NCBI GenBank assembly: GCA_029227655.1
Contig: JAQYAI010000006.1
Coordinates: forward strand, 2,098-66,097
Origin: a bacterium
GTDB taxonomy: Bacteria; Bacillota; Clostridia; Lachnospirales; Lachnospiraceae
Direction: 5' to 3'
Length of the DNA: 64,000 nucleotides
A program made the translations under genes and the position numbers. This document shows, one piece after another, positions 1 to 64,000 of the stretch. The notes beneath the pieces are model-generated. The model did no database searches and had not been told where the DNA came from. It was given only the letters and a program-made list of their open reading frames with translations. Within the stretch, counting starts at the first letter, position 1, and each line of letters begins with the position of its first letter.

Positions 1-692
<692 letters not shown>

Positions 693-705
693 GAGGTAGG
701 AAAAC

Positions 706-2373
706 GTGAAGAGTGATAATGTGAAAAAGGGGATGCAACAAGCCCCGCATCGTTCATTATTTAATGCATTAGGATATACGAAAGAAGAGTTGGACAGACC
801 ACTGGTCGGAATTGTAAGTTCTTATAATGAAATTGTTCCAGGACATATGAATCTGGATAAAATTGTAAATGCAGTAAAAATGGGAGTTTCCATGGCAGGT
901 GGAACACCGATCGTTTTCCCGGCAATTGCTGTTTGTGACGGTATTGCAATGGGACATATTGGAATGAAATATTCGCTTGTGACAAGAGATTTGATTGCAG
1001 ATTCTACAGAAGCGATGGCACTTGCCCATCAGTTTGATGCACTTGTCATGGTTCCGAACTGTGATAAGAATGTTCCTGGTCTTTTGATGGCAGCAGCCAG
1101 AATTAATGTTCCTACTATTTTTGTCAGCGGCGGACCTATGCTTGCAGGTCATGTGAATGGACAGAAACGCAGCCTTTCAAGTATGTTTGAGGCAGTAGGT
1201 GCATATGCTGCAGGAAACATTACAGAATGTGAAATGTGTGAATTTGAAAGTAAAGTATGTCCGACCTGTGGATCATGTTCAGGTATGTACACTGCCAACA
1301 GTATGAACTGTCTGACAGAAGTTCTTGGAATGGGACTTCCTGGAAATGGAACGATTCCGGCTGTTTACTCAGAACGTATCCGTCTTGCAAAGCATGCAGG
1401 TATGCAGGTCATGGAATTATATAGAAAAAATATCCGTCCAAGAGATATCATGACAGAAGATGCAATCTTAAATGCACTTACGGTAGATATGGCACTGGGA
1501 TGTTCGACAAACAGTATGTTACATCTGCCGGCAATTGCACATGAAATCGGTATGGACTTTGAAATTGATTTTGCAAATGGAATCAGTGAAAAAACACCAA
1601 ATCTCTGCCATCTTGCACCGGCAGGTCCGACATACATGGAAGATCTGAATGAAGCTGGCGGTGTTTATGCCGTGATGAATGAATTAAATAAGAAAAATCT
1701 TTTACATACAGACTGTATGACAGTCACAGGAAAAACAGTTGGAGAAAATATCGAAGGCTGCGTGAACCGTAATCCGGAAGTTATCAGACCAATTGATCAT
1801 CCATACAGTGAAACAGGCGGGCTTGCTGTATTAAAGGGAAATATCGCACCAGACGGAAGCGTCGTAAAACGTTCCGCAGTTGTGCCTGAAATGCTCGTGC
1901 ATGAAGGACCAGCCAGAGTATTTGAATGTGAAGAAGATGCCATTGAAGCAATCAAAGGCGGCAAGATTGTTGCTGGAGACGTAGTGGTCATCCGCTATGA
2001 AGGACCAAAAGGTGGCCCGGGTATGAGAGAAATGCTGAATCCGACTTCTGCAATCGCCGGAATGGGACTTGGATCAAGCGTTGCCCTTATCACAGATGGA
2101 CGTTTCAGTGGGGCATCCAGAGGAGCATCTATCGGACACGTTTCACCGGAAGCAGCAGTTGGCGGACCAATTGCTCTTATTGAAGAAGGCGACATTATCC
2201 AGATCGATATTCCAAATCTTTCATTAAATGCAAAGATTTCAGACGAAGAATTAGAAGCGAGAAAAGCGAAATGGCAGCCAAGAGAACCAAAGGTAACAAC
2301 AGGATATCTTGCAAGATATGCAGCGATGGTCACTTCCGGCAATAGAGGAGCAATTCTCGAAGTAAAGAAGTAA
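706..2373 (+). CDS. ilvD: dihydroxy-acid dehydratase
   Basis: [28 protein letters not shown] and TDGRFSG motifs; AGGAGG RBS before GTG. Confidence 0.97.
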
Positions 2374-2404
2374 AAAAGAGACCAAAGATTGAGAGGAACA
2401 GGAA

Positions 2405-4090
2405 ATGCAGTTAACCGGAGCGCAGATAGTTATAGAATGCTTGAAAGAGCAGGGCGTGGATACGGTGTTTGGGTATCCGGGCGGAACGATTTTAAATGTA
2501 TATGATGAATTATATAAACACAGTGATGAGATTACACATATTCTGACCTCCCATGAACAGGGAGCATCTCATGCGGCAGATGGTTATGCCCGTGCAACAG
2601 GAAAAGTGGGAGTATGTTTTGCAACGAGTGGACCGGGCTCGACCAACCTGGTCACGGGAATTGCAACGGCATTTATGGATTCCATTCCAATGGTGGCAAT
2701 TACATGTAACGTAGGTGTACCACTGATTGGAAAAGACAGTTTCCAGGAAATTGATATTACCGGTATTACGATGCCAATTACGAAATACAATTTTATCGTA
2801 AAAGATGTAAATCAACTGGCAGATACCATCCGCAGAGCTTTTGTGATTGCACAGTCCGGCCGCCCGGGACCTGTCCTTGTGGATATACCAAAAGATGTCA
2901 CTGCAAATAAAGCTGAATATGAACCAGTGAAAATTGGACCGGTAAATAAGTTCAAAGACATTGTTCCGGCAGAAGAAATTACACAGGCGGTGGATATGAT
3001 CAAAACTGCAAAGAAACCATTTGTCTTTGTTGGTGGCGGTGCCATTTCATCGGGGGCAGAGAAAGAAGTCAGAGCATTTGTTCAAAAGCTTCATGCACCC
3101 GTATGCGATTCGCTTATGGGAAAGGGAGCATTTCCTGGAACAGATGAACTTTATACGGGCATGCTCGGAATGCACGGAACAAAGACTTCCAATTATGGTG
3201 TAAGTGAGTGTGATCTTCTTGTGGTAATTGGCTCCAGATTTTCGGATCGTGTCATTGGAAATGCCGCGACATTTGCAAAGAATGCAAAGATCATTCAGAT
3301 TGATGTGGATGCGGCCGAAATTAACAAAAATGTTGCGGTAGATTTAGGACTTGTGGGAGACGTAAAAGCCGTACTTTCTAAAATCATCAAAGAATTACCT
3401 CAGCAAAATCATGATGAATGGATTGAAAAGGTAAAAGCCAATAAGCAGGCCTATCCAATGTCATACCATCAGGAGACTCTTACCGGTCCGTATGTTATTG
3501 AAGAAATATACAGACAGACAGAAGGGGATGCGCTAATTGTTACGGAAGTAGGACAGCACCAGATGTGGGCAGCCCAGTATTATAAATACAAAGAACCTAG
3601 GCAGCTTCTTACTTCAGGGGGGCTCGGAACGATGGGATACGGTCTTGGGGCTTCACTTGGAGCCAAAATGGGATGCCCTGATAAAACAGTCATCAATATT
3701 GCCGGAGATGGATGTTTCCGTATGAATATGAATGAAATTGCAACCGCAGCACGTTACAACATTCCAATTATTCAGGTCGTGCTCAACAACCATGTACTTG
3801 GAATGGTTCGTCAGTGGCAGACATTGTTCTACGGACAGAGGTATTCGGCGACGGTTCTGAATGATAAAGTTGATTTTGTAAAACTGGCAGAAGCAATGGG
3901 TGCGACAGCATACAGAGCCACGACGAAAAAAGAGTTTGACAAAATATTAACAAATGCGTTACAATGTGATGGACCAGTAGTCATTGACTGTCAGATTGAC
4001 AGCGATGACAAAGTATGGCCGATGGTAGCTCCGGGAGCATCGATTAGTGATGCTTTCGATGAAAATGATTTAAAAAATAAAAAAGAGTAG
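2405..4090 (+). CDS. ilvB: acetolactate synthase large subunit (copy 1)
   Basis: FGYPGG, HEQGASHAADGYAR, TSGPG, GQHQMW and TPP-binding GDGCFRMN motifs. Confidence 0.95.
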   Translation: MQLTGAQIVIECLKEQGVDTVFGYPGGTILNVYDELYKHSDEITHILTSHEQGASHAADGYARATGKVGVCFATSGPGSTNLVTGIATAFMDSIPMVAITCNVGVPLIGKDSFQEIDITGITMPITKYNFIVKDVNQLADTIRRAFVIAQSGRPGPVLVDIPKDVTANKAEYEPVKIGPVNKFKDIVPAEEITQAVDMIKTAKKPFVFVGGGAISSGAEKEVRAFVQKLHAPVCDSLMGKGAFPGTDELYTGMLGMHGTKTSNYGVSECDLLVVIGSRFSDRVIGNAATFAKNAKIIQIDVDAAEINKNVAVDLGLVGDVKAVLSKIIKELPQQNHDEWIEKVKANKQAYPMSYHQETLTGPYVIEEIYRQTEGDALIVTEVGQHQMWAAQYYKYKEPRQLLTSGGLGTMGYGLGASLGAKMGCPDKTVINIAGDGCFRMNMNEIATAARYNIPIIQVVLNNHVLGMVRQWQTLFYGQRYSATVLNDKVDFVKLAEAMGATAYRATTKKEFDKILTNALQCDGPVVIDCQIDSDDKVWPMVAPGASISDAFDENDLKNKKE

Positions 4091-4105
4091 AGAAGAGGGA
4101 TATTT

Positions 4106-5188
4106 ATGAAACGTGTATATAATTTTTCAGCAGGACCAGCGGTACTGCCGGTCGAAGTTTTGAAAGAAGCAGCAGAAGAAATGCTTGATTACAAGGGAAC
4201 TGGAATGTCTGTGATGGAAATGAGCCATCGTTCAAAAGCTTTTGAAGAAATTATAACAGAAGCGGAAAAAGATTTGCGGGAACTTATGAATATTCCTGAT
4301 AATTATAAGGTGTTATTTTTGCAGGGCGGAGCAAGCCAGCAGTTTGCAATGATTCCGATGAATCTGATGAAAAATAAAGTTGCAGACTATATTATTACAG
4401 GGCAGTGGGCAAAGAAAGCAGCCGCTGAAGCAGAAAAATATGGAAAAGTCAACAGGATTGCATCTTCAGCAGATAAAACATTCTCTTATATTCCAGATTG
4501 TTCAGATCTTCCGATTTCAGAAGATGCAGACTATGTTTACATTTGTGAGAATAATACCATTTATGGAACGAAATTCCATGAACTTCCAAATACAAAAGGA
4601 AAGCTACTTGTAGCAGATGTTTCATCTTGCTTCCTGTCAGAGCCGGTTGATGTTACAAAATACGGAATTATTTATGGAGGAGTTCAGAAGAACATTGGTC
4701 CTGCAGGAACTGTCATCGTTATTATCAGAGAAGATTTGATTACAGAAGATGTTCTTCCGGGAACACCAACCATGCTTCAGTACAAGATTCATGCAGACGC
4801 AAAGTCTCTTTACAACACGCCGCCTGCATATGGTATTTACATTTGCGGCAAGGTGTTCAAATGGATTAAGAACATGGGCGGTCTGGAAGCTATGAAGGAA
4901 AGAAATGAGAAGAAAGCAAAATTATTATATGATTTCCTTGATCAGAGCAAGCTTTTCAAAGGAACTGTAGAGAAGAAAGACCGTTCACTCATGAATGTGC
5001 CATTCGTGACAGGAAATGAAGAACTGGATGCTAAATTTGTAAAAGAAGCAAAAGCAGCCGGATTTGAAAACTTAAAAGGACATCGTACTGTTGGAGGTAT
5101 GCGTGCAAGTATTTATAATGCAATGCCATATGAAGGTGTGGAAGCGCTTGTTGCATTTATGAAAGAGTTTGAGGAGGCAAATGCGTAA
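4106..5188 (+). CDS. serC: phosphoserine aminotransferase
   Basis: YNFSAGPA, EMSHRS, QKNIGPAG (PLP lysine) and GHRTVGGMRASIYNA motifs. Confidence 0.97.
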   Translation: MKRVYNFSAGPAVLPVEVLKEAAEEMLDYKGTGMSVMEMSHRSKAFEEIITEAEKDLRELMNIPDNYKVLFLQGGASQQFAMIPMNLMKNKVADYIITGQWAKKAAAEAEKYGKVNRIASSADKTFSYIPDCSDLPISEDADYVYICENNTIYGTKFHELPNTKGKLLVADVSSCFLSEPVDVTKYGIIYGGVQKNIGPAGTVIVIIREDLITEDVLPGTPTMLQYKIHADAKSLYNTPPAYGIYICGKVFKWIKNMGGLEAMKERNEKKAKLLYDFLDQSKLFKGTVEKKDRSLMNVPFVTGNEELDAKFVKEAKAAGFENLKGHRTVGGMRASIYNAMPYEGVEALVAFMKEFEEANA

Positions 5189-6351
5189 TGGAATATAAAT
5201 ATAATTGCCTGAATCCAATCGCACAGGTAGGATTAAAGGAATTGGGAGAAGGATTTACACAGACAGATAATATCAATGAAGCAGATGCAATTCTGGTAAG
5301 AAGTGCATCGATGCATGAAATGGAATTTAGCAAAAATTTAAAGGCAATTGGAAGAGCAGGAGCCGGAGTGAATAATATTCCATTGGAAAAATGTGCGGAA
5401 GAAGGTATTGTAGTATTTAATACACCTGGCGCAAATGCGAATGGAGTAAAAGAGCTTGTCCTTGCAGGATTGTTCTTAGGCGCACGTGATGTTGTGGGTG
5501 GAATTGAATGGGTCAAAGCAAACAAAGACGATGAAAATATTGCAAAATCAGCAGAAAAAGCGAAAAAAGCATTTGCCGGAAGTGAGATTATGGGCAAGAA
5601 GTTAGGGGTAATCGGACTTGGAGCAATCGGTGTTCTGGTCGCAAATGCAGCGGTTCATCTTGGAATGGAAGTTTATGGATATGATCCTTATATTTCTGTA
5701 GCTAATGCATGGCATCTTTCAAAACATATCAAGCATGCAAAAATTGTAGAAGAGATTTATAAAGAGTGTGATTATATTACAGTTCATGTGCCAGCACTTG
5801 CTGATACAAAAGGTATGATTGGTGAAGATGCAATCGCCATGATGAAAGATGGTGTGGTTGTTCTTAATTTCTCAAGAGATGTGCTTGTTGACAGTGCAGC
5901 GATGATCAAAGGTTTGCAAAGTGGCAAGGTGAAACGTTACGTAACAGATTTTGCAACACCTGAAATCGTCGATGTAAAGAATGCAGTAGTGATTCCACAT
6001 CTTGGAGCTTCTACAGCAGAAGCAGAAGATAACTGTGCAGTAATGGCAGCGGAAGAAATCCGTGATTTCCTTGAGAATGGAAATATTAAGAATTCTGTAA
6101 ATTATCCAAATTGTGATATGGGAGTTCGCAGAAAAGTCAGAATTACAATTTTGCATAAGAATATACTTAATATGATTGGACAGTTCACTGCAATTTTGAC
6201 AAAAGAAAATATCAATATCGCTGATATGATCAATAAGAGCCGTGGAGAATATGCATACACAATGCTCGATGTGGATTCAGAAGTTAAAGATACAGTTGTA
6301 GAAGAACTGGAAAAAGTAGAAGGCGTACGAAAAGTACGTGTAATAGCTTAA
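5188..6351 (+). CDS. serA: D-3-phosphoglycerate dehydrogenase with C-terminal ACT domain
   Basis: RAGAGVNNI, GLGAIG and PHLGASTAEAE motifs; start overlaps serC stop (TAATG). Confidence 0.9.
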   Translation: MEYKYNCLNPIAQVGLKELGEGFTQTDNINEADAILVRSASMHEMEFSKNLKAIGRAGAGVNNIPLEKCAEEGIVVFNTPGANANGVKELVLAGLFLGARDVVGGIEWVKANKDDENIAKSAEKAKKAFAGSEIMGKKLGVIGLGAIGVLVANAAVHLGMEVYGYDPYISVANAWHLSKHIKHAKIVEEIYKECDYITVHVPALADTKGMIGEDAIAMMKDGVVVLNFSRDVLVDSAAMIKGLQSGKVKRYVTDFATPEIVDVKNAVVIPHLGASTAEAEDNCAVMAAEEIRDFLENGNIKNSVNYPNCDMGVRRKVRITILHKNILNMIGQFTAILTKENINIADMINKSRGEYAYTMLDVDSEVKDTVVEELEKVEGVRKVRVIA

Positions 6352-6367
6352 ATATAACTTAAAGTTT

Positions 6368-6407
6368 GAGGGGAATTCTTGAAAAAGAGTTTCCCTTATT
6401 CTATAAT
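6368..6407 (+). promoter_or_regulatory. serA terminator-like hairpin overlapping a sigmaA promoter for the next gene
   Basis: GGGAATTCTT-GAAA-AAGAGTTTCCC hairpin; TTGAAA(6379)-17 bp-TATAAT(6402). Confidence 0.6.
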
Positions 6408-6438
6408 GAATCTAAAAAAAATAGTATTGGAGTTACCA

Positions 6439-7584
6439 ATGAGAAAATATAATTTAAAGAAACGTTTTAAGAGGGCAAGAGCCAGGTCAAGGGCAATGGC
6501 GAGGAGACGTAGAAAACATAGTATAAATTACATTTCGCCAATGAAAATCGGAGTGGTATGTGTAATTGCTTTTTTGGTGATGATTTTTGCGACGCGTGCC
6601 ACTGGGATATTTAAAGAGAATGTAGTAGAAATCAATCTCACAGCACAGGATGCAGAGATGTACATAGGTGAGGATAAACCAGTATTTGTAGCGGAGGTTT
6701 CCTGTGAAGGGGATACAGAAATCATACTGGACGAGGATACAGGATTTACCATACAGAATCTGATAGATGAACTGAATAGTGGTACGGGTTATACATTAGA
6801 ATCGGATGGTGACGGGTCGGAAACTGGTGAATATGAAATCAAAGCAGAACTGACCAGTGCCGTGTCGACGCCACTCAACACCGACTGGTTTGATAAAGTA
6901 AAGATCAATACAAAGCCGGGAACACTTAAGGTCAAAGAAATTGATGAAGAATACATGGCATCTGTGGAAGCTAAAAAGAATCGTCCGATGATTGCACTGA
7001 CTTTTGATGATGGTCCTGGAAAATATACAATGAAATTATTAGATGCGCTGGAAGAAAATCATGCGCAGGCAACGTTTTTTATGCTAGGTCAGAACGTAGA
7101 AAAATATGAAGATGAAGTGGCCAAAATGAAAGAAATTGGCTGTGAACTTGGCAATCATTCTTACGATCACCCAAAATTTCCAAAACTTTCTGTTGACGAG
7201 ATGAAAGCAGAGATCAATAATACCAATGGTGCGATTGAGGCGATTACAGGCGAACCGGCATCTGTGCTGCGTCCACCATACGGATTAATAAACGAAGAGG
7301 TGAAGCAGAATGTAGAAATGCCGATGATACTTTGGAGTATTGATACTTTGGACTGGAAGACGAAAGATACACAGGCAACGATCGATCATGTGCTTGCGAA
7401 TGTCAGTGACGGTGATATTGTGTTAATGCATGATATTTATGAGACATCGGTAAATGCAGCCATTGAACTGATTAAGAAACTGCAGGATCAGGGCTATTAT
7501 CTCGTGACAGTGAGTGAGCTTGCCGCGTCAAGAGGATACGAACTGGTAAAAGGTGAAAAATATTTCGGATTTTATAACGAATAG
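6439..7584 (+). CDS. membrane-anchored polysaccharide (peptidoglycan) deacetylase, NodB/CE4 family, with MBG-like spacer domain
   Basis: basic N-tail plus TM helix; LTFDDGP, HSYDH, RPPYG, DTLDW and LMHD motifs; start moved to the ATG after GGAG. Confidence 0.88.
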   Translation: MRKYNLKKRFKRARARSRAMARRRRKHSINYISPMKIGVVCVIAFLVMIFATRATGIFKENVVEINLTAQDAEMYIGEDKPVFVAEVSCEGDTEIILDEDTGFTIQNLIDELNSGTGYTLESDGDGSETGEYEIKAELTSAVSTPLNTDWFDKVKINTKPGTLKVKEIDEEYMASVEAKKNRPMIALTFDDGPGKYTMKLLDALEENHAQATFFMLGQNVEKYEDEVAKMKEIGCELGNHSYDHPKFPKLSVDEMKAEINNTNGAIEAITGEPASVLRPPYGLINEEVKQNVEMPMILWSIDTLDWKTKDTQATIDHVLANVSDGDIVLMHDIYETSVNAAIELIKKLQDQGYYLVTVSELAASRGYELVKGEKYFGFYNE

Positions 7585-7601
7585 AAAGACGGAGGATAAT
7601 G

Positions 7602-8471
7602 ATGGCATACGAAATTACCGGGCATACAAAACTCACAGGGTTATTGGGAAGTCCTGTGGAACACAGCATCTCTCCAATGATGCATAATGAATCGTTCAGA
7701 CAGCTAAATCTTGATTATGCATATCTTGCATTTGATGTAGGGACAGATAAATTAGAAGTGGCAGTGGCAGGGCTTAAGGCACTTGGAGTCAGAGGATTTA
7801 ATCTTACAATGCCGGATAAGAATTTGATGTGCAGCCTTGTGGATGAACTTTCACCAGCGGCTAAAATTGGCGGTGCTGTGAATACAGTCGTTAATGACAA
7901 TGGAATATTAAAAGGATATACGACGGATGGAATCGGATTTATGCGTTCTGTGAAAGAAGCAGGAAAAGATATTATCGGAAAGAAAATGACACTTCTCGGA
8001 GCAGGAGGAGCTGCAGCGGCAATTTTAGTGCAGGCGGCACTGGACGGGGTGGCAGAGATTTCCGTATTCAATATCCGGGATGATTTCTTCAAAAGAGCAG
8101 AAGGAATCATGGAAGAACTCCGGAAAGAAACAGACTGTGTGCTGAATTTATATGATTTTTCCGATCCTGAATTATTGAAAAAAGAAATTGCTGAAAGTCA
8201 GATTCTTGTCAATGGTACACCAATTGGTATGGCACCGAGGACAGACCGCTGTATTATCACTGATGACAGTGTGTTTCACAAGGATTTATATGTCTACGAT
8301 GTGATTTATAATCCGGAGGAAACGTTGCTTTTGAAAAAGGCAAAGGCGGCAGGCTGTGAGACGCAGAACGGATTGAATATGCTCTTATATCAGGGCGCCG
8401 CAGCTTTTGAACTGTGGACCGGAAAAGAAATGCCGGTTGATATAATTAAACAGAAATATTTTCAGCGATAA
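7602..8471 (+). CDS. aroE: shikimate dehydrogenase
   Basis: HSISPMMHN, NLTMPDK, GAVNT, GAGGAA and MLLYQG motifs. Confidence 0.92.
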   Translation: MAYEITGHTKLTGLLGSPVEHSISPMMHNESFRQLNLDYAYLAFDVGTDKLEVAVAGLKALGVRGFNLTMPDKNLMCSLVDELSPAAKIGGAVNTVVNDNGILKGYTTDGIGFMRSVKEAGKDIIGKKMTLLGAGGAAAAILVQAALDGVAEISVFNIRDDFFKRAEGIMEELRKETDCVLNLYDFSDPELLKKEIAESQILVNGTPIGMAPRTDRCIITDDSVFHKDLYVYDVIYNPEETLLLKKAKAAGCETQNGLNMLLYQGAAAFELWTGKEMPVDIIKQKYFQR

Positions 8472-8477
8472 AAGTCA

Positions 8478-8506
8478 TTGACAATTTTCTGAAAATACGT
8501 TATGAT
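8478..8506 (+). promoter_or_regulatory. sigmaA promoter of aroF-aroB containing a CodY box
   Basis: TTGACA-17 bp-TATGAT; AATTTTCTGAAAATA at 8483-8497 matches 14/15 of the CodY consensus AATTTTCWGAAAATT. Confidence 0.8.
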
Positions 8507-8537
8507 AAGCCACAAGTTTAATAATTCTACTGTTGAA

Positions 8538-8817
8538 ATGCAATGAAAAGAAGTAGTAGATATAATGAGACGTTTCAGAGAGTCCTTGGCTGGTGCGAAA
8601 GGATACAGGTAATTATATCGAATTCATCTTGGAGCAGAGTGCTGAATATCGATTGATTAGTAGGCATTTCCGGGAGCAACCGTTACTTGCAGAGGTATAA
8701 CCATTTATGGCGTACCTGTCGAGGCAGATATCGTGAGATGTCTGTGAATTGAGGTGGAACCACGAAGTATATAGTACTCTCGTCCTCTGTATGAGCAGAG
8801 GATGAGAGTTTTTTTTT
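8538..8817 (+). promoter_or_regulatory. T-box riboswitch, Phe (UUC) specifier
   Basis: AGTA, AGAGA and GGTG stem I motifs; GAA-TTC-A with codon at 8623-8625; AGTAG...CCGTTA stem II region; T-box AATTGAGGTGGAACCACG 8747-8764; terminator 8776-8817. Confidence 0.92.
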
Positions 8818-8881
8818 ACAGTTCTGCCACAGCGAGGAGAAGCGAAGCGTATCCTAGCTGGCACGGCTGAACTGTAAAAAA
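8812..8881. repeat. 70-bp palindromic REP/MITE-like element
   Basis: perfect 13-bp terminal IR TTTTTTACAGTTC/GAACTGTAAAAAA, inner stem TGCCA..AGC/GCTGGCA, apical GCGAAGC mini-hairpin. Confidence 0.6.
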
Positions 8882-8916
8882 TGAATAGCAGCAATGGTAG
8901 AGGAAAGGATTTAGTT

Positions 8917-9930
8917 ATGATTATTGTATTAAAACCAAAAACAACGGAAGAGAATGTGAGACGTGTGGAAGATATGGTCCGCGCAAAAGGACTGGAGGTG
9001 CACACCGTCGTAGGAGAAGATCTGACAATCATTGGATGTATCGGTGATACTGTGAAAGTGGATGCCCGTCTGTTTGAAGTGGACAAATCCGTAGAAAAGG
9101 TAATGCATGTCCAGGAACCATATAAACTGGCGAACCGTGCATTTCATCCGGAAGATACGATTGTAGATGTATCCGGTGTAAAAATTGGGGAAAATCACAT
9201 GGCGATGATTGCCGGACCATGTTCGGTGGAATCCGAAGAACAGGTAATCGAAATAGCAAAGGCAGCGAAAGCATCTGGTGCCAATATTCTGCGCGGTGGT
9301 GCATTTAAGCCAAGAACGAGCCCTTATTCTTTCCAGGGAATGGGATTGGAAGGATTAGAAATTCTCTGTAAAGCAAGAGAGGTGACAGGGCTTCCAATCT
9401 GTACCGAGCTTATGTCCGCAGAATATTTAGATATATTTGATGAGAAAGTGGATTTGATCCAGATTGGTGCAAGAAATATGCAGAACTTTGATCTGCTTAA
9501 GAAGCTTGGACAGACAAAGCGACCAATTCTTTTAAAGAGAGGATTGAATGCAACCTTTGAAGAGTGGGTAATGTCCGCAGAATACATTATGGCAGCCGGC
9601 AATCCAAATGTCATTTTCTGTGAACGTGGTATTCGTACCTTCGAAACATATACCAGAAATACGCTGGATCTTCAGGCCATTCCAGTCATGAAGAGACGCA
9701 GCCATCTGCCGATCATCGTAGACCCAAGTCATGCCGGAGGAAAATGGTGGCTGGTAGAACCAATGGCAAAGGCAGCAGTAGCGTGTGGGGCTGATGGTCT
9801 TATGATTGAAGTTCATAATAATCCGGAATGTGCACTCTGCGATGGTGGTCAGTCATTAAAACCAGAAAAATATGACCGGATGATGAAAGAAATTGAGGGC
9901 ATCTTACGTGTCCTTGGAAAAGAAATCTAG
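8917..9930 (+). CDS. aroF: DAHP synthase (class I-beta with N-terminal regulatory domain)
   Basis: IAGPCSVES, RGGAFKPRTSPYSFQG, QIGARNMQNF and DPSH motifs; start moved to MIIVLK. Confidence 0.95.
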   Translation: MIIVLKPKTTEENVRRVEDMVRAKGLEVHTVVGEDLTIIGCIGDTVKVDARLFEVDKSVEKVMHVQEPYKLANRAFHPEDTIVDVSGVKIGENHMAMIAGPCSVESEEQVIEIAKAAKASGANILRGGAFKPRTSPYSFQGMGLEGLEILCKAREVTGLPICTELMSAEYLDIFDEKVDLIQIGARNMQNFDLLKKLGQTKRPILLKRGLNATFEEWVMSAEYIMAAGNPNVIFCERGIRTFETYTRNTLDLQAIPVMKRRSHLPIIVDPSHAGGKWWLVEPMAKAAVACGADGLMIEVHNNPECALCDGGQSLKPEKYDRMMKEIEGILRVLGKEI

Positions 9931-9955
9931 ACTATGATTCAAAGGAGAAAAAGTC

Positions 9956-11014
9956 ATGAAATTATATGTTGATTTAAAAGAACATGGCTATCCTATTTAT
10001 ATTGAACGTGGAATTTTGGGCAAGGCTGCCGAAAAAATCAGTGAAGTGTATCAGGGAAAGAAAGTTATGATCATTTCCGATGATCAGGTATATTCCTATT
10101 ATGGTGAGAAATTGAAGGAGATTTTATCAGAGAAATATCAATGTTTTGAATGCGTCATTCCACATGGAGAACCGTCAAAAAGCATTCATACCCTTCCGGG
10201 AGTATACAGCCAGCTTCTGAAAGCAAAATTATCCAGAACAGATTTGATTCTTGCCCTTGGTGGTGGTGTGGTCGGTGATCTGGCAGGATTTGTGGCGGCA
10301 ACCTATCTTCGGGGAATCAAATTTGTTCAGATTCCCACATCAATTCTGGCGCAGGTAGATTCTTCGGTCGGAGGAAAAGTTGCAGTAGACCTTCCAGAAG
10401 GAAAGAATCTGGTAGGAGCCTTTTACCAGCCAAAGATGGTACTCATTGATCCGGATGTGTTAGACACGCTTCCAGAGCGCTATGTCATCGATGGAATGGG
10501 AGAAGTCATCAAATACGGATGCATTAAAAACGCAGAATTATTCAACAAATTAGAGGAATATGGTTCTTTTGAAGTCATGAAAGAACATATCGTCGATATT
10601 ATTGGAACCTGTGTTGACATCAAACGTCAGGTTGTAGAAGCAGATGAATTCGATACAGGAGAAAGACTTCTCCTGAACTTTGGACATACATTGGCACATG
10701 CGATTGAACAGTATTACAATTATGAAAGAGAAAGCCATGGGGAAGCTGTTGCAATTGGAATGTACCAGATCACACAGATTTCGGAAGAATGGGGGTTAAC
10801 CAAACCAGGTCAGGCAAAGAGAATACGCAAAGTATTGGAAGCATACAAACTTCCAACGGCAGCTGGAATCCCAATGGGTGAGATGAGAGCAGCCATGCAG
10901 CTGGACAAGAAGAATCTGAATGATGAACTCAAAATAGTGTTGTTGCATGAAATCGGGGATGCATATGCATATTCGACGGATACGTACTTTTTCCCGAAGG
11001 CGAAGATGTGTTAG
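9956..11014 (+). CDS. aroB: 3-dehydroquinate synthase
   Basis: GGGVVGDLAGF, DSSVGGK, KNLVGAFYQP, LNFGHT and HGEAVAIG motifs. Confidence 0.96.
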   Translation: MKLYVDLKEHGYPIYIERGILGKAAEKISEVYQGKKVMIISDDQVYSYYGEKLKEILSEKYQCFECVIPHGEPSKSIHTLPGVYSQLLKAKLSRTDLILALGGGVVGDLAGFVAATYLRGIKFVQIPTSILAQVDSSVGGKVAVDLPEGKNLVGAFYQPKMVLIDPDVLDTLPERYVIDGMGEVIKYGCIKNAELFNKLEEYGSFEVMKEHIVDIIGTCVDIKRQVVEADEFDTGERLLLNFGHTLAHAIEQYYNYERESHGEAVAIGMYQITQISEEWGLTKPGQAKRIRKVLEAYKLPTAAGIPMGEMRAAMQLDKKNLNDELKIVLLHEIGDAYAYSTDTYFFPKAKMC

Positions 11015-11023
11015 AAATTATAA

Positions 11024-11053
11024 AGTGGCTGGTACGTTCAAGTACCAGCCATT
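11024..11053. terminator. hairpin between convergent aroB and Rpn-like gene
   Basis: TGGCTGGTAC-N6-GTACCAGCCA perfect inverted repeat. Confidence 0.7.
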
Positions 11054-11064
11054 GTTGCCATGGT

Positions 11065-11718
11065 TTATTTCCAAAATTCATTGACGTATTTTTCTAAAGT
11101 CTGGGAATCAATAGAAGGGAAATTTTCTATTAATTTACTGACGATTTTTTCTTTAGAGATAGAAGATTCCTGTAGTGTTTTGATTACAAATTGGATACTT
11201 TGAGATAATCCATCATTGAATCCATCCTCATAGCCATCAGCACGTGTATCTCTTTCATAGAGTGCCTGATCAAACGTTGTGAGTACCATACTTATCACCT
11301 CTGATTTGTGTTTGTTCAGTATATCCTTCAGAATATTATTTTCAATACAATCATCTACCGCTGATGAAACTGCTTTATGTATATTATCATAGATTTTTTG
11401 GTATTTTCTTATAGTATGAATAAAAATAGAATATTCTTCCAATCGTCTGCGATGTTCATATAGGTTCATAGTGCCGCCAATTAGAAAAGAAATGTCGTTT
11501 TTCATGGATAAATAGATAGCATCGTCTAATGTATTTACCTCAAAATCATCAATGTTTGTATAATCAGACTGATTGACAGCATTGTACAAATCTAGTAAAT
11601 CTTTTTTGTCTTGAAATATGAAACGAAATAATCTGTCTTTAACATTACGATTAGATGTTGGATAATACTGTGTGTCTTCATTGTTTAAGATTTCTTCTGT
11701 TGTGTGTTGAAGTGTCAT
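11065..11718 (-). pseudogene. Rpn/YhgA-like PD-(D/E)XK nuclease family gene with an apparent in-frame internal deletion; C-terminal small ORF intact
   Basis: KDRLFRFIF, LYNAVN and KNDISFLI..LYEH are present, but the following QST...NMPLR...FYNG block expected in this family is absent; C-terminus CIENNILKDIL..EV..M plus xxDG repeats; AGGAGG RBS before 11718. Confidence 0.7.
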
Positions 11719-11882
11719 ATTTCCTCCTTTAGTATAAAATAAAAAAAATATTATTTCAATCAATTTACAATTTAAAGTTGGAAATAGGAAATTCTAAAGA
11801 CAAGCTGTGCGAAAGCTTGAAAAATAGAAATGGTTTTGTGATAGGATCTATAATAATTTATGAATAGATAAATTTCAAGAGG

Positions 11883-11932
11883 AAAACAGTTTGTATTCTT
11901 TCATAAATCAAAGGAATACAAACTGTTTTTTT
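11883..11932. terminator. intrinsic terminator downstream of prs
   Basis: AAAACAGTTTGTATTC...GAATACAAACTGTTTT long inverted repeat. Confidence 0.8.
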
Positions 11933-11940
11933 GCTGAAAG

Positions 11941-13104
11941 TTATCTATGTTTTGCAAGCAGATCATGAATCTTGTCAGTTGGAACAAGTACATCACTGAT
12001 CGGAGTATCATGATTCATGGAATCAATGATCAGTGCGAGGAATTTGCTCATATCCGCTTCAATGAAATATGGTTTTTCATAAAGTTCTGGTGGAAGATAA
12101 GTAAGATTCGTGGTGATGATTCTGTCCATGTAGCCTTTTTCATAGTACTCATCAAATTTTGCAAGACCGTCTGTAAAAAGACCGAATGTTGTACAGATAA
12201 ATACTTTTTCTGCGCCGCGTTCTTTTAACTGCTTTGTAGTATCAAGCATACTTCCGCCGGAAGAAATCATATCATCCATAACAATGACTGTTTTGCCCTT
12301 TAAGTCATCACCGAGGTATTCATGAGCAACGATTGGATTCTTACCACCAATGACCTGTGAGTAGTCACGTCTCTTATAGAACATACCCATGTCTACACCG
12401 AGGACGTTTGCAAGATATACGGCACGTCCCATAGCACCTTCGTCCGGGCTGATGATGGTCATGTGTTCCTTGTCCACTTTAAGATCAGGTTCTGCCTTTA
12501 GTAAAGCTTTCATGAACTGATATGGTGGATTAAAACTGTCAAATCCGTGAAGTGGAATTGCATTCTGAACACGTGGGTCATGAGCGTCAAAGGTGATAAT
12601 ATTTGAAACACCCATGTCTACCAATTCCTGAAGTGCGAGTGCAGCGTCCAGAGATTCACGTTTTGTTCTCTTGTGCTGGCGGCTTTCGTATAAGAATGGC
12701 ATGATAACGTTTACACGGTATGCTTTTCCGGTTGCAGCAGATATAATACGTTTTAAATCCTGATAATGGTCGTCTGGCGACATATAATTTGTCAGACCAT
12801 TTACTTTATAAGACAGACTATGATTGCAGACATCGACCATAACAAATAAGTCTTTCCCACGGACACTTTCTTTGATCACTCCTTTGGCTTCTCCGGAGCC
12901 AAAACGCGGACAGGCAATATCTGTCAAATAAGAATCACATTCATAAGTAGAATATAAATTCCTGTCTAAATCGTTCAAAGAGTCCTTGCGGAAGGAAACG
13001 ATATATTTATCTACTTTTTTTGCAAGATTTTCACAGCTCTTAAGTGCTGCAATCTTGAGCGGTGCGACAGGAAGTTTACTTTCCATCTTTTCAATATCTT
13101 TCAT
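11941..13104 (-). CDS. prs: ribose-phosphate pyrophosphokinase
   Basis: RFGSGE, ESVRG, PFLYESRQ, SPDEG and DDMISSGGS motifs; GAGGAGG RBS. Confidence 0.93.
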   Translation of the reverse strand: MKDIEKMESKLPVAPLKIAALKSCENLAKKVDKYIVSFRKDSLNDLDRNLYSTYECDSYLTDIACPRFGSGEAKGVIKESVRGKDLFVMVDVCNHSLSYKVNGLTNYMSPDDHYQDLKRIISAATGKAYRVNVIMPFLYESRQHKRTKRESLDAALALQELVDMGVSNIITFDAHDPRVQNAIPLHGFDSFNPPYQFMKALLKAEPDLKVDKEHMTIISPDEGAMGRAVYLANVLGVDMGMFYKRRDYSQVIGGKNPIVAHEYLGDDLKGKTVIVMDDMISSGGSMLDTTKQLKERGAEKVFICTTFGLFTDGLAKFDEYYEKGYMDRIITTNLTYLPPELYEKPYFIEADMSKFLALIIDSMNHDTPISDVLVPTDKIHDLLAKHR

Positions 13105-13299
13105 GGGTACCTCCTCATTGATGCGCATAAATTCACATCATAATGTTCATTCTATCTAAATTTATAACATTAAATAGTAATAAAGGCAAGAAAGCCTTTG
13201 TAAAAAATTGCTTTTTTCATGAAAATGCGATATATTATGATATAAACGCGCACTGTCACTTATTGGCAGATTACTATATGTAACAGGAGATATGATTTC

Positions 13300-14616
13300 A
13301 TGAAACATGAGCATATGATAAAAAGTGTCGAAGAAGGCAGTATTGCCTGGGAAATGGGAATCGAACCGGGAGATGTACTTCTTCGTATCAATAATAATAT
13401 CATTGAAGATGTATTTGATTACCATTATTATGTGAATGATGAAGAGCTACTCGTGCTGATCCGCAAGGCAAATGGAGAAGAATGGGAACTGGAAATCGAA
13501 AAGGATTATGAAGATGATCTGGGAATTGAATTTGAACAGGGACTGATGGACGAATATCGTTCCTGCAGAAATAAGTGTATGTTCTGCTTCATTGATCAGA
13601 TGCCGAAAGGGATGAGAGAGACGCTTTATTTCAAAGATGACGATTCCAGGCTTTCCTTTTTACAAGGGAATTATGTGACGCTGACGAATATGAGCGATCA
13701 TGATATAGAACGAATCATCAATTATCATCTGGAGCCGATCAATGTATCCATTCATACAACGAATCCTGAGCTTCGGTGTAAGATGCTTCACAATCGTTTT
13801 GCAGGAGATGCTTTGAAGAAAATCGATGTTCTTTATGAAGGCGGCATTATGATGAATGGGCAGATTGTACTTTGTAAAGGAGAAAATGACGGAGAAGAGC
13901 TGGAACGCAGTATTCGTGATATGACGAAGTGGCTTCCGAATCTTCAGAGTGTTTCTGTAGTTCCCGTGGGACTCACAAAATACAGAGAAGGACTATATCC
14001 GTTAGAACCATTTCATAAAGAGGATGCCAGAAAAGTTCTTGATACGATTCATAAATGGCAGAAGAAAATTTATGAAGAATATGGAATCCATTTTATCCAT
14101 GCCAGTGATGAATGGTATCTGCTTGCCGAAGAAGAACTTCCGGAAGAAGAGAGATATGATGGATATTTACAGTTGGAAAATGGAGTCGGTATGCTCAGGC
14201 TTTTGGAAAATGAGTTCAGCAAGGCCTATGATGAGCTTGAGGGAGATGACAGAAAGCGTCATGTTTCTCTGGCGACAGGAAGGCTGGCGGCACCAACGAT
14301 TGCAAAATTGATGGAAAGGATGAAAGAAAAATATACGAATTTAAAAGTGGATATTTACCCGATTCGCAATGATTTTTTTGGTGAATTGATTACGGTTGCC
14401 GGGCTGATCACCGGACAGGATTTGAAGAACCAGCTTGCGGATAAAGAGTTGGGTGATGTATTATTACTTCCGAATAACATGTTAAGAAGTGGGGAAGAAG
14501 TATTTTTAGATGATATGACTGTGACAGAACTTGCAGAAGCTTTGCAGATAAAAGTGAAGATTGTAGGTTCTAGTGGGCAGGATTTGATAAATGCAGTATT
14601 GCAGATGGAGGAATAG
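13300..14616 (+). CDS. PDZ-domain radical SAM protein (DUF512 family)
   Basis: CRNKCMFC (CxxxCxxC), KDDDSRLSFLQGNY and QLENGVG motifs; usual upstream neighbour of der. Confidence 0.88.
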   Translation: MKHEHMIKSVEEGSIAWEMGIEPGDVLLRINNNIIEDVFDYHYYVNDEELLVLIRKANGEEWELEIEKDYEDDLGIEFEQGLMDEYRSCRNKCMFCFIDQMPKGMRETLYFKDDDSRLSFLQGNYVTLTNMSDHDIERIINYHLEPINVSIHTTNPELRCKMLHNRFAGDALKKIDVLYEGGIMMNGQIVLCKGENDGEELERSIRDMTKWLPNLQSVSVVPVGLTKYREGLYPLEPFHKEDARKVLDTIHKWQKKIYEEYGIHFIHASDEWYLLAEEELPEEERYDGYLQLENGVGMLRLLENEFSKAYDELEGDDRKRHVSLATGRLAAPTIAKLMERMKEKYTNLKVDIYPIRNDFFGELITVAGLITGQDLKNQLADKELGDVLLLPNNMLRSGEEVFLDDMTVTELAEALQIKVKIVGSSGQDLINAVLQMEE

Positions 14617-14619
14617 AAG

Positions 14620-15948
14620 ATGAGTAAACCTGTAGTAGCCATTGTCGGGCGTCCGAATGTAGGAAAATCAACGCTTTTCAACGCATTGGCAGGAGAAAAA
14701 ATAGCAATTGTAAAAGACACACCAGGGGTGACCAGGGACCGTATTTATGCGGAAGTCACATGGCTGGATAGAGAATTCACACTGATCGATACCGGTGGTA
14801 TTGAGCCGGACAGCAGTGATATTATTCTCTCGCAGATGAGAGAACAGGCGCAGATTGCCATTGATACAGCGGATGTTATTTTGTTTATGACGGACGTAAA
14901 GCAGGGAATGGTAGATTCAGATTCAAAGGTGGCAGATATGCTCCGCCGTTCACATAAACCAGTGATACTTGTGGTAAATAAAGTGGATAATTATCAGAAG
15001 ATGATGGCAGATGTATATGAATTTTACAACCTTGGAATCGGCGATCCAATACCGATTTCTGCGGCTGAAAGAATTGGAATTGGGGATATGCTGGACCGTG
15101 TGATGGAATATTTCCCATCAGGAGCAGGGAAAGAGGAAGAAGATGATCGTCCAAGAGTGGCAATCGTAGGAAAGCCAAATGTTGGAAAATCATCGATCAT
15201 CAATAAACTGACGGGAGAATCACGTGTAATCGTATCAGATATCGCTGGTACAACAAGAGATGCAATCGATACAAATATCAGACATAACGGCAAAGATTAT
15301 GTATTCATTGATACAGCCGGGCTTCGTCGTAAGAATAAGATCAAAGAAGAACTGGAACGGTACAGTATTATCCGTACTGTCACAGCGGTAGAGCGGGCAG
15401 ATGTGGTTCTCGTGGTAATTGATGCAACAGAAGGAGTTACAGAGCAGGATGCGAAGATTGCGGGAATCGCGCATGAGCGTGGAAAAGGTGTCATCATTGT
15501 GGTAAATAAATGGGATGCCATTGAAAAAAATGATAAGACAATGCGGGAATTTGAGCAACAGATCCGTCTGATCTTATCTTTCATGCCATATGCAGAAATC
15601 ATGTATGTTTCGGCAGAAACGGGACAGAGACTTCCAAAGCTTTTTGATATGATCGATATGGTAATCGAAAATCAGACCCTTCGTGTTTCCACGGGTGTCC
15701 TGAATGAAATCATGACAGAAGCGGTTGCGATGCAGCAGCCACCTACAGATAAGGGAAAACGTCTGAAATTATACTATATTACACAGGTAGCAGTAAAACC
15801 GCCAACATTTGTTATCTTTGTTAATGATAAAGAATTAATGCATTTTTCCTATACACGTTATCTGGAAAATAAGATCCGCGAGGCTTTTGGCTTCAAGGGA
15901 ACTTCGCTGAAATTCTTTATCCGTGAAAGAAAGGAAAAGGATCAGTAA
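14620..15948 (+). CDS. der: ribosome biogenesis GTPase Der (EngA)
   Basis: two G domains, GRPNVGKS and GKPNVGKS, with DTGG/DTAG and NKVD/NKWD. Confidence 0.97.
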   Translation: MSKPVVAIVGRPNVGKSTLFNALAGEKIAIVKDTPGVTRDRIYAEVTWLDREFTLIDTGGIEPDSSDIILSQMREQAQIAIDTADVILFMTDVKQGMVDSDSKVADMLRRSHKPVILVVNKVDNYQKMMADVYEFYNLGIGDPIPISAAERIGIGDMLDRVMEYFPSGAGKEEEDDRPRVAIVGKPNVGKSSIINKLTGESRVIVSDIAGTTRDAIDTNIRHNGKDYVFIDTAGLRRKNKIKEELERYSIIRTVTAVERADVVLVVIDATEGVTEQDAKIAGIAHERGKGVIIVVNKWDAIEKNDKTMREFEQQIRLILSFMPYAEIMYVSAETGQRLPKLFDMIDMVIENQTLRVSTGVLNEIMTEAVAMQQPPTDKGKRLKLYYITQVAVKPPTFVIFVNDKELMHFSYTRYLENKIREAFGFKGTSLKFFIRERKEKDQ

Positions 15949-16599
15949 ATGATGGAAAGAATAATTTGTCTTCTCATAGGATATGTATTCGGTTTATTTC
16001 AGACAGGATATTTATATAGTAAAAAACATCATTTTGATATTCGCAATCATGGAAGCGGGAATGCTGGAGCAACCAATGTACTCCGTACGATGGGCTTAAA
16101 AGCAGGAGCAGTTACTTTTTTAGGAGATGCGTTCAAGTGCATTTTTGCTGTGTTGCTCGTGAAAATGATTTTTAAGAATACGCAGGCAGATATACTTCCA
16201 TTACTTGCTTTGTATGCAGGTTTTGGTGCGGTTCTTGGTCATAATTATCCATTTTATATGAATTTCAAAGGTGGAAAAGGAATCGCAGTTACCGCCGGAA
16301 TCATTGCCAGCACAGACTGGAGACTTACCATCGTATGTCTCGTGATTTTTGTGGGCGTAGTTGCGATAACAAGATATGTTTCATTGGGATCTCTTTTCAT
16401 TTCCCTTGCGTTTTTTATCGGCGTTGTTCTTCTTGGACAGGCAGGAGAATTTGGGATGGCATCAAATGATCTGATGGAAATGTATGTAGTTGCACTTTTA
16501 TTTGTGGTTTCAGCATTTATTCGTCATCGAGCGAATATTCGACGTTTACTCAATGGAACCGAAAATAAAATCAGTTTTGGGAAGAAAGAAGGAAAATAA
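15949..16599 (+). CDS. plsY: glycerol-3-phosphate acyltransferase
   Basis: GSGNAGATN, GHNYP, FKGGKG and HRANI motifs; multi-TM. Confidence 0.95.
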   Translation: MMERIICLLIGYVFGLFQTGYLYSKKHHFDIRNHGSGNAGATNVLRTMGLKAGAVTFLGDAFKCIFAVLLVKMIFKNTQADILPLLALYAGFGAVLGHNYPFYMNFKGGKGIAVTAGIIASTDWRLTIVCLVIFVGVVAITRYVSLGSLFISLAFFIGVVLLGQAGEFGMASNDLMEMYVVALLFVVSAFIRHRANIRRLLNGTENKISFGKKEGK

Positions 16600-16600
16600 T

Positions 16601-17611
16601 ATGGCAAGAGCAGGAGTTATGGGTGCAGGGAGCTGGGGAACTGCACTGGCACTGTTACTTAGTAAGAACGGTCACGAGGTGACAATCTGGTCTATTGATA
16701 AAGCAGAAGTAGAGATGCTGAAAGCAAAGAGAGAACATGTGGATAAGCTGCCAGGGATTCCTATTCCGGAAAGTATTAAGATTACAAATAATATTACCGA
16801 AGGAATCGAAGGAATGGACATTGTTGTACTTGCTGTTCCATCTGTATTTACAAGAAGTACTGCCCGTGCAATGTGCCCGTATGTAAAAGACGGACAAATT
16901 CTGGTAAATGTATCAAAAGGGATTGAAGAAACCACTCTCATGACTATGACAGAACAGATCGAAGAAGAAATCCCACAGGCGAATGTGACGGTTCTTTCAG
17001 GGCCGAGTCATGCGGAAGAGGTAGGGCGTGAGATTCCAACTACGGTGGTTGTCGGGGCTAAAGATCAGAAAACGGCAGAATATATCCAGAGCATCTTTAT
17101 GAGCAGAGTATTCCGTGTGTATACAAGTCCGGATATCCTTGGAATAGAATTGGGTGGTTCGTTGAAGAACGTCATTGCGCTTGCGGCCGGAATGGCAGAC
17201 GGGCTTGGGTATGGAGACAACACAAAAGCAGCTCTTATCACGCGTGGAATGGCGGAAATTTCCAGACTTGGCATAAAGATGGGCGGTAAGGCAGAAACAT
17301 TTTCTGGTCTTGCCGGAATGGGTGACCTGATCGTAACATGTGCTAGTATTCATAGCAGAAACCGCAAAGCAGGTTATCTTATGGGTAAGGGAAGAACGAT
17401 GCAGGAAGCCATGGATGAAGTAAAGATGGTAGTGGAAGGTGTTTATTCAGCGAAAGCAGCGAAGGCACTTGCCAGGAAATATGATGTTTCCATGCCAATC
17501 GTGGAAGAAGTAAATAAAATACTTTTTGAGAACAAGAAAGCGGAAGATGCGGTAAGTGAACTGATGCTTCGAGATGGTAAGATTGAGCACTCAGATCTTC
17601 CGTGGGAATAA
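16601..17611 (+). CDS. gpsA: NAD(P)H-dependent glycerol-3-phosphate dehydrogenase
   Basis: GAGSWGTA, SKGIE, SGPSHAEEV, KNVIA and GDLIVTC motifs. Confidence 0.96.
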   Translation: MARAGVMGAGSWGTALALLLSKNGHEVTIWSIDKAEVEMLKAKREHVDKLPGIPIPESIKITNNITEGIEGMDIVVLAVPSVFTRSTARAMCPYVKDGQILVNVSKGIEETTLMTMTEQIEEEIPQANVTVLSGPSHAEEVGREIPTTVVVGAKDQKTAEYIQSIFMSRVFRVYTSPDILGIELGGSLKNVIALAAGMADGLGYGDNTKAALITRGMAEISRLGIKMGGKAETFSGLAGMGDLIVTCASIHSRNRKAGYLMGKGRTMQEAMDEVKMVVEGVYSAKAAKALARKYDVSMPIVEEVNKILFENKKAEDAVSELMLRDGKIEHSDLPWE

Positions 17612-17700
17612 AAATCATAGTTTTATAAAGCAGGATGTGAAGAACATTCTGCTTTTTTGCCGGTTACTCAGAAAAAGGACAGGCGAATCATTTTGCATAG

Positions 17701-17729
17701 TTCTATATTTTCCTTTTTTGACATAGACT
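17701..17729 (+). promoter_or_regulatory. putative sigmaE promoter of spoIVA
   Basis: TTCTATAT-13 bp-CATAGACT resembles the mother-cell sigmaE consensus. Confidence 0.55.
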
Positions 17730-17757
17730 ATATCAGCAATCAAAGGGGGAAATATAG

Positions 17758-19230
17758 GTGAATACATTTGATTTATATAAGGATATTGAGACGAGGACCG
17801 GAGGAGAAATCTATATTGGGGTCGTAGGGCCGGTAAGAACAGGAAAATCAACATTTATCAAGCGGTTCATGGATGTGCTTGTCCTGCCTCATATGGATGA
17901 TATCCATTCGAGAGAACAGGCGAAGGATGAGCTTCCGCAGTCTGCATCCGGGAAGACGATTATGACGACAGAACCGAAATTTGTACCAAAAGAGGGAGCA
18001 CTCATTAATGTGGCAGAAGATATTCAGGTAAAAGTCAGGCTGATCGATTGTGTGGGATACATGGTAGAAGGTGCCTCCGGACATATTGAAAATCAGGAGG
18101 AACGGAAGGTACGGACTCCATGGTTCGATTATGAGATTCCGTTTACCAAAGCGGCAAGTATTGGAACCAGAAAAGTAATCCATGATCATTCGACCATTGG
18201 AATTGTGGTGACAACGGATGGAAGTATTGGTGAAATTCCACGAGAAAATTACAGACCGGCAGAAGAAAAGACGATTCAGGAACTTCAGGGGCTCGGGAAG
18301 CCGTTCATTGTTCTGGTAAATTCAAAAAAACCGTACGGTGATGATGCAAAAAAGGTGGCCGAAGAAATTCGCAAATTATATGGCGTGATGGCCGTTCCGG
18401 TGAACTGCGAACAGTTGAAAGAAGAGGATATTCATAAAATCATGGAATTGATTCTGGAAGCATTTCCTGTGTCTGAAGTAAGATTTTTTATACCTAAATG
18501 GGCGGAGATGCTTCCGGCAGAGCATCGAATCAAAAGTGAATTATTGAACTGTGCGAAGAAGATTATGCAGAATATCAGTCAAATTGGGGATGTACAAAAT
18601 GCGCTGCATGAGCCGGACAGTATGTACATAGATGAAGTAAGAGTCGAAGATATTGCAATGGACAAAGGTGCAGTAAATCTGGAAATCCGTATTCCGGATG
18701 TGTATTATTATGAAATGCTAAGTGAACTGACGGGAATGGAAATGAAGAGTGAATATGATCTTATCAGCACGATTCAGAGATTTTCAAAATTATGCAAAGA
18801 ATATGAGGCTATGAAAGATGCTATTGACGCAGTAAAAATGCGGGGATATGGAGTTGTAAGTCCGCAGAAAGAAGAAATCACGATGGCAGAGCCTGTCATC
18901 ATCAAACAAGGAAATAAATTTGGAGTGAAAATCCATACAGAAGCACCATCTATTCATATGATCAAGGCCAATATTGAGACAGAAATTGCTCCAATTGTTG
19001 GAAGTGAGAAGCAGGCGGAAGATTTGCTCCAATATATTGAAACTTCATCAAAATCACCAGAAGGCGTATGGGAAACCAATATTTTGGGAAAATCTATAGA
19101 AGAGCTTGTCATGGATGGCATAAAGAATAAAATCATGATGATCAATGATGAGAGCCAGATCAAGCTCCAGGATACGATGCAGAAAATTGTGAATGACAGT
19201 AATGGAGGAATGGTTTGTATTATAATTTAG
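17758..19230 (+). CDS. spoIVA: stage IV sporulation protein A
   Basis: GVVGPVRTGKSTFIKRFM, DELPQS, MTTEPKF and IAPIVGSE motifs; GGMVCIII C-terminus. Confidence 0.97.
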   Translation: MNTFDLYKDIETRTGGEIYIGVVGPVRTGKSTFIKRFMDVLVLPHMDDIHSREQAKDELPQSASGKTIMTTEPKFVPKEGALINVAEDIQVKVRLIDCVGYMVEGASGHIENQEERKVRTPWFDYEIPFTKAASIGTRKVIHDHSTIGIVVTTDGSIGEIPRENYRPAEEKTIQELQGLGKPFIVLVNSKKPYGDDAKKVAEEIRKLYGVMAVPVNCEQLKEEDIHKIMELILEAFPVSEVRFFIPKWAEMLPAEHRIKSELLNCAKKIMQNISQIGDVQNALHEPDSMYIDEVRVEDIAMDKGAVNLEIRIPDVYYYEMLSELTGMEMKSEYDLISTIQRFSKLCKEYEAMKDAIDAVKMRGYGVVSPQKEEITMAEPVIIKQGNKFGVKIHTEAPSIHMIKANIETEIAPIVGSEKQAEDLLQYIETSSKSPEGVWETNILGKSIEELVMDGIKNKIMMINDESQIKLQDTMQKIVNDSNGGMVCIII

Positions 19231-19296
19231 AAGTACACATGTGCGTGGGAATGTGGTATACTTTTTGTAGAGTACATAAGAAGAGAGGGAGTTTTC

Positions 19297-19782
19297 ATGA
19301 GAGCGGTTATTATTCCAGTAGATACATTGATATATAGGAAATTGAAAGAAGATACATGTTCACAGATTGTGAAAAGAATGCTTGGACAGGTTGGATTTCG
19401 CACAGAGATGATTCAGCCGGTTCCAAATGATAAGGAAGTCATCAGACAGGTTCTCGCCAGACTTGCGGATACGAATGCAGCGGATCTGATTCTCACAATC
19501 GGGGGAATTGGATGCAGGGAGGAGGACTGGACACCCGAAGCGACCAAGGCAATCGTAGATAAAGAGATTCTTGGTATGGGAGAAGCAATGCGAATGTACA
19601 TGACAAGAACAAGGAAACGTGCAATGTTGACAAGGGGAACAGCAGGAATCCGTAAGAAGACACTGATCGTTAATCTTCCGGGAAGTCCAAGAATCATCAA
19701 GGAATGTCTGGAGTATATTCTACCGGAAGTGGTTTATGCGACAGAAGTAGTTCTTGGAGAACATGACGATATTAAAGAATAA
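19297..19782 (+). CDS. MogA/MoaB-family molybdopterin-binding protein (divergent)
   Basis: LILTIGGIG..D.TPEAT, AMLTRG and NLPGSP motifs. Confidence 0.8.
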   Translation: MRAVIIPVDTLIYRKLKEDTCSQIVKRMLGQVGFRTEMIQPVPNDKEVIRQVLARLADTNAADLILTIGGIGCREEDWTPEATKAIVDKEILGMGEAMRMYMTRTRKRAMLTRGTAGIRKKTLIVNLPGSPRIIKECLEYILPEVVYATEVVLGEHDDIKE

Positions 19783-19794
19783 TTGAGGAAATAT

Positions 19795-20268
19795 ATGAAA
19801 GTAAAGATTTATACAGATGGAGCAGCACGAGGAAATCCAGATGGACCAGGTGGATATGGAACTGTGCTGGAGTATGTAGATACCAAAGGTGAGTTACATA
19901 CCAAAGAAATATCGCAGGGATATGTGAAGACAACGAATAACCGCATGGAGCTTATGGCGGTAATTGCAGGGCTGGAAGCATTGAACAGACCTTGTGAGAT
20001 AGAACTTTATTCAGATTCACAGTATGTGGTAAATGCATTTAACCAGCACTGGATCGATGGATGGCTGAAAAAAGGATGGAAACGAGGGAAGAATGAACCT
20101 GTGAAGAATGTGGATCTGTGGAAAAGGCTTCTGAAGGCAAAAGAGCCACATCAAGTAACCTTTATCTGGGTCAAAGGACATGATGGTCATCCACAGAATG
20201 AAAGATGTGATACCCTTGCAACGACGGCAGCGGATGGTGATAATCTTATTGTCGATGAGGGAATTTAG
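19795..20268 (+). CDS. rnhA: ribonuclease HI
   Basis: [28 protein letters not shown] and NERCD motifs. Confidence 0.97.
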
Positions 20269-20291
20269 ACACAAATTAAAGAGAGAATATG

Positions 20292-20326
20292 AAAAAGATG
20301 AAACAATAAGGTTTCGTCTTTTTTTT
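20292..20326 (+). terminator. intrinsic terminator after rnhA
   Basis: AAAGATGAAAC/GTTTCGTCTTT stem followed by a T-run. Confidence 0.8.
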
Positions 20327-20469
20327 GTTATGCGACGAGGAAAATGGACATTTGACGACCGCTAATCAGAGCGAGATTCACAAAGCGTATCTCGTCTCTG
20401 TGCTCAGAGATTTCTGTGGAAGATATTTTGAATTTTTTTTCTTGAAAAATATCTGAGTTTCTCGATTTG

Positions 20470-20499
20470 TTGAAATGAGAGATTTTATGTGCATATAAT
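20470..20499 (+). promoter_or_regulatory. putative sigmaA promoter of the pilus operon
   Basis: TTGAAA-18 bp-TATAAT. Confidence 0.55.
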
Positions 20500-20556
20500 A
20501 AAGCCTACTCAGCAAAATATAGTCGAAGAAGGAGGAAAAGGGAAATTAAGAATTTA

Positions 20557-22614
20557 TTGAAACGGGGGACTGTACTTTTGATGTGTATGTTGATGGCTAT
20601 AAGTGCCGGAATGCTATTATTGCATGCGAATGCACAAGAGAACACAGTTTTAGCAGCAAGTGATACAGCAGCAGGAGAGGTATCATGCGGCAAAGTAGTA
20701 AGTGAAATTTCGGATTCCAGTATTAAAATTTCACTTGCAGAAAAGATTTCACTGAAAGAACTGGAAAAACAGTTTCCATCAGAAATGGAAGTAACACTCT
20801 TAGATGAATCAAAAGAAGTAATTCCAGTCACTTGGATCTGTGAAAGTGATTATGAGAATGAGGAGTATGATTCTTATGTATTTGAAATTTCATTGCCAGA
20901 CGGCTACGAAATGTCTGATACATGTTCATCTGCTTTTATTTTGGTTACGTTGGAGGGGTATGTAGAACCTGAAGTTCACCGGGTCTATGAAGCGAATCCT
21001 GATTCTACAATGACGATTGACAAGTATTTGGGAGCGGACAGAACACTTACAAGTCATTTGGAATACTATGAAAACACAAATTATTATTTAGGAACCAAGT
21101 ATTATGGGGGATTTTTAAGGACGGGAGCGGAAAGCTGTCTTGTTCCAAGGGGAGCGGTCAACTATAACGGTTCTACAAATGGAATGAATTGTACTGGTTT
21201 TGTGGCACGTGCTTTAAGAAGCGTGGGCGCCGATGTGACGAAAATTACTACACGTATGCAGGGACACTATGCCAATGCGTGTAATTGGAACGATTTTGTT
21301 GATACATATAATATTAAATCATACAGATTTACCAGTATTGCCTCCATGTTATCCAGTGGTGTTCTGAAAAAAGGGGATATTATTTACTTTGAACCAGATT
21401 GGAGCAGGGCTGATGACGATTGCCATATTGGAATTTTCTGGGGAGATACGTCCAATGAGGATAAATTCTGGCATTCGACAAGTACATACGATAATGCGAT
21501 CACAACAATTCAAAGTAAATCACCAATCTATTATATTTATGTTTTCCCGGTAAGCCATGAGACGGGTGACTTGGAGATATATAAGGAATCAGCAGATACG
21601 GAACTTACTGAAAGTATGCCTGATAAGTATTCTTTAGAAGGAGCAAAATACGGAGTATATTACAAGGACGAAGATTTTTCAGAACCGGAATATATTATAA
21701 CCACAGATAAAAACGGATATGGAAAAATATCAGGCATTCCATGGGGAAATTATTATGTGAAAGAATTGGAAGCTCCTAAGGGATTTAAAATTGATATGAA
21801 CTGGTATCCATCTGTGCCGACAACTACTACAGGTGTGGCTGCATATACTGTGAAAGCAAATGCTGTTGTCACAGTTCATCTCACAGATGAACCGGTCATA
21901 TACCCAAAGGGGAATGTGAAAATTGTAAAGAGTGGTGTACATCCTGATGATAAAGCAAATACCAGAACTCCGCTGGAAGGAATTCAGTTTGTTTTCAAGT
22001 CAAAATCAGATGGGAAGACGTATATAATAACAACCGATAAAGAGGGAAAAGCTTCGACGGAATCACTTGGTGGCCTTTTCATAGATACATACATTGTAAC
22101 AGAGAAAAATACACCATCAAATTATATTTCATGTGATTCCTTTGAAGTGACGATTACGGAAGATGCGCAAACACTATCGTATGATATTGATAATGAAGAA
22201 ATTGTAGCTGCAATTACAATCGTAAAAAAGGATGCAGAGACAAAAGAAATCATTGAAGCTGCTGGAACAAAATTCAGAATTCTAAATTCAAAAAAAGAAG
22301 TGATATTAGAAAATCTTATAACTGATGAAAGTGGAAGAGCAGAATTGCCGAAAAGACTTCCTTTCGGAACCTATTACTTGGAAGAAGTGGAAGCTCCGGC
22401 AGGATATTTAAAAGGAGAACTTCTAAAATTCACGGTAACAGAAAAAGCGGAGTGGGATTCGCCAATGATTTTAGAATATTATAACGAAAGAGGAAAGAAG
22501 CTTCCAGAGACAGGATCTGGAAGGATGATTAATTTGATGTTACTTGGTACTTTGCTGGTATTGGCAGCAATAACAGAAAAAAAGAATGATCGAAAAACAG
22601 GAGATAAAATATGA
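20557..22614 (+). CDS. sortase-anchored ancillary/tip pilin: signal peptide, Ig-like domain, NlpC/P60-like hydrolase domain, three SpaA/CnaB-like domains, LPETG
   Basis: YLGTKY..NCTGFV..KKGDIIYF..HIGIFWG..FWHS; E-box-like YYVKELEAPKGF and YYLEEVEAPAGY; LPETG plus TM and basic tail; true start may be ATT at 20545. Confidence 0.85.
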   Translation: MKRGTVLLMCMLMAISAGMLLLHANAQENTVLAASDTAAGEVSCGKVVSEISDSSIKISLAEKISLKELEKQFPSEMEVTLLDESKEVIPVTWICESDYENEEYDSYVFEISLPDGYEMSDTCSSAFILVTLEGYVEPEVHRVYEANPDSTMTIDKYLGADRTLTSHLEYYENTNYYLGTKYYGGFLRTGAESCLVPRGAVNYNGSTNGMNCTGFVARALRSVGADVTKITTRMQGHYANACNWNDFVDTYNIKSYRFTSIASMLSSGVLKKGDIIYFEPDWSRADDDCHIGIFWGDTSNEDKFWHSTSTYDNAITTIQSKSPIYYIYVFPVSHETGDLEIYKESADTELTESMPDKYSLEGAKYGVYYKDEDFSEPEYIITTDKNGYGKISGIPWGNYYVKELEAPKGFKIDMNWYPSVPTTTTGVAAYTVKANAVVTVHLTDEPVIYPKGNVKIVKSGVHPDDKANTRTPLEGIQFVFKSKSDGKTYIITTDKEGKASTESLGGLFIDTYIVTEKNTPSNYISCDSFEVTITEDAQTLSYDIDNEEIVAAITIVKKDAETKEIIEAAGTKFRILNSKKEVILENLITDESGRAELPKRLPFGTYYLEEVEAPAGYLKGELLKFTVTEKAEWDSPMILEYYNERGKKLPETGSGRMINLMLLGTLLVLAAITEKKNDRKTGDKI

Positions 22615-24416
22615 GAAAAAAATTTATAATTGGAATGTTAACATTTGTAATGGCTTTTTCGGGAATAGGTGTTCCAATGAATTGTACGCTGCTTTCTGCA
22701 CATGCAGCAGAAACGGGCATGCAGTCAGGAGTCATTAATTTTGGAAGAGGAACAGCAAGTATCACGATTCAGGGAAACACTGGACAGACGTTGATCGGGA
22801 AAAGATTCAATATATATAAGCTTTTTCATGCGGAGAATTCTGCCCATGGAGAATCTGTGAATTATACCTTCAATTCAGAATATAAAACGGCACTTCAGAA
22901 TCTTGTTGGAAAAGCCTTGTTAAAAACACCATCTCAGGTGACAGAATACGAGGTCATTGATTATATTCAAACGATGAACTCAAATGAAGTAGAAGGTGCA
23001 GATGCTTCACAGACACTGGAAGGGAGATATTCAGATTTTAGATATTTTGTGGAAGATTTGAGAGATGAAATCGTCAGGCTGGGAAATACCTCGGACACAG
23101 TGACGGTAACATCAGTGAGCAACAATAACAGCATTCAGATTGCCGGACTTGAGTATGGGTATTATATCGTAGATGAAGTGTCAGATAATGAAGGGACACA
23201 TTCAGCTTCATCACTTTGTATGGTGAGTACAGCTAATCCAAATGCATCAGTGAATATGAAATCGGACTATCCATCTGTAGTAAAGAAGATACAGGAAGAT
23301 GATCATAAAGATTCTATAGGAAATAATGGGTGGAATGATATCGGCGATTTTGAGATTGGGCAGATCGTTCCATATAAATTTGAGTCCAATGTTCCAAATA
23401 TGAATGGATATCATACGTATTATTATGCATGGCATGATGTGATGGATGATGCACTTACATTTAATAAGAATAGTGTATCCATCAGCATTTCCAATGGGAC
23501 AAAGGATTATGTATTGAAAGCTGATGAATTTATAATTTCGGAAAATACAGATGGTGAGACATTTAAGGTTGAAATTCATGATTTGAAAGAAATTGTTGAC
23601 AGAGAATTTGACAATATGGATGCACTTGGACACAATACTTATGGGCAGACAGTAATTTTGACGTACAATGCGATATTGAATGATAATGCGGCCAATGACA
23701 CAGGAAGACCAGGATTTGAAAATGATGTAAGACTGGAATTTTCGAATGATCCGGATGTGACAGGAGAGGGAAATACTGGGTTTACTCCATGGGATACAGT
23801 AGTTTGTTTTACTTATAAGCTGAATGTACTTAAAACGAACAATCATGATCAGCCACTTGAAAATGCAAAATTCCGTCTTTATTCAGATACGGATTGTACA
23901 GAAGAGGTTTACGTAAAGAAAGCAGAAAATGGGTATCATGTTATTAACAGGGATACATCCGGTGATACTACGCCGGATAATGCAGTAGAAATGTCTTCAC
24001 AGGAAGATGGAACGTTTATCATTTATGGACTTGATCAGGGAATCTATTATTTGAAAGAAACAGATGCTCCAGATGGATACAGAGCAATTCTTGATCCTAT
24101 TGTTCTTACAGTGGAACCAACATTTACAGCAGATAGAAATAATTATGTAAAGGGTGATGGTGCTACAGAGAAAACATTGCAGAATCTGGAATATTCAGCT
24201 TATATCAAACAATTCTTGAGTGGAACATATACAGAAAATCATAATACTTTAGAGACAGATGTAAAAGAAGGTTCTGGCAATCTTACGGTAATCAATCAGG
24301 TGGGCACCAAGCTCCCGGTAACTGGTTCTAGTGCAATGCTTGTACTATTAACATTAGGTGCAGGGGTAATGTTGGTGGCAAAAGTGATTCCTTCAGAAAA
24401 GAAAAAAAAGTCATAA
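22611..24416 (+). CDS. major (backbone) pilin, isopeptide-forming fimbrial protein
   Basis: signal peptide; pilin-motif-like VNMKSDYPSVVKK; D2-type domain ending ENDVRLEFSN; E-box YYLKETDAPDGY; LPVTG plus TM and KKKK tail. Confidence 0.88.
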   Translation: MRKKFIIGMLTFVMAFSGIGVPMNCTLLSAHAAETGMQSGVINFGRGTASITIQGNTGQTLIGKRFNIYKLFHAENSAHGESVNYTFNSEYKTALQNLVGKALLKTPSQVTEYEVIDYIQTMNSNEVEGADASQTLEGRYSDFRYFVEDLRDEIVRLGNTSDTVTVTSVSNNNSIQIAGLEYGYYIVDEVSDNEGTHSASSLCMVSTANPNASVNMKSDYPSVVKKIQEDDHKDSIGNNGWNDIGDFEIGQIVPYKFESNVPNMNGYHTYYYAWHDVMDDALTFNKNSVSISISNGTKDYVLKADEFIISENTDGETFKVEIHDLKEIVDREFDNMDALGHNTYGQTVILTYNAILNDNAANDTGRPGFENDVRLEFSNDPDVTGEGNTGFTPWDTVVCFTYKLNVLKTNNHDQPLENAKFRLYSDTDCTEEVYVKKAENGYHVINRDTSGDTTPDNAVEMSSQEDGTFIIYGLDQGIYYLKETDAPDGYRAILDPIVLTVEPTFTADRNNYVKGDGATEKTLQNLEYSAYIKQFLSGTYTENHNTLETDVKEGSGNLTVINQVGTKLPVTGSSAMLVLLTLGAGVMLVAKVIPSEKKKKS

Positions 24417-24434
24417 AAAGCCAGGTGTAGTTTT

Positions 24435-25304
24435 ATGAAAAAAGAACGACCGGCTTCGAAAAGAAAGATAGTAAAAGCAATCCTTTTCTTTGTTGGTCTG
24501 ATGATTTGTTCTTATCCTCTTGTCAGCAGTATTGTAGAGCAACGGCATCTTAAAGATGCTATTGCAACTTATCAGAAGCAAATAGAAGACTGTGATGAGA
24601 TTGATATGAAAACGGCAATGTCTCAGGCAGAGGAATATAATAGTGTGCTGTACCAGTCTGAAGGAAAAAATATCAATACTCCTTTTGGTGAGATACTTCG
24701 TTCTGAGAATTATAATAGTCTGCTTAATTTGACGGGAAATGGAATCGTGGGAAGTGTTGAAATTCCTAAAATCAGTGTAAATCTACCTATATACCATGGA
24801 ACGGATGAAGAGGTACTGACGATAGGAATTGGTCATGTTGAAGGAACAAGTCTTCCTGTGGGTGGAGAAAATACCAGGACGGTACTTGCAGGTCACCGGG
24901 GGCTTCCAAATTCCAAGTTATTTACAAGACTTGATGAATTAGAAACAGGAGATTTCTTTTTTATAAAAGTTCTTGATGAGGTCTTGGCGTATGAAGTGGT
25001 AGATATTGAAGTTATTGAACCGGAAGACATAAGTAAATTAGAGATTGTTCCGGAAAAAGATCTTGCAACATTATTGACCTGCACACCCTATGGTCTGAAT
25101 ACGCACCGGCTGATCGTTACAGGTGAAAGAGCAGCTTATGATGAGATAGAATACCAATCAATAAAAAAGGAAATGATGTCTTTCAGAGAACTGTTTTTTG
25201 CAGTTATGCCGTTTGTGTTTGCTGTGATTGGAATTGGAACAGTTATAAGAAATAGAAAATCGAAAAAGATAAAGTTGAAAAGGAGGGGAGGGAGACGTTT
25301 ATGA
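24435..25304 (+). CDS. srtC: class C (pilus) sortase
   Basis: LAGHRG and TLLTCTPYGLNTHRL motifs; N- and C-terminal TM segments. Confidence 0.95.
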   Translation: MKKERPASKRKIVKAILFFVGLMICSYPLVSSIVEQRHLKDAIATYQKQIEDCDEIDMKTAMSQAEEYNSVLYQSEGKNINTPFGEILRSENYNSLLNLTGNGIVGSVEIPKISVNLPIYHGTDEEVLTIGIGHVEGTSLPVGGENTRTVLAGHRGLPNSKLFTRLDELETGDFFFIKVLDEVLAYEVVDIEVIEPEDISKLEIVPEKDLATLLTCTPYGLNTHRLIVTGERAAYDEIEYQSIKKEMMSFRELFFAVMPFVFAVIGIGTVIRNRKSKKIKLKRRGGRRL

Positions 25305-25930
25305 AGTTGGAAAAAGTATATGGTGCATTTGTGATATGCTTTTTACTGGTTATTCTGAGTGCCTTACCGGTTTTGGCAAGTGATTCTTTGGAAGATAGAG
25401 GAAATATTGGCAGTATCACAATAAGGCTGGAAGATACGAAAAATAATTGTCCAAAAGGTGATGTGCATATAATTGCAGCAAAAATTGCAGAGATAGTAGA
25501 TGGTGAATATGTATTACATAGTGGGTATTCAGATACAGGAATTGACCTGAATGAAATCAAGAATGCAAATGAACTTGCAAGCGCAGCAGAGAAACTGGAA
25601 CAATTAAAACCTGAAGGAATAGAGGTAGTTACAGATTATGATGGGGTAGCTATAATTACGGACCTTTCGGCTGGGATGTACCTGGTATATGCCTGTGATG
25701 TTGCAGAATATGAAAATATTATGCCATCCTTAGTGCCAAACCCTATGTGGAATGAAGAGAAAGGAAATATGGTGTATGATATTGAAATTCTAGCGAAACA
25801 TGCGCCGGATTTAGAAAGTCCAGGCACTCCGCAGACTGGAGATGGAAATCGTGCATCTTTTTATGGCATAACTGTGGCAGGGGCATTACTTTTTGCCGGG
25901 AGTTGTCTTTGGATGAAAAGGAAAAGGTAG
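25301..25930 (+). CDS. small basal/anchor pilin
   Basis: signal peptide, single SpaA-like domain (GSITIRL..DLSAGMYLV), TPQTG plus TM and KRKR. Confidence 0.75.
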   Translation: MKLEKVYGAFVICFLLVILSALPVLASDSLEDRGNIGSITIRLEDTKNNCPKGDVHIIAAKIAEIVDGEYVLHSGYSDTGIDLNEIKNANELASAAEKLEQLKPEGIEVVTDYDGVAIITDLSAGMYLVYACDVAEYENIMPSLVPNPMWNEEKGNMVYDIEILAKHAPDLESPGTPQTGDGNRASFYGITVAGALLFAGSCLWMKRKR

Positions 25931-25933
25931 AAC

Positions 25934-25962
25934 TTTACAAAAAAAGTAAAATGTGATAAAGT
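25934..25962 (+). promoter_or_regulatory. sigmaA promoter of rnpB
   Basis: TTTACA-17 bp-TAAAGT with upstream TG. Confidence 0.6.
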
Positions 25963-25967
25963 ATTCG

Positions 25968-26317
25968 GAGCAAGTAAGACAAATGTTCGCGGCTGCAGGT
26001 GCCGAAAGGCCGCAGGTGAGGAAAGTCCGGGCTTCATAGGGCCGGATGCCGGATAACGTCCGGTGGAGGCGACTCCAAGGAAAGTGCAACAGAAATAAAC
26101 CGCCTGCTGATGCAGGTAAGGGTGGAAAGGCAGTGTAAGAGACTACCGCCCATCTGGTAACAGAAGGGGCATATGTAAACCCCATTCGAAGCAAGACCGG
26201 AAGAAAGCAATGTGGCTGCCCGTCACGCTTTAGGTAGGTCGCTTGAACCTGCTGGTGACAGCAGGTCTGGATAGATGAACATTCACGACATAACCCGGCT
26301 TATCGTTTTGCTTGCTT
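25968..26317 (+). ncRNA. rnpB: RNase P RNA (bacterial, probably type A)
   Basis: GAGGAAAGTCCGGGC, GAAAGTGCAACAGAAA and ACATAACCCGGCTTAT universal motifs; P1 helix GAGCAAGTAAGAC/GTTTTGCTTGCTT. Confidence 0.97.
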
Positions 26318-26327
26318 AAAAGCAAAA

Positions 26328-26360
26328 ATAAAAGGAAGCAGTTTTCATGCTTCCTTTTTT
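26328..26360. terminator. bidirectional terminator between rnpB and pyrI
   Basis: AAAAGGAAGCA-N7-TGCTTCCTTTT. Confidence 0.85.
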
Positions 26361-26374
26361 AAATTTATGAATTT

Positions 26375-26812
26375 TTATCTACTGTATTTTTCTTCGCAGT
26401 ATTTGCAACGATAAACAGCATTTTCTTCATCTGTCAAGACAAAGACATGGTCCAGACCCTGTTCAATCGATGTGATACAGCGGGGATTCTTACATTTTAC
26501 AATATTTTTGATTTCTTTTGGAAGATGAAGAATCTTCTTGTCAACAACATTTCCGTTAGAAATAATATTTACTGTAATATTGTGGTCGATGAAACCTAGA
26601 ACATCTAAGTCAATGATGTCGATAGGACATTCAATTTTGATAATGTCTTTTTTACCCTGTTTATTGCTTTTTGCATTCTTGATGATTGCAACGCAGCAGT
26701 CAAGCTTGTCTAATTTTAAGTGTTTGTAGATTTCCATACTTTTGCCGGCTTCGATGTGGTCTAGTACGAAACCTTCGTTAATCTTACCAATAGTTAAAGT
26801 GTTTTCTACCAT
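26375..26812 (-). CDS. pyrI: aspartate carbamoyltransferase regulatory subunit
   Basis: GFVLDHI and KKDIIKIE motifs; Zn ligands CKNPRCIT and CKYCE. Confidence 0.95.
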   Translation of the reverse strand: MVENTLTIGKINEGFVLDHIEAGKSMEIYKHLKLDKLDCCVAIIKNAKSNKQGKKDIIKIECPIDIIDLDVLGFIDHNITVNIISNGNVVDKKILHLPKEIKNIVKCKNPRCITSIEQGLDHVFVLTDEENAVYRCKYCEEKYSR

Positions 26813-26824
26813 TGTCCCATCCTC

Positions 26825-27745
26825 CTAATCTACATGAATGTCAAGTAATGTGAGAATCAGTGCCATACGGGCATAGACTCCATATTGGACCTGTTTGAAA
26901 TATGCGGCTCTTGGATCATCGTCGACTTCGACAGAAATTTCATTTACACGTGGCAATGGATGAAGTACAATCATATCTTCCTTTGCCAATGTCATTTTGT
27001 TCTTGTCTAAAATATAGAAGTCTTTCATTCTGATATAATCGTCTTCGTTGAAGAAACGTTCTTTCTGTACACGTGTCATGTAGAGAACATCGAGTTCAGG
27101 AAGAGCTTCTTCCAAACGAACGACTTCTTTGTAAGAAACGCCTGATTTATCAAGCACATCTACTCTTACATAGTCAGGAAGACGCAGTTCTTCTGGTGAA
27201 ATCAATACGAATTCAATATTTTCATAACGAACAAGGGCATTAATAAGAGAATGTACGGTACGACCAAATTTTAAGTCGCCACAAAGACCGATTTTTAAAT
27301 TGTTAAGACGTCCTTTTAAAGAACGAATCGTAAGCAAGTCTGTTAAAGTCTGAGTTGGATGCTGATGACCGCCATCACCGGCGTTGATAACAGGAATTGT
27401 AGAGTGCTGGCATGCTACCATTGGAGCACCTTCTTTTGGGTGACGCATGGCACAGATATCAGCGTAACATGAAACTGTGCGGATTGTATCAGAAACACTT
27501 TCCCCTTTTTTTGATGAACTTGAATCTGCAGATGAGAATCCCATGATATTTCCACCAAGGTTAAGCATTGCGGCTTCGTGGCTTAAACGAGTACGGGTAC
27601 TTGGTTCATAGAAAAGAGTTGCCAGAGTCTTTCCGGCACATGCATGTGCATATTTCTCTCGGTTCGCTTCGATATCTGCCGCTAAATCCATGAGGTTATC
27701 AAGTTCTTCAACGGAGAAATCTAAAGGGCTCATTAAATGTCTCAT
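26825..27745 (-). CDS. pyrB: aspartate carbamoyltransferase catalytic subunit
   Basis: [16 protein letters not shown] and HPLPR motifs. Confidence 0.97.
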
Positions 27746-27841
27746 AGTGAGGACCTCCTTTAAATTATCATATGTAGTTCTTAATATTCTTATCTATAAT
27801 ATACTAAAACATTTTTTATTTCAACTAAAAAAAGTGAATAG

Positions 27842-27870
27842 TTGACGCGTTCTTTCAAGGTAAGTATAAT
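27842..27870 (+). promoter_or_regulatory. sigmaA promoter of pheA
   Basis: TTGACG-17 bp-TATAAT. Confidence 0.7.
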
Positions 27871-27913
27871 AAAAATAATGGGTTATTTTTTTCAAAAATA
27901 AGGAGGACGCCAC

Positions 27914-29044
27914 ATGGAGACAATGGATAAACTGGTGGAGAGACTGGACGAAATAGATGAACAGATGACAACGCTTTTTGAAGAGCGTATGGATGTCTGT
28001 GAACAGGTGGCCGACTATAAAATAAAGAACGGATTAAAAGTATTTGACAAAACGAAAGAGACAGCAAAGCTGAGATCTGTTGTGGAAAAAGGAACAACAG
28101 AATTAAATAAAAAAGGAATCAAAGAATTGTATGAGCAGCTCATGGCCATGAGCAGAAAATTGCAGTACCAGAAGCTGATGGAAGCTGGGGCACTGGGCCG
28201 TCTTCCGTTTATCGGATTTGATGAACTGGAGATGAAGGGGATTCGGATTGTGTTTCAGGGCGTGGAAGGTGCGTACAGTGAGGCTGCAATGGAACAGTAT
28301 TTTGGAAAAAATTCGAACAATTTTCATGTTGCTACCTTCCGTGAGGCAATGGAAGCAATCGAAGAAGGCGCAGCGGATTATGCAGTCCTTCCGATTGAGA
28401 ATTCCACGGCTGGTGCTGTGGATCAGGTGTATGATCTGTTGGTGGAATTTGAAAATTATATTGTAGGTGAAGTGATTCTTCCGATTGAGCATATGCTGGT
28501 GGGTGTAAAAGGCGCAGCACTTGATGATATCAGAAAAGTGTACTCTCATCCGCAGGGGCTGATGCAGTCTGCCAAATATCTGGATGATCACAGAGAGTGG
28601 CAGCAGATCAGTGTGGCAAATACAGCACTTGCGGCAAAAAAGGTACTTGATGATCAGGATACTTCACAGGCTGCAGTGTGCAGTGAACATGCGGCTGAGC
28701 TGTATGGACTTGAAATTCTGGCTAGAAAGATCAATTTTGAATCAGATAATTCGACAAGATTTATTATTGTAACCAATCAGAAGATCTTCTTAAAAGATGC
28801 AGGGAAGATCAGTATTTGTTTTGAAGTTCCACATGAGAGTGGATCCTTATATCATCTGTTATCGCACTTTATTTATAACGATCTGAACATGACAAAAATC
28901 GAATCCCGCCCGGTAGAAGGAAGAAGATTTGAATATCGTTTCTTTGTGGATTTTGAGGGGAATTTAGCTGATCCAGCAGTAAAAAATGCAATCAGGGGAC
29001 TTCGGGAAGAAGCTTTGAATCTGAAAATTCTTGGCAATTATTAA
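27914..29044 (+). CDS. pheA: chorismate mutase / prephenate dehydratase
   Basis: N-terminal CM_2 helices; QGVEGAYS, PIENS, SHPQ, NSTRF and KIESRP motifs. Confidence 0.93.
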   Translation: METMDKLVERLDEIDEQMTTLFEERMDVCEQVADYKIKNGLKVFDKTKETAKLRSVVEKGTTELNKKGIKELYEQLMAMSRKLQYQKLMEAGALGRLPFIGFDELEMKGIRIVFQGVEGAYSEAAMEQYFGKNSNNFHVATFREAMEAIEEGAADYAVLPIENSTAGAVDQVYDLLVEFENYIVGEVILPIEHMLVGVKGAALDDIRKVYSHPQGLMQSAKYLDDHREWQQISVANTALAAKKVLDDQDTSQAAVCSEHAAELYGLEILARKINFESDNSTRFIIVTNQKIFLKDAGKISICFEVPHESGSLYHLLSHFIYNDLNMTKIESRPVEGRRFEYRFFVDFEGNLADPAVKNAIRGLREEALNLKILGNY

Positions 29045-29072
29045 ATGCGGACAGAAGAAAGAAGGCAGAAGA

Positions 29073-30362
<1,290 letters not shown>

Positions 30363-30479
30363 TTTCGATTGCACTTTCGTGTGGAAGTTGATATACTTAA
30401 AACTTACTGGAGCAAATCCTGATTAGGCGGTATATAGCCTGATTGAATGGGTTTATCCGGATGATGGAGGGTTTTTATT

Positions 30480-31433
30480 ATGAAATGGAATAAATTTAGA
30501 TTAAAGACAACAACAGAGGCAGAGGATATTGTCAGCAGTATGCTCATGGATCTTGGAATTCAGGGAATTGAAATCGAGGACAAGCTTCCTATGACACAAG
30601 CTGAAAAGGAGCAGATGTTCGTAGACATTCTTCCAGAGGTCGATGTAGATGACGGAATAGCTTACATCAGCTTCTATCTCGAAGAGGAGGATGACAAAGA
30701 AACGATTCTTGCAAACGTAAGAGCTGAATTAGAAGATATGCGTGCTTATGTGGAAGTAGGAAGCGGCGAGATCGAGGAGTCACAGACAGAAGATGTAGAC
30801 TGGGTGAACAACTGGAAACAGTATTTCCATCAGTTCTATATTGATGATATCCTGGTCATTCCTTCGTGGGAAGAAGTGAAACCGGAAGATGAAGGGAAAA
30901 TGATTGTTCATATCGATCCGGGAACAGCGTTTGGTACAGGAAAGCATGAGACCACACAGCTCTGCATCCGCCAGCTGAAAAAATATGTAAAAGAAGATAC
31001 CGAAATTCTGGATGTGGGATGTGGAAGCGGAATTCTTGGGATGCTTGCACTTATGATGGGGGCAAAGAATTCTGTCGGAACAGATCTTGATCCATGTGCT
31101 ATTGATGCGACACATCAAAATATGGAGGTAAATCATATTTCAACAGACCGTTACGAGGTAATGATCGGAAATATTATTGATGATAAAGAAATCCAGGACA
31201 AGGTCGGCTATGAGAAGTACGATATTGTAGTTGCAAATATTCTTGCAGAAGTGCTTGTGCCACTGACTCCCGTAATCGTAAATCAGATGAAGAAAGGTGC
31301 CGTATATATTACAAGCGGTATCATTGATGATAAAGAAGAGACGGTAGTAGATGCAGTGAAGGCAGCCGGACTTGAAGTGCTCGAAGTGACACATCAGGGA
31401 GAATGGGTATCCGTGACAGCCCGCAAGAACTAA
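30480..31433 (+). CDS. prmA: ribosomal protein L11 methyltransferase
   Basis: DPGTAFGTGKHETT, LDVGCGSGIL and VVANILA motifs. Confidence 0.96.
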   Translation: MKWNKFRLKTTTEAEDIVSSMLMDLGIQGIEIEDKLPMTQAEKEQMFVDILPEVDVDDGIAYISFYLEEEDDKETILANVRAELEDMRAYVEVGSGEIEESQTEDVDWVNNWKQYFHQFYIDDILVIPSWEEVKPEDEGKMIVHIDPGTAFGTGKHETTQLCIRQLKKYVKEDTEILDVGCGSGILGMLALMMGAKNSVGTDLDPCAIDATHQNMEVNHISTDRYEVMIGNIIDDKEIQDKVGYEKYDIVVANILAEVLVPLTPVIVNQMKKGAVYITSGIIDDKEETVVDAVKAAGLEVLEVTHQGEWVSVTARKN

Positions 31434-31447
31434 AAAGGGGAAGCATT

Positions 31448-32185
31448 ATGCAGCATTTTTTTGTGACACCAGATATGGTGAATGATACTGAAATTTATAT
31501 CGAAGGACAGGACGTTAATCATATGAAGAACGTTCTTCGTATGAAAATCGGAGAACTGGTAGAAATAAGTGACGGAAATAATCTGAAATATTTGTGTGAA
31601 GTGGCGGGGTATGAATCAGATAGAGCTGTTTTGAAAATTATAGAACGAAAAGAAGCAGACACGGAGCTTAAGTCAAGACTTTATCTTTTTCAGGGACTCC
31701 CGAAAAATGATAAGATGGAACTGATTGTACAGAAGGCAGTGGAGCTTGGTGCGTACGAAATTATTCCGGTTGCTATGAAGCGATGTGTGGTGAAGCTGGA
31801 TGCAAAAAAAGCTGCGAAGAAAGTGGAACGGTGGAACAGTATTTCAGAAAGTGCTGCGAAGCAGGCTGGAAGAAGTATCATTCCGGAGGTGACAGAAATC
31901 ATGTCGTATGAGCAGGCGTTAGAGAAGGCAAAAGAGCTTGATATTGTGCTTGTGCCATATGAGCTTGCAGAGGGCATGGAAGAAACAAAAGAGATTATAG
32001 CGAAGATTCAAAGAGGTCAGTCAGTGGGAATCTTTATTGGTCCTGAAGGTGGATTTGAGAGGGAAGAAATTGACAGAGCCATAGAAAGCGGAGCAAGTCC
32101 TGTGACGCTTGGAAGGAGAATTCTTCGCACGGAGACGGCAGGACTTACGATACTTTCCGTCCTGATGTTCCATTTGGAAGAATAG
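31448..32185 (+). CDS. rsmE: 16S rRNA m3U1498 methyltransferase
   Basis: HMKNVLRM, QKAVELG, IGPEGG and LGRRILRTETA motifs. Confidence 0.96.
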   Translation: MQHFFVTPDMVNDTEIYIEGQDVNHMKNVLRMKIGELVEISDGNNLKYLCEVAGYESDRAVLKIIERKEADTELKSRLYLFQGLPKNDKMELIVQKAVELGAYEIIPVAMKRCVVKLDAKKAAKKVERWNSISESAAKQAGRSIIPEVTEIMSYEQALEKAKELDIVLVPYELAEGMEETKEIIAKIQRGQSVGIFIGPEGGFEREEIDRAIESGASPVTLGRRILRTETAGLTILSVLMFHLEE

Positions 32186-32202
32186 AGAAGAGGTATGCAA
32201 AA

Positions 32203-33360
32203 ATGGAAGTTTATTTAGATAATTCTGCGACAACGAGAGCGTATGACTGCGTTCGTGATATTGTATGCAGGACCATGTGCGAGGATTATGGGAATCCATC
32301 TTCGATGCACACCAAAGGGGTAGAATCGGAAAAATACATTCGCGAGGCAAAAGAGATTCTTGCCCGTCTTATGAAAGTACAGGAAAAGGAACTATATTTT
32401 ACATCCGGTGGAACGGAAAGTGATAACCTGGCGCTGATTGGTTGTGCCAGAGCCAATCATAGGGCGGGGAAGCATCTTATCACATCTTCCATTGAACATC
32501 CAGCTATCCTGAACACTATGAGATATCTGGAAGAGGAAGAAGGATATAAAGTGACCTATCTTCCCGTGGATGAGAACGGAAGAATCAGACTGGATGCACT
32601 TAAAGCAGCTTTGTGTGAGGAAACGATTCTGGTTTCCATCATGTATGTCAATAATGAGATCGGATCCGTTCAGCCGATCGCAGAAGCGGTTGATATTGTA
32701 AAATCATATAATAAACATATTTTATTTCATGTAGATGCAGTCCAGGGATTTGGAAAATATCGTATTTTCCCAAAGAAAATGGGAATCGATCTGATGTCGG
32801 TCAGTGGTCACAAGATTCATGGGCCAAAGGGAATCGGATTTCTTTATGTGAATGAGAAAGTAAAGATCAGGCCGATTATCTTTGGGGGAGAACAGCAGAA
32901 AAATATTCGTTCCGGGACAGAAAATGTTCCGGGAATTGCCGGAATTGCAAGAGCTGCCAAAGAAATTTACACAGATTTTGACGCAAAGATCGCGCATATG
33001 TACCAATTGAAACAGCGTTTTGCTGAAGGAATCAGCAAGATTGAGAATACGAAGATTCATGGACTTTCTGATGAAAATAGTGCTCCGCACATCATCAGCG
33101 TGGGCTTTGCAGGAATCCGAAGTGAAGTGCTGCTTCATACGTTAGAGGAGAAAGGAATCTATGTTTCCTCGGGTTCGGCGTGCTCATCGAACCATCCTGC
33201 AATCAGTGGAGTCCTGAAAGGAATCGGAGCCGGAAAAGAATATCTTGATTCTACCCTTAGGTTCAGTATGTCAGAATTTACCACAGAAGAAGAGGTTGAT
33301 TCTACATTAGAAACATTATATACTTGTGTACCAATGCTCAGAAAGTACACACGTCATTAG
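32203..33360 (+). CDS. cysteine desulfurase (NifZ/IscS-like, partner of ThiI)
   Basis: YLDNSATT, SGHKIHGPKG and SSGSACSS motifs; directly upstream of thiI. Confidence 0.93.
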   Translation: MEVYLDNSATTRAYDCVRDIVCRTMCEDYGNPSSMHTKGVESEKYIREAKEILARLMKVQEKELYFTSGGTESDNLALIGCARANHRAGKHLITSSIEHPAILNTMRYLEEEEGYKVTYLPVDENGRIRLDALKAALCEETILVSIMYVNNEIGSVQPIAEAVDIVKSYNKHILFHVDAVQGFGKYRIFPKKMGIDLMSVSGHKIHGPKGIGFLYVNEKVKIRPIIFGGEQQKNIRSGTENVPGIAGIARAAKEIYTDFDAKIAHMYQLKQRFAEGISKIENTKIHGLSDENSAPHIISVGFAGIRSEVLLHTLEEKGIYVSSGSACSSNHPAISGVLKGIGAGKEYLDSTLRFSMSEFTTEEEVDSTLETLYTCVPMLRKYTRH

Positions 33361-33369
33361 GAGGATAAT

Positions 33370-34551
33370 ATGAAATTTCAGACTTATTTGATTAAATATG
33401 GAGAAATCGGAATTAAAGGAAAGAACCGATATCTGTTTGAAGATGCGCTGGTAAGACAGGTAAAATTTGCTTTGAAAGACGTGGAAGGAGAGTTCAAAGT
33501 ATACAAATCACAGGCCAGAGTATATGTGGATTGTGAAGGATACTATGATTGTGACGAAGTGACAGAAGCACTTAAGCGTGTATTTGGGATTGTAGGAATC
33601 TGTCCGGTCGTGCGTGTGGAAGACAAAGGATTTGAAGAATTAAAGAAGGATGTTGTTGCATATATGGATGAGCTTTATCCGGATAAGAACATTACATTCA
33701 AAGTAGAATCACGCCGCGCGAAGAAAACATATCCAAAGAAATCAATGGAAATGAACGCTGATCTTGGTGAAGCGATTCTGGATGCGTTCCCGGAAATCCG
33801 TGTAGATGTGCACGATCCAGATGTACTTCTCCGTGTAGAAGTGAGGGATGATATTTATATTTACTCTGAAACAATCCCTGGTCCAGGCGGAATGCCGATT
33901 GGTACAAATGGGAAAGCAATGCTCCTTCTTTCTGGTGGCATTGACAGCCCTGTTGCCGGGTATATGATCGCAAAACGAGGAGTTGGGATTGAAGCGACAT
34001 ATTTCCATGCGCCTCCATATACAAGCGAGCGTGCAAAGCAAAAGGTGGTAGATCTTGCAAAGCTTGTTTCAAAGTATACAGGGCCAATCAAACTGCATGT
34101 GGTAAATTTCACAGATATTCAGCTCTATATCTATGAAAAATGTCCACACGATGAACTTACGATTATCATGCGTCGTTATATGATGCGTATTGCAGAGCAT
34201 TTTGCAAAACAGGATGATTGTCTTGGACTTATCACAGGAGAAAGTATCGGGCAGGTGGCGAGTCAGACCATGCACAGCCTTGCAGCTACGAATGATGTGT
34301 GTACCCTTCCTGTATATCGTCCACTGATTGGATTTGACAAACAGGAAATTGTGGATATTGCAGAAAAAATCAACACATATGAGACTTCAATTCTTCCTTA
34401 TGAAGACTGTTGTACGATCTTTGTCGCAAAACATCCGGTTACGAAGCCAAATATAGGAGTTATTCGTAAATCAGAAGAAAGATTATCTGAAAAGATTGAT
34501 GAATTATTCCAACAGGCAATCGATTCTGTGGAAACTATTATTGTGAAATAG
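33370..34551 (+). CDS. thiI: tRNA 4-thiouridine synthase
   Basis: THUMP domain; LLSGGIDSPVA, GESIGQVASQT and EDCC motifs. Confidence 0.96.
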   Translation: MKFQTYLIKYGEIGIKGKNRYLFEDALVRQVKFALKDVEGEFKVYKSQARVYVDCEGYYDCDEVTEALKRVFGIVGICPVVRVEDKGFEELKKDVVAYMDELYPDKNITFKVESRRAKKTYPKKSMEMNADLGEAILDAFPEIRVDVHDPDVLLRVEVRDDIYIYSETIPGPGGMPIGTNGKAMLLLSGGIDSPVAGYMIAKRGVGIEATYFHAPPYTSERAKQKVVDLAKLVSKYTGPIKLHVVNFTDIQLYIYEKCPHDELTIIMRRYMMRIAEHFAKQDDCLGLITGESIGQVASQTMHSLAATNDVCTLPVYRPLIGFDKQEIVDIAEKINTYETSILPYEDCCTIFVAKHPVTKPNIGVIRKSEERLSEKIDELFQQAIDSVETIIVK

Positions 34552-34567
34552 AAGAAGGTTTGCATAA

Positions 34568-34600
34568 TAAATGGGGAACACGTCTGGTGTCCCCCATTTA
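34568..34600. terminator. hairpin between convergent thiI and HPr-like gene
   Basis: TAAATGGGGAACAC/GTGTCCCCCATTTA inverted repeat. Confidence 0.75.
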
Positions 34601-34618
34601 AGATTAAAAATATAAAGA

Positions 34619-34852
34619 TTATGCTAAGTAAGGTTTGATCGATTCGAGGATGTCATCAACTGCAGCATCATCTGCGTGGATATTTAAATCAATTGGTTTA
34701 GATAAATCCAGGCTGAAGATACCCATGATGGATTTTGCATCGATGACATATCTTCCAGATACTAAATCAAAATCGAAATCAAATTTTGCAATCAGATTTA
34801 CGAAAGATTTCACTTTATCGATAGAATTTAAAGAAATTTGAACTGTTTTCAT
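34619..34852 (-). CDS. HPr-family protein lacking the His15 motif
   Basis: DAKSIMGIFSL (Ser46 signature) present; no GxHARP motif. Confidence 0.85.
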   Translation of the reverse strand: MKTVQISLNSIDKVKSFVNLIAKFDFDFDLVSGRYVIDAKSIMGIFSLDLSKPIDLNIHADDAAVDDILESIKPYLA

Positions 34853-34977
34853 TGGACTAAAACCTCCCTTGATTATTGTCTATCATTATATTAAAGTTTT
34901 TAACATCAAAAGTCAAGGAACAAACCAGTTTAAGAGTCAGTTTTGATAGAAAAAATGTATAAAAGGAGAATGTGGTT

Positions 34978-36297
34978 ATGCGGGCAGCATTACATAATCT
35001 TGGATGCAAAGTAAATGCATACGAAACAGAGGCTATGCAGGAGCTTTTGGAAGAAAAGGGATATCAGATCGTCCCGTTTCACAGTGAAGCAGATGTCTAT
35101 ATTATTAACACTTGTTCGGTTACAAATATGGCGGACAGAAAGTCAAGACAGATGATTCATCGTGCGCGAAAACAAAATCCGAATGCAGTTATTGTTGCTG
35201 CGGGATGTTATGTTCAGGCGCTGGGAAATGCCGGTGGTCAGGAGAAAGGCATTGATATTGTTATTGGAAATAATAAGAAAAAAGACCTGATTGAAATTCT
35301 GGATAAGTATTTGAAAGAGCATCCGGAGAAACAGGTTCAGGAACTGATTGATATTCATCATACAAAGGAATACGAATATCTTCATTTATCAAAAACTGCG
35401 GAACATACAAGAGCATACTTAAAGGTACAGGATGGATGTAACCAGTTCTGTACTTACTGTATCATTCCATATACAAGAGGACGCGTGCGAAGCCGCGACA
35501 AGCAGGATGTGGTAAATGAAGTAAAGGCATTGGCGGAAAATGGTTATAAGGAAATTGTGCTGACTGGTATTCACTTAAGTTCTTATGGAATAGATTTTAA
35601 AGAAGACGGTGTACAGAAGGAAGATTTATTAACACTGATTAAGGCCGTTCATGAAGTAGAAGGGATTGAAAGAATTCGTCTGGGTTCCTTAGAACCTAGA
35701 ATTGTAACAGAAGAATTTGCAGAGGCATTGTCGCAGATGCCAAAAGTATGTCCACATTTTCACTTGTCACTACAGAGTGGATGTGATGAAACGCTAAAAC
35801 GAATGAACAGAAGGTACGATGCCGGGGAATATGAAGATAAATGTAAGATTCTGAGAAAATATTTCAACAATCCTGCTCTTACTACAGATGTAATTGTTGG
35901 ATTTGCGGGAGAGACGGAAGAAGAATTTGAAAAGTCTAGATCTTTTGTGGACAGAATCAATTTCTATGAAACACATATTTTTAAGTATTCGAAAAGACAG
36001 GGAACAAAAGCGGCCGGAATGCCGAATCAGGTGGATGAACAGGAAAAGACCAGACGGAGCAATATCATGCTGAAAATGAATAGGGAAAAACAAAGACAGT
36101 ATGAAGAAAGCTGGATGGGAAGAGATGTGGAAGTCCTGTTCGAGGAAATTTTCTTGAAAGATGGAATCAGATATGCAGCAGGGCATACAAAAGAATATCT
36201 GCACATCGCCGTGCCATGTGGAAATACAGCAGAATGTGAGTGGCTGAATCAGCTGAAAATGGTTTCACTTATAGATAATTCACAAATTATACATTGA
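34978..36297 (+). CDS. mtaB: tRNA t6A37 methylthiotransferase
   Basis: LGCKVNAYE, INTCSVT, CNQFCTYC and HFHLSLQSG motifs. Confidence 0.94.
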   Translation: MRAALHNLGCKVNAYETEAMQELLEEKGYQIVPFHSEADVYIINTCSVTNMADRKSRQMIHRARKQNPNAVIVAAGCYVQALGNAGGQEKGIDIVIGNNKKKDLIEILDKYLKEHPEKQVQELIDIHHTKEYEYLHLSKTAEHTRAYLKVQDGCNQFCTYCIIPYTRGRVRSRDKQDVVNEVKALAENGYKEIVLTGIHLSSYGIDFKEDGVQKEDLLTLIKAVHEVEGIERIRLGSLEPRIVTEEFAEALSQMPKVCPHFHLSLQSGCDETLKRMNRRYDAGEYEDKCKILRKYFNNPALTTDVIVGFAGETEEEFEKSRSFVDRINFYETHIFKYSKRQGTKAAGMPNQVDEQEKTRRSNIMLKMNREKQRQYEESWMGRDVEVLFEEIFLKDGIRYAAGHTKEYLHIAVPCGNTAECEWLNQLKMVSLIDNSQIIH

Positions 36298-36348
36298 ATT
36301 ATTTAAGATATTATATTAAAATGGAAAGGAAGTATTGGAGGTCGTAAG

Positions 36349-36606
36349 ATGAGAGATATTACAAGTACACAGTTTTTCAGAGTGGAAGCTGGTCCACAGA
36401 TCCAGGCAAAGGATATTCTGGAAATTGTCTATAAAGCATTAAAAGAAAAAGGCTACAATCCAGTAAACCAGATCGTCGGATACATTATGTCAGGGGATCC
36501 TACATATATTACAAGCTACAATGGTGCACGAAGTCTTATTATGAAAGTAGAACGTGATGAAATTGTAGAAGAATTACTAAAAGCGTATATTAAACACGAA
36601 TTATAG
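36349..36606 (+). CDS. ireB: IreB/ReoM family regulatory phosphoprotein
   Basis: [22 protein letters not shown] motif; upstream TTGAAT-17 bp-TAAAAT promoter. Confidence 0.92.
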
Positions 36607-36618
36607 GAATAATAAAGT

Positions 36619-37038
36619 ATGCGGATTATGGGATTAGACTACGGAACAAAGACTGTGGGAGTAGCGGTAAGTGACCCGCTTGGCATTACAGCGCAGGCCG
36701 TAGAGACAATTGAACGAAAGGCCGAGAACAAGCTTCGCCAGACACTTGCAAGGATTGAGACACTTGCAAAAGAATATGAGGTTGAAAAGTTTGTTCTTGG
36801 ACTTCCGAAACATATGAATAATGATATTGGAGAACGTGCAGAAAAATCTATGGAGTTTGGAGAGATGCTTCGTAGAAGAACTGGAATTGAGGTCATAATG
36901 TGGGATGAGCGCCTTACAACAGTATCAGCAGAGCGCACATTGATTGAGGCGGGTGTGAGACGAGAGAACCGTAAGCAGTTCATTGATCAGATTGCAGCAG
37001 TTTTTATTTTACAAAGTTATCTGGATTCGCGTTCATAG
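36619..37038 (+). CDS. ruvX: YqgF/RuvX pre-16S rRNA nuclease
   Basis: [22 protein letters not shown] and [10 protein letters not shown] motifs. Confidence 0.95.
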
Positions 37039-37077
37039 GTAATTCATAGGTATTATAGTAGGTACGCAGGTGATGAG

Positions 37078-37338
37078 ATGAAGAATGAAAAGATAGTTTT
37101 TACATTTGATGACGAAGAAGTGGAATTTTACGTCCTTGAACAGACAAAGGTAAATGGAGTGTCATATATTCTTGTGGCGGATTCAGACGATGATGATGCC
37201 CAGTGTCTGATCATGAAGGATTTAAGTGAAGCTGAAGATACAGAAAGTGTATACGAGATTGTAGAAGATGAAGTGGAATTAGAAGCACTTCTTAAGGTGT
37301 TTGAAGAATTGCTTGAAGATGTGGATATAGAGATGTAA
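37078..37338 (+). CDS. DUF1292 family acidic protein
   Basis: very acidic 86-aa protein in the conserved ireB-ruvX-DUF1292 context. Confidence 0.8.
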   Translation: MKNEKIVFTFDDEEVEFYVLEQTKVNGVSYILVADSDDDDAQCLIMKDLSEAEDTESVYEIVEDEVELEALLKVFEELLEDVDIEM

Positions 37339-37439
37339 ACACACTGCAAACAGAACGAAAGTGTGGGAGCCGAAGGGCTCCTCATTTTACGATAAATGAA
37401 AACGGTACGGAAGAAAAATTGAATAGTGGAGGTGTGAAT

Positions 37440-39104
37440 TTGAAACAAACAAGTAATTCAAAGCTCAGAATCATTCCGCTTGGAGGTCTTGAAAAAATCG
37501 GAATGAATATCACTGCTTTTGAATACGAGGATAGTATTATTGTAGTGGATTGCGGACTGGCATTTCCGGATGAGGACATGCCAGGGGTGGATCTGGTTCT
37601 GCCCGATGTAACATATTTAAAAAACAATATTGAGAAAGTAAAAGGATTTATTATCACACATGGACATGAGGATCATATTGGAGGGCTTCCATATATTCTC
37701 AAAGATATGAATTTGCCAATTTATACGACAAAATTGACAATGGGTATTATCGATAAAAAACTGACGGAGCATAATCTTCTTCGTTCCACAAAGCGCAAGG
37801 TGGTAAAACATGGGCAATCGATTAATCTTGGTAAATTCCGAATTGAATTTATCAAGACAAATCATAGTATTCAGGATGCATCCGCACTGGCAATTTATTC
37901 GCCAGCTGGTATAGTGGTCCATACTGGAGACTTTAAAGTGGATTATACACCGGTATTTGGTGATGCCATCGATTTACAGAGATTTGCAGAAATCGGTAAA
38001 AAAGGTGTACTTGCACTGATGTCAGACAGTACGAATGCAGTGCGTCCTGGTTTTACACAGTCGGAAAGAACGGTGGGAGTAACATTTGACCGTTTGTTTG
38101 CAGAACATAGAAATAAAAGAATCATCGTTGCCACATTTGCTTCGAATGTGGATCGTGTGCAACAGATCATTAATACTTCTTACAAGTATGGACGAAAAGT
38201 CGTAGTAGAAGGCCGCAGTATGGTAAATATCATTTCTGTAGCAGCGGAGCTTGGGTATCTGCAGGTTCCGGAAAATACACTGATTGAGGTGGATCAGCTG
38301 AAAAACTATCTTCCAGAAAATACTACGATTATTACAACTGGCAGCCAGGGAGAATCAATGGCAGCATTATCGAGAATGTCGACAGGAATTCATCGTAAGA
38401 TTTCAATCGAGCCGTCAGATCTGATTATTTTCAGTTCCAGCCCGATTCCGGGAAATGAAAAATCTGTTTCCCATGTGATGAATGCGCTTTTAGAGAAAGG
38501 TGCTGAGGTCATTTTCCAGGATGCTCACGTTTCCGGTCATGCCTGTCAGGAGGAATTGAAACTGATTTATTCTCTGATCAGACCGAAGTATGCGATTCCT
38601 GTTCATGGTGAGATCCGCCATAGAAAGGCAAATGCAGGGATAGCAAAACAGCTTGGAATTCCAGATGAGAATATTTTTATGATGAATTCCGGAGATGTAT
38701 TAGAGTTAGATGAAAATGAAGCTAAGATCGTTGATAAAGTTCAGACTGGAGAAATTCTGGTCGATGGTCTTGGTGTTGGTGATGTTGGAAATATCGTTCT
38801 TCGTGATCGTCAGCATCTGGCAGAAGATGGCATTCTGATCGTGGTCCTTACGCTGGAGCGTGGCACGAATATGCTGCTTGCGGGACCGGATATAGTAACG
38901 AGAGGCTTCGTATATGTACGTGAGTCAGAGTCATTGATGGAAGAGGCAAGAATTGTCGTGACAGAAGCTGTCAGCAAATGCCTGATGGGAAGATATGTGG
39001 ACTGGAGCAAGATTAAGGGCGTTATTAAAGATACATTAAATGAATTTATCTGGAAAAAGACGAAGAGAAAACCAATGATTTTGCCAATCATTATGGATGT
39101 ATAA
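37440..39104 (+). CDS. rnj: ribonuclease J
   Basis: PLGGLEKIGMN, THGHEDHIG, HVSGH and PVHGE motifs; GGAGGTG RBS before TTG 37440. Confidence 0.95.
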   Translation: MKQTSNSKLRIIPLGGLEKIGMNITAFEYEDSIIVVDCGLAFPDEDMPGVDLVLPDVTYLKNNIEKVKGFIITHGHEDHIGGLPYILKDMNLPIYTTKLTMGIIDKKLTEHNLLRSTKRKVVKHGQSINLGKFRIEFIKTNHSIQDASALAIYSPAGIVVHTGDFKVDYTPVFGDAIDLQRFAEIGKKGVLALMSDSTNAVRPGFTQSERTVGVTFDRLFAEHRNKRIIVATFASNVDRVQQIINTSYKYGRKVVVEGRSMVNIISVAAELGYLQVPENTLIEVDQLKNYLPENTTIITTGSQGESMAALSRMSTGIHRKISIEPSDLIIFSSSPIPGNEKSVSHVMNALLEKGAEVIFQDAHVSGHACQEELKLIYSLIRPKYAIPVHGEIRHRKANAGIAKQLGIPDENIFMMNSGDVLELDENEAKIVDKVQTGEILVDGLGVGDVGNIVLRDRQHLAEDGILIVVLTLERGTNMLLAGPDIVTRGFVYVRESESLMEEARIVVTEAVSKCLMGRYVDWSKIKGVIKDTLNEFIWKKTKRKPMILPIIMDV

Positions 39105-39177
39105 AAATGATGAAAATGGACGCAGGTAAATCTGTTATTTGCCTGCGTCTAAGCTTATGTGTAGAGATTAAGGAAAA

Positions 39178-39834
39178 ATGATAGTAGAAGAACGTTTAGT
39201 GGCATATATACATTCTCTGGAAACAGAGAATAGTGAAATACTGGAACAGATTGAAAAAGAAGCTCTAGATACTTTTGTACCGATCATCCGTAAAGAAATG
39301 CAGAGTTTTCTGAAGGTGCTTCTTCGGGTGAAAAGACCGCTTAATATTTTGGAAGTAGGTACAGCGGTGGGATTTTCGGCAATCCTGATGAGCGAGTATG
39401 TGCCGGAAGAATGTAGAATTACAACAATTGAAAATTATGAGAAGCGAATACCGATCGCACGTGAAAATTTCAAGAGAGCAGGGAAAGAAGAGCAGATTAC
39501 TTTAATTGAAGGAGATGCATTTGAAGTATTGAAAACGCTTCAGGATTCCTATGATTTTATTTTTATGGATGCTGCAAAGGGACAGTATATTGCTTATCTG
39601 CCTGAAGTGATGAGAGTTTTAAGTCCGGGAGGAATCCTGGTGTCTGATAATGTGCTTCAGAATGGTGAGATTATTGAGTCAAGATTTGCAGTAGAGCGAA
39701 GAGACAGGACGATCCACAGTCGTATGCGCGAATATTTATATACATTGAAGCATCATCCGGAATTGGAAACATCTATTATTCCACTGGGTGATGGAGTAGC
39801 ACTTAGCGTAAAGAAAGATCAAGAATGCAATTAG
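39178..39834 (+). CDS. O-methyltransferase (TrmR/YrrM-like, tRNA mo5U)
   Basis: ILEVGTAVGFS, FMDAAKGQY and SDNVL motifs; upstream of a U32 gene. Confidence 0.88.
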   Translation: MIVEERLVAYIHSLETENSEILEQIEKEALDTFVPIIRKEMQSFLKVLLRVKRPLNILEVGTAVGFSAILMSEYVPEECRITTIENYEKRIPIARENFKRAGKEEQITLIEGDAFEVLKTLQDSYDFIFMDAAKGQYIAYLPEVMRVLSPGGILVSDNVLQNGEIIESRFAVERRDRTIHSRMREYLYTLKHHPELETSIIPLGDGVALSVKKDQECN

Positions 39835-39846
39835 AGAGGAAAGAAG

Positions 39847-41094
39847 ATGGCAAGACATCCTGAATTACTTATTCCAGCGAGCAGTCTGGAAGTATTAAAA
39901 ACAGCAGTTATGTTCGGCGCCGATGCAGTCTATATTGGAGGAGAGGCTTTCGGCCTTCGTGCAAAGGCAAAGAACTTTACAAGAGAAGATATGAAAGAAG
40001 GCATTGCATTTGCACATGCACATGATGTAAAAGTATATGTGACAGCCAATATTCTGGCACATAACTATGATCTTGACGGTGTGCGAGCCTATTTCGAAGA
40101 ATTAAAAGAGATCAAGCCAGATGCACTTATTATTGCGGACCCGGGTGTATTTGAGATTGCAAAAGAGGTCTGTCCTGAAATTGAAAGACATATTAGTACA
40201 CAGGCAAATAATACCAATTATGGAACCTACTTATTCTGGCATAAACAAGGGGCAAGCCGTGTGGTTTCAGCCAGAGAGCTTTCCCTTCGCGAGATTAAGG
40301 AAATTCGTGAAAAGATTCCGGCAGAGCTGGAAATAGAGACTTTTGTACATGGTGCAATGTGTATCTCCTATTCCGGAAGATGCCTGCTCAGCAATTATTT
40401 TACAGGACGTGATGCAAATCATGGAGCGTGTACTCATCCATGCAGGTGGAAATATGCAGTCGTGGAAGAGACAAGACCGGGAGAATATATGCCGGTTTAC
40501 GAAAATGAAAGAGGAACCTACATTTTTAATTCCAAGGATCTGTGTATGATTGAACACATTCCGGAACTCATTGATGCCGGCATTGATAGTCTGAAAGTCG
40601 AAGGAAGAATGAAAACAGCGCTTTATGTTGCGACTGTTGCCAGAACTTACCGAAAGGCAATTGATGATTATCTGGAAGATCCGGAACTTTATAAGAAAAA
40701 TATGCCATGGTATCTGGATCAGATTTCAAATTGCACCTACCGTCAGTTCACAACGGGATTCTTCTTTGGGAAACCAAGTGAGGAAGCACAAATTTACGAC
40801 AGTAATACTTATATCAAAGAATATACCTATCTTGGAATCGTAGAAGATATCAAAGATGGAATGGTGAAGATCGAACAGAGAAATAAATTCTCAGTCGGAG
40901 AAGAAATTGAGATCATGAAACCAAATGGAGAAAACCTGCTTGTTACTGTTGAAAAGATCCTAAATGCAGATGGAGAAGAACAGGAAAGTGCGCCGCATTC
41001 AAAGCAGGAACTTTATGTAAAACTTTCCGGTGAAGCTGAAAGATATGATCTTTTAAGAAGAAAAGAACGAGATGTAGAAAATCCGGTTGGGTAA
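39847..41094 (+). CDS. peptidase U32 family protein (TrhP-like tRNA hydroxylase)
   Basis: PELLIPA, HGAMCISYSGRCLLS, CTHPCRW and KVEGRMK motifs. Confidence 0.9.
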   Translation: MARHPELLIPASSLEVLKTAVMFGADAVYIGGEAFGLRAKAKNFTREDMKEGIAFAHAHDVKVYVTANILAHNYDLDGVRAYFEELKEIKPDALIIADPGVFEIAKEVCPEIERHISTQANNTNYGTYLFWHKQGASRVVSARELSLREIKEIREKIPAELEIETFVHGAMCISYSGRCLLSNYFTGRDANHGACTHPCRWKYAVVEETRPGEYMPVYENERGTYIFNSKDLCMIEHIPELIDAGIDSLKVEGRMKTALYVATVARTYRKAIDDYLEDPELYKKNMPWYLDQISNCTYRQFTTGFFFGKPSEEAQIYDSNTYIKEYTYLGIVEDIKDGMVKIEQRNKFSVGEEIEIMKPNGENLLVTVEKILNADGEEQESAPHSKQELYVKLSGEAERYDLLRRKERDVENPVG

Positions 41095-41097
41095 TAT

Positions 41098-41122
41098 CAG
41101 GAGGACTGTCGTTGTCCTCCTG
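41098..41122. terminator. hairpin between convergent U32 gene and sigK
   Basis: CAGGAGGAC-N7-GTCCTCCTG. Confidence 0.65.
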
Positions 41123-41136
41123 CTCAAAACGAAATG

Positions 41137-41757
41137 TTATACAAAAAAAGGGCGGAGTTTTTCAAGCGCTCTTTTTTCGATTCTGGAAACATAGGAGCGG
41201 GAAATGCCCAGTTTTTTTGCGATTTCTTTTTGGGTGAATGGTTCTCTCTGATAGAGTCCATATCTCATTTCTAACACTTTTCTTTCCCGCTGTGTCAGTA
41301 CCTGTTCTAAGATACTATACAGAAGTGTGATTTCTTCCTGTCTTGTAAGAGCATAGAAAGCTTCCTTGTCATTGGATTCAATAATATCGTATAATTGGAT
41401 TTCATTTCCGTCCTGATCAGTTCCAATTGGTTCATACAAAGATGTTTCTCGATTCGTCTTCCGCTTTCCGCGCAGCATCATCAGAATCTCATTTTCGATA
41501 CAGCGGCATGCATAGGTCGCAAGCTTTGTTTTTTTTTCACTGTCATAGGTAGAAATGGCTTTGATCAGACCAATGGTACCGATGGAAATCAAATCATCAG
41601 GATCATCTTCCAGATGCTGATATTTTTTGATAATATGAGTCACAAGTCGAAGGTTGTGTTCAATTAAAATATTTTTTGCACTGGAATCGCCTTCTGTATA
41701 TTGTTGCAAATAATATCGTTCTTCTTCCGCAGTGAGGGGCGGAGGAAATGATTTCAA
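41137..41757 (-). CDS. sigK: sporulation sigma factor SigK (uninterrupted, no pro-peptide)
   Basis: FPPPL, LIEHNLRLV, DLISIGTIGLIKA, TYACRCIENEILM and ISRSYVSRIEK motifs; GGAGGTG RBS 6 nt before TTG 41757. Confidence 0.9.
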   Translation of the reverse strand: MKSFPPPLTAEEERYYLQQYTEGDSSAKNILIEHNLRLVTHIIKKYQHLEDDPDDLISIGTIGLIKAISTYDSEKKTKLATYACRCIENEILMMLRGKRKTNRETSLYEPIGTDQDGNEIQLYDIIESNDKEAFYALTRQEEITLLYSILEQVLTQRERKVLEMRYGLYQREPFTQKEIAKKLGISRSYVSRIEKRALEKLRPFFV

Positions 41758-41784
41758 GCAGGACACCTCCGAATGTGATTACTA

Positions 41785-41813
41785 TAGTTTATGATGGGAA
41801 ATGTTTTTTGTGC
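41785..41813 (-). promoter_or_regulatory. putative sigmaE/sigmaK promoter of sigK
   Basis: minus strand GCACA-15 bp-CATAAACTA. Confidence 0.55.
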
Positions 41814-41828
41814 TTTTCCATTTTCTGA

Positions 41829-41857
41829 TTGACAAAAAATTAAGGCTTCGGTATGAT
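41829..41857 (+). promoter_or_regulatory. sigmaA promoter upstream of comM
   Basis: TTGACA-17 bp-TATGAT. Confidence 0.7.
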
Positions 41858-41974
41858 AAGAGTACATTTCTAAAAGAGTTCGGTTTTCTTTTAGCAAATT
41901 CATATGATATTTCATCATTATTTTCTGAAATTAAAAAAATCTGTGCTTTTACTGTTTGGTAAAGGAGGATTATA

Positions 41975-43513
41975 TTGGGATATTTTACGGTTTTATCTGC
42001 AACTGTACAGGGTCTGCAGACGGAGTTCGTGCGCGTGGAAGCAGATGTGAGTAATGGCCTGCCTGTGTTCCATATGGTAGGATATTTGTCTTCGGAGGTG
42101 AAGGAAGCTTCAGAAAGAGTAAGAACAGCGATTCGGAATATGGGGTGTACGATTCCGGCCAAACGAATTGTTGTTAATCTGTCTCCGGCATATGTGAAGA
42201 AAAGGGGGACTAGTTATGATTTGCCGATTGCTGTGGCTGTTCTGGCATCTTTAAACGCAATTCCGGCAGGCAGGCTTAGAGAAACACTTTTTGTAGGAGA
42301 ACTGGGCCTGAATGGGGAAGTACAGGCGGTCGACGGAATTTTATCCATTGTACATGAGGCGAAAAAAAGAGGGATAAAATATTGTGTCATTCCGAAGAAG
42401 AACGAGAAAGAAGGACGACTGATCCAGGATATTGAGATTGTTGGTGTTTCACATTTAAAAGAGGTATGTGAATGGGCAAAAGGAAATTTTGTAATAAAAG
42501 GACAGGATTTTCTAGAAAAAAGAATACATGTACCAAAGGAAGGAAACATAGATTATAGTGATATTCAGGGTCAGGAAACGGTAAAACGGGCAACTTTGGT
42601 TGCTGTAGCCGGGAATCATAATCTTTTGTATATAGGACCACCTGGCGCGGGGAAAACCATGATGGCAAAAAGAATTCCAAGCATTTTACCGGGACTTTCA
42701 CTGGAGGAAAGCCTGGAAATAACGAAAATATATAGTGCTGCAGGATTGATTGAAAATGAAGATCCATTGATTACGATTCGGCCTTTCCGCGAGGTCCATC
42801 ATTCAATTACAAGAGCAGCGCTGATAGGAGGCGGCAGTATTCCCAGACCTGGTGAGGTGACACTGGCACATGGAGGTGTTCTGTTTCTGGATGAGCTTCC
42901 GGAGCTGCAGAGAAATGTGCTGGAAAGTCTCAGACAGCCTCTGGAAGAGCATTGTGTAAGGCTGATTCGAAATAATGGGGCGTATTGTTTTCCGGCAGAC
43001 TTCATGCTAGTGGCAGCGATGAATCCCTGTCCATGTGGTTACTATCCGGATAGAAACCGGTGCAATTGTTCTGTAAATCAGGTACAGAATTATATAGGAA
43101 AAATAAGCCGACCGTTTCTGGATCGGCTGGATATCTGTATTGAAGCTCCAAAAGTAGAATATGATTCGTTGATCATGAAAAATAATGGAAGTACATCCGC
43201 AAAAATGCGTGAAATGGTGATACAGGCAAGAGAAAGACAATTGGAGCGATTTTCCGACCGCAGTATCAGCACAAATTCACAAATGGCAAAGGAAGAGACG
43301 GAAACATTCTGTATGCTTAACAGAAATGGAAAAAGATTGATGAGACAGGCTTATGATTCGCTGCATCTGACGGCGAGAAGCTATTATAAAATATTGAAGG
43401 TGGCGAGAACAATTGCTGATCTAGATGAAGAAGATAAGATTTCCGAGATTCATATCAGTGAAGCGATTGGATATCGGATGATAGATGAAAAGTATTGGGG
43501 GAAGGAATATTGA
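41975..43513 (+). CDS. comM: YifB/ComM Mg-chelatase-like AAA+ ATPase
   Basis: VNLSPA, GPPGAGKT, LFLDELPE and AAMNPCPCG motifs; upstream of dprA. Confidence 0.9.
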   Translation: MGYFTVLSATVQGLQTEFVRVEADVSNGLPVFHMVGYLSSEVKEASERVRTAIRNMGCTIPAKRIVVNLSPAYVKKRGTSYDLPIAVAVLASLNAIPAGRLRETLFVGELGLNGEVQAVDGILSIVHEAKKRGIKYCVIPKKNEKEGRLIQDIEIVGVSHLKEVCEWAKGNFVIKGQDFLEKRIHVPKEGNIDYSDIQGQETVKRATLVAVAGNHNLLYIGPPGAGKTMMAKRIPSILPGLSLEESLEITKIYSAAGLIENEDPLITIRPFREVHHSITRAALIGGGSIPRPGEVTLAHGGVLFLDELPELQRNVLESLRQPLEEHCVRLIRNNGAYCFPADFMLVAAMNPCPCGYYPDRNRCNCSVNQVQNYIGKISRPFLDRLDICIEAPKVEYDSLIMKNNGSTSAKMREMVIQARERQLERFSDRSISTNSQMAKEETETFCMLNRNGKRLMRQAYDSLHLTARSYYKILKVARTIADLDEEDKISEIHISEAIGYRMIDEKYWGKEY

Positions 43514-44604
43514 CAGAAGAAAAGTGGTATCATTACTGGTGGTATTCCATCAATGGATTATCCAATGAAAAAAAGAAGCTTTTATCAAAAAATAAAATAA
43601 ATCCTGAAGATATTTATAATATAGAAGAAACGCAGAAAAAATATCCTTTTAAAGAATGGTTCACAGAAGAAGAGATAGAAAAGATTAAAACAAGCAGAGC
43701 AATAAAAGAGTGGAAAAAAGAATATAGAAAAATGAAGGAGGAAGGTGCACGTCTGGTCTGTTGGGAAGAAGAAGCGTATCCAAAACGGCTGAAAACATTG
43801 AGTGGAATGCCTTATGCTCTTTTTGTGAAAGGACAGCTTCCGGAAGAAGATGTGGTTTCTGTTGCAATCGTTGGAGCCAGAAATTGTAGTACCTATGGAG
43901 AACGCATGACTTTGCAGTTCGCAGAACAGCTTGCGCAGGAGGGAGTACAGATCATCAGTGGAATGGCAAGAGGAATTGATGGTGCTGCACACAGAGGCGC
44001 ACTGAATGTGTCGGGAAGAACGTTTGCTGTTCTGGGATGTGGTGCTGATATCTGTTATCCGAAAGAACACAAAGGGATTTATCATGATATACAGAACAAT
44101 GGGGGAATTGTGTCAGAATATCTTCCCGGGACACCGCCGCTTGCAAGGCATTTTCCTGCGCGGAATCGTTTGATTAGTGGTCTGTCAGACGTGGTCCTTG
44201 TTATGGAGGCGAAAGAGAGAAGTGGATCGCTTATTACCGCAGATATGGCACTGGAACAGGGAAGGGATATTTATGCGCTTCCCGGACCAATAAACAGTGA
44301 GTTAAGTAAAGGATGCAATTACCTGATTAGACAGGGAGCTGGTATATTGCTTGAGCCGGAAGATATACTTGAAGAATTGTCTATAAAAATAAGACCGAAA
44401 AGGGAGAATTGTCAAAAAAACAAAAAAATCCTTGAATCAAAAGAGGAAATAGTGTATAGTAAGCTCGGTTTGTTTGCCCGAGGTCGGGAGGAACTATTGC
44501 AATTGACAGGATTTCATCCACAGGAATTGGCAGGGATACTTTTATCTCTGGAACTTCGTGGTTATATAAAGGAAATATCAAAGAACTATTATATTGTAAG
44601 GTAA
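43510..44604 (+). CDS. dprA: DNA-processing protein DprA
   Basis: VAIVGAR, ISGMARGIDG, FPARNRLISG and SGSLITA motifs. Confidence 0.94.
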   Translation: MTEEKWYHYWWYSINGLSNEKKKLLSKNKINPEDIYNIEETQKKYPFKEWFTEEEIEKIKTSRAIKEWKKEYRKMKEEGARLVCWEEEAYPKRLKTLSGMPYALFVKGQLPEEDVVSVAIVGARNCSTYGERMTLQFAEQLAQEGVQIISGMARGIDGAAHRGALNVSGRTFAVLGCGADICYPKEHKGIYHDIQNNGGIVSEYLPGTPPLARHFPARNRLISGLSDVVLVMEAKERSGSLITADMALEQGRDIYALPGPINSELSKGCNYLIRQGAGILLEPEDILEELSIKIRPKRENCQKNKKILESKEEIVYSKLGLFARGREELLQLTGFHPQELAGILLSLELRGYIKEISKNYYIVR

Positions 44605-44619
44605 ATTGGAGGAGCAGGA

Positions 44620-46683
44620 ATGGCACATTATCTGGTAATCGTGGAATCGCCAACAAAAGTAAAAACAATAAAAAAATTTCTGGGAAGTAATTACACGGTA
44701 ATTGCATCACAGGGACATGTGAGAGATTTGCCAAAAAGTCAGTTGGGGATTGGGCCGGAAAATGACTACGAGCCGAAATATATTACAATTCGTGGTAAGG
44801 GAGAATTATTAGCGAATCTTCGCAAAGAAGTGAAAAAGGCTGATAAAGTGTATCTCGCAACTGACCCGGACCGTGAAGGAGAAGCAATTTCATGGCATTT
44901 GACAAAAGCATTAAAGCTGGATGATAAAAAAGTGTACCGTATTACATTTAATGAAATTACAAAGAGTGCTGTAAAAGCATCATTGAAAAATGCCAGAGAA
45001 CTGGATATGGATCTGGTCGATGCACAACAGGCGAGACGTGCACTGGATCGAATTGTAGGTTACAAGATAAGTCCGTTGCTCTGGAAAAAAGTAAAGAGAG
45101 GCTTAAGTGCAGGTCGTGTACAGTCGGTAGCACTTCGTATCATTGCAGACAGAGAAGAAGAAATCAATTCTTTTATTCCAGAGGAGTACTGGAATCTGGA
45201 TGCCATTTTTCGGGTGAAGGGCGAGAAAAAGCCACTGACAGCAAAATTCTATGGTAAGAATGACGAGAAAATTACTATTCAGAACGAAGAACAGCTGAAA
45301 GAAATCCTGAAAGATCTGGAAGATGAAACGTATAAAGTGACAGATGTAAAAAAGAGTGAACGATCAAGAAAAGCGCCGCTTCCATTTACGACAAGTACCC
45401 TTCAGCAGGAAGCTTCCAAAGCACTGAATTTTGCAACATCGAAGACAATGAGAATTGCACAGCAGTTATATGAAGGGGTAGAGATAAAAGGAAGCGGAAC
45501 CGTAGGTCTCATCAGTTACCTGCGTACAGATTCTACCCGTGTTTCAGAAGAAGCTGATGAAAAAGCAAGAGCATTTGTTGCAAAAGAATTTGGTGAGGCA
45601 TATGTCGCTGAAGAAAATGAAAATAGAAAAAAAGAAACGAAAAATATACAGGATGCGCATGAAGCGATCAGACCGTCTGATGTGGAGAGAACACCACTTT
45701 CTATAAAAGACTCTCTCAGCAGAGATCAGTTCCGTCTGTATCAGCTGATTTGGAAACGATTCGTTGCCAGTAGAATGCAGCCTGCAAAATATGAGACAAC
45801 TTCTGTAAAAATTGGTGCTGGTGAATATGTATTCACAGTATCTGCATCAAAAATTATATTTGAAGGGTTCAGGCAGGTATATGTAGATGCGGATGATGCA
45901 AAAGAAAAGAGCACTGTTCTCTTGAAGAGCCTGGACAAAGATTCAGAACTTACAAAGGAATCGTTCGAATATAAACAGCATTTTACACAGCCACCCGCAC
46001 ATTATACAGAGGCCGGACTTGTCAAGACGCTGGAAGAGCTGGGAATCGGAAGACCAAGTACGTATGCGCCTACCATTTCTACGATTATTGCGAGACGATA
46101 TGTGGCAAAGGAAAATAAAAACCTTTATCTGACAGAGCTTGGTGAAGTTGTGAATAACATGATGAAACAATCGTTTGAAAGTATTGTTGATGTGAATTTT
46201 ACGGCTTATATGGAAGGTCTTCTGGATATGGTCGCAGAAGGAAAAGTAGAGTGGAAATCAGTCATAAGAAATTTCTATCCGGATTTGCAGGAGGCAGTAG
46301 ATAAAGCAGAAAAAGAATTAGAAGAAGTAAAAATTGAAGATGAAGTGACAGATGTGATCTGTGAAGAATGTGGACGAAACATGGTCATTAAATATGGACC
46401 ACATGGAAAGTTTCTTGCGTGTCCAGGATTCCCAGAATGCAAAAATACGAAGCCATATCTGGAAAAAGTTGGTGTTCCATGTCCAAAATGCGGAAAAGAA
46501 CTGGTATACCGCAAGACCAAGAAAGGTAGAAGATATTACGGGTGCGAAGATAATCCGGAATGTGATTTCATGTCATGGCAAAAACCAAGTACAGAAAAAT
46601 GTCCAAAATGTGGCAGTTATATGATAGAAAAAGGGAATAAACTGGTGTGTTCTGGCGAACAATGTGGATATGTGAAAAATTAA
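44620..46683 (+). CDS. topA: DNA topoisomerase I
   Basis: LVIVESP, ATDPDREGE, SAGRVQS and YLRTDS motifs; C-terminal Zn ribbons. Confidence 0.97.
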   Translation: MAHYLVIVESPTKVKTIKKFLGSNYTVIASQGHVRDLPKSQLGIGPENDYEPKYITIRGKGELLANLRKEVKKADKVYLATDPDREGEAISWHLTKALKLDDKKVYRITFNEITKSAVKASLKNARELDMDLVDAQQARRALDRIVGYKISPLLWKKVKRGLSAGRVQSVALRIIADREEEINSFIPEEYWNLDAIFRVKGEKKPLTAKFYGKNDEKITIQNEEQLKEILKDLEDETYKVTDVKKSERSRKAPLPFTTSTLQQEASKALNFATSKTMRIAQQLYEGVEIKGSGTVGLISYLRTDSTRVSEEADEKARAFVAKEFGEAYVAEENENRKKETKNIQDAHEAIRPSDVERTPLSIKDSLSRDQFRLYQLIWKRFVASRMQPAKYETTSVKIGAGEYVFTVSASKIIFEGFRQVYVDADDAKEKSTVLLKSLDKDSELTKESFEYKQHFTQPPAHYTEAGLVKTLEELGIGRPSTYAPTISTIIARRYVAKENKNLYLTELGEVVNNMMKQSFESIVDVNFTAYMEGLLDMVAEGKVEWKSVIRNFYPDLQEAVDKAEKELEEVKIEDEVTDVICEECGRNMVIKYGPHGKFLACPGFPECKNTKPYLEKVGVPCPKCGKELVYRKTKKGRRYYGCEDNPECDFMSWQKPSTEKCPKCGSYMIEKGNKLVCSGEQCGYVKN

Positions 46684-46819
46684 ATTTTTTAATAAAGAAA
46701 AATCCGAATAATCCGTTGAATTCTAATAAATTGTATGATAATATTATTTTATCTGTATTTTTCGATTTGTTCGTGTAATTGCGACAATAATAAATGTGAT
46801 GTGCAATGGAGGTAAAAAA

Positions 46820-47602
46820 ATGAGTGTACAATTATTAGACAAGACAAGAAAAATCAATAAACTGCTTCATAATAATAGTTCAAGTAAAGTTGTATTTAAC
46901 GATATTTGTAAAGTCCTTACAGAAATTTTACTTTCAAACGTTCTGGTTATTAGTAAAAAGGGTAAGGTATTAGGAGCAAGTGCATATCCGGGATTTACGG
47001 AAATCAAAGAACTTCTTGGCGGAGAAGTTGGTGGTCATATTGATGAGATGTTGAATGAACGTCTTCTTAATATTTTGTCTACAAGGGAAAATGTAAATCT
47101 GGAAACATTAGGATTTACACCGGGAGTTGTAGTAGGATATCAGGCGATTACAGCACCGATTGATATTGCCGGGGAAAGACTTGGTACTTTGTTTATTTAT
47201 AAGAAAGACAAAGATTATGAAATTGACGATATTATTTTAAGCGAATATGGAACGACAGTAGTAGGGCTCGAAATGCTTCGCTCTGTAAATGAAGAAAGTG
47301 CAGAAGAGACAAGAAAAGAGCAGATTGTTCAGTCTGCAATCAGTACACTTTCCTTCTCTGAATTGGAAGCAATTGTACACATTTTTGACGAACTCGACGG
47401 AATGGAAGGAATTCTTGTTGCAAGTAAAATTGCTGACAGAGTCGGAATCACACGTTCCGTAATTGTAAATGCCCTTCGCAAATTTGAAAGTGCAGGAGTT
47501 ATCGAATCACGGTCATCAGGAATGAAAGGAACATATATCAAAGTTGTAAATGATTATGTGTTCAAAGAACTTGATAAAATTAAAAAAGAAAAAATGAAAT
47601 AA
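46820..47602 (+). CDS. codY: GTP/BCAA-sensing transcriptional regulator CodY
   Basis: LLDKTRKIN and ASKIADRVGITRSVIVNALRKFESAGVIESRS motifs. Confidence 0.97.
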   Translation: MSVQLLDKTRKINKLLHNNSSSKVVFNDICKVLTEILLSNVLVISKKGKVLGASAYPGFTEIKELLGGEVGGHIDEMLNERLLNILSTRENVNLETLGFTPGVVVGYQAITAPIDIAGERLGTLFIYKKDKDYEIDDIILSEYGTTVVGLEMLRSVNEESAEETRKEQIVQSAISTLSFSELEAIVHIFDELDGMEGILVASKIADRVGITRSVIVNALRKFESAGVIESRSSGMKGTYIKVVNDYVFKELDKIKKEKMK

Positions 47603-47603
47603 C

Positions 47604-47636
47604 AAAATAGATTGCGTGAAAGCGCAATCTATTTTT
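47604..47636 (+). terminator. intrinsic terminator after codY
   Basis: AAAATAGATTGCG-N6-CGCAATCTATTTTT. Confidence 0.85.
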
Positions 47637-47656
47637 ATAAATCAGGAGGTCTGAAT

Positions 47657-47962
47657 ATGTACGATGGAGAAAAAGCTGTAGTTGTAATGATCAAATCATT
47701 AAAAGAAGGAATAGAAGTTGATAAAGACTTATATAAATGTACAGTGATTGAATATCAGAAAGAAACAGAGCAGGTGCATTTATTGATGGAAACAGGGGAA
47801 TTGAAAAATATTTCGCTGGATGCGATTTATGAATGCCGTATTGATACAATGAAAGGGGAAGTGCATTGTATTGGAAAAGTGAAAGAACGATACGGCAATC
47901 ATGCAGGAAATATTCTGGTGCTGCAAGTCCTGAATGGATTTTATGAAAAAAATATGAAGTAA
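47657..47962 (+). CDS. hypothetical protein (possibly a YcgR-N-like beta-barrel)
   Basis: GGAGGT RBS; 101 aa with beta-strand-rich pattern; the fold guess is weak. Confidence 0.65.
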   Translation: MYDGEKAVVVMIKSLKEGIEVDKDLYKCTVIEYQKETEQVHLLMETGELKNISLDAIYECRIDTMKGEVHCIGKVKERYGNHAGNILVLQVLNGFYEKNMK

Positions 47963-47984
47963 ATATAAAATAAAAAAACCCATG

Positions 47985-48055
47985 TTGACAAATAGATAGG
48001 ACAGTGTTATTTTATATCTAGACAATTTTTAGCACTCAAAAAAGATGAGTGCTAA
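47985..48055 (+). promoter_or_regulatory. groESL promoter and CIRCE operator (HrcA)
   Basis: TTGACA-17 bp-TATTTT; perfect TTAGCACTC-N9-GAGTGCTAA at 48029-48055. Confidence 0.95.
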
Positions 48056-48086
48056 TAAAACATATAAACTTTAAGGAGGAATCATA

Positions 48087-50019
<1,933 letters not shown>

Positions 50020-50049
50020 CAGATTTTTCTTGGCTGACATGAAAATTTT

Positions 50050-50079
50050 GAAAACTCCTCATTGAGGAGTTTTCTTTTT
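50050..50079 (+). terminator. groESL terminator
   Basis: GAAAACTCCTC-ATT-GAGGAGTTTTC plus T-run. Confidence 0.88.
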
Positions 50080-50127
50080 GTAAAAAAAATGGTAGTATAT
50101 ACGTAGTACAAACTTGGAGGTTCAGTT

Positions 50128-50616
50128 ATGGGAGATATATATACAGAACAGTTGATAAAAAGAAAAAAAACAAATAAAACAATGATAGGAAAAATAGCAC
50201 TCATTCTGCTTACAATTGCATTTTTTGTTTTAGGAATGATGATTCCGTTTGTGGAATTAGTATTTTTGGTTATGATAGGTGTTGATATTTATCTTTTTCG
50301 AAGTATGGATATTGAATATGAATACCTTTATATTAATGGGAATTTAGATGTTGATAAGATTATGTCAAAATCCCGCAGAAAAAAAGTGTTTGAGATGAAT
50401 GTAAGTGAATTGGAACTTCTGGCACCATCCGGCTGTCCAGAGCTTAGACCTTTTCAAGGATTAAAATCAATGGATTTTACTTCTGGAGAAGAAGGAAGAA
50501 GCGTATATGAAATGATTGTATTAAAAAATGGTGAGAAGAAAAAAATTATGTTTGAACCAAATGATACAATTGTCGATGGAATGCGTATGTATGCGCCAAG
50601 AAAAGTAGTGCGTTAA
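50128..50616 (+). CDS. conserved membrane protein (DUF6106-like)
   Basis: two N-terminal TM helices; EYEYLYINGNLDVDKIM motif; GGAGG RBS. Confidence 0.75.
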   Translation: MGDIYTEQLIKRKKTNKTMIGKIALILLTIAFFVLGMMIPFVELVFLVMIGVDIYLFRSMDIEYEYLYINGNLDVDKIMSKSRRKKVFEMNVSELELLAPSGCPELRPFQGLKSMDFTSGEEGRSVYEMIVLKNGEKKKIMFEPNDTIVDGMRMYAPRKVVR

Positions 50617-50633
50617 GAAAATTGTATGATAAG

Positions 50634-50666
50634 AAAAAGTCCGGGAAATATAATCCCGGACTTTTT
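50634..50666. terminator. bidirectional terminator
   Basis: AAAAAGTCCGGGA-N7-TCCCGGACTTTTT perfect inverted repeat. Confidence 0.88.
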
Positions 50667-50680
50667 ATGTACAAATTTTA

Positions 50681-51652
50681 TTATCTTAAAAGAAACCAGT
50701 ATCCTGCAAATGCTGCAATTGCAAGTAAAAGAATAATGATGATTAAGATAAGGATAATTGGTGTTCCACCCTCTTCTCCTTCATCCTCTTCATCTAACAT
50801 ATTCTGGTAATTTTCACGCATTTCTTTTTCACGTGCTTCGCGGATATGTTTTGGTGGAATATTTGAATATGTTTTTTCATTCATTTCTTCTGCTAAAGCA
50901 TTAGAAAGTTCTGTCATATCGTCCTCAAGTGATTCGACAGGACGTCTTCTCTTTTTATGTGGTCTTTCCTGAATATTGACGTCAGAGGAAGATCTTTTTG
51001 GCTGGCCATTAGCAGCAGGTCTTTTCTTTTTTGGAGCTGGAGCAGCTTCGGTGGAAACTTCTGGAGTATCTGAGACTGTTTCCGGATTTACAGGCCGTTT
51101 TTTCTTAACTTTGCGGACTGGTTGTTCCTGTACGTCAGAAGGAACCGGTCTCTTCTTTTTGCGCGGTCTTTCTTCCGGTGCGCTTGTTTCCTGTAATTTT
51201 GCTTCTAGTTCGTTGGTCGGTATTACTCTGGTAGGAGCATCTTTTACAGATTCTGTTACCTTCACAGGTGCTGCCTTTGACTTGGAAGAAGTTACAGGCT
51301 CTTTTGCTTGAACAGTCTCCGGATTTACAGGCCGTTTCTTCTTAACTTTACGAACCGGCTGTGCCTGCTCATCAGAAGAGACCGGTCTTTTCTTTTTTGG
51401 AGTTGGAGCAGCGTCTGATGGAGTCTCGGAAACGACAGGAGCTTTTTTTGAAACTTCTGCGGTCTTAATTTCAGTTTTTTCTGTGTTTGCTTTTGCGGCG
51501 ACATTCGCTTTTGCACGCTGTTTATCTAAATTCCATTGTTTTTTGCAATCATGGCAGATGGCAAATTCATTATAAATAGCTTCTCCAGCTGCGTTTTCTC
51601 CTACTTTCTTATTTTTAATTTCAAGTTCTTTCTTACAAATTGGACAGTTCAT
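50681..51652 (-). CDS. hypothetical protein: N-terminal CxxC..CxxC zinc ribbon, low-complexity polybasic linker, C-terminal TM anchor
   Basis: MNCPIC...ICHDC; repeated KKKRP motifs; hydrophobic C-tail; AAGGAG RBS before 51652. Confidence 0.8.
   Translation of the reverse strand: MNCPICKKELEIKNKKVGENAAGEAIYNEFAICHDCKKQWNLDKQRAKANVAAKANTEKTEIKTAEVSKKAPVVSETPSDAAPTPKKKRPVSSDEQAQPVRKVKKKRPVNPETVQAKEPVTSSKSKAAPVKVTESVKDAPTRVIPTNELEAKLQETSAPEERPRKKKRPVPSDVQEQPVRKVKKKRPVNPETVSDTPEVSTEAAPAPKKKRPAANGQPKRSSSDVNIQERPHKKRRRPVESLEDDMTELSNALAEEMNEKTYSNIPPKHIREAREKEMRENYQNMLDEEDEGEEGGTPIILILIIIILLLAIAAFAGYWFLLR
51075..51398 (-). repeat. imperfect intragenic direct repeat (two ~87-bp copies)
   Basis: KKKRPVSSDEQAQPVRKVKKKRPVNPETV versus KKKRPVPSDVQEQPVRKVKKKRPVNPETV; DNA at ~51075-51160 and ~51312-51398. 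Confidence 0.85.
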
Positions 51653-51843
51653 TTGTATTTCACTCCTTATATCTTTTGAATATCTCAAATCAGTGTACAT
51701 TATCTTGTACACTAATACAATCCCACACAATATAATGTAACACATCTTGAAAAGATGTCAAGAAATCCTTTGCATAGAATAAAAAAAGTGTTAGAATAAT
51801 ATGACAAAATAAGACAATATTAAGATATAAAGGGTGAGGATTT

Positions 51844-52275
51844 TTGCGCGAAAGGAAAACAATAGGATTTTTGATCAAACAGATTAATAATGTGTATGAA
51901 AAAGACTTCAATAAGATGTTAAAGAACCTGGGGATTACTTCCTCGCAGTGTGCAGTTTTGGATTATCTTTTCCAAAGCAGTGAGGAAGAAATTACGCAGA
52001 GAGATATCGAGCGTAATCTATGTCTGAAGAATCCTACTGTGACAGGTCTGTTAAAGCGGTTGGAAGAAAAGGGATTTATTTTTTCTGTCCCAAGCCCGAC
52101 AGACGGACGATGCAAGAATATCTATCTGACTGAGAAGGCTTATGATATCCAGAAAAAGATGGAAGCAAGCCGTAAAAAGAGTGATAAGATGTTGACACTT
52201 GGAATGACGAAGAGAGAAGTTGAGGCATTTGAACGCGCATTAGAAAAAGTTCTTTACAATATATCGGAGCCATAG
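51844..52275 (+). CDS. MarR family transcriptional regulator
   Basis: GITSSQ, TQRDIE, PTVTGLLKRLEEKGFI and DGRCK winged-HTH motifs. Confidence 0.92.
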   Translation: MRERKTIGFLIKQINNVYEKDFNKMLKNLGITSSQCAVLDYLFQSSEEEITQRDIERNLCLKNPTVTGLLKRLEEKGFIFSVPSPTDGRCKNIYLTEKAYDIQKKMEASRKKSDKMLTLGMTKREVEAFERALEKVLYNISEP

Positions 52276-52283
52276 GAGGAAAA

Positions 52284-53132
52284 ATGAGTTACGCAGATAA
52301 AGTGTTTATAGATATGTGCAGAGACATAATAGATAATGGTACAAGTACAGAAGGTGAAAAAGTCCGACCAAAATGGGAAGATGGAACACCTGCCTATACG
52401 ATCAAGAAATTTGGTGTGGTGAATCGTTATGATTTGCGAAAAGAATTTCCGGCCCTTACATTACGCAAAACTGGAATTAAGAGCTGTACAGATGAACTTT
52501 TGTGGATCTGGCAGAGAAAATCGAATAATATTAAGGATTTAAAGCCACATATCTGGGACAGTTGGGCTGATGAAAATGGTTCGATCGGTAAGGCATACGG
52601 ATATCAGATGGGCGTAAAACATCAGTACAAAGAAGGTATGATGGACCAGGTCGACAGAGTCATTTATGATTTGAAACATAACCCATACAGTCGTAGAATT
52701 CTTACGAATATTTATGTACATCAGGATCTTCATGAGATGAATCTTTATCCATGTGCATATAGTATGACATTTAATGTCACCAAGGAAAAGGGAAGTGACA
52801 AACTTACTTTGAATGGAATATTGAATCAGCGTTCACAGGATGTGCTTGCGGCAAATAACTGGAATGTGTGCCAATATTCTGTTCTGATGCATATGATCGC
52901 GCAAGTGTGTGATATGCAGGTGGGCGAATTTGTTCATGTAATCGCAGATGCACATATATATGACAGACACATTCCCCTGATTGAAGAACTGATCAGCAGA
53001 GAGCCACTTCCGGCACCGACATTCTGGCTGAATCCGGAAATCAAAGATTTCTATCAGTTCACGTCAGATGATGTAAGGCTTGATAATTATGTAACAGGAC
53101 CACAGATCAAGAATATACCAGTAGCGATTTAA
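52284..53132 (+). CDS. thyA: thymidylate synthase
   Basis: ELLWIW, YGYQ, SRRI, LYPC, QRSQD and DAHIYDRH motifs. Confidence 0.96.
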   Translation: MSYADKVFIDMCRDIIDNGTSTEGEKVRPKWEDGTPAYTIKKFGVVNRYDLRKEFPALTLRKTGIKSCTDELLWIWQRKSNNIKDLKPHIWDSWADENGSIGKAYGYQMGVKHQYKEGMMDQVDRVIYDLKHNPYSRRILTNIYVHQDLHEMNLYPCAYSMTFNVTKEKGSDKLTLNGILNQRSQDVLAANNWNVCQYSVLMHMIAQVCDMQVGEFVHVIADAHIYDRHIPLIEELISREPLPAPTFWLNPEIKDFYQFTSDDVRLDNYVTGPQIKNIPVAI

Positions 53133-53147
53133 TAATGGAGGAAGAGA

Positions 53148-53636
53148 ATGAATTTAATCGTAGCAGTAGATAAGAACTGGGCAATCGGAAAAGATAATAA
53201 ATTGCTTGTAAGTATTCCCGCAGATATGAAGTTCTTCAGAGAGACCACAAAGGGAAATATTGTTGTGATGGGAAGAAAGACTCTGGAAAGTTTTCCACAG
53301 GGACAGCCATTGCAGAATAGAGTAAATATCGTAATTTCACGGAATAAAGATTATAAGGTGAAAGGTGCAGTTGTCGTACACAGTATTGAAGAAGCGATAG
53401 AAGAAGCAAAGAAATATGAAGGTGATGTTTATGTGATAGGTGGGGAAAGCATTTACCGTGCAATGCTTCCATACTGTCAGACGGCGCTTGTGACAAAAAT
53501 CGACCACGCATATACAGCAGATACTTATTTCCCAAATCTGGATGAAGATCCAGAGTGGGAACTTACAGGAGAAACAGAAGAACAGACATATTTTGATCTG
53601 GAATATGTTTTTAGAAGGTATGAAAGAATAAAATAA
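53148..53636 (+). CDS. folA: dihydrofolate reductase
   Basis: LIVAVD, DMKFFR, MGRKT, IGGESIY and ADTYFP motifs. Confidence 0.95.
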   Translation: MNLIVAVDKNWAIGKDNKLLVSIPADMKFFRETTKGNIVVMGRKTLESFPQGQPLQNRVNIVISRNKDYKVKGAVVVHSIEEAIEEAKKYEGDVYVIGGESIYRAMLPYCQTALVTKIDHAYTADTYFPNLDEDPEWELTGETEEQTYFDLEYVFRRYERIK

Positions 53637-53662
53637 ATCAAGAAGATATGCAAAATCAGTCA

Positions 53663-53691
53663 TTGACATCATGATATAACGAAAGTATAAT
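53663..53691 (+). promoter_or_regulatory. sigmaA promoter of the ilvBN-ilvE operon
   Basis: perfect TTGACA-17 bp-TATAAT. Confidence 0.88.
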
Positions 53692-53710
53692 GAGAACAAT
53701 TAGTCAGACA

Positions 53711-53982
53711 AAAGCGATGATAAGGAGGAGTACATAATTTCTGTAAGCAAAGAGAGAAGGCGGCTGGTGTAAGCCTTTGAGAGGAAGTTATGGAAGTAGC
53801 CTTTGAGCAGCAAACCCAACGGACAATCATCATGTCTTAGTAGACTTTGACGTAGTCCCTACGTTACAGGGGAGACATATAAGCGGCGGCTTGTATGAGC
53901 AGAGTGCAGAGGAGTGATCCTTTGAATTTAGGTGGTAACACGGATTTTATTCGCCCTAAGCTTTTTGGCTTAGGGTTTTTTT
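53711..53982 (+). promoter_or_regulatory. T-box riboswitch, Val (GUA) specifier
   Basis: AGTA, AGAGA and GGTG stem I motifs; GAA-GTA-G with codon at 53796-53798; T-box AATTTAGGTGGTAACACG 53925-53942; terminator GCCCTAAGC/GCTTAGGGT plus T-run 53953-53982. Confidence 0.92.
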
Positions 53983-54014
53983 GTGAATAATCTTATGAAC
54001 GTGGAGGTAATGAT

Positions 54015-55748
54015 ATGAAGAAAATTTCTGGGAACAAATTATTAGTGAAAGCTTTAAGAGAAGAAAATGTAGATATTCTTTTTGGTTATCCGGGAGCATG
54101 TACCATTGATTTATGTGATGAAATTTATAAACAGGATTTTACAAAAGTAATTCTTCCAAGACATGAGCAGGCGCTGGTTCATGCAGCCGATGCATATGCA
54201 AGAACAACAGGAAAAGTTGGTGTTTGCCTTGTGACAAGTGGACCGGGAGCAACGAACCTTGTAACAGGTCTTGCAAATGCAAATTATGACAGTGTTCCTC
54301 TCGTGTGTTTCACAGGGCAGGTTCCAAGAAATCTGATTGGGAATGATGCCTTCCAGGAGGTAGATATTGTTGGTATTACAAGAAGTATCACAAAATGGGG
54401 TGTGACAGTTCGCAATAGAGAAGATCTGGGACGTATCGTAAAGGAGGCCTTTTATATTGCAAGAACAGGGCGTCCGGGTCCGGTATTGATTGACCTCCCA
54501 AAAGATGTGATGGCAGAACTTGGAGATTCTGAATATCCTGCAAATGTACATATCAGAGGTTATAAGCCTCCAATGACTGTACATATTGGCCAGTTAAAAC
54601 GGGCAATCAAGATGCTTGGCAAAGCGAAAAAACCTTTATTTCTTGCAGGTGGCGGTGTAAATATCGCAGGTGCGAATAAAGAGTTCAGAGAATTGGTAGA
54701 AAAAACCGGAATCCCAGTGGTAACTACCATTATGGGACGAGGTGCAATCCCTACAGATCATCCGTTATTTATCGGAAATCTTGGTATGCATGGGGCATAT
54801 GCGTCGAATATGGCAGTGGCAGAATGTGATCTTCTCTTTTCAATCGGAACAAGATTTAATGACCGAATCACTGGAAAATTACACGCATTTGCACCAAATG
54901 CGCAGATCGTTCATATTGACATTGATACAGCATCTATTTCCAGAAATATTCATGTTGATGTTCCAATCGTTGCTGATGCGAAAGAAGCACTTATCAGACT
55001 GGTAGAATATGTGGATCCATCCATTCAGACAAGTGAAGAATGGCTTGCAGAAATTAAAGCATGGGATGAAGAACATCCATTAAAAATGAAAGAAAAGCAT
55101 ACAGTAATGCAACCACAGGATATTCTCGATGGACTGAATGAAGTATTTAAAGAGGATGATAAAATCGTTGTAACAGACGTAGGACAGCATCAGATGTTCA
55201 CATCACAATATCTGGAAGTAAATGAAAAGACACAGATGGTCACATCTGGTGGGCTTGGAACGATGGGATTTGGATTCCCGGGAGCTGTGGGAGCACAAAT
55301 CGGCAATCCAGAAAAGACAGTTATCGCTATTTCCGGCGATGGAGGAATGCAGATGAACATTCAGGAATTTGCGACAGCAGTTCTGGAAGAATTGCCGCTG
55401 ATCCTTTGTGTATTTAATAATACCTATCTGGGAATGGTTCGTCAGTGGCAGAAATTATTTTATGGAAAACGTTATTCGATGACAGACCTGATGTCTGGTG
55501 CCGCCACAAGAAGAGGGGACGAAAGACCGCCGAAATACACACCTGATTTTGTAAAATTAGCAGAAAGTTATGGTGCAAAAGGAATGCGTGTTGAGAAGAT
55601 GGAAGATATCAGACCAGCATTCGAACAGGCAAAGAAGAACCGTGAATTAAAAGTACCGACATTGATTGAATTTATGCTGGATCCGGAAGAATTAGTATAT
55701 CCAATGGTAAAACCGGGTGGTACATTAGAAGAAATGATCATGGGTTAA
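54015..55748 (+). CDS. ilvB: acetolactate synthase large subunit (copy 2)
   Basis: FGYPGA, RHEQ, TSGPGATN, DVGQHQM and GDGGMQMN motifs. Confidence 0.95.
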   Translation: MKKISGNKLLVKALREENVDILFGYPGACTIDLCDEIYKQDFTKVILPRHEQALVHAADAYARTTGKVGVCLVTSGPGATNLVTGLANANYDSVPLVCFTGQVPRNLIGNDAFQEVDIVGITRSITKWGVTVRNREDLGRIVKEAFYIARTGRPGPVLIDLPKDVMAELGDSEYPANVHIRGYKPPMTVHIGQLKRAIKMLGKAKKPLFLAGGGVNIAGANKEFRELVEKTGIPVVTTIMGRGAIPTDHPLFIGNLGMHGAYASNMAVAECDLLFSIGTRFNDRITGKLHAFAPNAQIVHIDIDTASISRNIHVDVPIVADAKEALIRLVEYVDPSIQTSEEWLAEIKAWDEEHPLKMKEKHTVMQPQDILDGLNEVFKEDDKIVVTDVGQHQMFTSQYLEVNEKTQMVTSGGLGTMGFGFPGAVGAQIGNPEKTVIAISGDGGMQMNIQEFATAVLEELPLILCVFNNTYLGMVRQWQKLFYGKRYSMTDLMSGAATRRGDERPPKYTPDFVKLAESYGAKGMRVEKMEDIRPAFEQAKKNRELKVPTLIEFMLDPEELVYPMVKPGGTLEEMIMG

Positions 55749-55766
55749 GAAAGGGGAGATATTGAT

Positions 55767-56264
55767 ATGAAGAAGAGATGGATTTCCTTATTTGTAGAAA
55801 ATGAAATAGGTGTTCTTGCCAAGATTTCCGGATTATTTGCAGCAAAATGCTACAATCTTGAAAGTTTAACGGTAGGAACAACTGAAGACCCGACGGTATC
55901 GCGTATGACGATTGCTACGATGTGTGATGATGAAACATATGAACAGATTACAAAACAGCTGAATAGAATGGTAGAAGTCATTAAAGTCATTGATTTCACA
56001 GAAGTTTCGGTCGTAATGCAGGAACTGATGTTTATCAAGATCAGAAACTGTACGCCGGAAGACAAGACAGAAATTTTTCAGATCGCACAGGCATATCAGA
56101 TGAAAGTCCGAGATTATGGAAGAGATTGCATTCTTTTAGAATCTGTACATACAGCACATAAGAATACAGCAATTATTCAGTTCCTGAAGAACGAGTTCCA
56201 TTCGATTGAAGTAGTACGAGGCGGAACCGTTGGGATTGAAGCAGTAACATTACCTAAGAGATAA
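55767..56264 (+). CDS. ilvN: acetolactate synthase small subunit
   Basis: ACT domain ENEIGVLAKISGLF..NLESL..QITKQLN. Confidence 0.9.
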   Translation: MKKRWISLFVENEIGVLAKISGLFAAKCYNLESLTVGTTEDPTVSRMTIATMCDDETYEQITKQLNRMVEVIKVIDFTEVSVVMQELMFIKIRNCTPEDKTEIFQIAQAYQMKVRDYGRDCILLESVHTAHKNTAIIQFLKNEFHSIEVVRGGTVGIEAVTLPKR

Positions 56265-56292
56265 GACGGAAAGGGAAAGACAGGAGGAATTT

Positions 56293-57321
56293 ATGATGGA
56301 AAAGAAACAGATTGACTGGGCAAATATTGGATTTGGCTATATGAAGACAGATTACCGTTATGTGTCTAATTATAAAAATGGGGCATGGGGCGAAGGTGGT
56401 CTCACAACAGATGACACGATCACAATGAGCGAATGTGCGGGTGTTCTTCAGTATGCACAGACTGTATTTGAAGGATTAAAAGCATATACAACAGAAGACG
56501 GGCATATTGTAATGTTCCGTCCGGATCTTAATGCAGCACGTATGGTAGACTCGGCAAAAAGACTTGAAATGCCTCCATTTCCAGAAGAACGTTTTCTGGA
56601 AGCAGTAACAGAAGTGGTAAAAGCGAATGCAGCCTACGTTCCGCCATATGGCTCTGGTGCATCTTTGTATATCCGTCCATATATGTTCGGAACAAATCCT
56701 GTGATTGGAGTGAAACCAGCAGATGAATATCAGTTCCGTACTTTTGTAACACCAGTAGGACCATATTTCAAGGGCGGTGCAAAACCAATTACGATTAAAG
56801 TTTCTGATTTTGACCGTGCCGCACCGCATGGAACAGGTCACATCAAGGCAGGCCTTAACTATGCCATGAGTTTACATGCTATTGTAACAGCACATGAAGA
56901 AGGATTTGCAGAAAATATGTATCTGGATGCTGCTACAAGAACAAAAGTAGAAGAAACAGGTGGAGCAAACTTCATTTTTGTTACGAAAGACAATAAAGTC
57001 GTTACTCCAAAATCAGACAGTATCCTTCCATCCATCACTAGAAGATCGATCCTCCATGTTGCAAAAGAATACTTGGGACTGGAAGTAGAAGAAAGAGAAG
57101 TTTTCTTTGATGAGGTGAAAGATTTCGCAGAATGTGGTCTTTGTGGTACAGCAGCAGTTATTTCTCCAGTAGGAAAGATTGTAGACCATGGCACAGAAAT
57201 CTGCCTTCCAAGCGGAATGGAGGAAATGGGTCGGGTCACAAAGAGATTATATGAAACATTAACTGGAATCCAGATGGGAAGAATTGAAGCTCCAGAAGGA
57301 TGGATCAAGGTGGTAGAATAA
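56293..57321 (+). CDS. ilvE: branched-chain amino acid aminotransferase
   Basis: LQYAQTVFEGLKAY, LYIRP, KAGLNYA and ILPSITR motifs. Confidence 0.95.
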   Translation: MMEKKQIDWANIGFGYMKTDYRYVSNYKNGAWGEGGLTTDDTITMSECAGVLQYAQTVFEGLKAYTTEDGHIVMFRPDLNAARMVDSAKRLEMPPFPEERFLEAVTEVVKANAAYVPPYGSGASLYIRPYMFGTNPVIGVKPADEYQFRTFVTPVGPYFKGGAKPITIKVSDFDRAAPHGTGHIKAGLNYAMSLHAIVTAHEEGFAENMYLDAATRTKVEETGGANFIFVTKDNKVVTPKSDSILPSITRRSILHVAKEYLGLEVEEREVFFDEVKDFAECGLCGTAAVISPVGKIVDHGTEICLPSGMEEMGRVTKRLYETLTGIQMGRIEAPEGWIKVVE

Positions 57322-57956
57322 TGAATCAGAATATTGTAAAGCGTAATGGACTTCTCGCACAGAAGATGATAAGGGAGCTGGAAAGTCGTAATATGGAAGC
57401 ATATTATGCAACTTCTAAGGAAGAAGCACTTCAAAAAGCATTGGAACTGATTCCAGAGGGAAGTTCAGTTACATGGGGTGGCTCCATGAGTATTCAGGAA
57501 ATTGGACTCACAAAAGCACTTCACGAAGGAAACTATGAAGTGTTCGACAGAGATCTTGCAAAAACGCCGGAAGAGAAACATGAGATTGCATTAAAGGCAT
57601 TTGATACAGATTTTTTCCTTGCAAGTGCAAATGCTATTAGTGAAGATGGTGTGATTGTAAATATTGATGGAAGGGCGAACCGTGTGGCTGCGATTGCATT
57701 TGGACCAAGAAATGTCCTCATGATTGTTGGAATGAACAAAGTCGTGAAGACAGAGGCTGATGCGATGGTACGCGCAAAAGAAATTGCAGCGCCGATCAAT
57801 GCCCAGCGCTTTGGGAAAACTCCTTGTGCAGTCACAGGAAGCTGTTCTCTTTGTAAATCATCAGGATGTATCTGTTGCCAGACAATGATTACAAGATTTA
57901 GCCTGGAGCCAAAACGAATCAAGGTAATTCTTGTGAATGATAATTTAGGTTTTTAA
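57321..57956 (+). CDS. LUD-domain (lactate utilization LutB/C-like) protein
   Basis: WGGSMS, SANAIS, NIDGRANRVA and VGMNK motifs; Cys-rich tail. Confidence 0.82.
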   Translation: MNQNIVKRNGLLAQKMIRELESRNMEAYYATSKEEALQKALELIPEGSSVTWGGSMSIQEIGLTKALHEGNYEVFDRDLAKTPEEKHEIALKAFDTDFFLASANAISEDGVIVNIDGRANRVAAIAFGPRNVLMIVGMNKVVKTEADAMVRAKEIAAPINAQRFGKTPCAVTGSCSLCKSSGCICCQTMITRFSLEPKRIKVILVNDNLGF

Positions 57957-57962
57957 ATGTTT

Positions 57963-57996
57963 GAGTCGATTCCCGAAAGGGAGTCGGCTCTATTTT
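57963..57996 (+). terminator. terminator-like hairpin
   Basis: GAGTCGATTCCC-GAAA-GGGAGTCGGCTC followed by TATTTT. Confidence 0.7.
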
Positions 57997-58015
57997 CGGG
58001 TAGGAGGAACTTTTT

Positions 58016-58936
58016 GTGTTATTATTACAACAAATGATCGTGCTTTTCATTTATATGATGATTGGGTATGCAGCGTGCAAAAAGGGATATTTGGATGAGG
58101 TGGCGAGCAGCAAACTTTCATGGATTGTTGTAAATGTGGCAAATCCAATGCTGGCCATTTCGGCAGCAGTGAATGGAGATGGTAAGATTCAGGGAATAGA
58201 ACTATTGATGACATTTGGAATTGCGGTGCTGATGTTTGGCTCCTTTATGGTTTTTGCTAAAATCTTACCAAAAGTACTTTGTGTAGAAGAAGAGGAGGTT
58301 GCATTTTACAAGCTGATGACCGTGTTTAATAATATGGGATTTATGGGATTTCCGGTAATTGCCGCGGCATATGGAAAAAATGCTCTTCTTTATGCTTCCA
58401 TTTTTATCTTACCATTTAATGTATTATTTTACACGTATGGAATCAAGGTAATAGATAAGAATAAAAGCAGTAAATTTGAGTGGAAAAAAGTCTGCAATGT
58501 GGGAGTGCTTGCCTGTATTGTGGCGTCGATATTATATCTATCTAAAATGCCGGTACCACAATTCGTAAAAAGCGTTTCTGAGGGATTAGGAAATTTGAAT
58601 GGACCACTCAGTATGATGGTGACAGGAATCGCATTTGCTAAGATTCGAATTCGGGATTTGTTTACGGATGCAAAACTAATAATATTTGCTATGATAAAAT
58701 TATTGGTCATTCCCATTCTGGGAACTTTGTTCTTAAGACAATTCATTCATAATGAAATTTTATGTGGTGTAGTCATGATCATTATGGCGACTCCAGTTGC
58801 TAGTATGACACTGATGCTTGCAAAAGAGACGTGTGATAATTGTGAAACCATAGTAAAAGGTATTTCGCTGACGACTCTTTTGTCAGTGGTGACGATTCCG
58901 CTGGTGTCAGCAATTACTTCTCTTTTCATTCTTTAA
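58016..58936 (+). CDS. AEC family (auxin efflux carrier-like) transporter
   Basis: about 10 TM helices; NMGFMGFPV, PLSMMVTG and TTLLSVVTIP motifs. Confidence 0.88.
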   Translation: MLLLQQMIVLFIYMMIGYAACKKGYLDEVASSKLSWIVVNVANPMLAISAAVNGDGKIQGIELLMTFGIAVLMFGSFMVFAKILPKVLCVEEEEVAFYKLMTVFNNMGFMGFPVIAAAYGKNALLYASIFILPFNVLFYTYGIKVIDKNKSSKFEWKKVCNVGVLACIVASILYLSKMPVPQFVKSVSEGLGNLNGPLSMMVTGIAFAKIRIRDLFTDAKLIIFAMIKLLVIPILGTLFLRQFIHNEILCGVVMIIMATPVASMTLMLAKETCDNCETIVKGISLTTLLSVVTIPLVSAITSLFIL

Positions 58937-58987
58937 AAATCATGTTATACTTAAGAGCAATGGAAATTATCAGGAAGGAGAATATCT

Positions 58988-59740
58988 TTGGAGGCATATA
59001 CAAGTTTTGCGCGGGTGTACGATACCTTCATGGACAACATTCCTTACGAGGAGTGGGGAAAGTATCTAACCGCATTATTAAAAGAATATAACGTAACAGA
59101 CGGGCTTGTGCTTGATCTTGGATGTGGAACCGGAACAATGACAGAACTTCTGGCGTCAAAGGGGTATGACATGATCGGAGTCGATTACTCTGAGGATATG
59201 CTGGAAATCGCCATGGAAAAGCGGGAAGCATCTGGGCATGATATCTTGTATCTTCTTCAGGATATGAGAGAATTTGAACTATATGGAACTGTTCGCGCGG
59301 TAGTCAGCATCTGCGATTCCGTAAATTATATTACAGAGGAAGAGGATCTTGAGGAAGTTTTTCGGCTTGTAAATAATTATCTTGATCCAAAAGGGGTATT
59401 TATTTTCGATTTCAAGACACTTTATAATTATCAGACGATTCTTGGGGACAGAACAATTGCAGAAAAGCGGGAAGAGTGCAGTTTTATCTGGGATAATTAT
59501 TATTATGAAGATGAAAAGATCAACGAATATGAGTTGACATTATTTATTCAGGATGAAGGAGATATGTATCGCAAATTTGAAGAAATTCATTACCAGAAGG
59601 CATATACTCTGGAAGAAATGATTCGTTTTGTGAAAGCGTCAGGACTTGAATTCGTTGCAGCATACGATGCATTTACAAAGAATGCACCTGACGAAAAGAG
59701 CGAGCGAATCTACATTGTTGCCCGCGAAAATGGAAAATAA
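58988..59740 (+). CDS. class I SAM-dependent methyltransferase
   Basis: FARVYD, LDLGCGTG, QDMREF and CDSVNY motifs. Confidence 0.9.
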   Translation: MEAYTSFARVYDTFMDNIPYEEWGKYLTALLKEYNVTDGLVLDLGCGTGTMTELLASKGYDMIGVDYSEDMLEIAMEKREASGHDILYLLQDMREFELYGTVRAVVSICDSVNYITEEEDLEEVFRLVNNYLDPKGVFIFDFKTLYNYQTILGDRTIAEKREECSFIWDNYYYEDEKINEYELTLFIQDEGDMYRKFEEIHYQKAYTLEEMIRFVKASGLEFVAAYDAFTKNAPDEKSERIYIVARENGK

Positions 59741-59753
59741 GGAGATTTTACTG

Positions 59754-60632
59754 ATGAAAGATTATATTGTAAGAGCAACTGCAGGAGAGGGACAGGTCCG
59801 CGCTTTTGCAGCAACAACAAGAGAACTTGTGGAAGAAGCGAGAGGACGTCACAATACGAGTCCGGTGGCAACGGCAGCACTTGGAAGACTTCTGACGGCC
59901 GGAACTATGATGGGAAGTATGATGAAAAATGATACAGATGTGCTTACTCTACAGATCAAGGCAGACGGACCGCTTGCAGGAATTACCGTAACAGCTGATG
60001 CAAATGGAAATGTAAAGGGATATGTAGAAAATCCGGATGTCGTGATTCCACCAAAGAATGGAAAACTGGATGTAGGCGGCGCTGTTGGAATCGGGTTATT
60101 AAATGTCATCAAAGATATGGGGCTGAAAGAACCATATGTTGGACAGACCATTCTTGTGACAAGCGAAATCGCAGAAGACCTGACTTATTATTTTGCAAAC
60201 AGTGAGCAGGTTCCTTCTTCTGTGGGACTTGGTGTATTAATGAACAAAGATAATACGGTCCGCTGTGCAGGTGGATTTATCGTTCAGGTAATGCCGTTTG
60301 TAACAGATGAAGTACTGAATAAATTAGAAGAAAACATTAAGAAAATTTGTTCTGTAACAAGTATGCTTGATGCAGGAGATACTCCGGAACAGATGCTGGG
60401 ACATGTACTTGATGGTCTTGACATGGTAGTGACAGATACGCTGGAAACAAAATTTGCATGCAACTGTTCACATGAACGTATTGAAAAAGCAATCATCAGT
60501 GTTGGAAAAAAAGATATTCAGGAAATGATCGATGCAGGCGAAGAAGTGGAAGTAAAATGCCATTTTTGTAACACAGCATACAAATTTACGGTTGAGGAAT
60601 TAAAAGGAATTTTAAAACGCGCAAAGAGATAA
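59754..60632 (+). CDS. hslO: Hsp33 redox-regulated chaperone
   Basis: DYIVRA, ALGRLLTA and SEQVPS motifs; CNC...CHFC Zn site. Confidence 0.95.
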   Translation: MKDYIVRATAGEGQVRAFAATTRELVEEARGRHNTSPVATAALGRLLTAGTMMGSMMKNDTDVLTLQIKADGPLAGITVTADANGNVKGYVENPDVVIPPKNGKLDVGGAVGIGLLNVIKDMGLKEPYVGQTILVTSEIAEDLTYYFANSEQVPSSVGLGVLMNKDNTVRCAGGFIVQVMPFVTDEVLNKLEENIKKICSVTSMLDAGDTPEQMLGHVLDGLDMVVTDTLETKFACNCSHERIEKAIISVGKKDIQEMIDAGEEVEVKCHFCNTAYKFTVEELKGILKRAKR

Positions 60633-60644
60633 AGAGGTGTGCAT

Positions 60645-62555
60645 ATGAAACATGGATTTGTGAAAGTAGCGGCAGTTACACCAAATATCCGCGTAGCAGA
60701 TGTCTGGTATAACTGTGATGAGATCTGCACTCAGATGAAAGAGGCGGAAGAGGAAGGTGCTAAGATTATCGTCTTTCCGGAATTATGTATTACGGGATAT
60801 ACATGTGGAGATCTGTTTACACAGAACGTGCTGTTAAGAGAGACGAGAAAAGCAGTTTTGAAAATAGCAGAAGAGACACGTGGAACAGGAACACTCGTAT
60901 TTGTTGGAATGCCGCTGGAAGTAGACGGAGAACTCTATAACGCCTGCGCTGCACTTAATAATGGAAAGATTCTTGGGTTTACAACAAAAACATTTTTGCC
61001 TAATTATGCAGAATTTTATGAAATGCGTCAGTTTCGTCCAGGTCCTGATAAGGCGCGCACTATTGTATTTGAAGATGAAGAAGTTATGTTTGGACCACAG
61101 ATTTTATATCAGGCAGACAGTATGCCTGAGCTTATTGTATCGGCAGAGATCTGTGAGGATGTATGGTCGCCGATTCCGCCAAGCATTCAATCTGCAAGAG
61201 AAGGTGCAGTGATTATTGTAAACTGTTCTGCAAGTGATGAGACAGTCGGAAAGGACAGTTACCGCAGGAAACTGATCAGCGGACAGGCAGCCAGACTCAT
61301 CGCAGGCTATATATATGCAAATGCTGGAGAAGGCGAATCCACGACAGATGTGGTATTTGGCGGGCACAATCTTATTGCAGAAAATGGAACTATTTTAAAA
61401 GAAGCGAAACGTTTCACCAATGAGACGATTTACAGTGAAATAGATATTCACAGACTGATCAGTGAGAGAAGAAAGAATACAACGTTCCAGAATGCCAAGG
61501 AGCGTGTTCTGCCAAAGATTTTATTTAAAATGAATGCAGGACGCACGATGATTACCAGGAAATTTTCGCCGACTCCATTTGTTCCGCAGGATAAAGAAGA
61601 ACGAGAAAAGCGGTGTGAAGAAATTCTCACGATTCAGGCGATGGGTCTTAAGAAACGTATGGTTCATACGAATTCTAAGAAAGCTGTTGTCGGAATTTCA
61701 GGTGGGCTGGATTCGACCCTTGCACTTCTAGTTACAGCCAAAGCATTCGATATGATTGGGAAGAAGCGTTCAGATATCATTGCGGTTACCATGCCGTGCT
61801 TTGGTACAACGGACAGAACCTATCAGAATGCATGCCTGATGGCAAAGAAACTGGGTGCGACCCTCATGGAAGTACCGATTGGTGATGCAGTGATGCAACA
61901 TTTCCACGATATTAATCACAGTGAAGAAGACAGAGATGTTACCTATGAAAATGCACAGGCGAGGGAACGTACACAGGTGCTTATGGATATTGCAAACAAA
62001 GAGTGGGGAATGGTAATCGGAACCGGTGACCTGTCAGAGCTGGCGCTTGGCTGGGCTACCTATAACGGAGACCATATGTCTATGTACGGAGTGAATGCCT
62101 CTGTGCCAAAGACTTTGGTAAGATATTTAGTAGCATACTATGCAAATAACTGCGAAGATAAAGAATTGCAGGAGGTTTTGAATGACGTGCTTGCAACCCC
62201 GGTAAGCCCGGAACTTCTGCCACCGGAAGAAGGAGAGATCGCGCAGAAAACAGAAGATCTGGTAGGACCATATGAACTCCATGATTTCTTCCTTTATTAC
62301 ATGATTCGTTTTGGATATGAGCCATCAAAGATTTACCGAATCGCAAGGATGGCATTCTGGGGAGAATATGATGATGAGACAATTCTGAAATGGCTACAGA
62401 CATTTTACAGAAGATTCTTCTCGCAGCAGTTCAAACGCTCCTGTCTGCCGGATGGACCAAAGATTGGATCAGTGGCACTTTCGCCAAGAGGTGACTGGAG
62501 AATGCCAAGCGATGCATGTGTGGCAGTGTGGATGAAAGATCTGGAAGAATTATAA
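60645..62555 (+). CDS. nadE: glutamine-dependent NAD+ synthetase
   Basis: nitrilase domain ([14 protein letters not shown]) plus [15 protein letters not shown] and [11 protein letters not shown] motifs. Confidence 0.95.
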
Positions 62556-62569
62556 ATATCAGCTATGTA

Positions 62570-62609
62570 AAACGAGTGTTTTGAATGATTATATTCAAAA
62601 CACTCGTTT
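62570..62609. terminator. bidirectional terminator
   Basis: perfect 17-bp inverted repeat AAACGAGTGTTTTGAAT-N6-ATTCAAAACACTCGTTT. Confidence 0.85.
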
Positions 62610-62613
62610 GTGA

Positions 62614-63300
62614 TTATAATTTAAATTTCTTGAACAAATCTCCAAGGCTTGTTCCAATTGCTTCTGCTTCTGGAATTTCAACTGCTTCTTCTGGTTCTTC
62701 TTCAGCTTTTTCTGCTTCAATAAGTAAAGCTTTGATGCTTAAGCTGATCTTTCCATCTTTGATTCCGATTACTTTTACATTAACTTCGTCACCAACTTTA
62801 AGAACCTGATTAGCAGATTTGATTCTCTGATTGCTGATCTGAGAAATGTGAACCAGTCCTGAAAGTCCATTTTCCAGACGGACGAAAGCACCATAACTCT
62901 GAAGAGATTCCACATTTCCTTTTAGTGTGCTTCCGATTTCAACAGAAGCCAGCAATGCCTCTTTTGCTTTCTTTTCTTCTTCCTTTAAGATTTCACGCGC
63001 AGAAAGAACGAGACGGCCTCCTGCCTGGTCAGCTTCGATTACCTTTACATCAACTTCTTTCAATAAATATGACTCTAAGTCATCGATGTAAGAAAGAGAA
63101 AGTCTTGATGCAGGGATAAAACCACGGATGCCTTCCACCATGGCAATTGCTCCACCATTTACAATTCCCTCAATTGTAAGATGAAGCACAGTACCTTCTT
63201 CAAGATAGCGTTTTACAATGTTCCATGGATTAGCGTCATCAAAGTGCGCTTCGTAATCCGCCATTGTTTCTGTGTTTTCCAATAATACTTCTTTTTCCAT
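62614..63300 (-). CDS. S1 RNA-binding protein with two S1 domains (short RpsA-like)
   Basis: RGFIPAS..LVLSAR and YGAFV..GLVHISQIS..ISLSIK; SLGDLF tail; GAGGT RBS before 63300. Confidence 0.88.
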   Translation of the reverse strand: MEKEVLLENTETMADYEAHFDDANPWNIVKRYLEEGTVLHLTIEGIVNGGAIAMVEGIRGFIPASRLSLSYIDDLESYLLKEVDVKVIEADQAGGRLVLSAREILKEEEKKAKEALLASVEIGSTLKGNVESLQSYGAFVRLENGLSGLVHISQISNQRIKSANQVLKVGDEVNVKVIGIKDGKISLSIKALLIEAEKAEEEPEEAVEIPEAEAIGTSLGDLFKKFKL

Positions 63301-63450
63301 AAATACATACCTCATAAATGTAACTATTTGTTCTAAAGTATACCACAAAAATGCCTCAATAGGAACAAAAAGAATTTAAATGGTTTTTCAATGGACGATA
63401 ACTTAAAAAAATGTTATTCTGACATAAGAGAAAAGGATGTGATGTTTGCA

Positions 63451-64000
63451 ATGGAAAATAAAATATATGTGGTGGGACATAAGAACCCGGACACGGATTC
63501 GATTTGTTCTGCAATTGCTTATGCAAATTTAAAAGAGAAGGTTACGGGGGTACATTATGAGCCAAGACGTGCAGGGGACGTAAGTGGTGAGACTGCATAT
63601 GTACTGGATAAATTTGGAATAGAGGCACCGAACTATTTAGAGAGTGTGCAGCTTCAGGTAAAGGACCTGGATATTCGTAAAATTGAGGGGATATCAGGAC
63701 AGATGTCCATACAGGAAGCATGGCAGCGCATGAAGAATGAGAATATGAAGACGCTTCCTGTGACAAGAGGCAGCAAGCTGGAAGGAATGATTACGATTGG
63801 AGATATTGCAGAATCGTACATGGAGGTTTACGACAATCATATCCTTTCCATGTCGAAAACGCAGTATCGCAATATTGCAAATACGATGGATGGAACCTTT
63901 GTGACAGGAAATGAGCACAGTTATTTCGTGAATGGTAAGGTCATGGTAGCTGCGTCAGAAGTCTCGCATATGGAAGAAGTCATTGAAAAGGATGACATGG
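63451..64000 (+). CDS. ppaC: Mn-dependent inorganic pyrophosphatase with CBS/DRTGG insert (3'-truncated)
   Basis: hand translation gives MENKIYVVGHKNPDTDSICSAIAYA...RAG..SGET, then a CBS domain (TLPVT..LEGMITIGDI); runs off the window and is not in the ORF track. Confidence 0.9.
   Translation, partial: MENKIYVVGHKNPDTDSICSAIAYANLKEKVTGVHYEPRRAGDVSGETAYVLDKFGIEAPNYLESVQLQVKDLDIRKIEGISGQMSIQEAWQRMKNENMKTLPVTRGSKLEGMITIGDIAESYMEVYDNHILSMSKTQYRNIANTMDGTFVTGNEHSYFVNGKVMVAASEVSHMEEVIEKDDM

Follow-up and report, generated by a model that had tools for sequence, protein, structure and literature searches.

What does a pilus do whose predicted tip carries a papain-like enzyme? This question is raised by a four-gene operon in the genome of a gut member of the Lachnospiraceae, which lies intact in the 64,000-nt stretch of DNA analysed here (the window) in the order tip, backbone pilin, class C sortase and basal pilin, with all features on the forward strand. 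Each of the four ORFs was found where the original prediction had located it, as were the sorting motifs and the other motifs quoted there. The operon is not an assembly artefact, because an independent contig of 5,653 nt (run X6), which covers positions 20362-26014 with 7 differences from the window, spans it. The insertion is flanked on the left by a gene that we take, from motifs in its sequence, to be rnhA-like (19783..20268) and on the right by the RNase P RNA gene rnpB (25971..26318; Rfam RF00010, 293 bits); the two directly adjoin each other in 13 of the 14 other genomes of the genus that have the rnhA-like gene. The possibility that the window's copy is part of a conjugative element was rejected, as the cassette is chromosomal and no conjugation genes were seen near it. 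Neither flank contains a plausible immunity-like ORF, in agreement with the original prediction, and no immunity gene is common to the enzyme-tipped loci compared. A candidate sigma-70-like promoter (TTGAAA-18-TATAAT, 20470..20499), by consensus match the best of 26 sites in the region (11/12 matches), sits 3' of the rnhA terminator at 20291-20324. Read from a TTG codon, the tip gene (20557..22614) encodes 685 aa, and the residue numbers used here are counted from this codon, as in the original prediction. However, translation probably starts at a non-canonical ATT codon (20545-20547), which together with an AGGAGG ribosome-binding site occupies 20530..20547. The arrangement AGGAGG-AAA-NNN-GAA-ATT is present in all three chromosomal orthologues (window, L145 and G414), and the homologue P0008 has a Met at the position matching this ATT.

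The tip protein consists of a signal peptide, an Ig-like domain, an NlpC/P60-like head, three CnaB/SpaA domains and an LPETG sorting signal. The N-terminal Ig-like domain (residues ~46-131, 20692..20949) is modelled as all-beta and appears Big_4-like; Big_4 gives weak matches in orthologues, and the domain is 40% identical over 48 aa to its counterpart in a thioester-like tip (L235). The stalk (21562..22485) has three Pfam SpaA matches and three E-box-like motifs. Its length varies among orthologues from 0 to 3 or more domains. The top structural match of the full-length tip is the thioester-domain (TIE) protein 6FWV, and SpaC and PitA are also among the matches. For the head itself, a TIE identity was rejected: it has no TED_2 match, and a TED profile built for this analysis scores the tip at -0.8 bits. 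The [YFLW]C motif is absent from the first 400 aa of the tip.

As modelled, the head (residues 150-335, 21004..21561) is a cysteine peptidase/amidase-like domain that belongs to the NlpC/P60 superfamily, with a papain-like fold in which the Cys lies on a helix followed by a beta-sheet with the His. The AlphaFold model (pLDDT 92.8) has 4EYZ as its top structural match (Z 17.3, rmsd 3.1 over 176 residues, 28% identity), and NlpC/P60 and CHAP enzymes come next at Z about 10-11; Foldseek gives a match at E 2.5e-9, and the profile match to 4EYZ (E 1.3e-20) aligns the three catalytic residues. These results bear out the fold that had been proposed for residues ~150-335, and the triad is intact at the codons originally assigned to it. 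The predicted catalytic Cys212 (TGT, 21190..21192), His290 (CAT, 21424..21426) and His306 (CAT, 21472..21474) align with Cys109, His215 and Gln230 of 4EYZ, respectively; the third position is Asn, Ser or Gln in some relatives. Tyr182 (21100..21102) corresponds in the profile alignment to Tyr71 of 4EYZ, is replaced by Phe in 14% of 345 alignment rows (Tyr in 82%), and likely forms the oxyanion hole, a role described for the aligned tyrosine of 4EYZ (PMC3573020). Alignment and conservation thus place a Cys-His-polar triad, an oxyanion Tyr and a GD motif in the head. Because the triad is kept almost without exception (140 of 142 non-redundant relatives at <70% identity, and all 8 pilus-linked tip rows), a purely non-catalytic adhesin that binds peptidoglycan, one option of the original prediction, is unlikely. 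Between the head and that of L145, dN is about 0.3 and dS about 1.9. Pfam profiles score below their curated cut-offs: NLPC_P60 (PF00877) reaches 19.5 bits for the whole protein and 22.6 for the domain (cut-off 23) and matches 17 of 26 aligned relatives at E up to 0.05, and CHAP (PF05257) reaches 20.4 bits (cut-off 26) with weak matches in 14 of the 26. In the Atlas, the clusters closest to it are NlpC/P60, CHAP/Amidase_5 and endolysin-like, in line with a peptidoglycan substrate; phage collections yielded no relative.

The remaining genes are those of a sortase-built fibre. The backbone pilin (22611..24416, 601 aa) matches GramPos_pilinBB, SpaA and TIGR04226 above cut-off and has an E-box at residue 479 and an LPVTG motif at 24312-24326. 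Its candidate pilin lysine, K217 (23259), assigned by conservation alone, lies in a KSDYP motif that is kept in all 12 related backbones. It is followed by the class C sortase (24435..25304, 289 aa; NF033745, 270 bits against a cut-off of 160) and the basal pilin (25301..25930, 209 aa), whose TPQTG signal (25826-25840) and Pro-rich linker belong to a class common to stand-alone wall proteins; its (P/A)KH lysine (25796) is part of a motif found in all 10 related basal pilins. The LPETG motif of the tip (22501..22515) is of the backbone class, LPxTG[S/T/N] without a Pro-rich linker, and in 12 of 12 tips of this cassette family the sorting signals match this class and not the basal or stand-alone class. 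A YPK at residue 448 is not conserved, and the tip has no conserved pilin lysine. The operon combines the sequence features of a sortase-C heterotrimeric pilus: sortase, backbone, base, and a first-gene signal without pilin lysine. According to PMC11389406, a backbone-class signal can suffice for tip placement. Homology and signal class thus uphold the predicted position, and the NlpC/P60-headed protein is likely the tip subunit.

Comparison of related cassettes revealed a feature that the original prediction had missed: the same slot holds either an enzyme head or a thioester adhesin on homologous stalks. Among 14 cassettes with this backbone, six carry an NlpC/P60 head and three a Pfam TED_2 head above cut-off, while two have TED_2-homologous heads, two a TED-like Cys motif only, and one has no tip gene that could be found. 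Between mobile enzyme tips and thioester tips, the stalks share 36-46% identity across ~500 aa, with the similarity beginning at the end of the head. Trees of the backbone and of the sortase both reject a single clade of enzyme-tipped cassettes (AU p 0.00023 and 0.00025, respectively), so the heads have been exchanged repeatedly. An NlpC/P60 head also occupies the tip position of another pilus cluster (L036), unrelated to the first. Furthermore, 12 of 16 genomes of the genus contain a stand-alone head-CnaB(-TQ)-VxTGD gene before leuC/thrC; in G404 a TED_2 head is found at this site, and in the three genomes with a pilus-borne head the site is empty, a complementary pattern drawn from related genomes, some of them incomplete. 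NlpC/P60-pilin genes in a sortase-C pilus cluster, for which the original prediction had proposed a survey, are present in the six cassettes and in L036, but pilus linkage is a minority state: a sortase C lies beside the domain at 4 of 80 metagenome loci and 0 of 80 GTDB loci. Relatives are abundant; a single mobile tip protein is recorded on 133 contigs, under public names that mention pilin repeats only. No pilus with an NlpC/P60-type tip is described in the literature searched, as had been surmised.

The substrate is suggested by the domain's fusion partners. These include amidase (Amidase_2+GW, P0069), muramidase (GH25, P0087) and L,D-transpeptidase (YkuD, L061) domains and point to peptidoglycan. 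The domain is also fused to GW, SH3, SLH, ChW and choline-binding modules, and frequently to ricin-type lectin repeats and dockerins; most partner modules (choline-binding, ChW, SLH, GW, dockerin) fasten proteins to the surface of the producer itself, which suits an autolysin no less than an outward-facing enzyme. In DL-endopeptidases, the gamma-D-Glu pocket comprises Trp228, Asp237 and Ser239 of YkfC (PMC2954226). In the motif alignment these are replaced in the tip by Gly184, Asn211 (99% conserved in the head subfamily) and Thr213, whereas Tyr226 is kept. With three of four pocket residues lost, an identity as a gamma-D-Glu DL-endopeptidase of the YkfC/SagA type was rejected, and the release of NOD2-active muropeptides, also part of the original prediction, is unsupported. 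For 4EYZ, the only solved relative, the authors report a modified Cys and no detected protease activity (PMC3573020); no measured activity of any member of the head subfamily was found in the literature searched.

We consider it an even call that the tip serves as a contact module, binding and cutting the walls of neighbouring cells. Sortase C would join the tip LPETG to Lys217 of the backbone, the shaft would then grow, and a housekeeping sortase would anchor the basal pilin. Cys212 may attack a stem-peptide or lactyl-amide bond, with a specificity that would be CHAP/amidase-like and not directed at gamma-D-Glu, and self-protection of the producer would rest on distance or specificity. On conjugative elements the head might serve recipient contact or loosen the recipient wall. 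Also absent from the original prediction is the frequent mobile context: several cassettes of both kinds are carried by conjugative elements. Enzyme tips have a mobile context at L260 and L212/L222 (conjugative) and at L146 (plasmid-like), other tips at L230 and L234, and stand-alone forms are found on elements as well (L060, L066, L223). Efficient mating of pLS20 is described to need a thioester adhesin (PMC8092201), and sortase inactivation reportedly affected the transfer of pCS1-1 little (PMC5770547). The tip is not a substitute for a donor-side hydrolase, because one element with an enzyme-tipped pilus (G554) retains its own CHAP-lysozyme gene after VirB4. The chromosomal copy in the window may be a domesticated form that now serves contact between cells, competition or scavenging. 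A bolder and rather doubtful extension is a "mating and grappling" pilus of gut Clostridia with swappable reactive-cysteine warheads, either thioester or NlpC/P60, of which the latter would hook touched peptidoglycan by an acyl-enzyme and then open it. On conjugative elements it would fill a gap in the picture of Gram-positive mating, as the device made by the donor to reach the recipient wall and break through it, and the genome studied here would have captured it on its chromosome as a weapon or tether for contact.

Fairly unlikely is a covalent tether, in which Cys212 would attack a wall peptide but the acyl-enzyme thioester breaks down slowly or passes to an amine and the pilus stays hooked to its target, a chemical stand-in for the thioester adhesin. 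The head and thioester domains indeed replace each other exactly at two different types of locus, a tether needs the triad that relatives keep, and in NlpC/P60 chemistry the acyl half remains on the glycan side. In the 4EYZ crystal the catalytic Cys bears an acyl-like adduct, again without protease activity (PMC3573020), but the title of 3A30, an active E. coli Gsp amidase, also names an acetate adduct, and such adducts may be artefacts of preparation. Moreover, the amidase and muramidase fusions suggest ordinary turnover, and the sequence bears no mark of slow deacylation. It is unlikely that the head instead acts on a host or dietary glycoprotein, or on a surface protein of another cell, by cleavage, deamidation or cross-linking, although the lost gamma-D-Glu pocket, the lectin and dockerin fusions, and the transglutaminase and deamidase folds among the structure matches (Z 5.5) would fit, and pathogen thioester tips are said to bind host proteins. 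The origin of 4EYZ from a cellulosome-linked protein (PMC3573020) is also in line with such a substrate. However, the matches at Z 9.5-11 after 4EYZ have titles that nearly all name peptidoglycan or cell-wall peptidases, and the domain is directly fused to three kinds of wall enzyme. A role in the producer's own wall, where the head would open a way for the pilus as it grows or aid cell separation or biofilm release, appears quite improbable: thioester tips without a hydrolase are found on sister pili built from the same backbone, and stand-alone relatives of up to 2,700 aa put the head at the far end of the stalk, pointing outward. These points outweigh for us the autolysin-like architectures of stalkless relatives (G414 has a stalkless version), the lack of an immunity gene and the fact that the tip crosses the producer's wall first. 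Finally, a wall-anchored monomer placed in the operon by chance, as most stalked relatives are stand-alone wall proteins, is very improbable given that the tip is the first operon gene and overlaps the backbone start by 4 nt, that its signal is of the backbone class versus VxTGD in stand-alone relatives, and that the head recurs in the same position in six cassettes and a second pilus family.

Sortase-built pili are usually seen as adhesion fibres. If the contact-module reading is true, a swappable enzyme head makes the tip a modular contact payload and ties the orphan structural family of 4EYZ to a concrete job; this would bear on the open questions of how Gram-positive donors find and pass the recipient wall and of whether Lachnospiraceae of the gut, on touching their neighbours, attack the walls of these cells or harvest them. 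Among known enzymes, YkfC, MepS, LytE, CwlO, SagA and the CHAP amidases share with the head the fold (Z about 9-11), the non-permuted Cys-His-His order, the GD motif and the oxyanion Tyr. Unlike the NlpC/P60 DL-endopeptidases, the head lacks the Trp/Asp/Ser pocket, has N-C-T-G-F and is ~60 residues longer, and its N-A-x-x-W motif presumably resembles that of CHAP domains. The RflaF_05439 module of Ruminococcus flavefaciens (4EYZ; PMC3573020) belongs to the same subfamily, with aligned Tyr/Cys/His/polar residues. As described there, it is displayed on the surface through a sortase-anchored scaffold, its activity, like that of the tip head, is putative, and it differs in having tandem domains on a dockerin instead of a pilin and Gln in place of His as third residue. 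The heterotrimeric sortase-C pili described in PMC13721041 and PMC11389406 likewise consist of a tip, a shaft and a base and share the sortase C, the CnaB stalk, the LPxTG signals, the pilin lysine and the E-box, but their thioester or vWA tips carry an adhesin-fold head where the tip in the window has a papain-like enzyme fold. TIE (thioester-isopeptide-ester) proteins, including the pLS20 mating adhesin (PMC8092201) and 6FWV, also combine a reactive-Cys head with a CnaB (and TQ) stalk and occur on conjugative elements; their head is a Cys-Gln thioester in contrast to the NlpC/P60-like Cys-His-His of the window, and the pLS20 adhesin is described as neither sortase-anchored nor part of a pilus. 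The VirB1-like proteins CstB1 and TcpG (PMC5770547) are, like the head, NlpC/P60-type wall enzymes found on conjugative elements, but by that account they are membrane-anchored and channel-linked, whereas the head studied here is predicted to be borne on a pilus.

The four-gene pilus operon proposed in the original prediction is complete, with all ORFs on the + strand: a tip pilin gene (20557-22614), a gene for a 601-aa backbone pilin (22611-24416) with backbone-pilin domains, an E-box, and a KSDYP motif common to 12/12 related backbones, a class C sortase gene (24435-25304; 270 bits), and a gene for a 209-aa basal pilin (25301-25930) whose (P/A)KH motif is common to 10/10 related basal pilins. 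Sortase lids usually read DPF, DPY, or DPW. The cassette sortase has TPF (24676-24684); aligned to it, the sortase of pilus cluster L036, which is unrelated, reads DPF. An assembly chimera is ruled out, because a single contig from an independent DNA run covers the operon with 7 differences. With possible source samples left out, 96-97% of the operon's words are present in 12 runs from four studies; the gut runs among the matches returned are from animals, and the label "pig gut" is confined to possible-source rows. RNA-library contigs of run X17 cover eight operon pieces, among them 21034-21333 and the junction of tip and backbone, and are compatible with a DNA origin. The genome that holds the window (G000), a Lachnospiraceae-type assembly, is 82% complete. 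Its contig C75 also carries, at one end, another class C-like sortase together with an LPQTG protein (C75:176-2030), and a shorter sortase, possibly the housekeeping enzyme (C75:4645-5328).

The tip gene likely begins at an ATT codon 9 nt downstream of AGGAGG (20530-20547). The pattern AGGAGG-AAA-NNN-GAA-ATT is kept in the orthologous locus L145 and in genome G414, and mobile cassettes have an ATG start. An ATT start would mean that gene callers cut down the signal peptide, and it could reduce the output of a subunit needed once per fibre. A 60-nt element (~20343-20402), located after the rnhA terminator and ahead of the pilus promoter, has copies on contigs C27 and C121 (93-95%). Its depth rises some five- to tenfold in two metagenome runs, and its hairpin z is only -1.5; it may be a dispersed small repeat or the scar of an insertion.

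Pfam NLPC_P60 and CHAP both score the tip head (residues 150-335, numbered from the TTG at 20557) slightly below their cut-offs. Structural comparison by AlphaFold and Foldseek nevertheless bore out the predicted NlpC/P60 fold. The closest structure to the head model (pLDDT 92.8; alignment of 26 relatives) is 4EYZ, the NlpC/P60 module of Ruminococcus flavefaciens RflaF_05439 (Z 17.3, rmsd 3.1, 176 aligned), followed by NlpC/P60 and CHAP enzymes (Z about 9-11). The available text of a review places 4EYZ in the NlpC/P60-CHAP-amidase cluster under DUF2272 (PMC10318531); our Pfam scans gave no DUF2272 match. The codons predicted for Cys212, His290, and His306 are each in place, and a profile alignment pairs Tyr182, Cys212, His290, and His306 with Tyr71, Cys109, His215, and Gln230 of 4EYZ, for which catalytic roles are assigned in the available text of the structure paper (PMC3573020). 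With E limited to 0.001, a library-wide search found 421 representatives, the best 150 of which were considered. The triad is intact, as claimed: Cys-His-(His/Asn/Ser/Gln) is kept in 140 of 142 domains less than 70% identical (one exception has Gly for Cys, the other is cut short) and in 8/8 pilus-linked rows. A dead enzyme serving binding alone is disfavoured by the retention of Cys-His-polar in 158/158 complete stalked rows, many of which are near-identical alleles. Between the head and its L145 orthologue, dN is 0.31 and dS 1.94, the latter near saturation. Domain scans and a thioester motif search of the tip ruled out a thioester domain mistaken for an enzyme. Cys289 (21421-21423), neighbour of the catalytic His, is present in 82% of rows and might participate in a disulfide or redox switch; its co-occurrence with Cys194 is weak (38 rows with both, 60 and 8 with a single one, 35 with neither), and these kin are not independent.

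Heads have been exchanged repeatedly between cassettes. A backbone search (E up to 1e-80) detected the backbone in 5/400 family genomes and in 1/113 genomes of another family in the same order, with strong matches in two of the 15 other genus genomes and none in 349 other class-wide genomes scored (one further genome was unscored); four of 80 metagenome loci supplied further cassettes. Among the 14 cassettes compared (L222 was omitted as a near copy of L212), six have the enzyme head (the window, G414, L145, L146, L212, and L260). The thioester domain TED_2 exceeds its Pfam cut-off in three (L230, L233, L236), two tips match a profile built from TED_2 tips at E 1e-6 to 1e-7 (L235, L225), two show a TED-like Cys motif only (L237, L234), and no tip gene was seen in the cassette of L238. 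The stalks of mobile enzyme tips share 36-46% identity with those of thioester tips over about 500 aa, the match beginning where the head ends, and the window's stalk shares 24-29%. A single clade of the six enzyme-tipped cassettes, which had been designated before tree building, was rejected for the backbone (AU p 0.00023) and the sortase (0.00025), in trees with two long branches; a quick head tree likewise scatters these cassettes, and cluster L036 also bears an enzyme head. Since both head types occur stalkless directly before xPETG (enzyme-headed in G414, L035:8428-9501; thioester-like in L237:8292-9110), the head is the part conserved. In L225 (9082-13557), a 1,492-aa gene fuses a thioester-like tip and stalk in frame to an entire backbone pilin, ahead of the sortase C and basal pilin genes, so that a head would sit on every shaft subunit. 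The L234 tip head (7875-10151), with a WCAD motif and matched by neither Pfam nor the thioester profile, might represent a head of a third kind.

On the chromosome, the cassette is an insertion between rnhA and rnpB, which lie within about 80 nt of each other in 13 of the 14 other genus genomes having rnhA (G414 is rearranged). It is retained beside rnpB in three lineages whose synonymous sites are near-saturated. The head domain occurs in 15/16 genus genomes, in 12 of them heading a free-standing CnaB(-TQ) stalk whose sorting signal is VxTGD, immediately before leuC or thrC; the sole genome lacking the domain, G404, has at this site a TED_2-headed protein whose C-terminus is 43% identical over 110 aa. 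The site is empty in the three genomes whose head is pilus-borne, with adjoining flanks in G414 and G403 and about 100 nt between the upstream gene and leuC in G000; 0/16 genomes combine both forms. Because these are related genomes, not all of them complete, this complementary pattern is suggestive.

Other cassettes are mobile. In gut Clostridia (L230, L234, L260, L212, L146), pilus cassettes head conjugation clusters or lie beside plasmid-like replication genes. The L260 cassette runs on into a second sortase, Maff2, PrgI, a VirB4-like ATPase, a CHAP-lysozyme gene, and a relaxase; those of L212 and L222 are upstream of VirB2-like and PrgI genes, that of L146 adjoins a resolvase, a RepB-like gene, and ParA/ParB, and L230 and L234 are on similar elements. 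A second sortase follows the cassette in four cases (L230, L234, L260, L146). Elements also carry stand-alone enzyme-headed stalks (L060, L223, and Enterococcus records such as L066). In the Enterococcus records L066 and L069-L074 the head sits on a TQ stalk ending in LPQTS, and L066 has Rep_trans, sortase, glucosaminidase-M23, and TcpC neighbours in a Tn916-like arrangement. The clostridial pilus cassettes are themselves a candidate mating pilus of Gram-positive bacteria. According to the available text on pLS20, efficient mating needs a thioester-CnaB adhesin whose Cys is essential (PMC8092201). Against a mating role count the small effect of sortase loss in pCS1-1, as far as the available text goes (PMC5770547), and the absence of conjugation genes among the ORFs inspected in the window's 64 kb. 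In PLSDB the domain matches one Collinsella entry and the backbone none. A phage origin was rejected: IMG/VR and INPHARED held no relative, and the commonest PHROG family was weakly matched by 3/26 relatives.

We infer the location, activity, substrate, and target of the head together, and the simplest joint account, with roughly an even chance of being right, is a predicted module for contact, facing outward, that binds the wall of another cell and cuts it. Peptidoglycan is the likeliest predicted substrate. Among 40 chosen relatives scanned, one has the head joined to Amidase_2 and GW repeats and another to a GH25 muramidase; a further head-bearing relative has a YkuD domain, GW, SH3, SLH, ChW, or choline-binding modules are present in many, and the nearest Atlas clusters (query P0003, 99% identical) are NlpC/P60, CHAP/Amidase_5, and endolysin-like. 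The suggested release of NOD2-active muropeptides lacks support: of the residues that form the gamma-D-Glu pocket of typical DL-endopeptidases (Tyr226, Trp228, Asp237, and Ser239 in the available text on YkfC; PMC2954226), the head retains Tyr alone, Gly standing in for Trp228, Asn for Asp237 (99% of 345 rows), and Thr for Ser239 (83%). A slow-release covalent tether is unlikely, though it survives best among the alternatives; for 4EYZ, the available text describes an acetate-like adduct on the cysteine and no detected protease activity (PMC3573020). A substrate other than the cell wall, for which lectin and dockerin fusions leave room beside the wall-lytic partners, comes next and is likewise improbable. 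Less probable again is action on the producer's own wall: the GW and similar modules on many relatives would equally suit an autolysin, and no immunity-like ORF flanks the cassette, as originally noted. Least of all do we expect a monomer outside the pilus, the form of the stand-alone relatives, which share with basal pilins PQT[G/N] or xxTG[D/V] signals, mostly behind a Pro-rich linker. Tip and backbone signals are [L/M/I]PxTG[S/T/N] without such a linker. The contact module would be placed at the pilus tip, since its signal is of the backbone class and, in the available text on Actinomyces, a sorting signal by itself can direct a protein to the tip (PMC11389406).

Searches of largely open-access literature found no paper on a pilin or TIE-like (thioester-isopeptide-ester) protein with an NlpC/P60 or CHAP head, and public names of the relatives refer to pilin repeats only. 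We regard the enzyme-tipped cassette as a genuine and novel variant of the sortase pilus.
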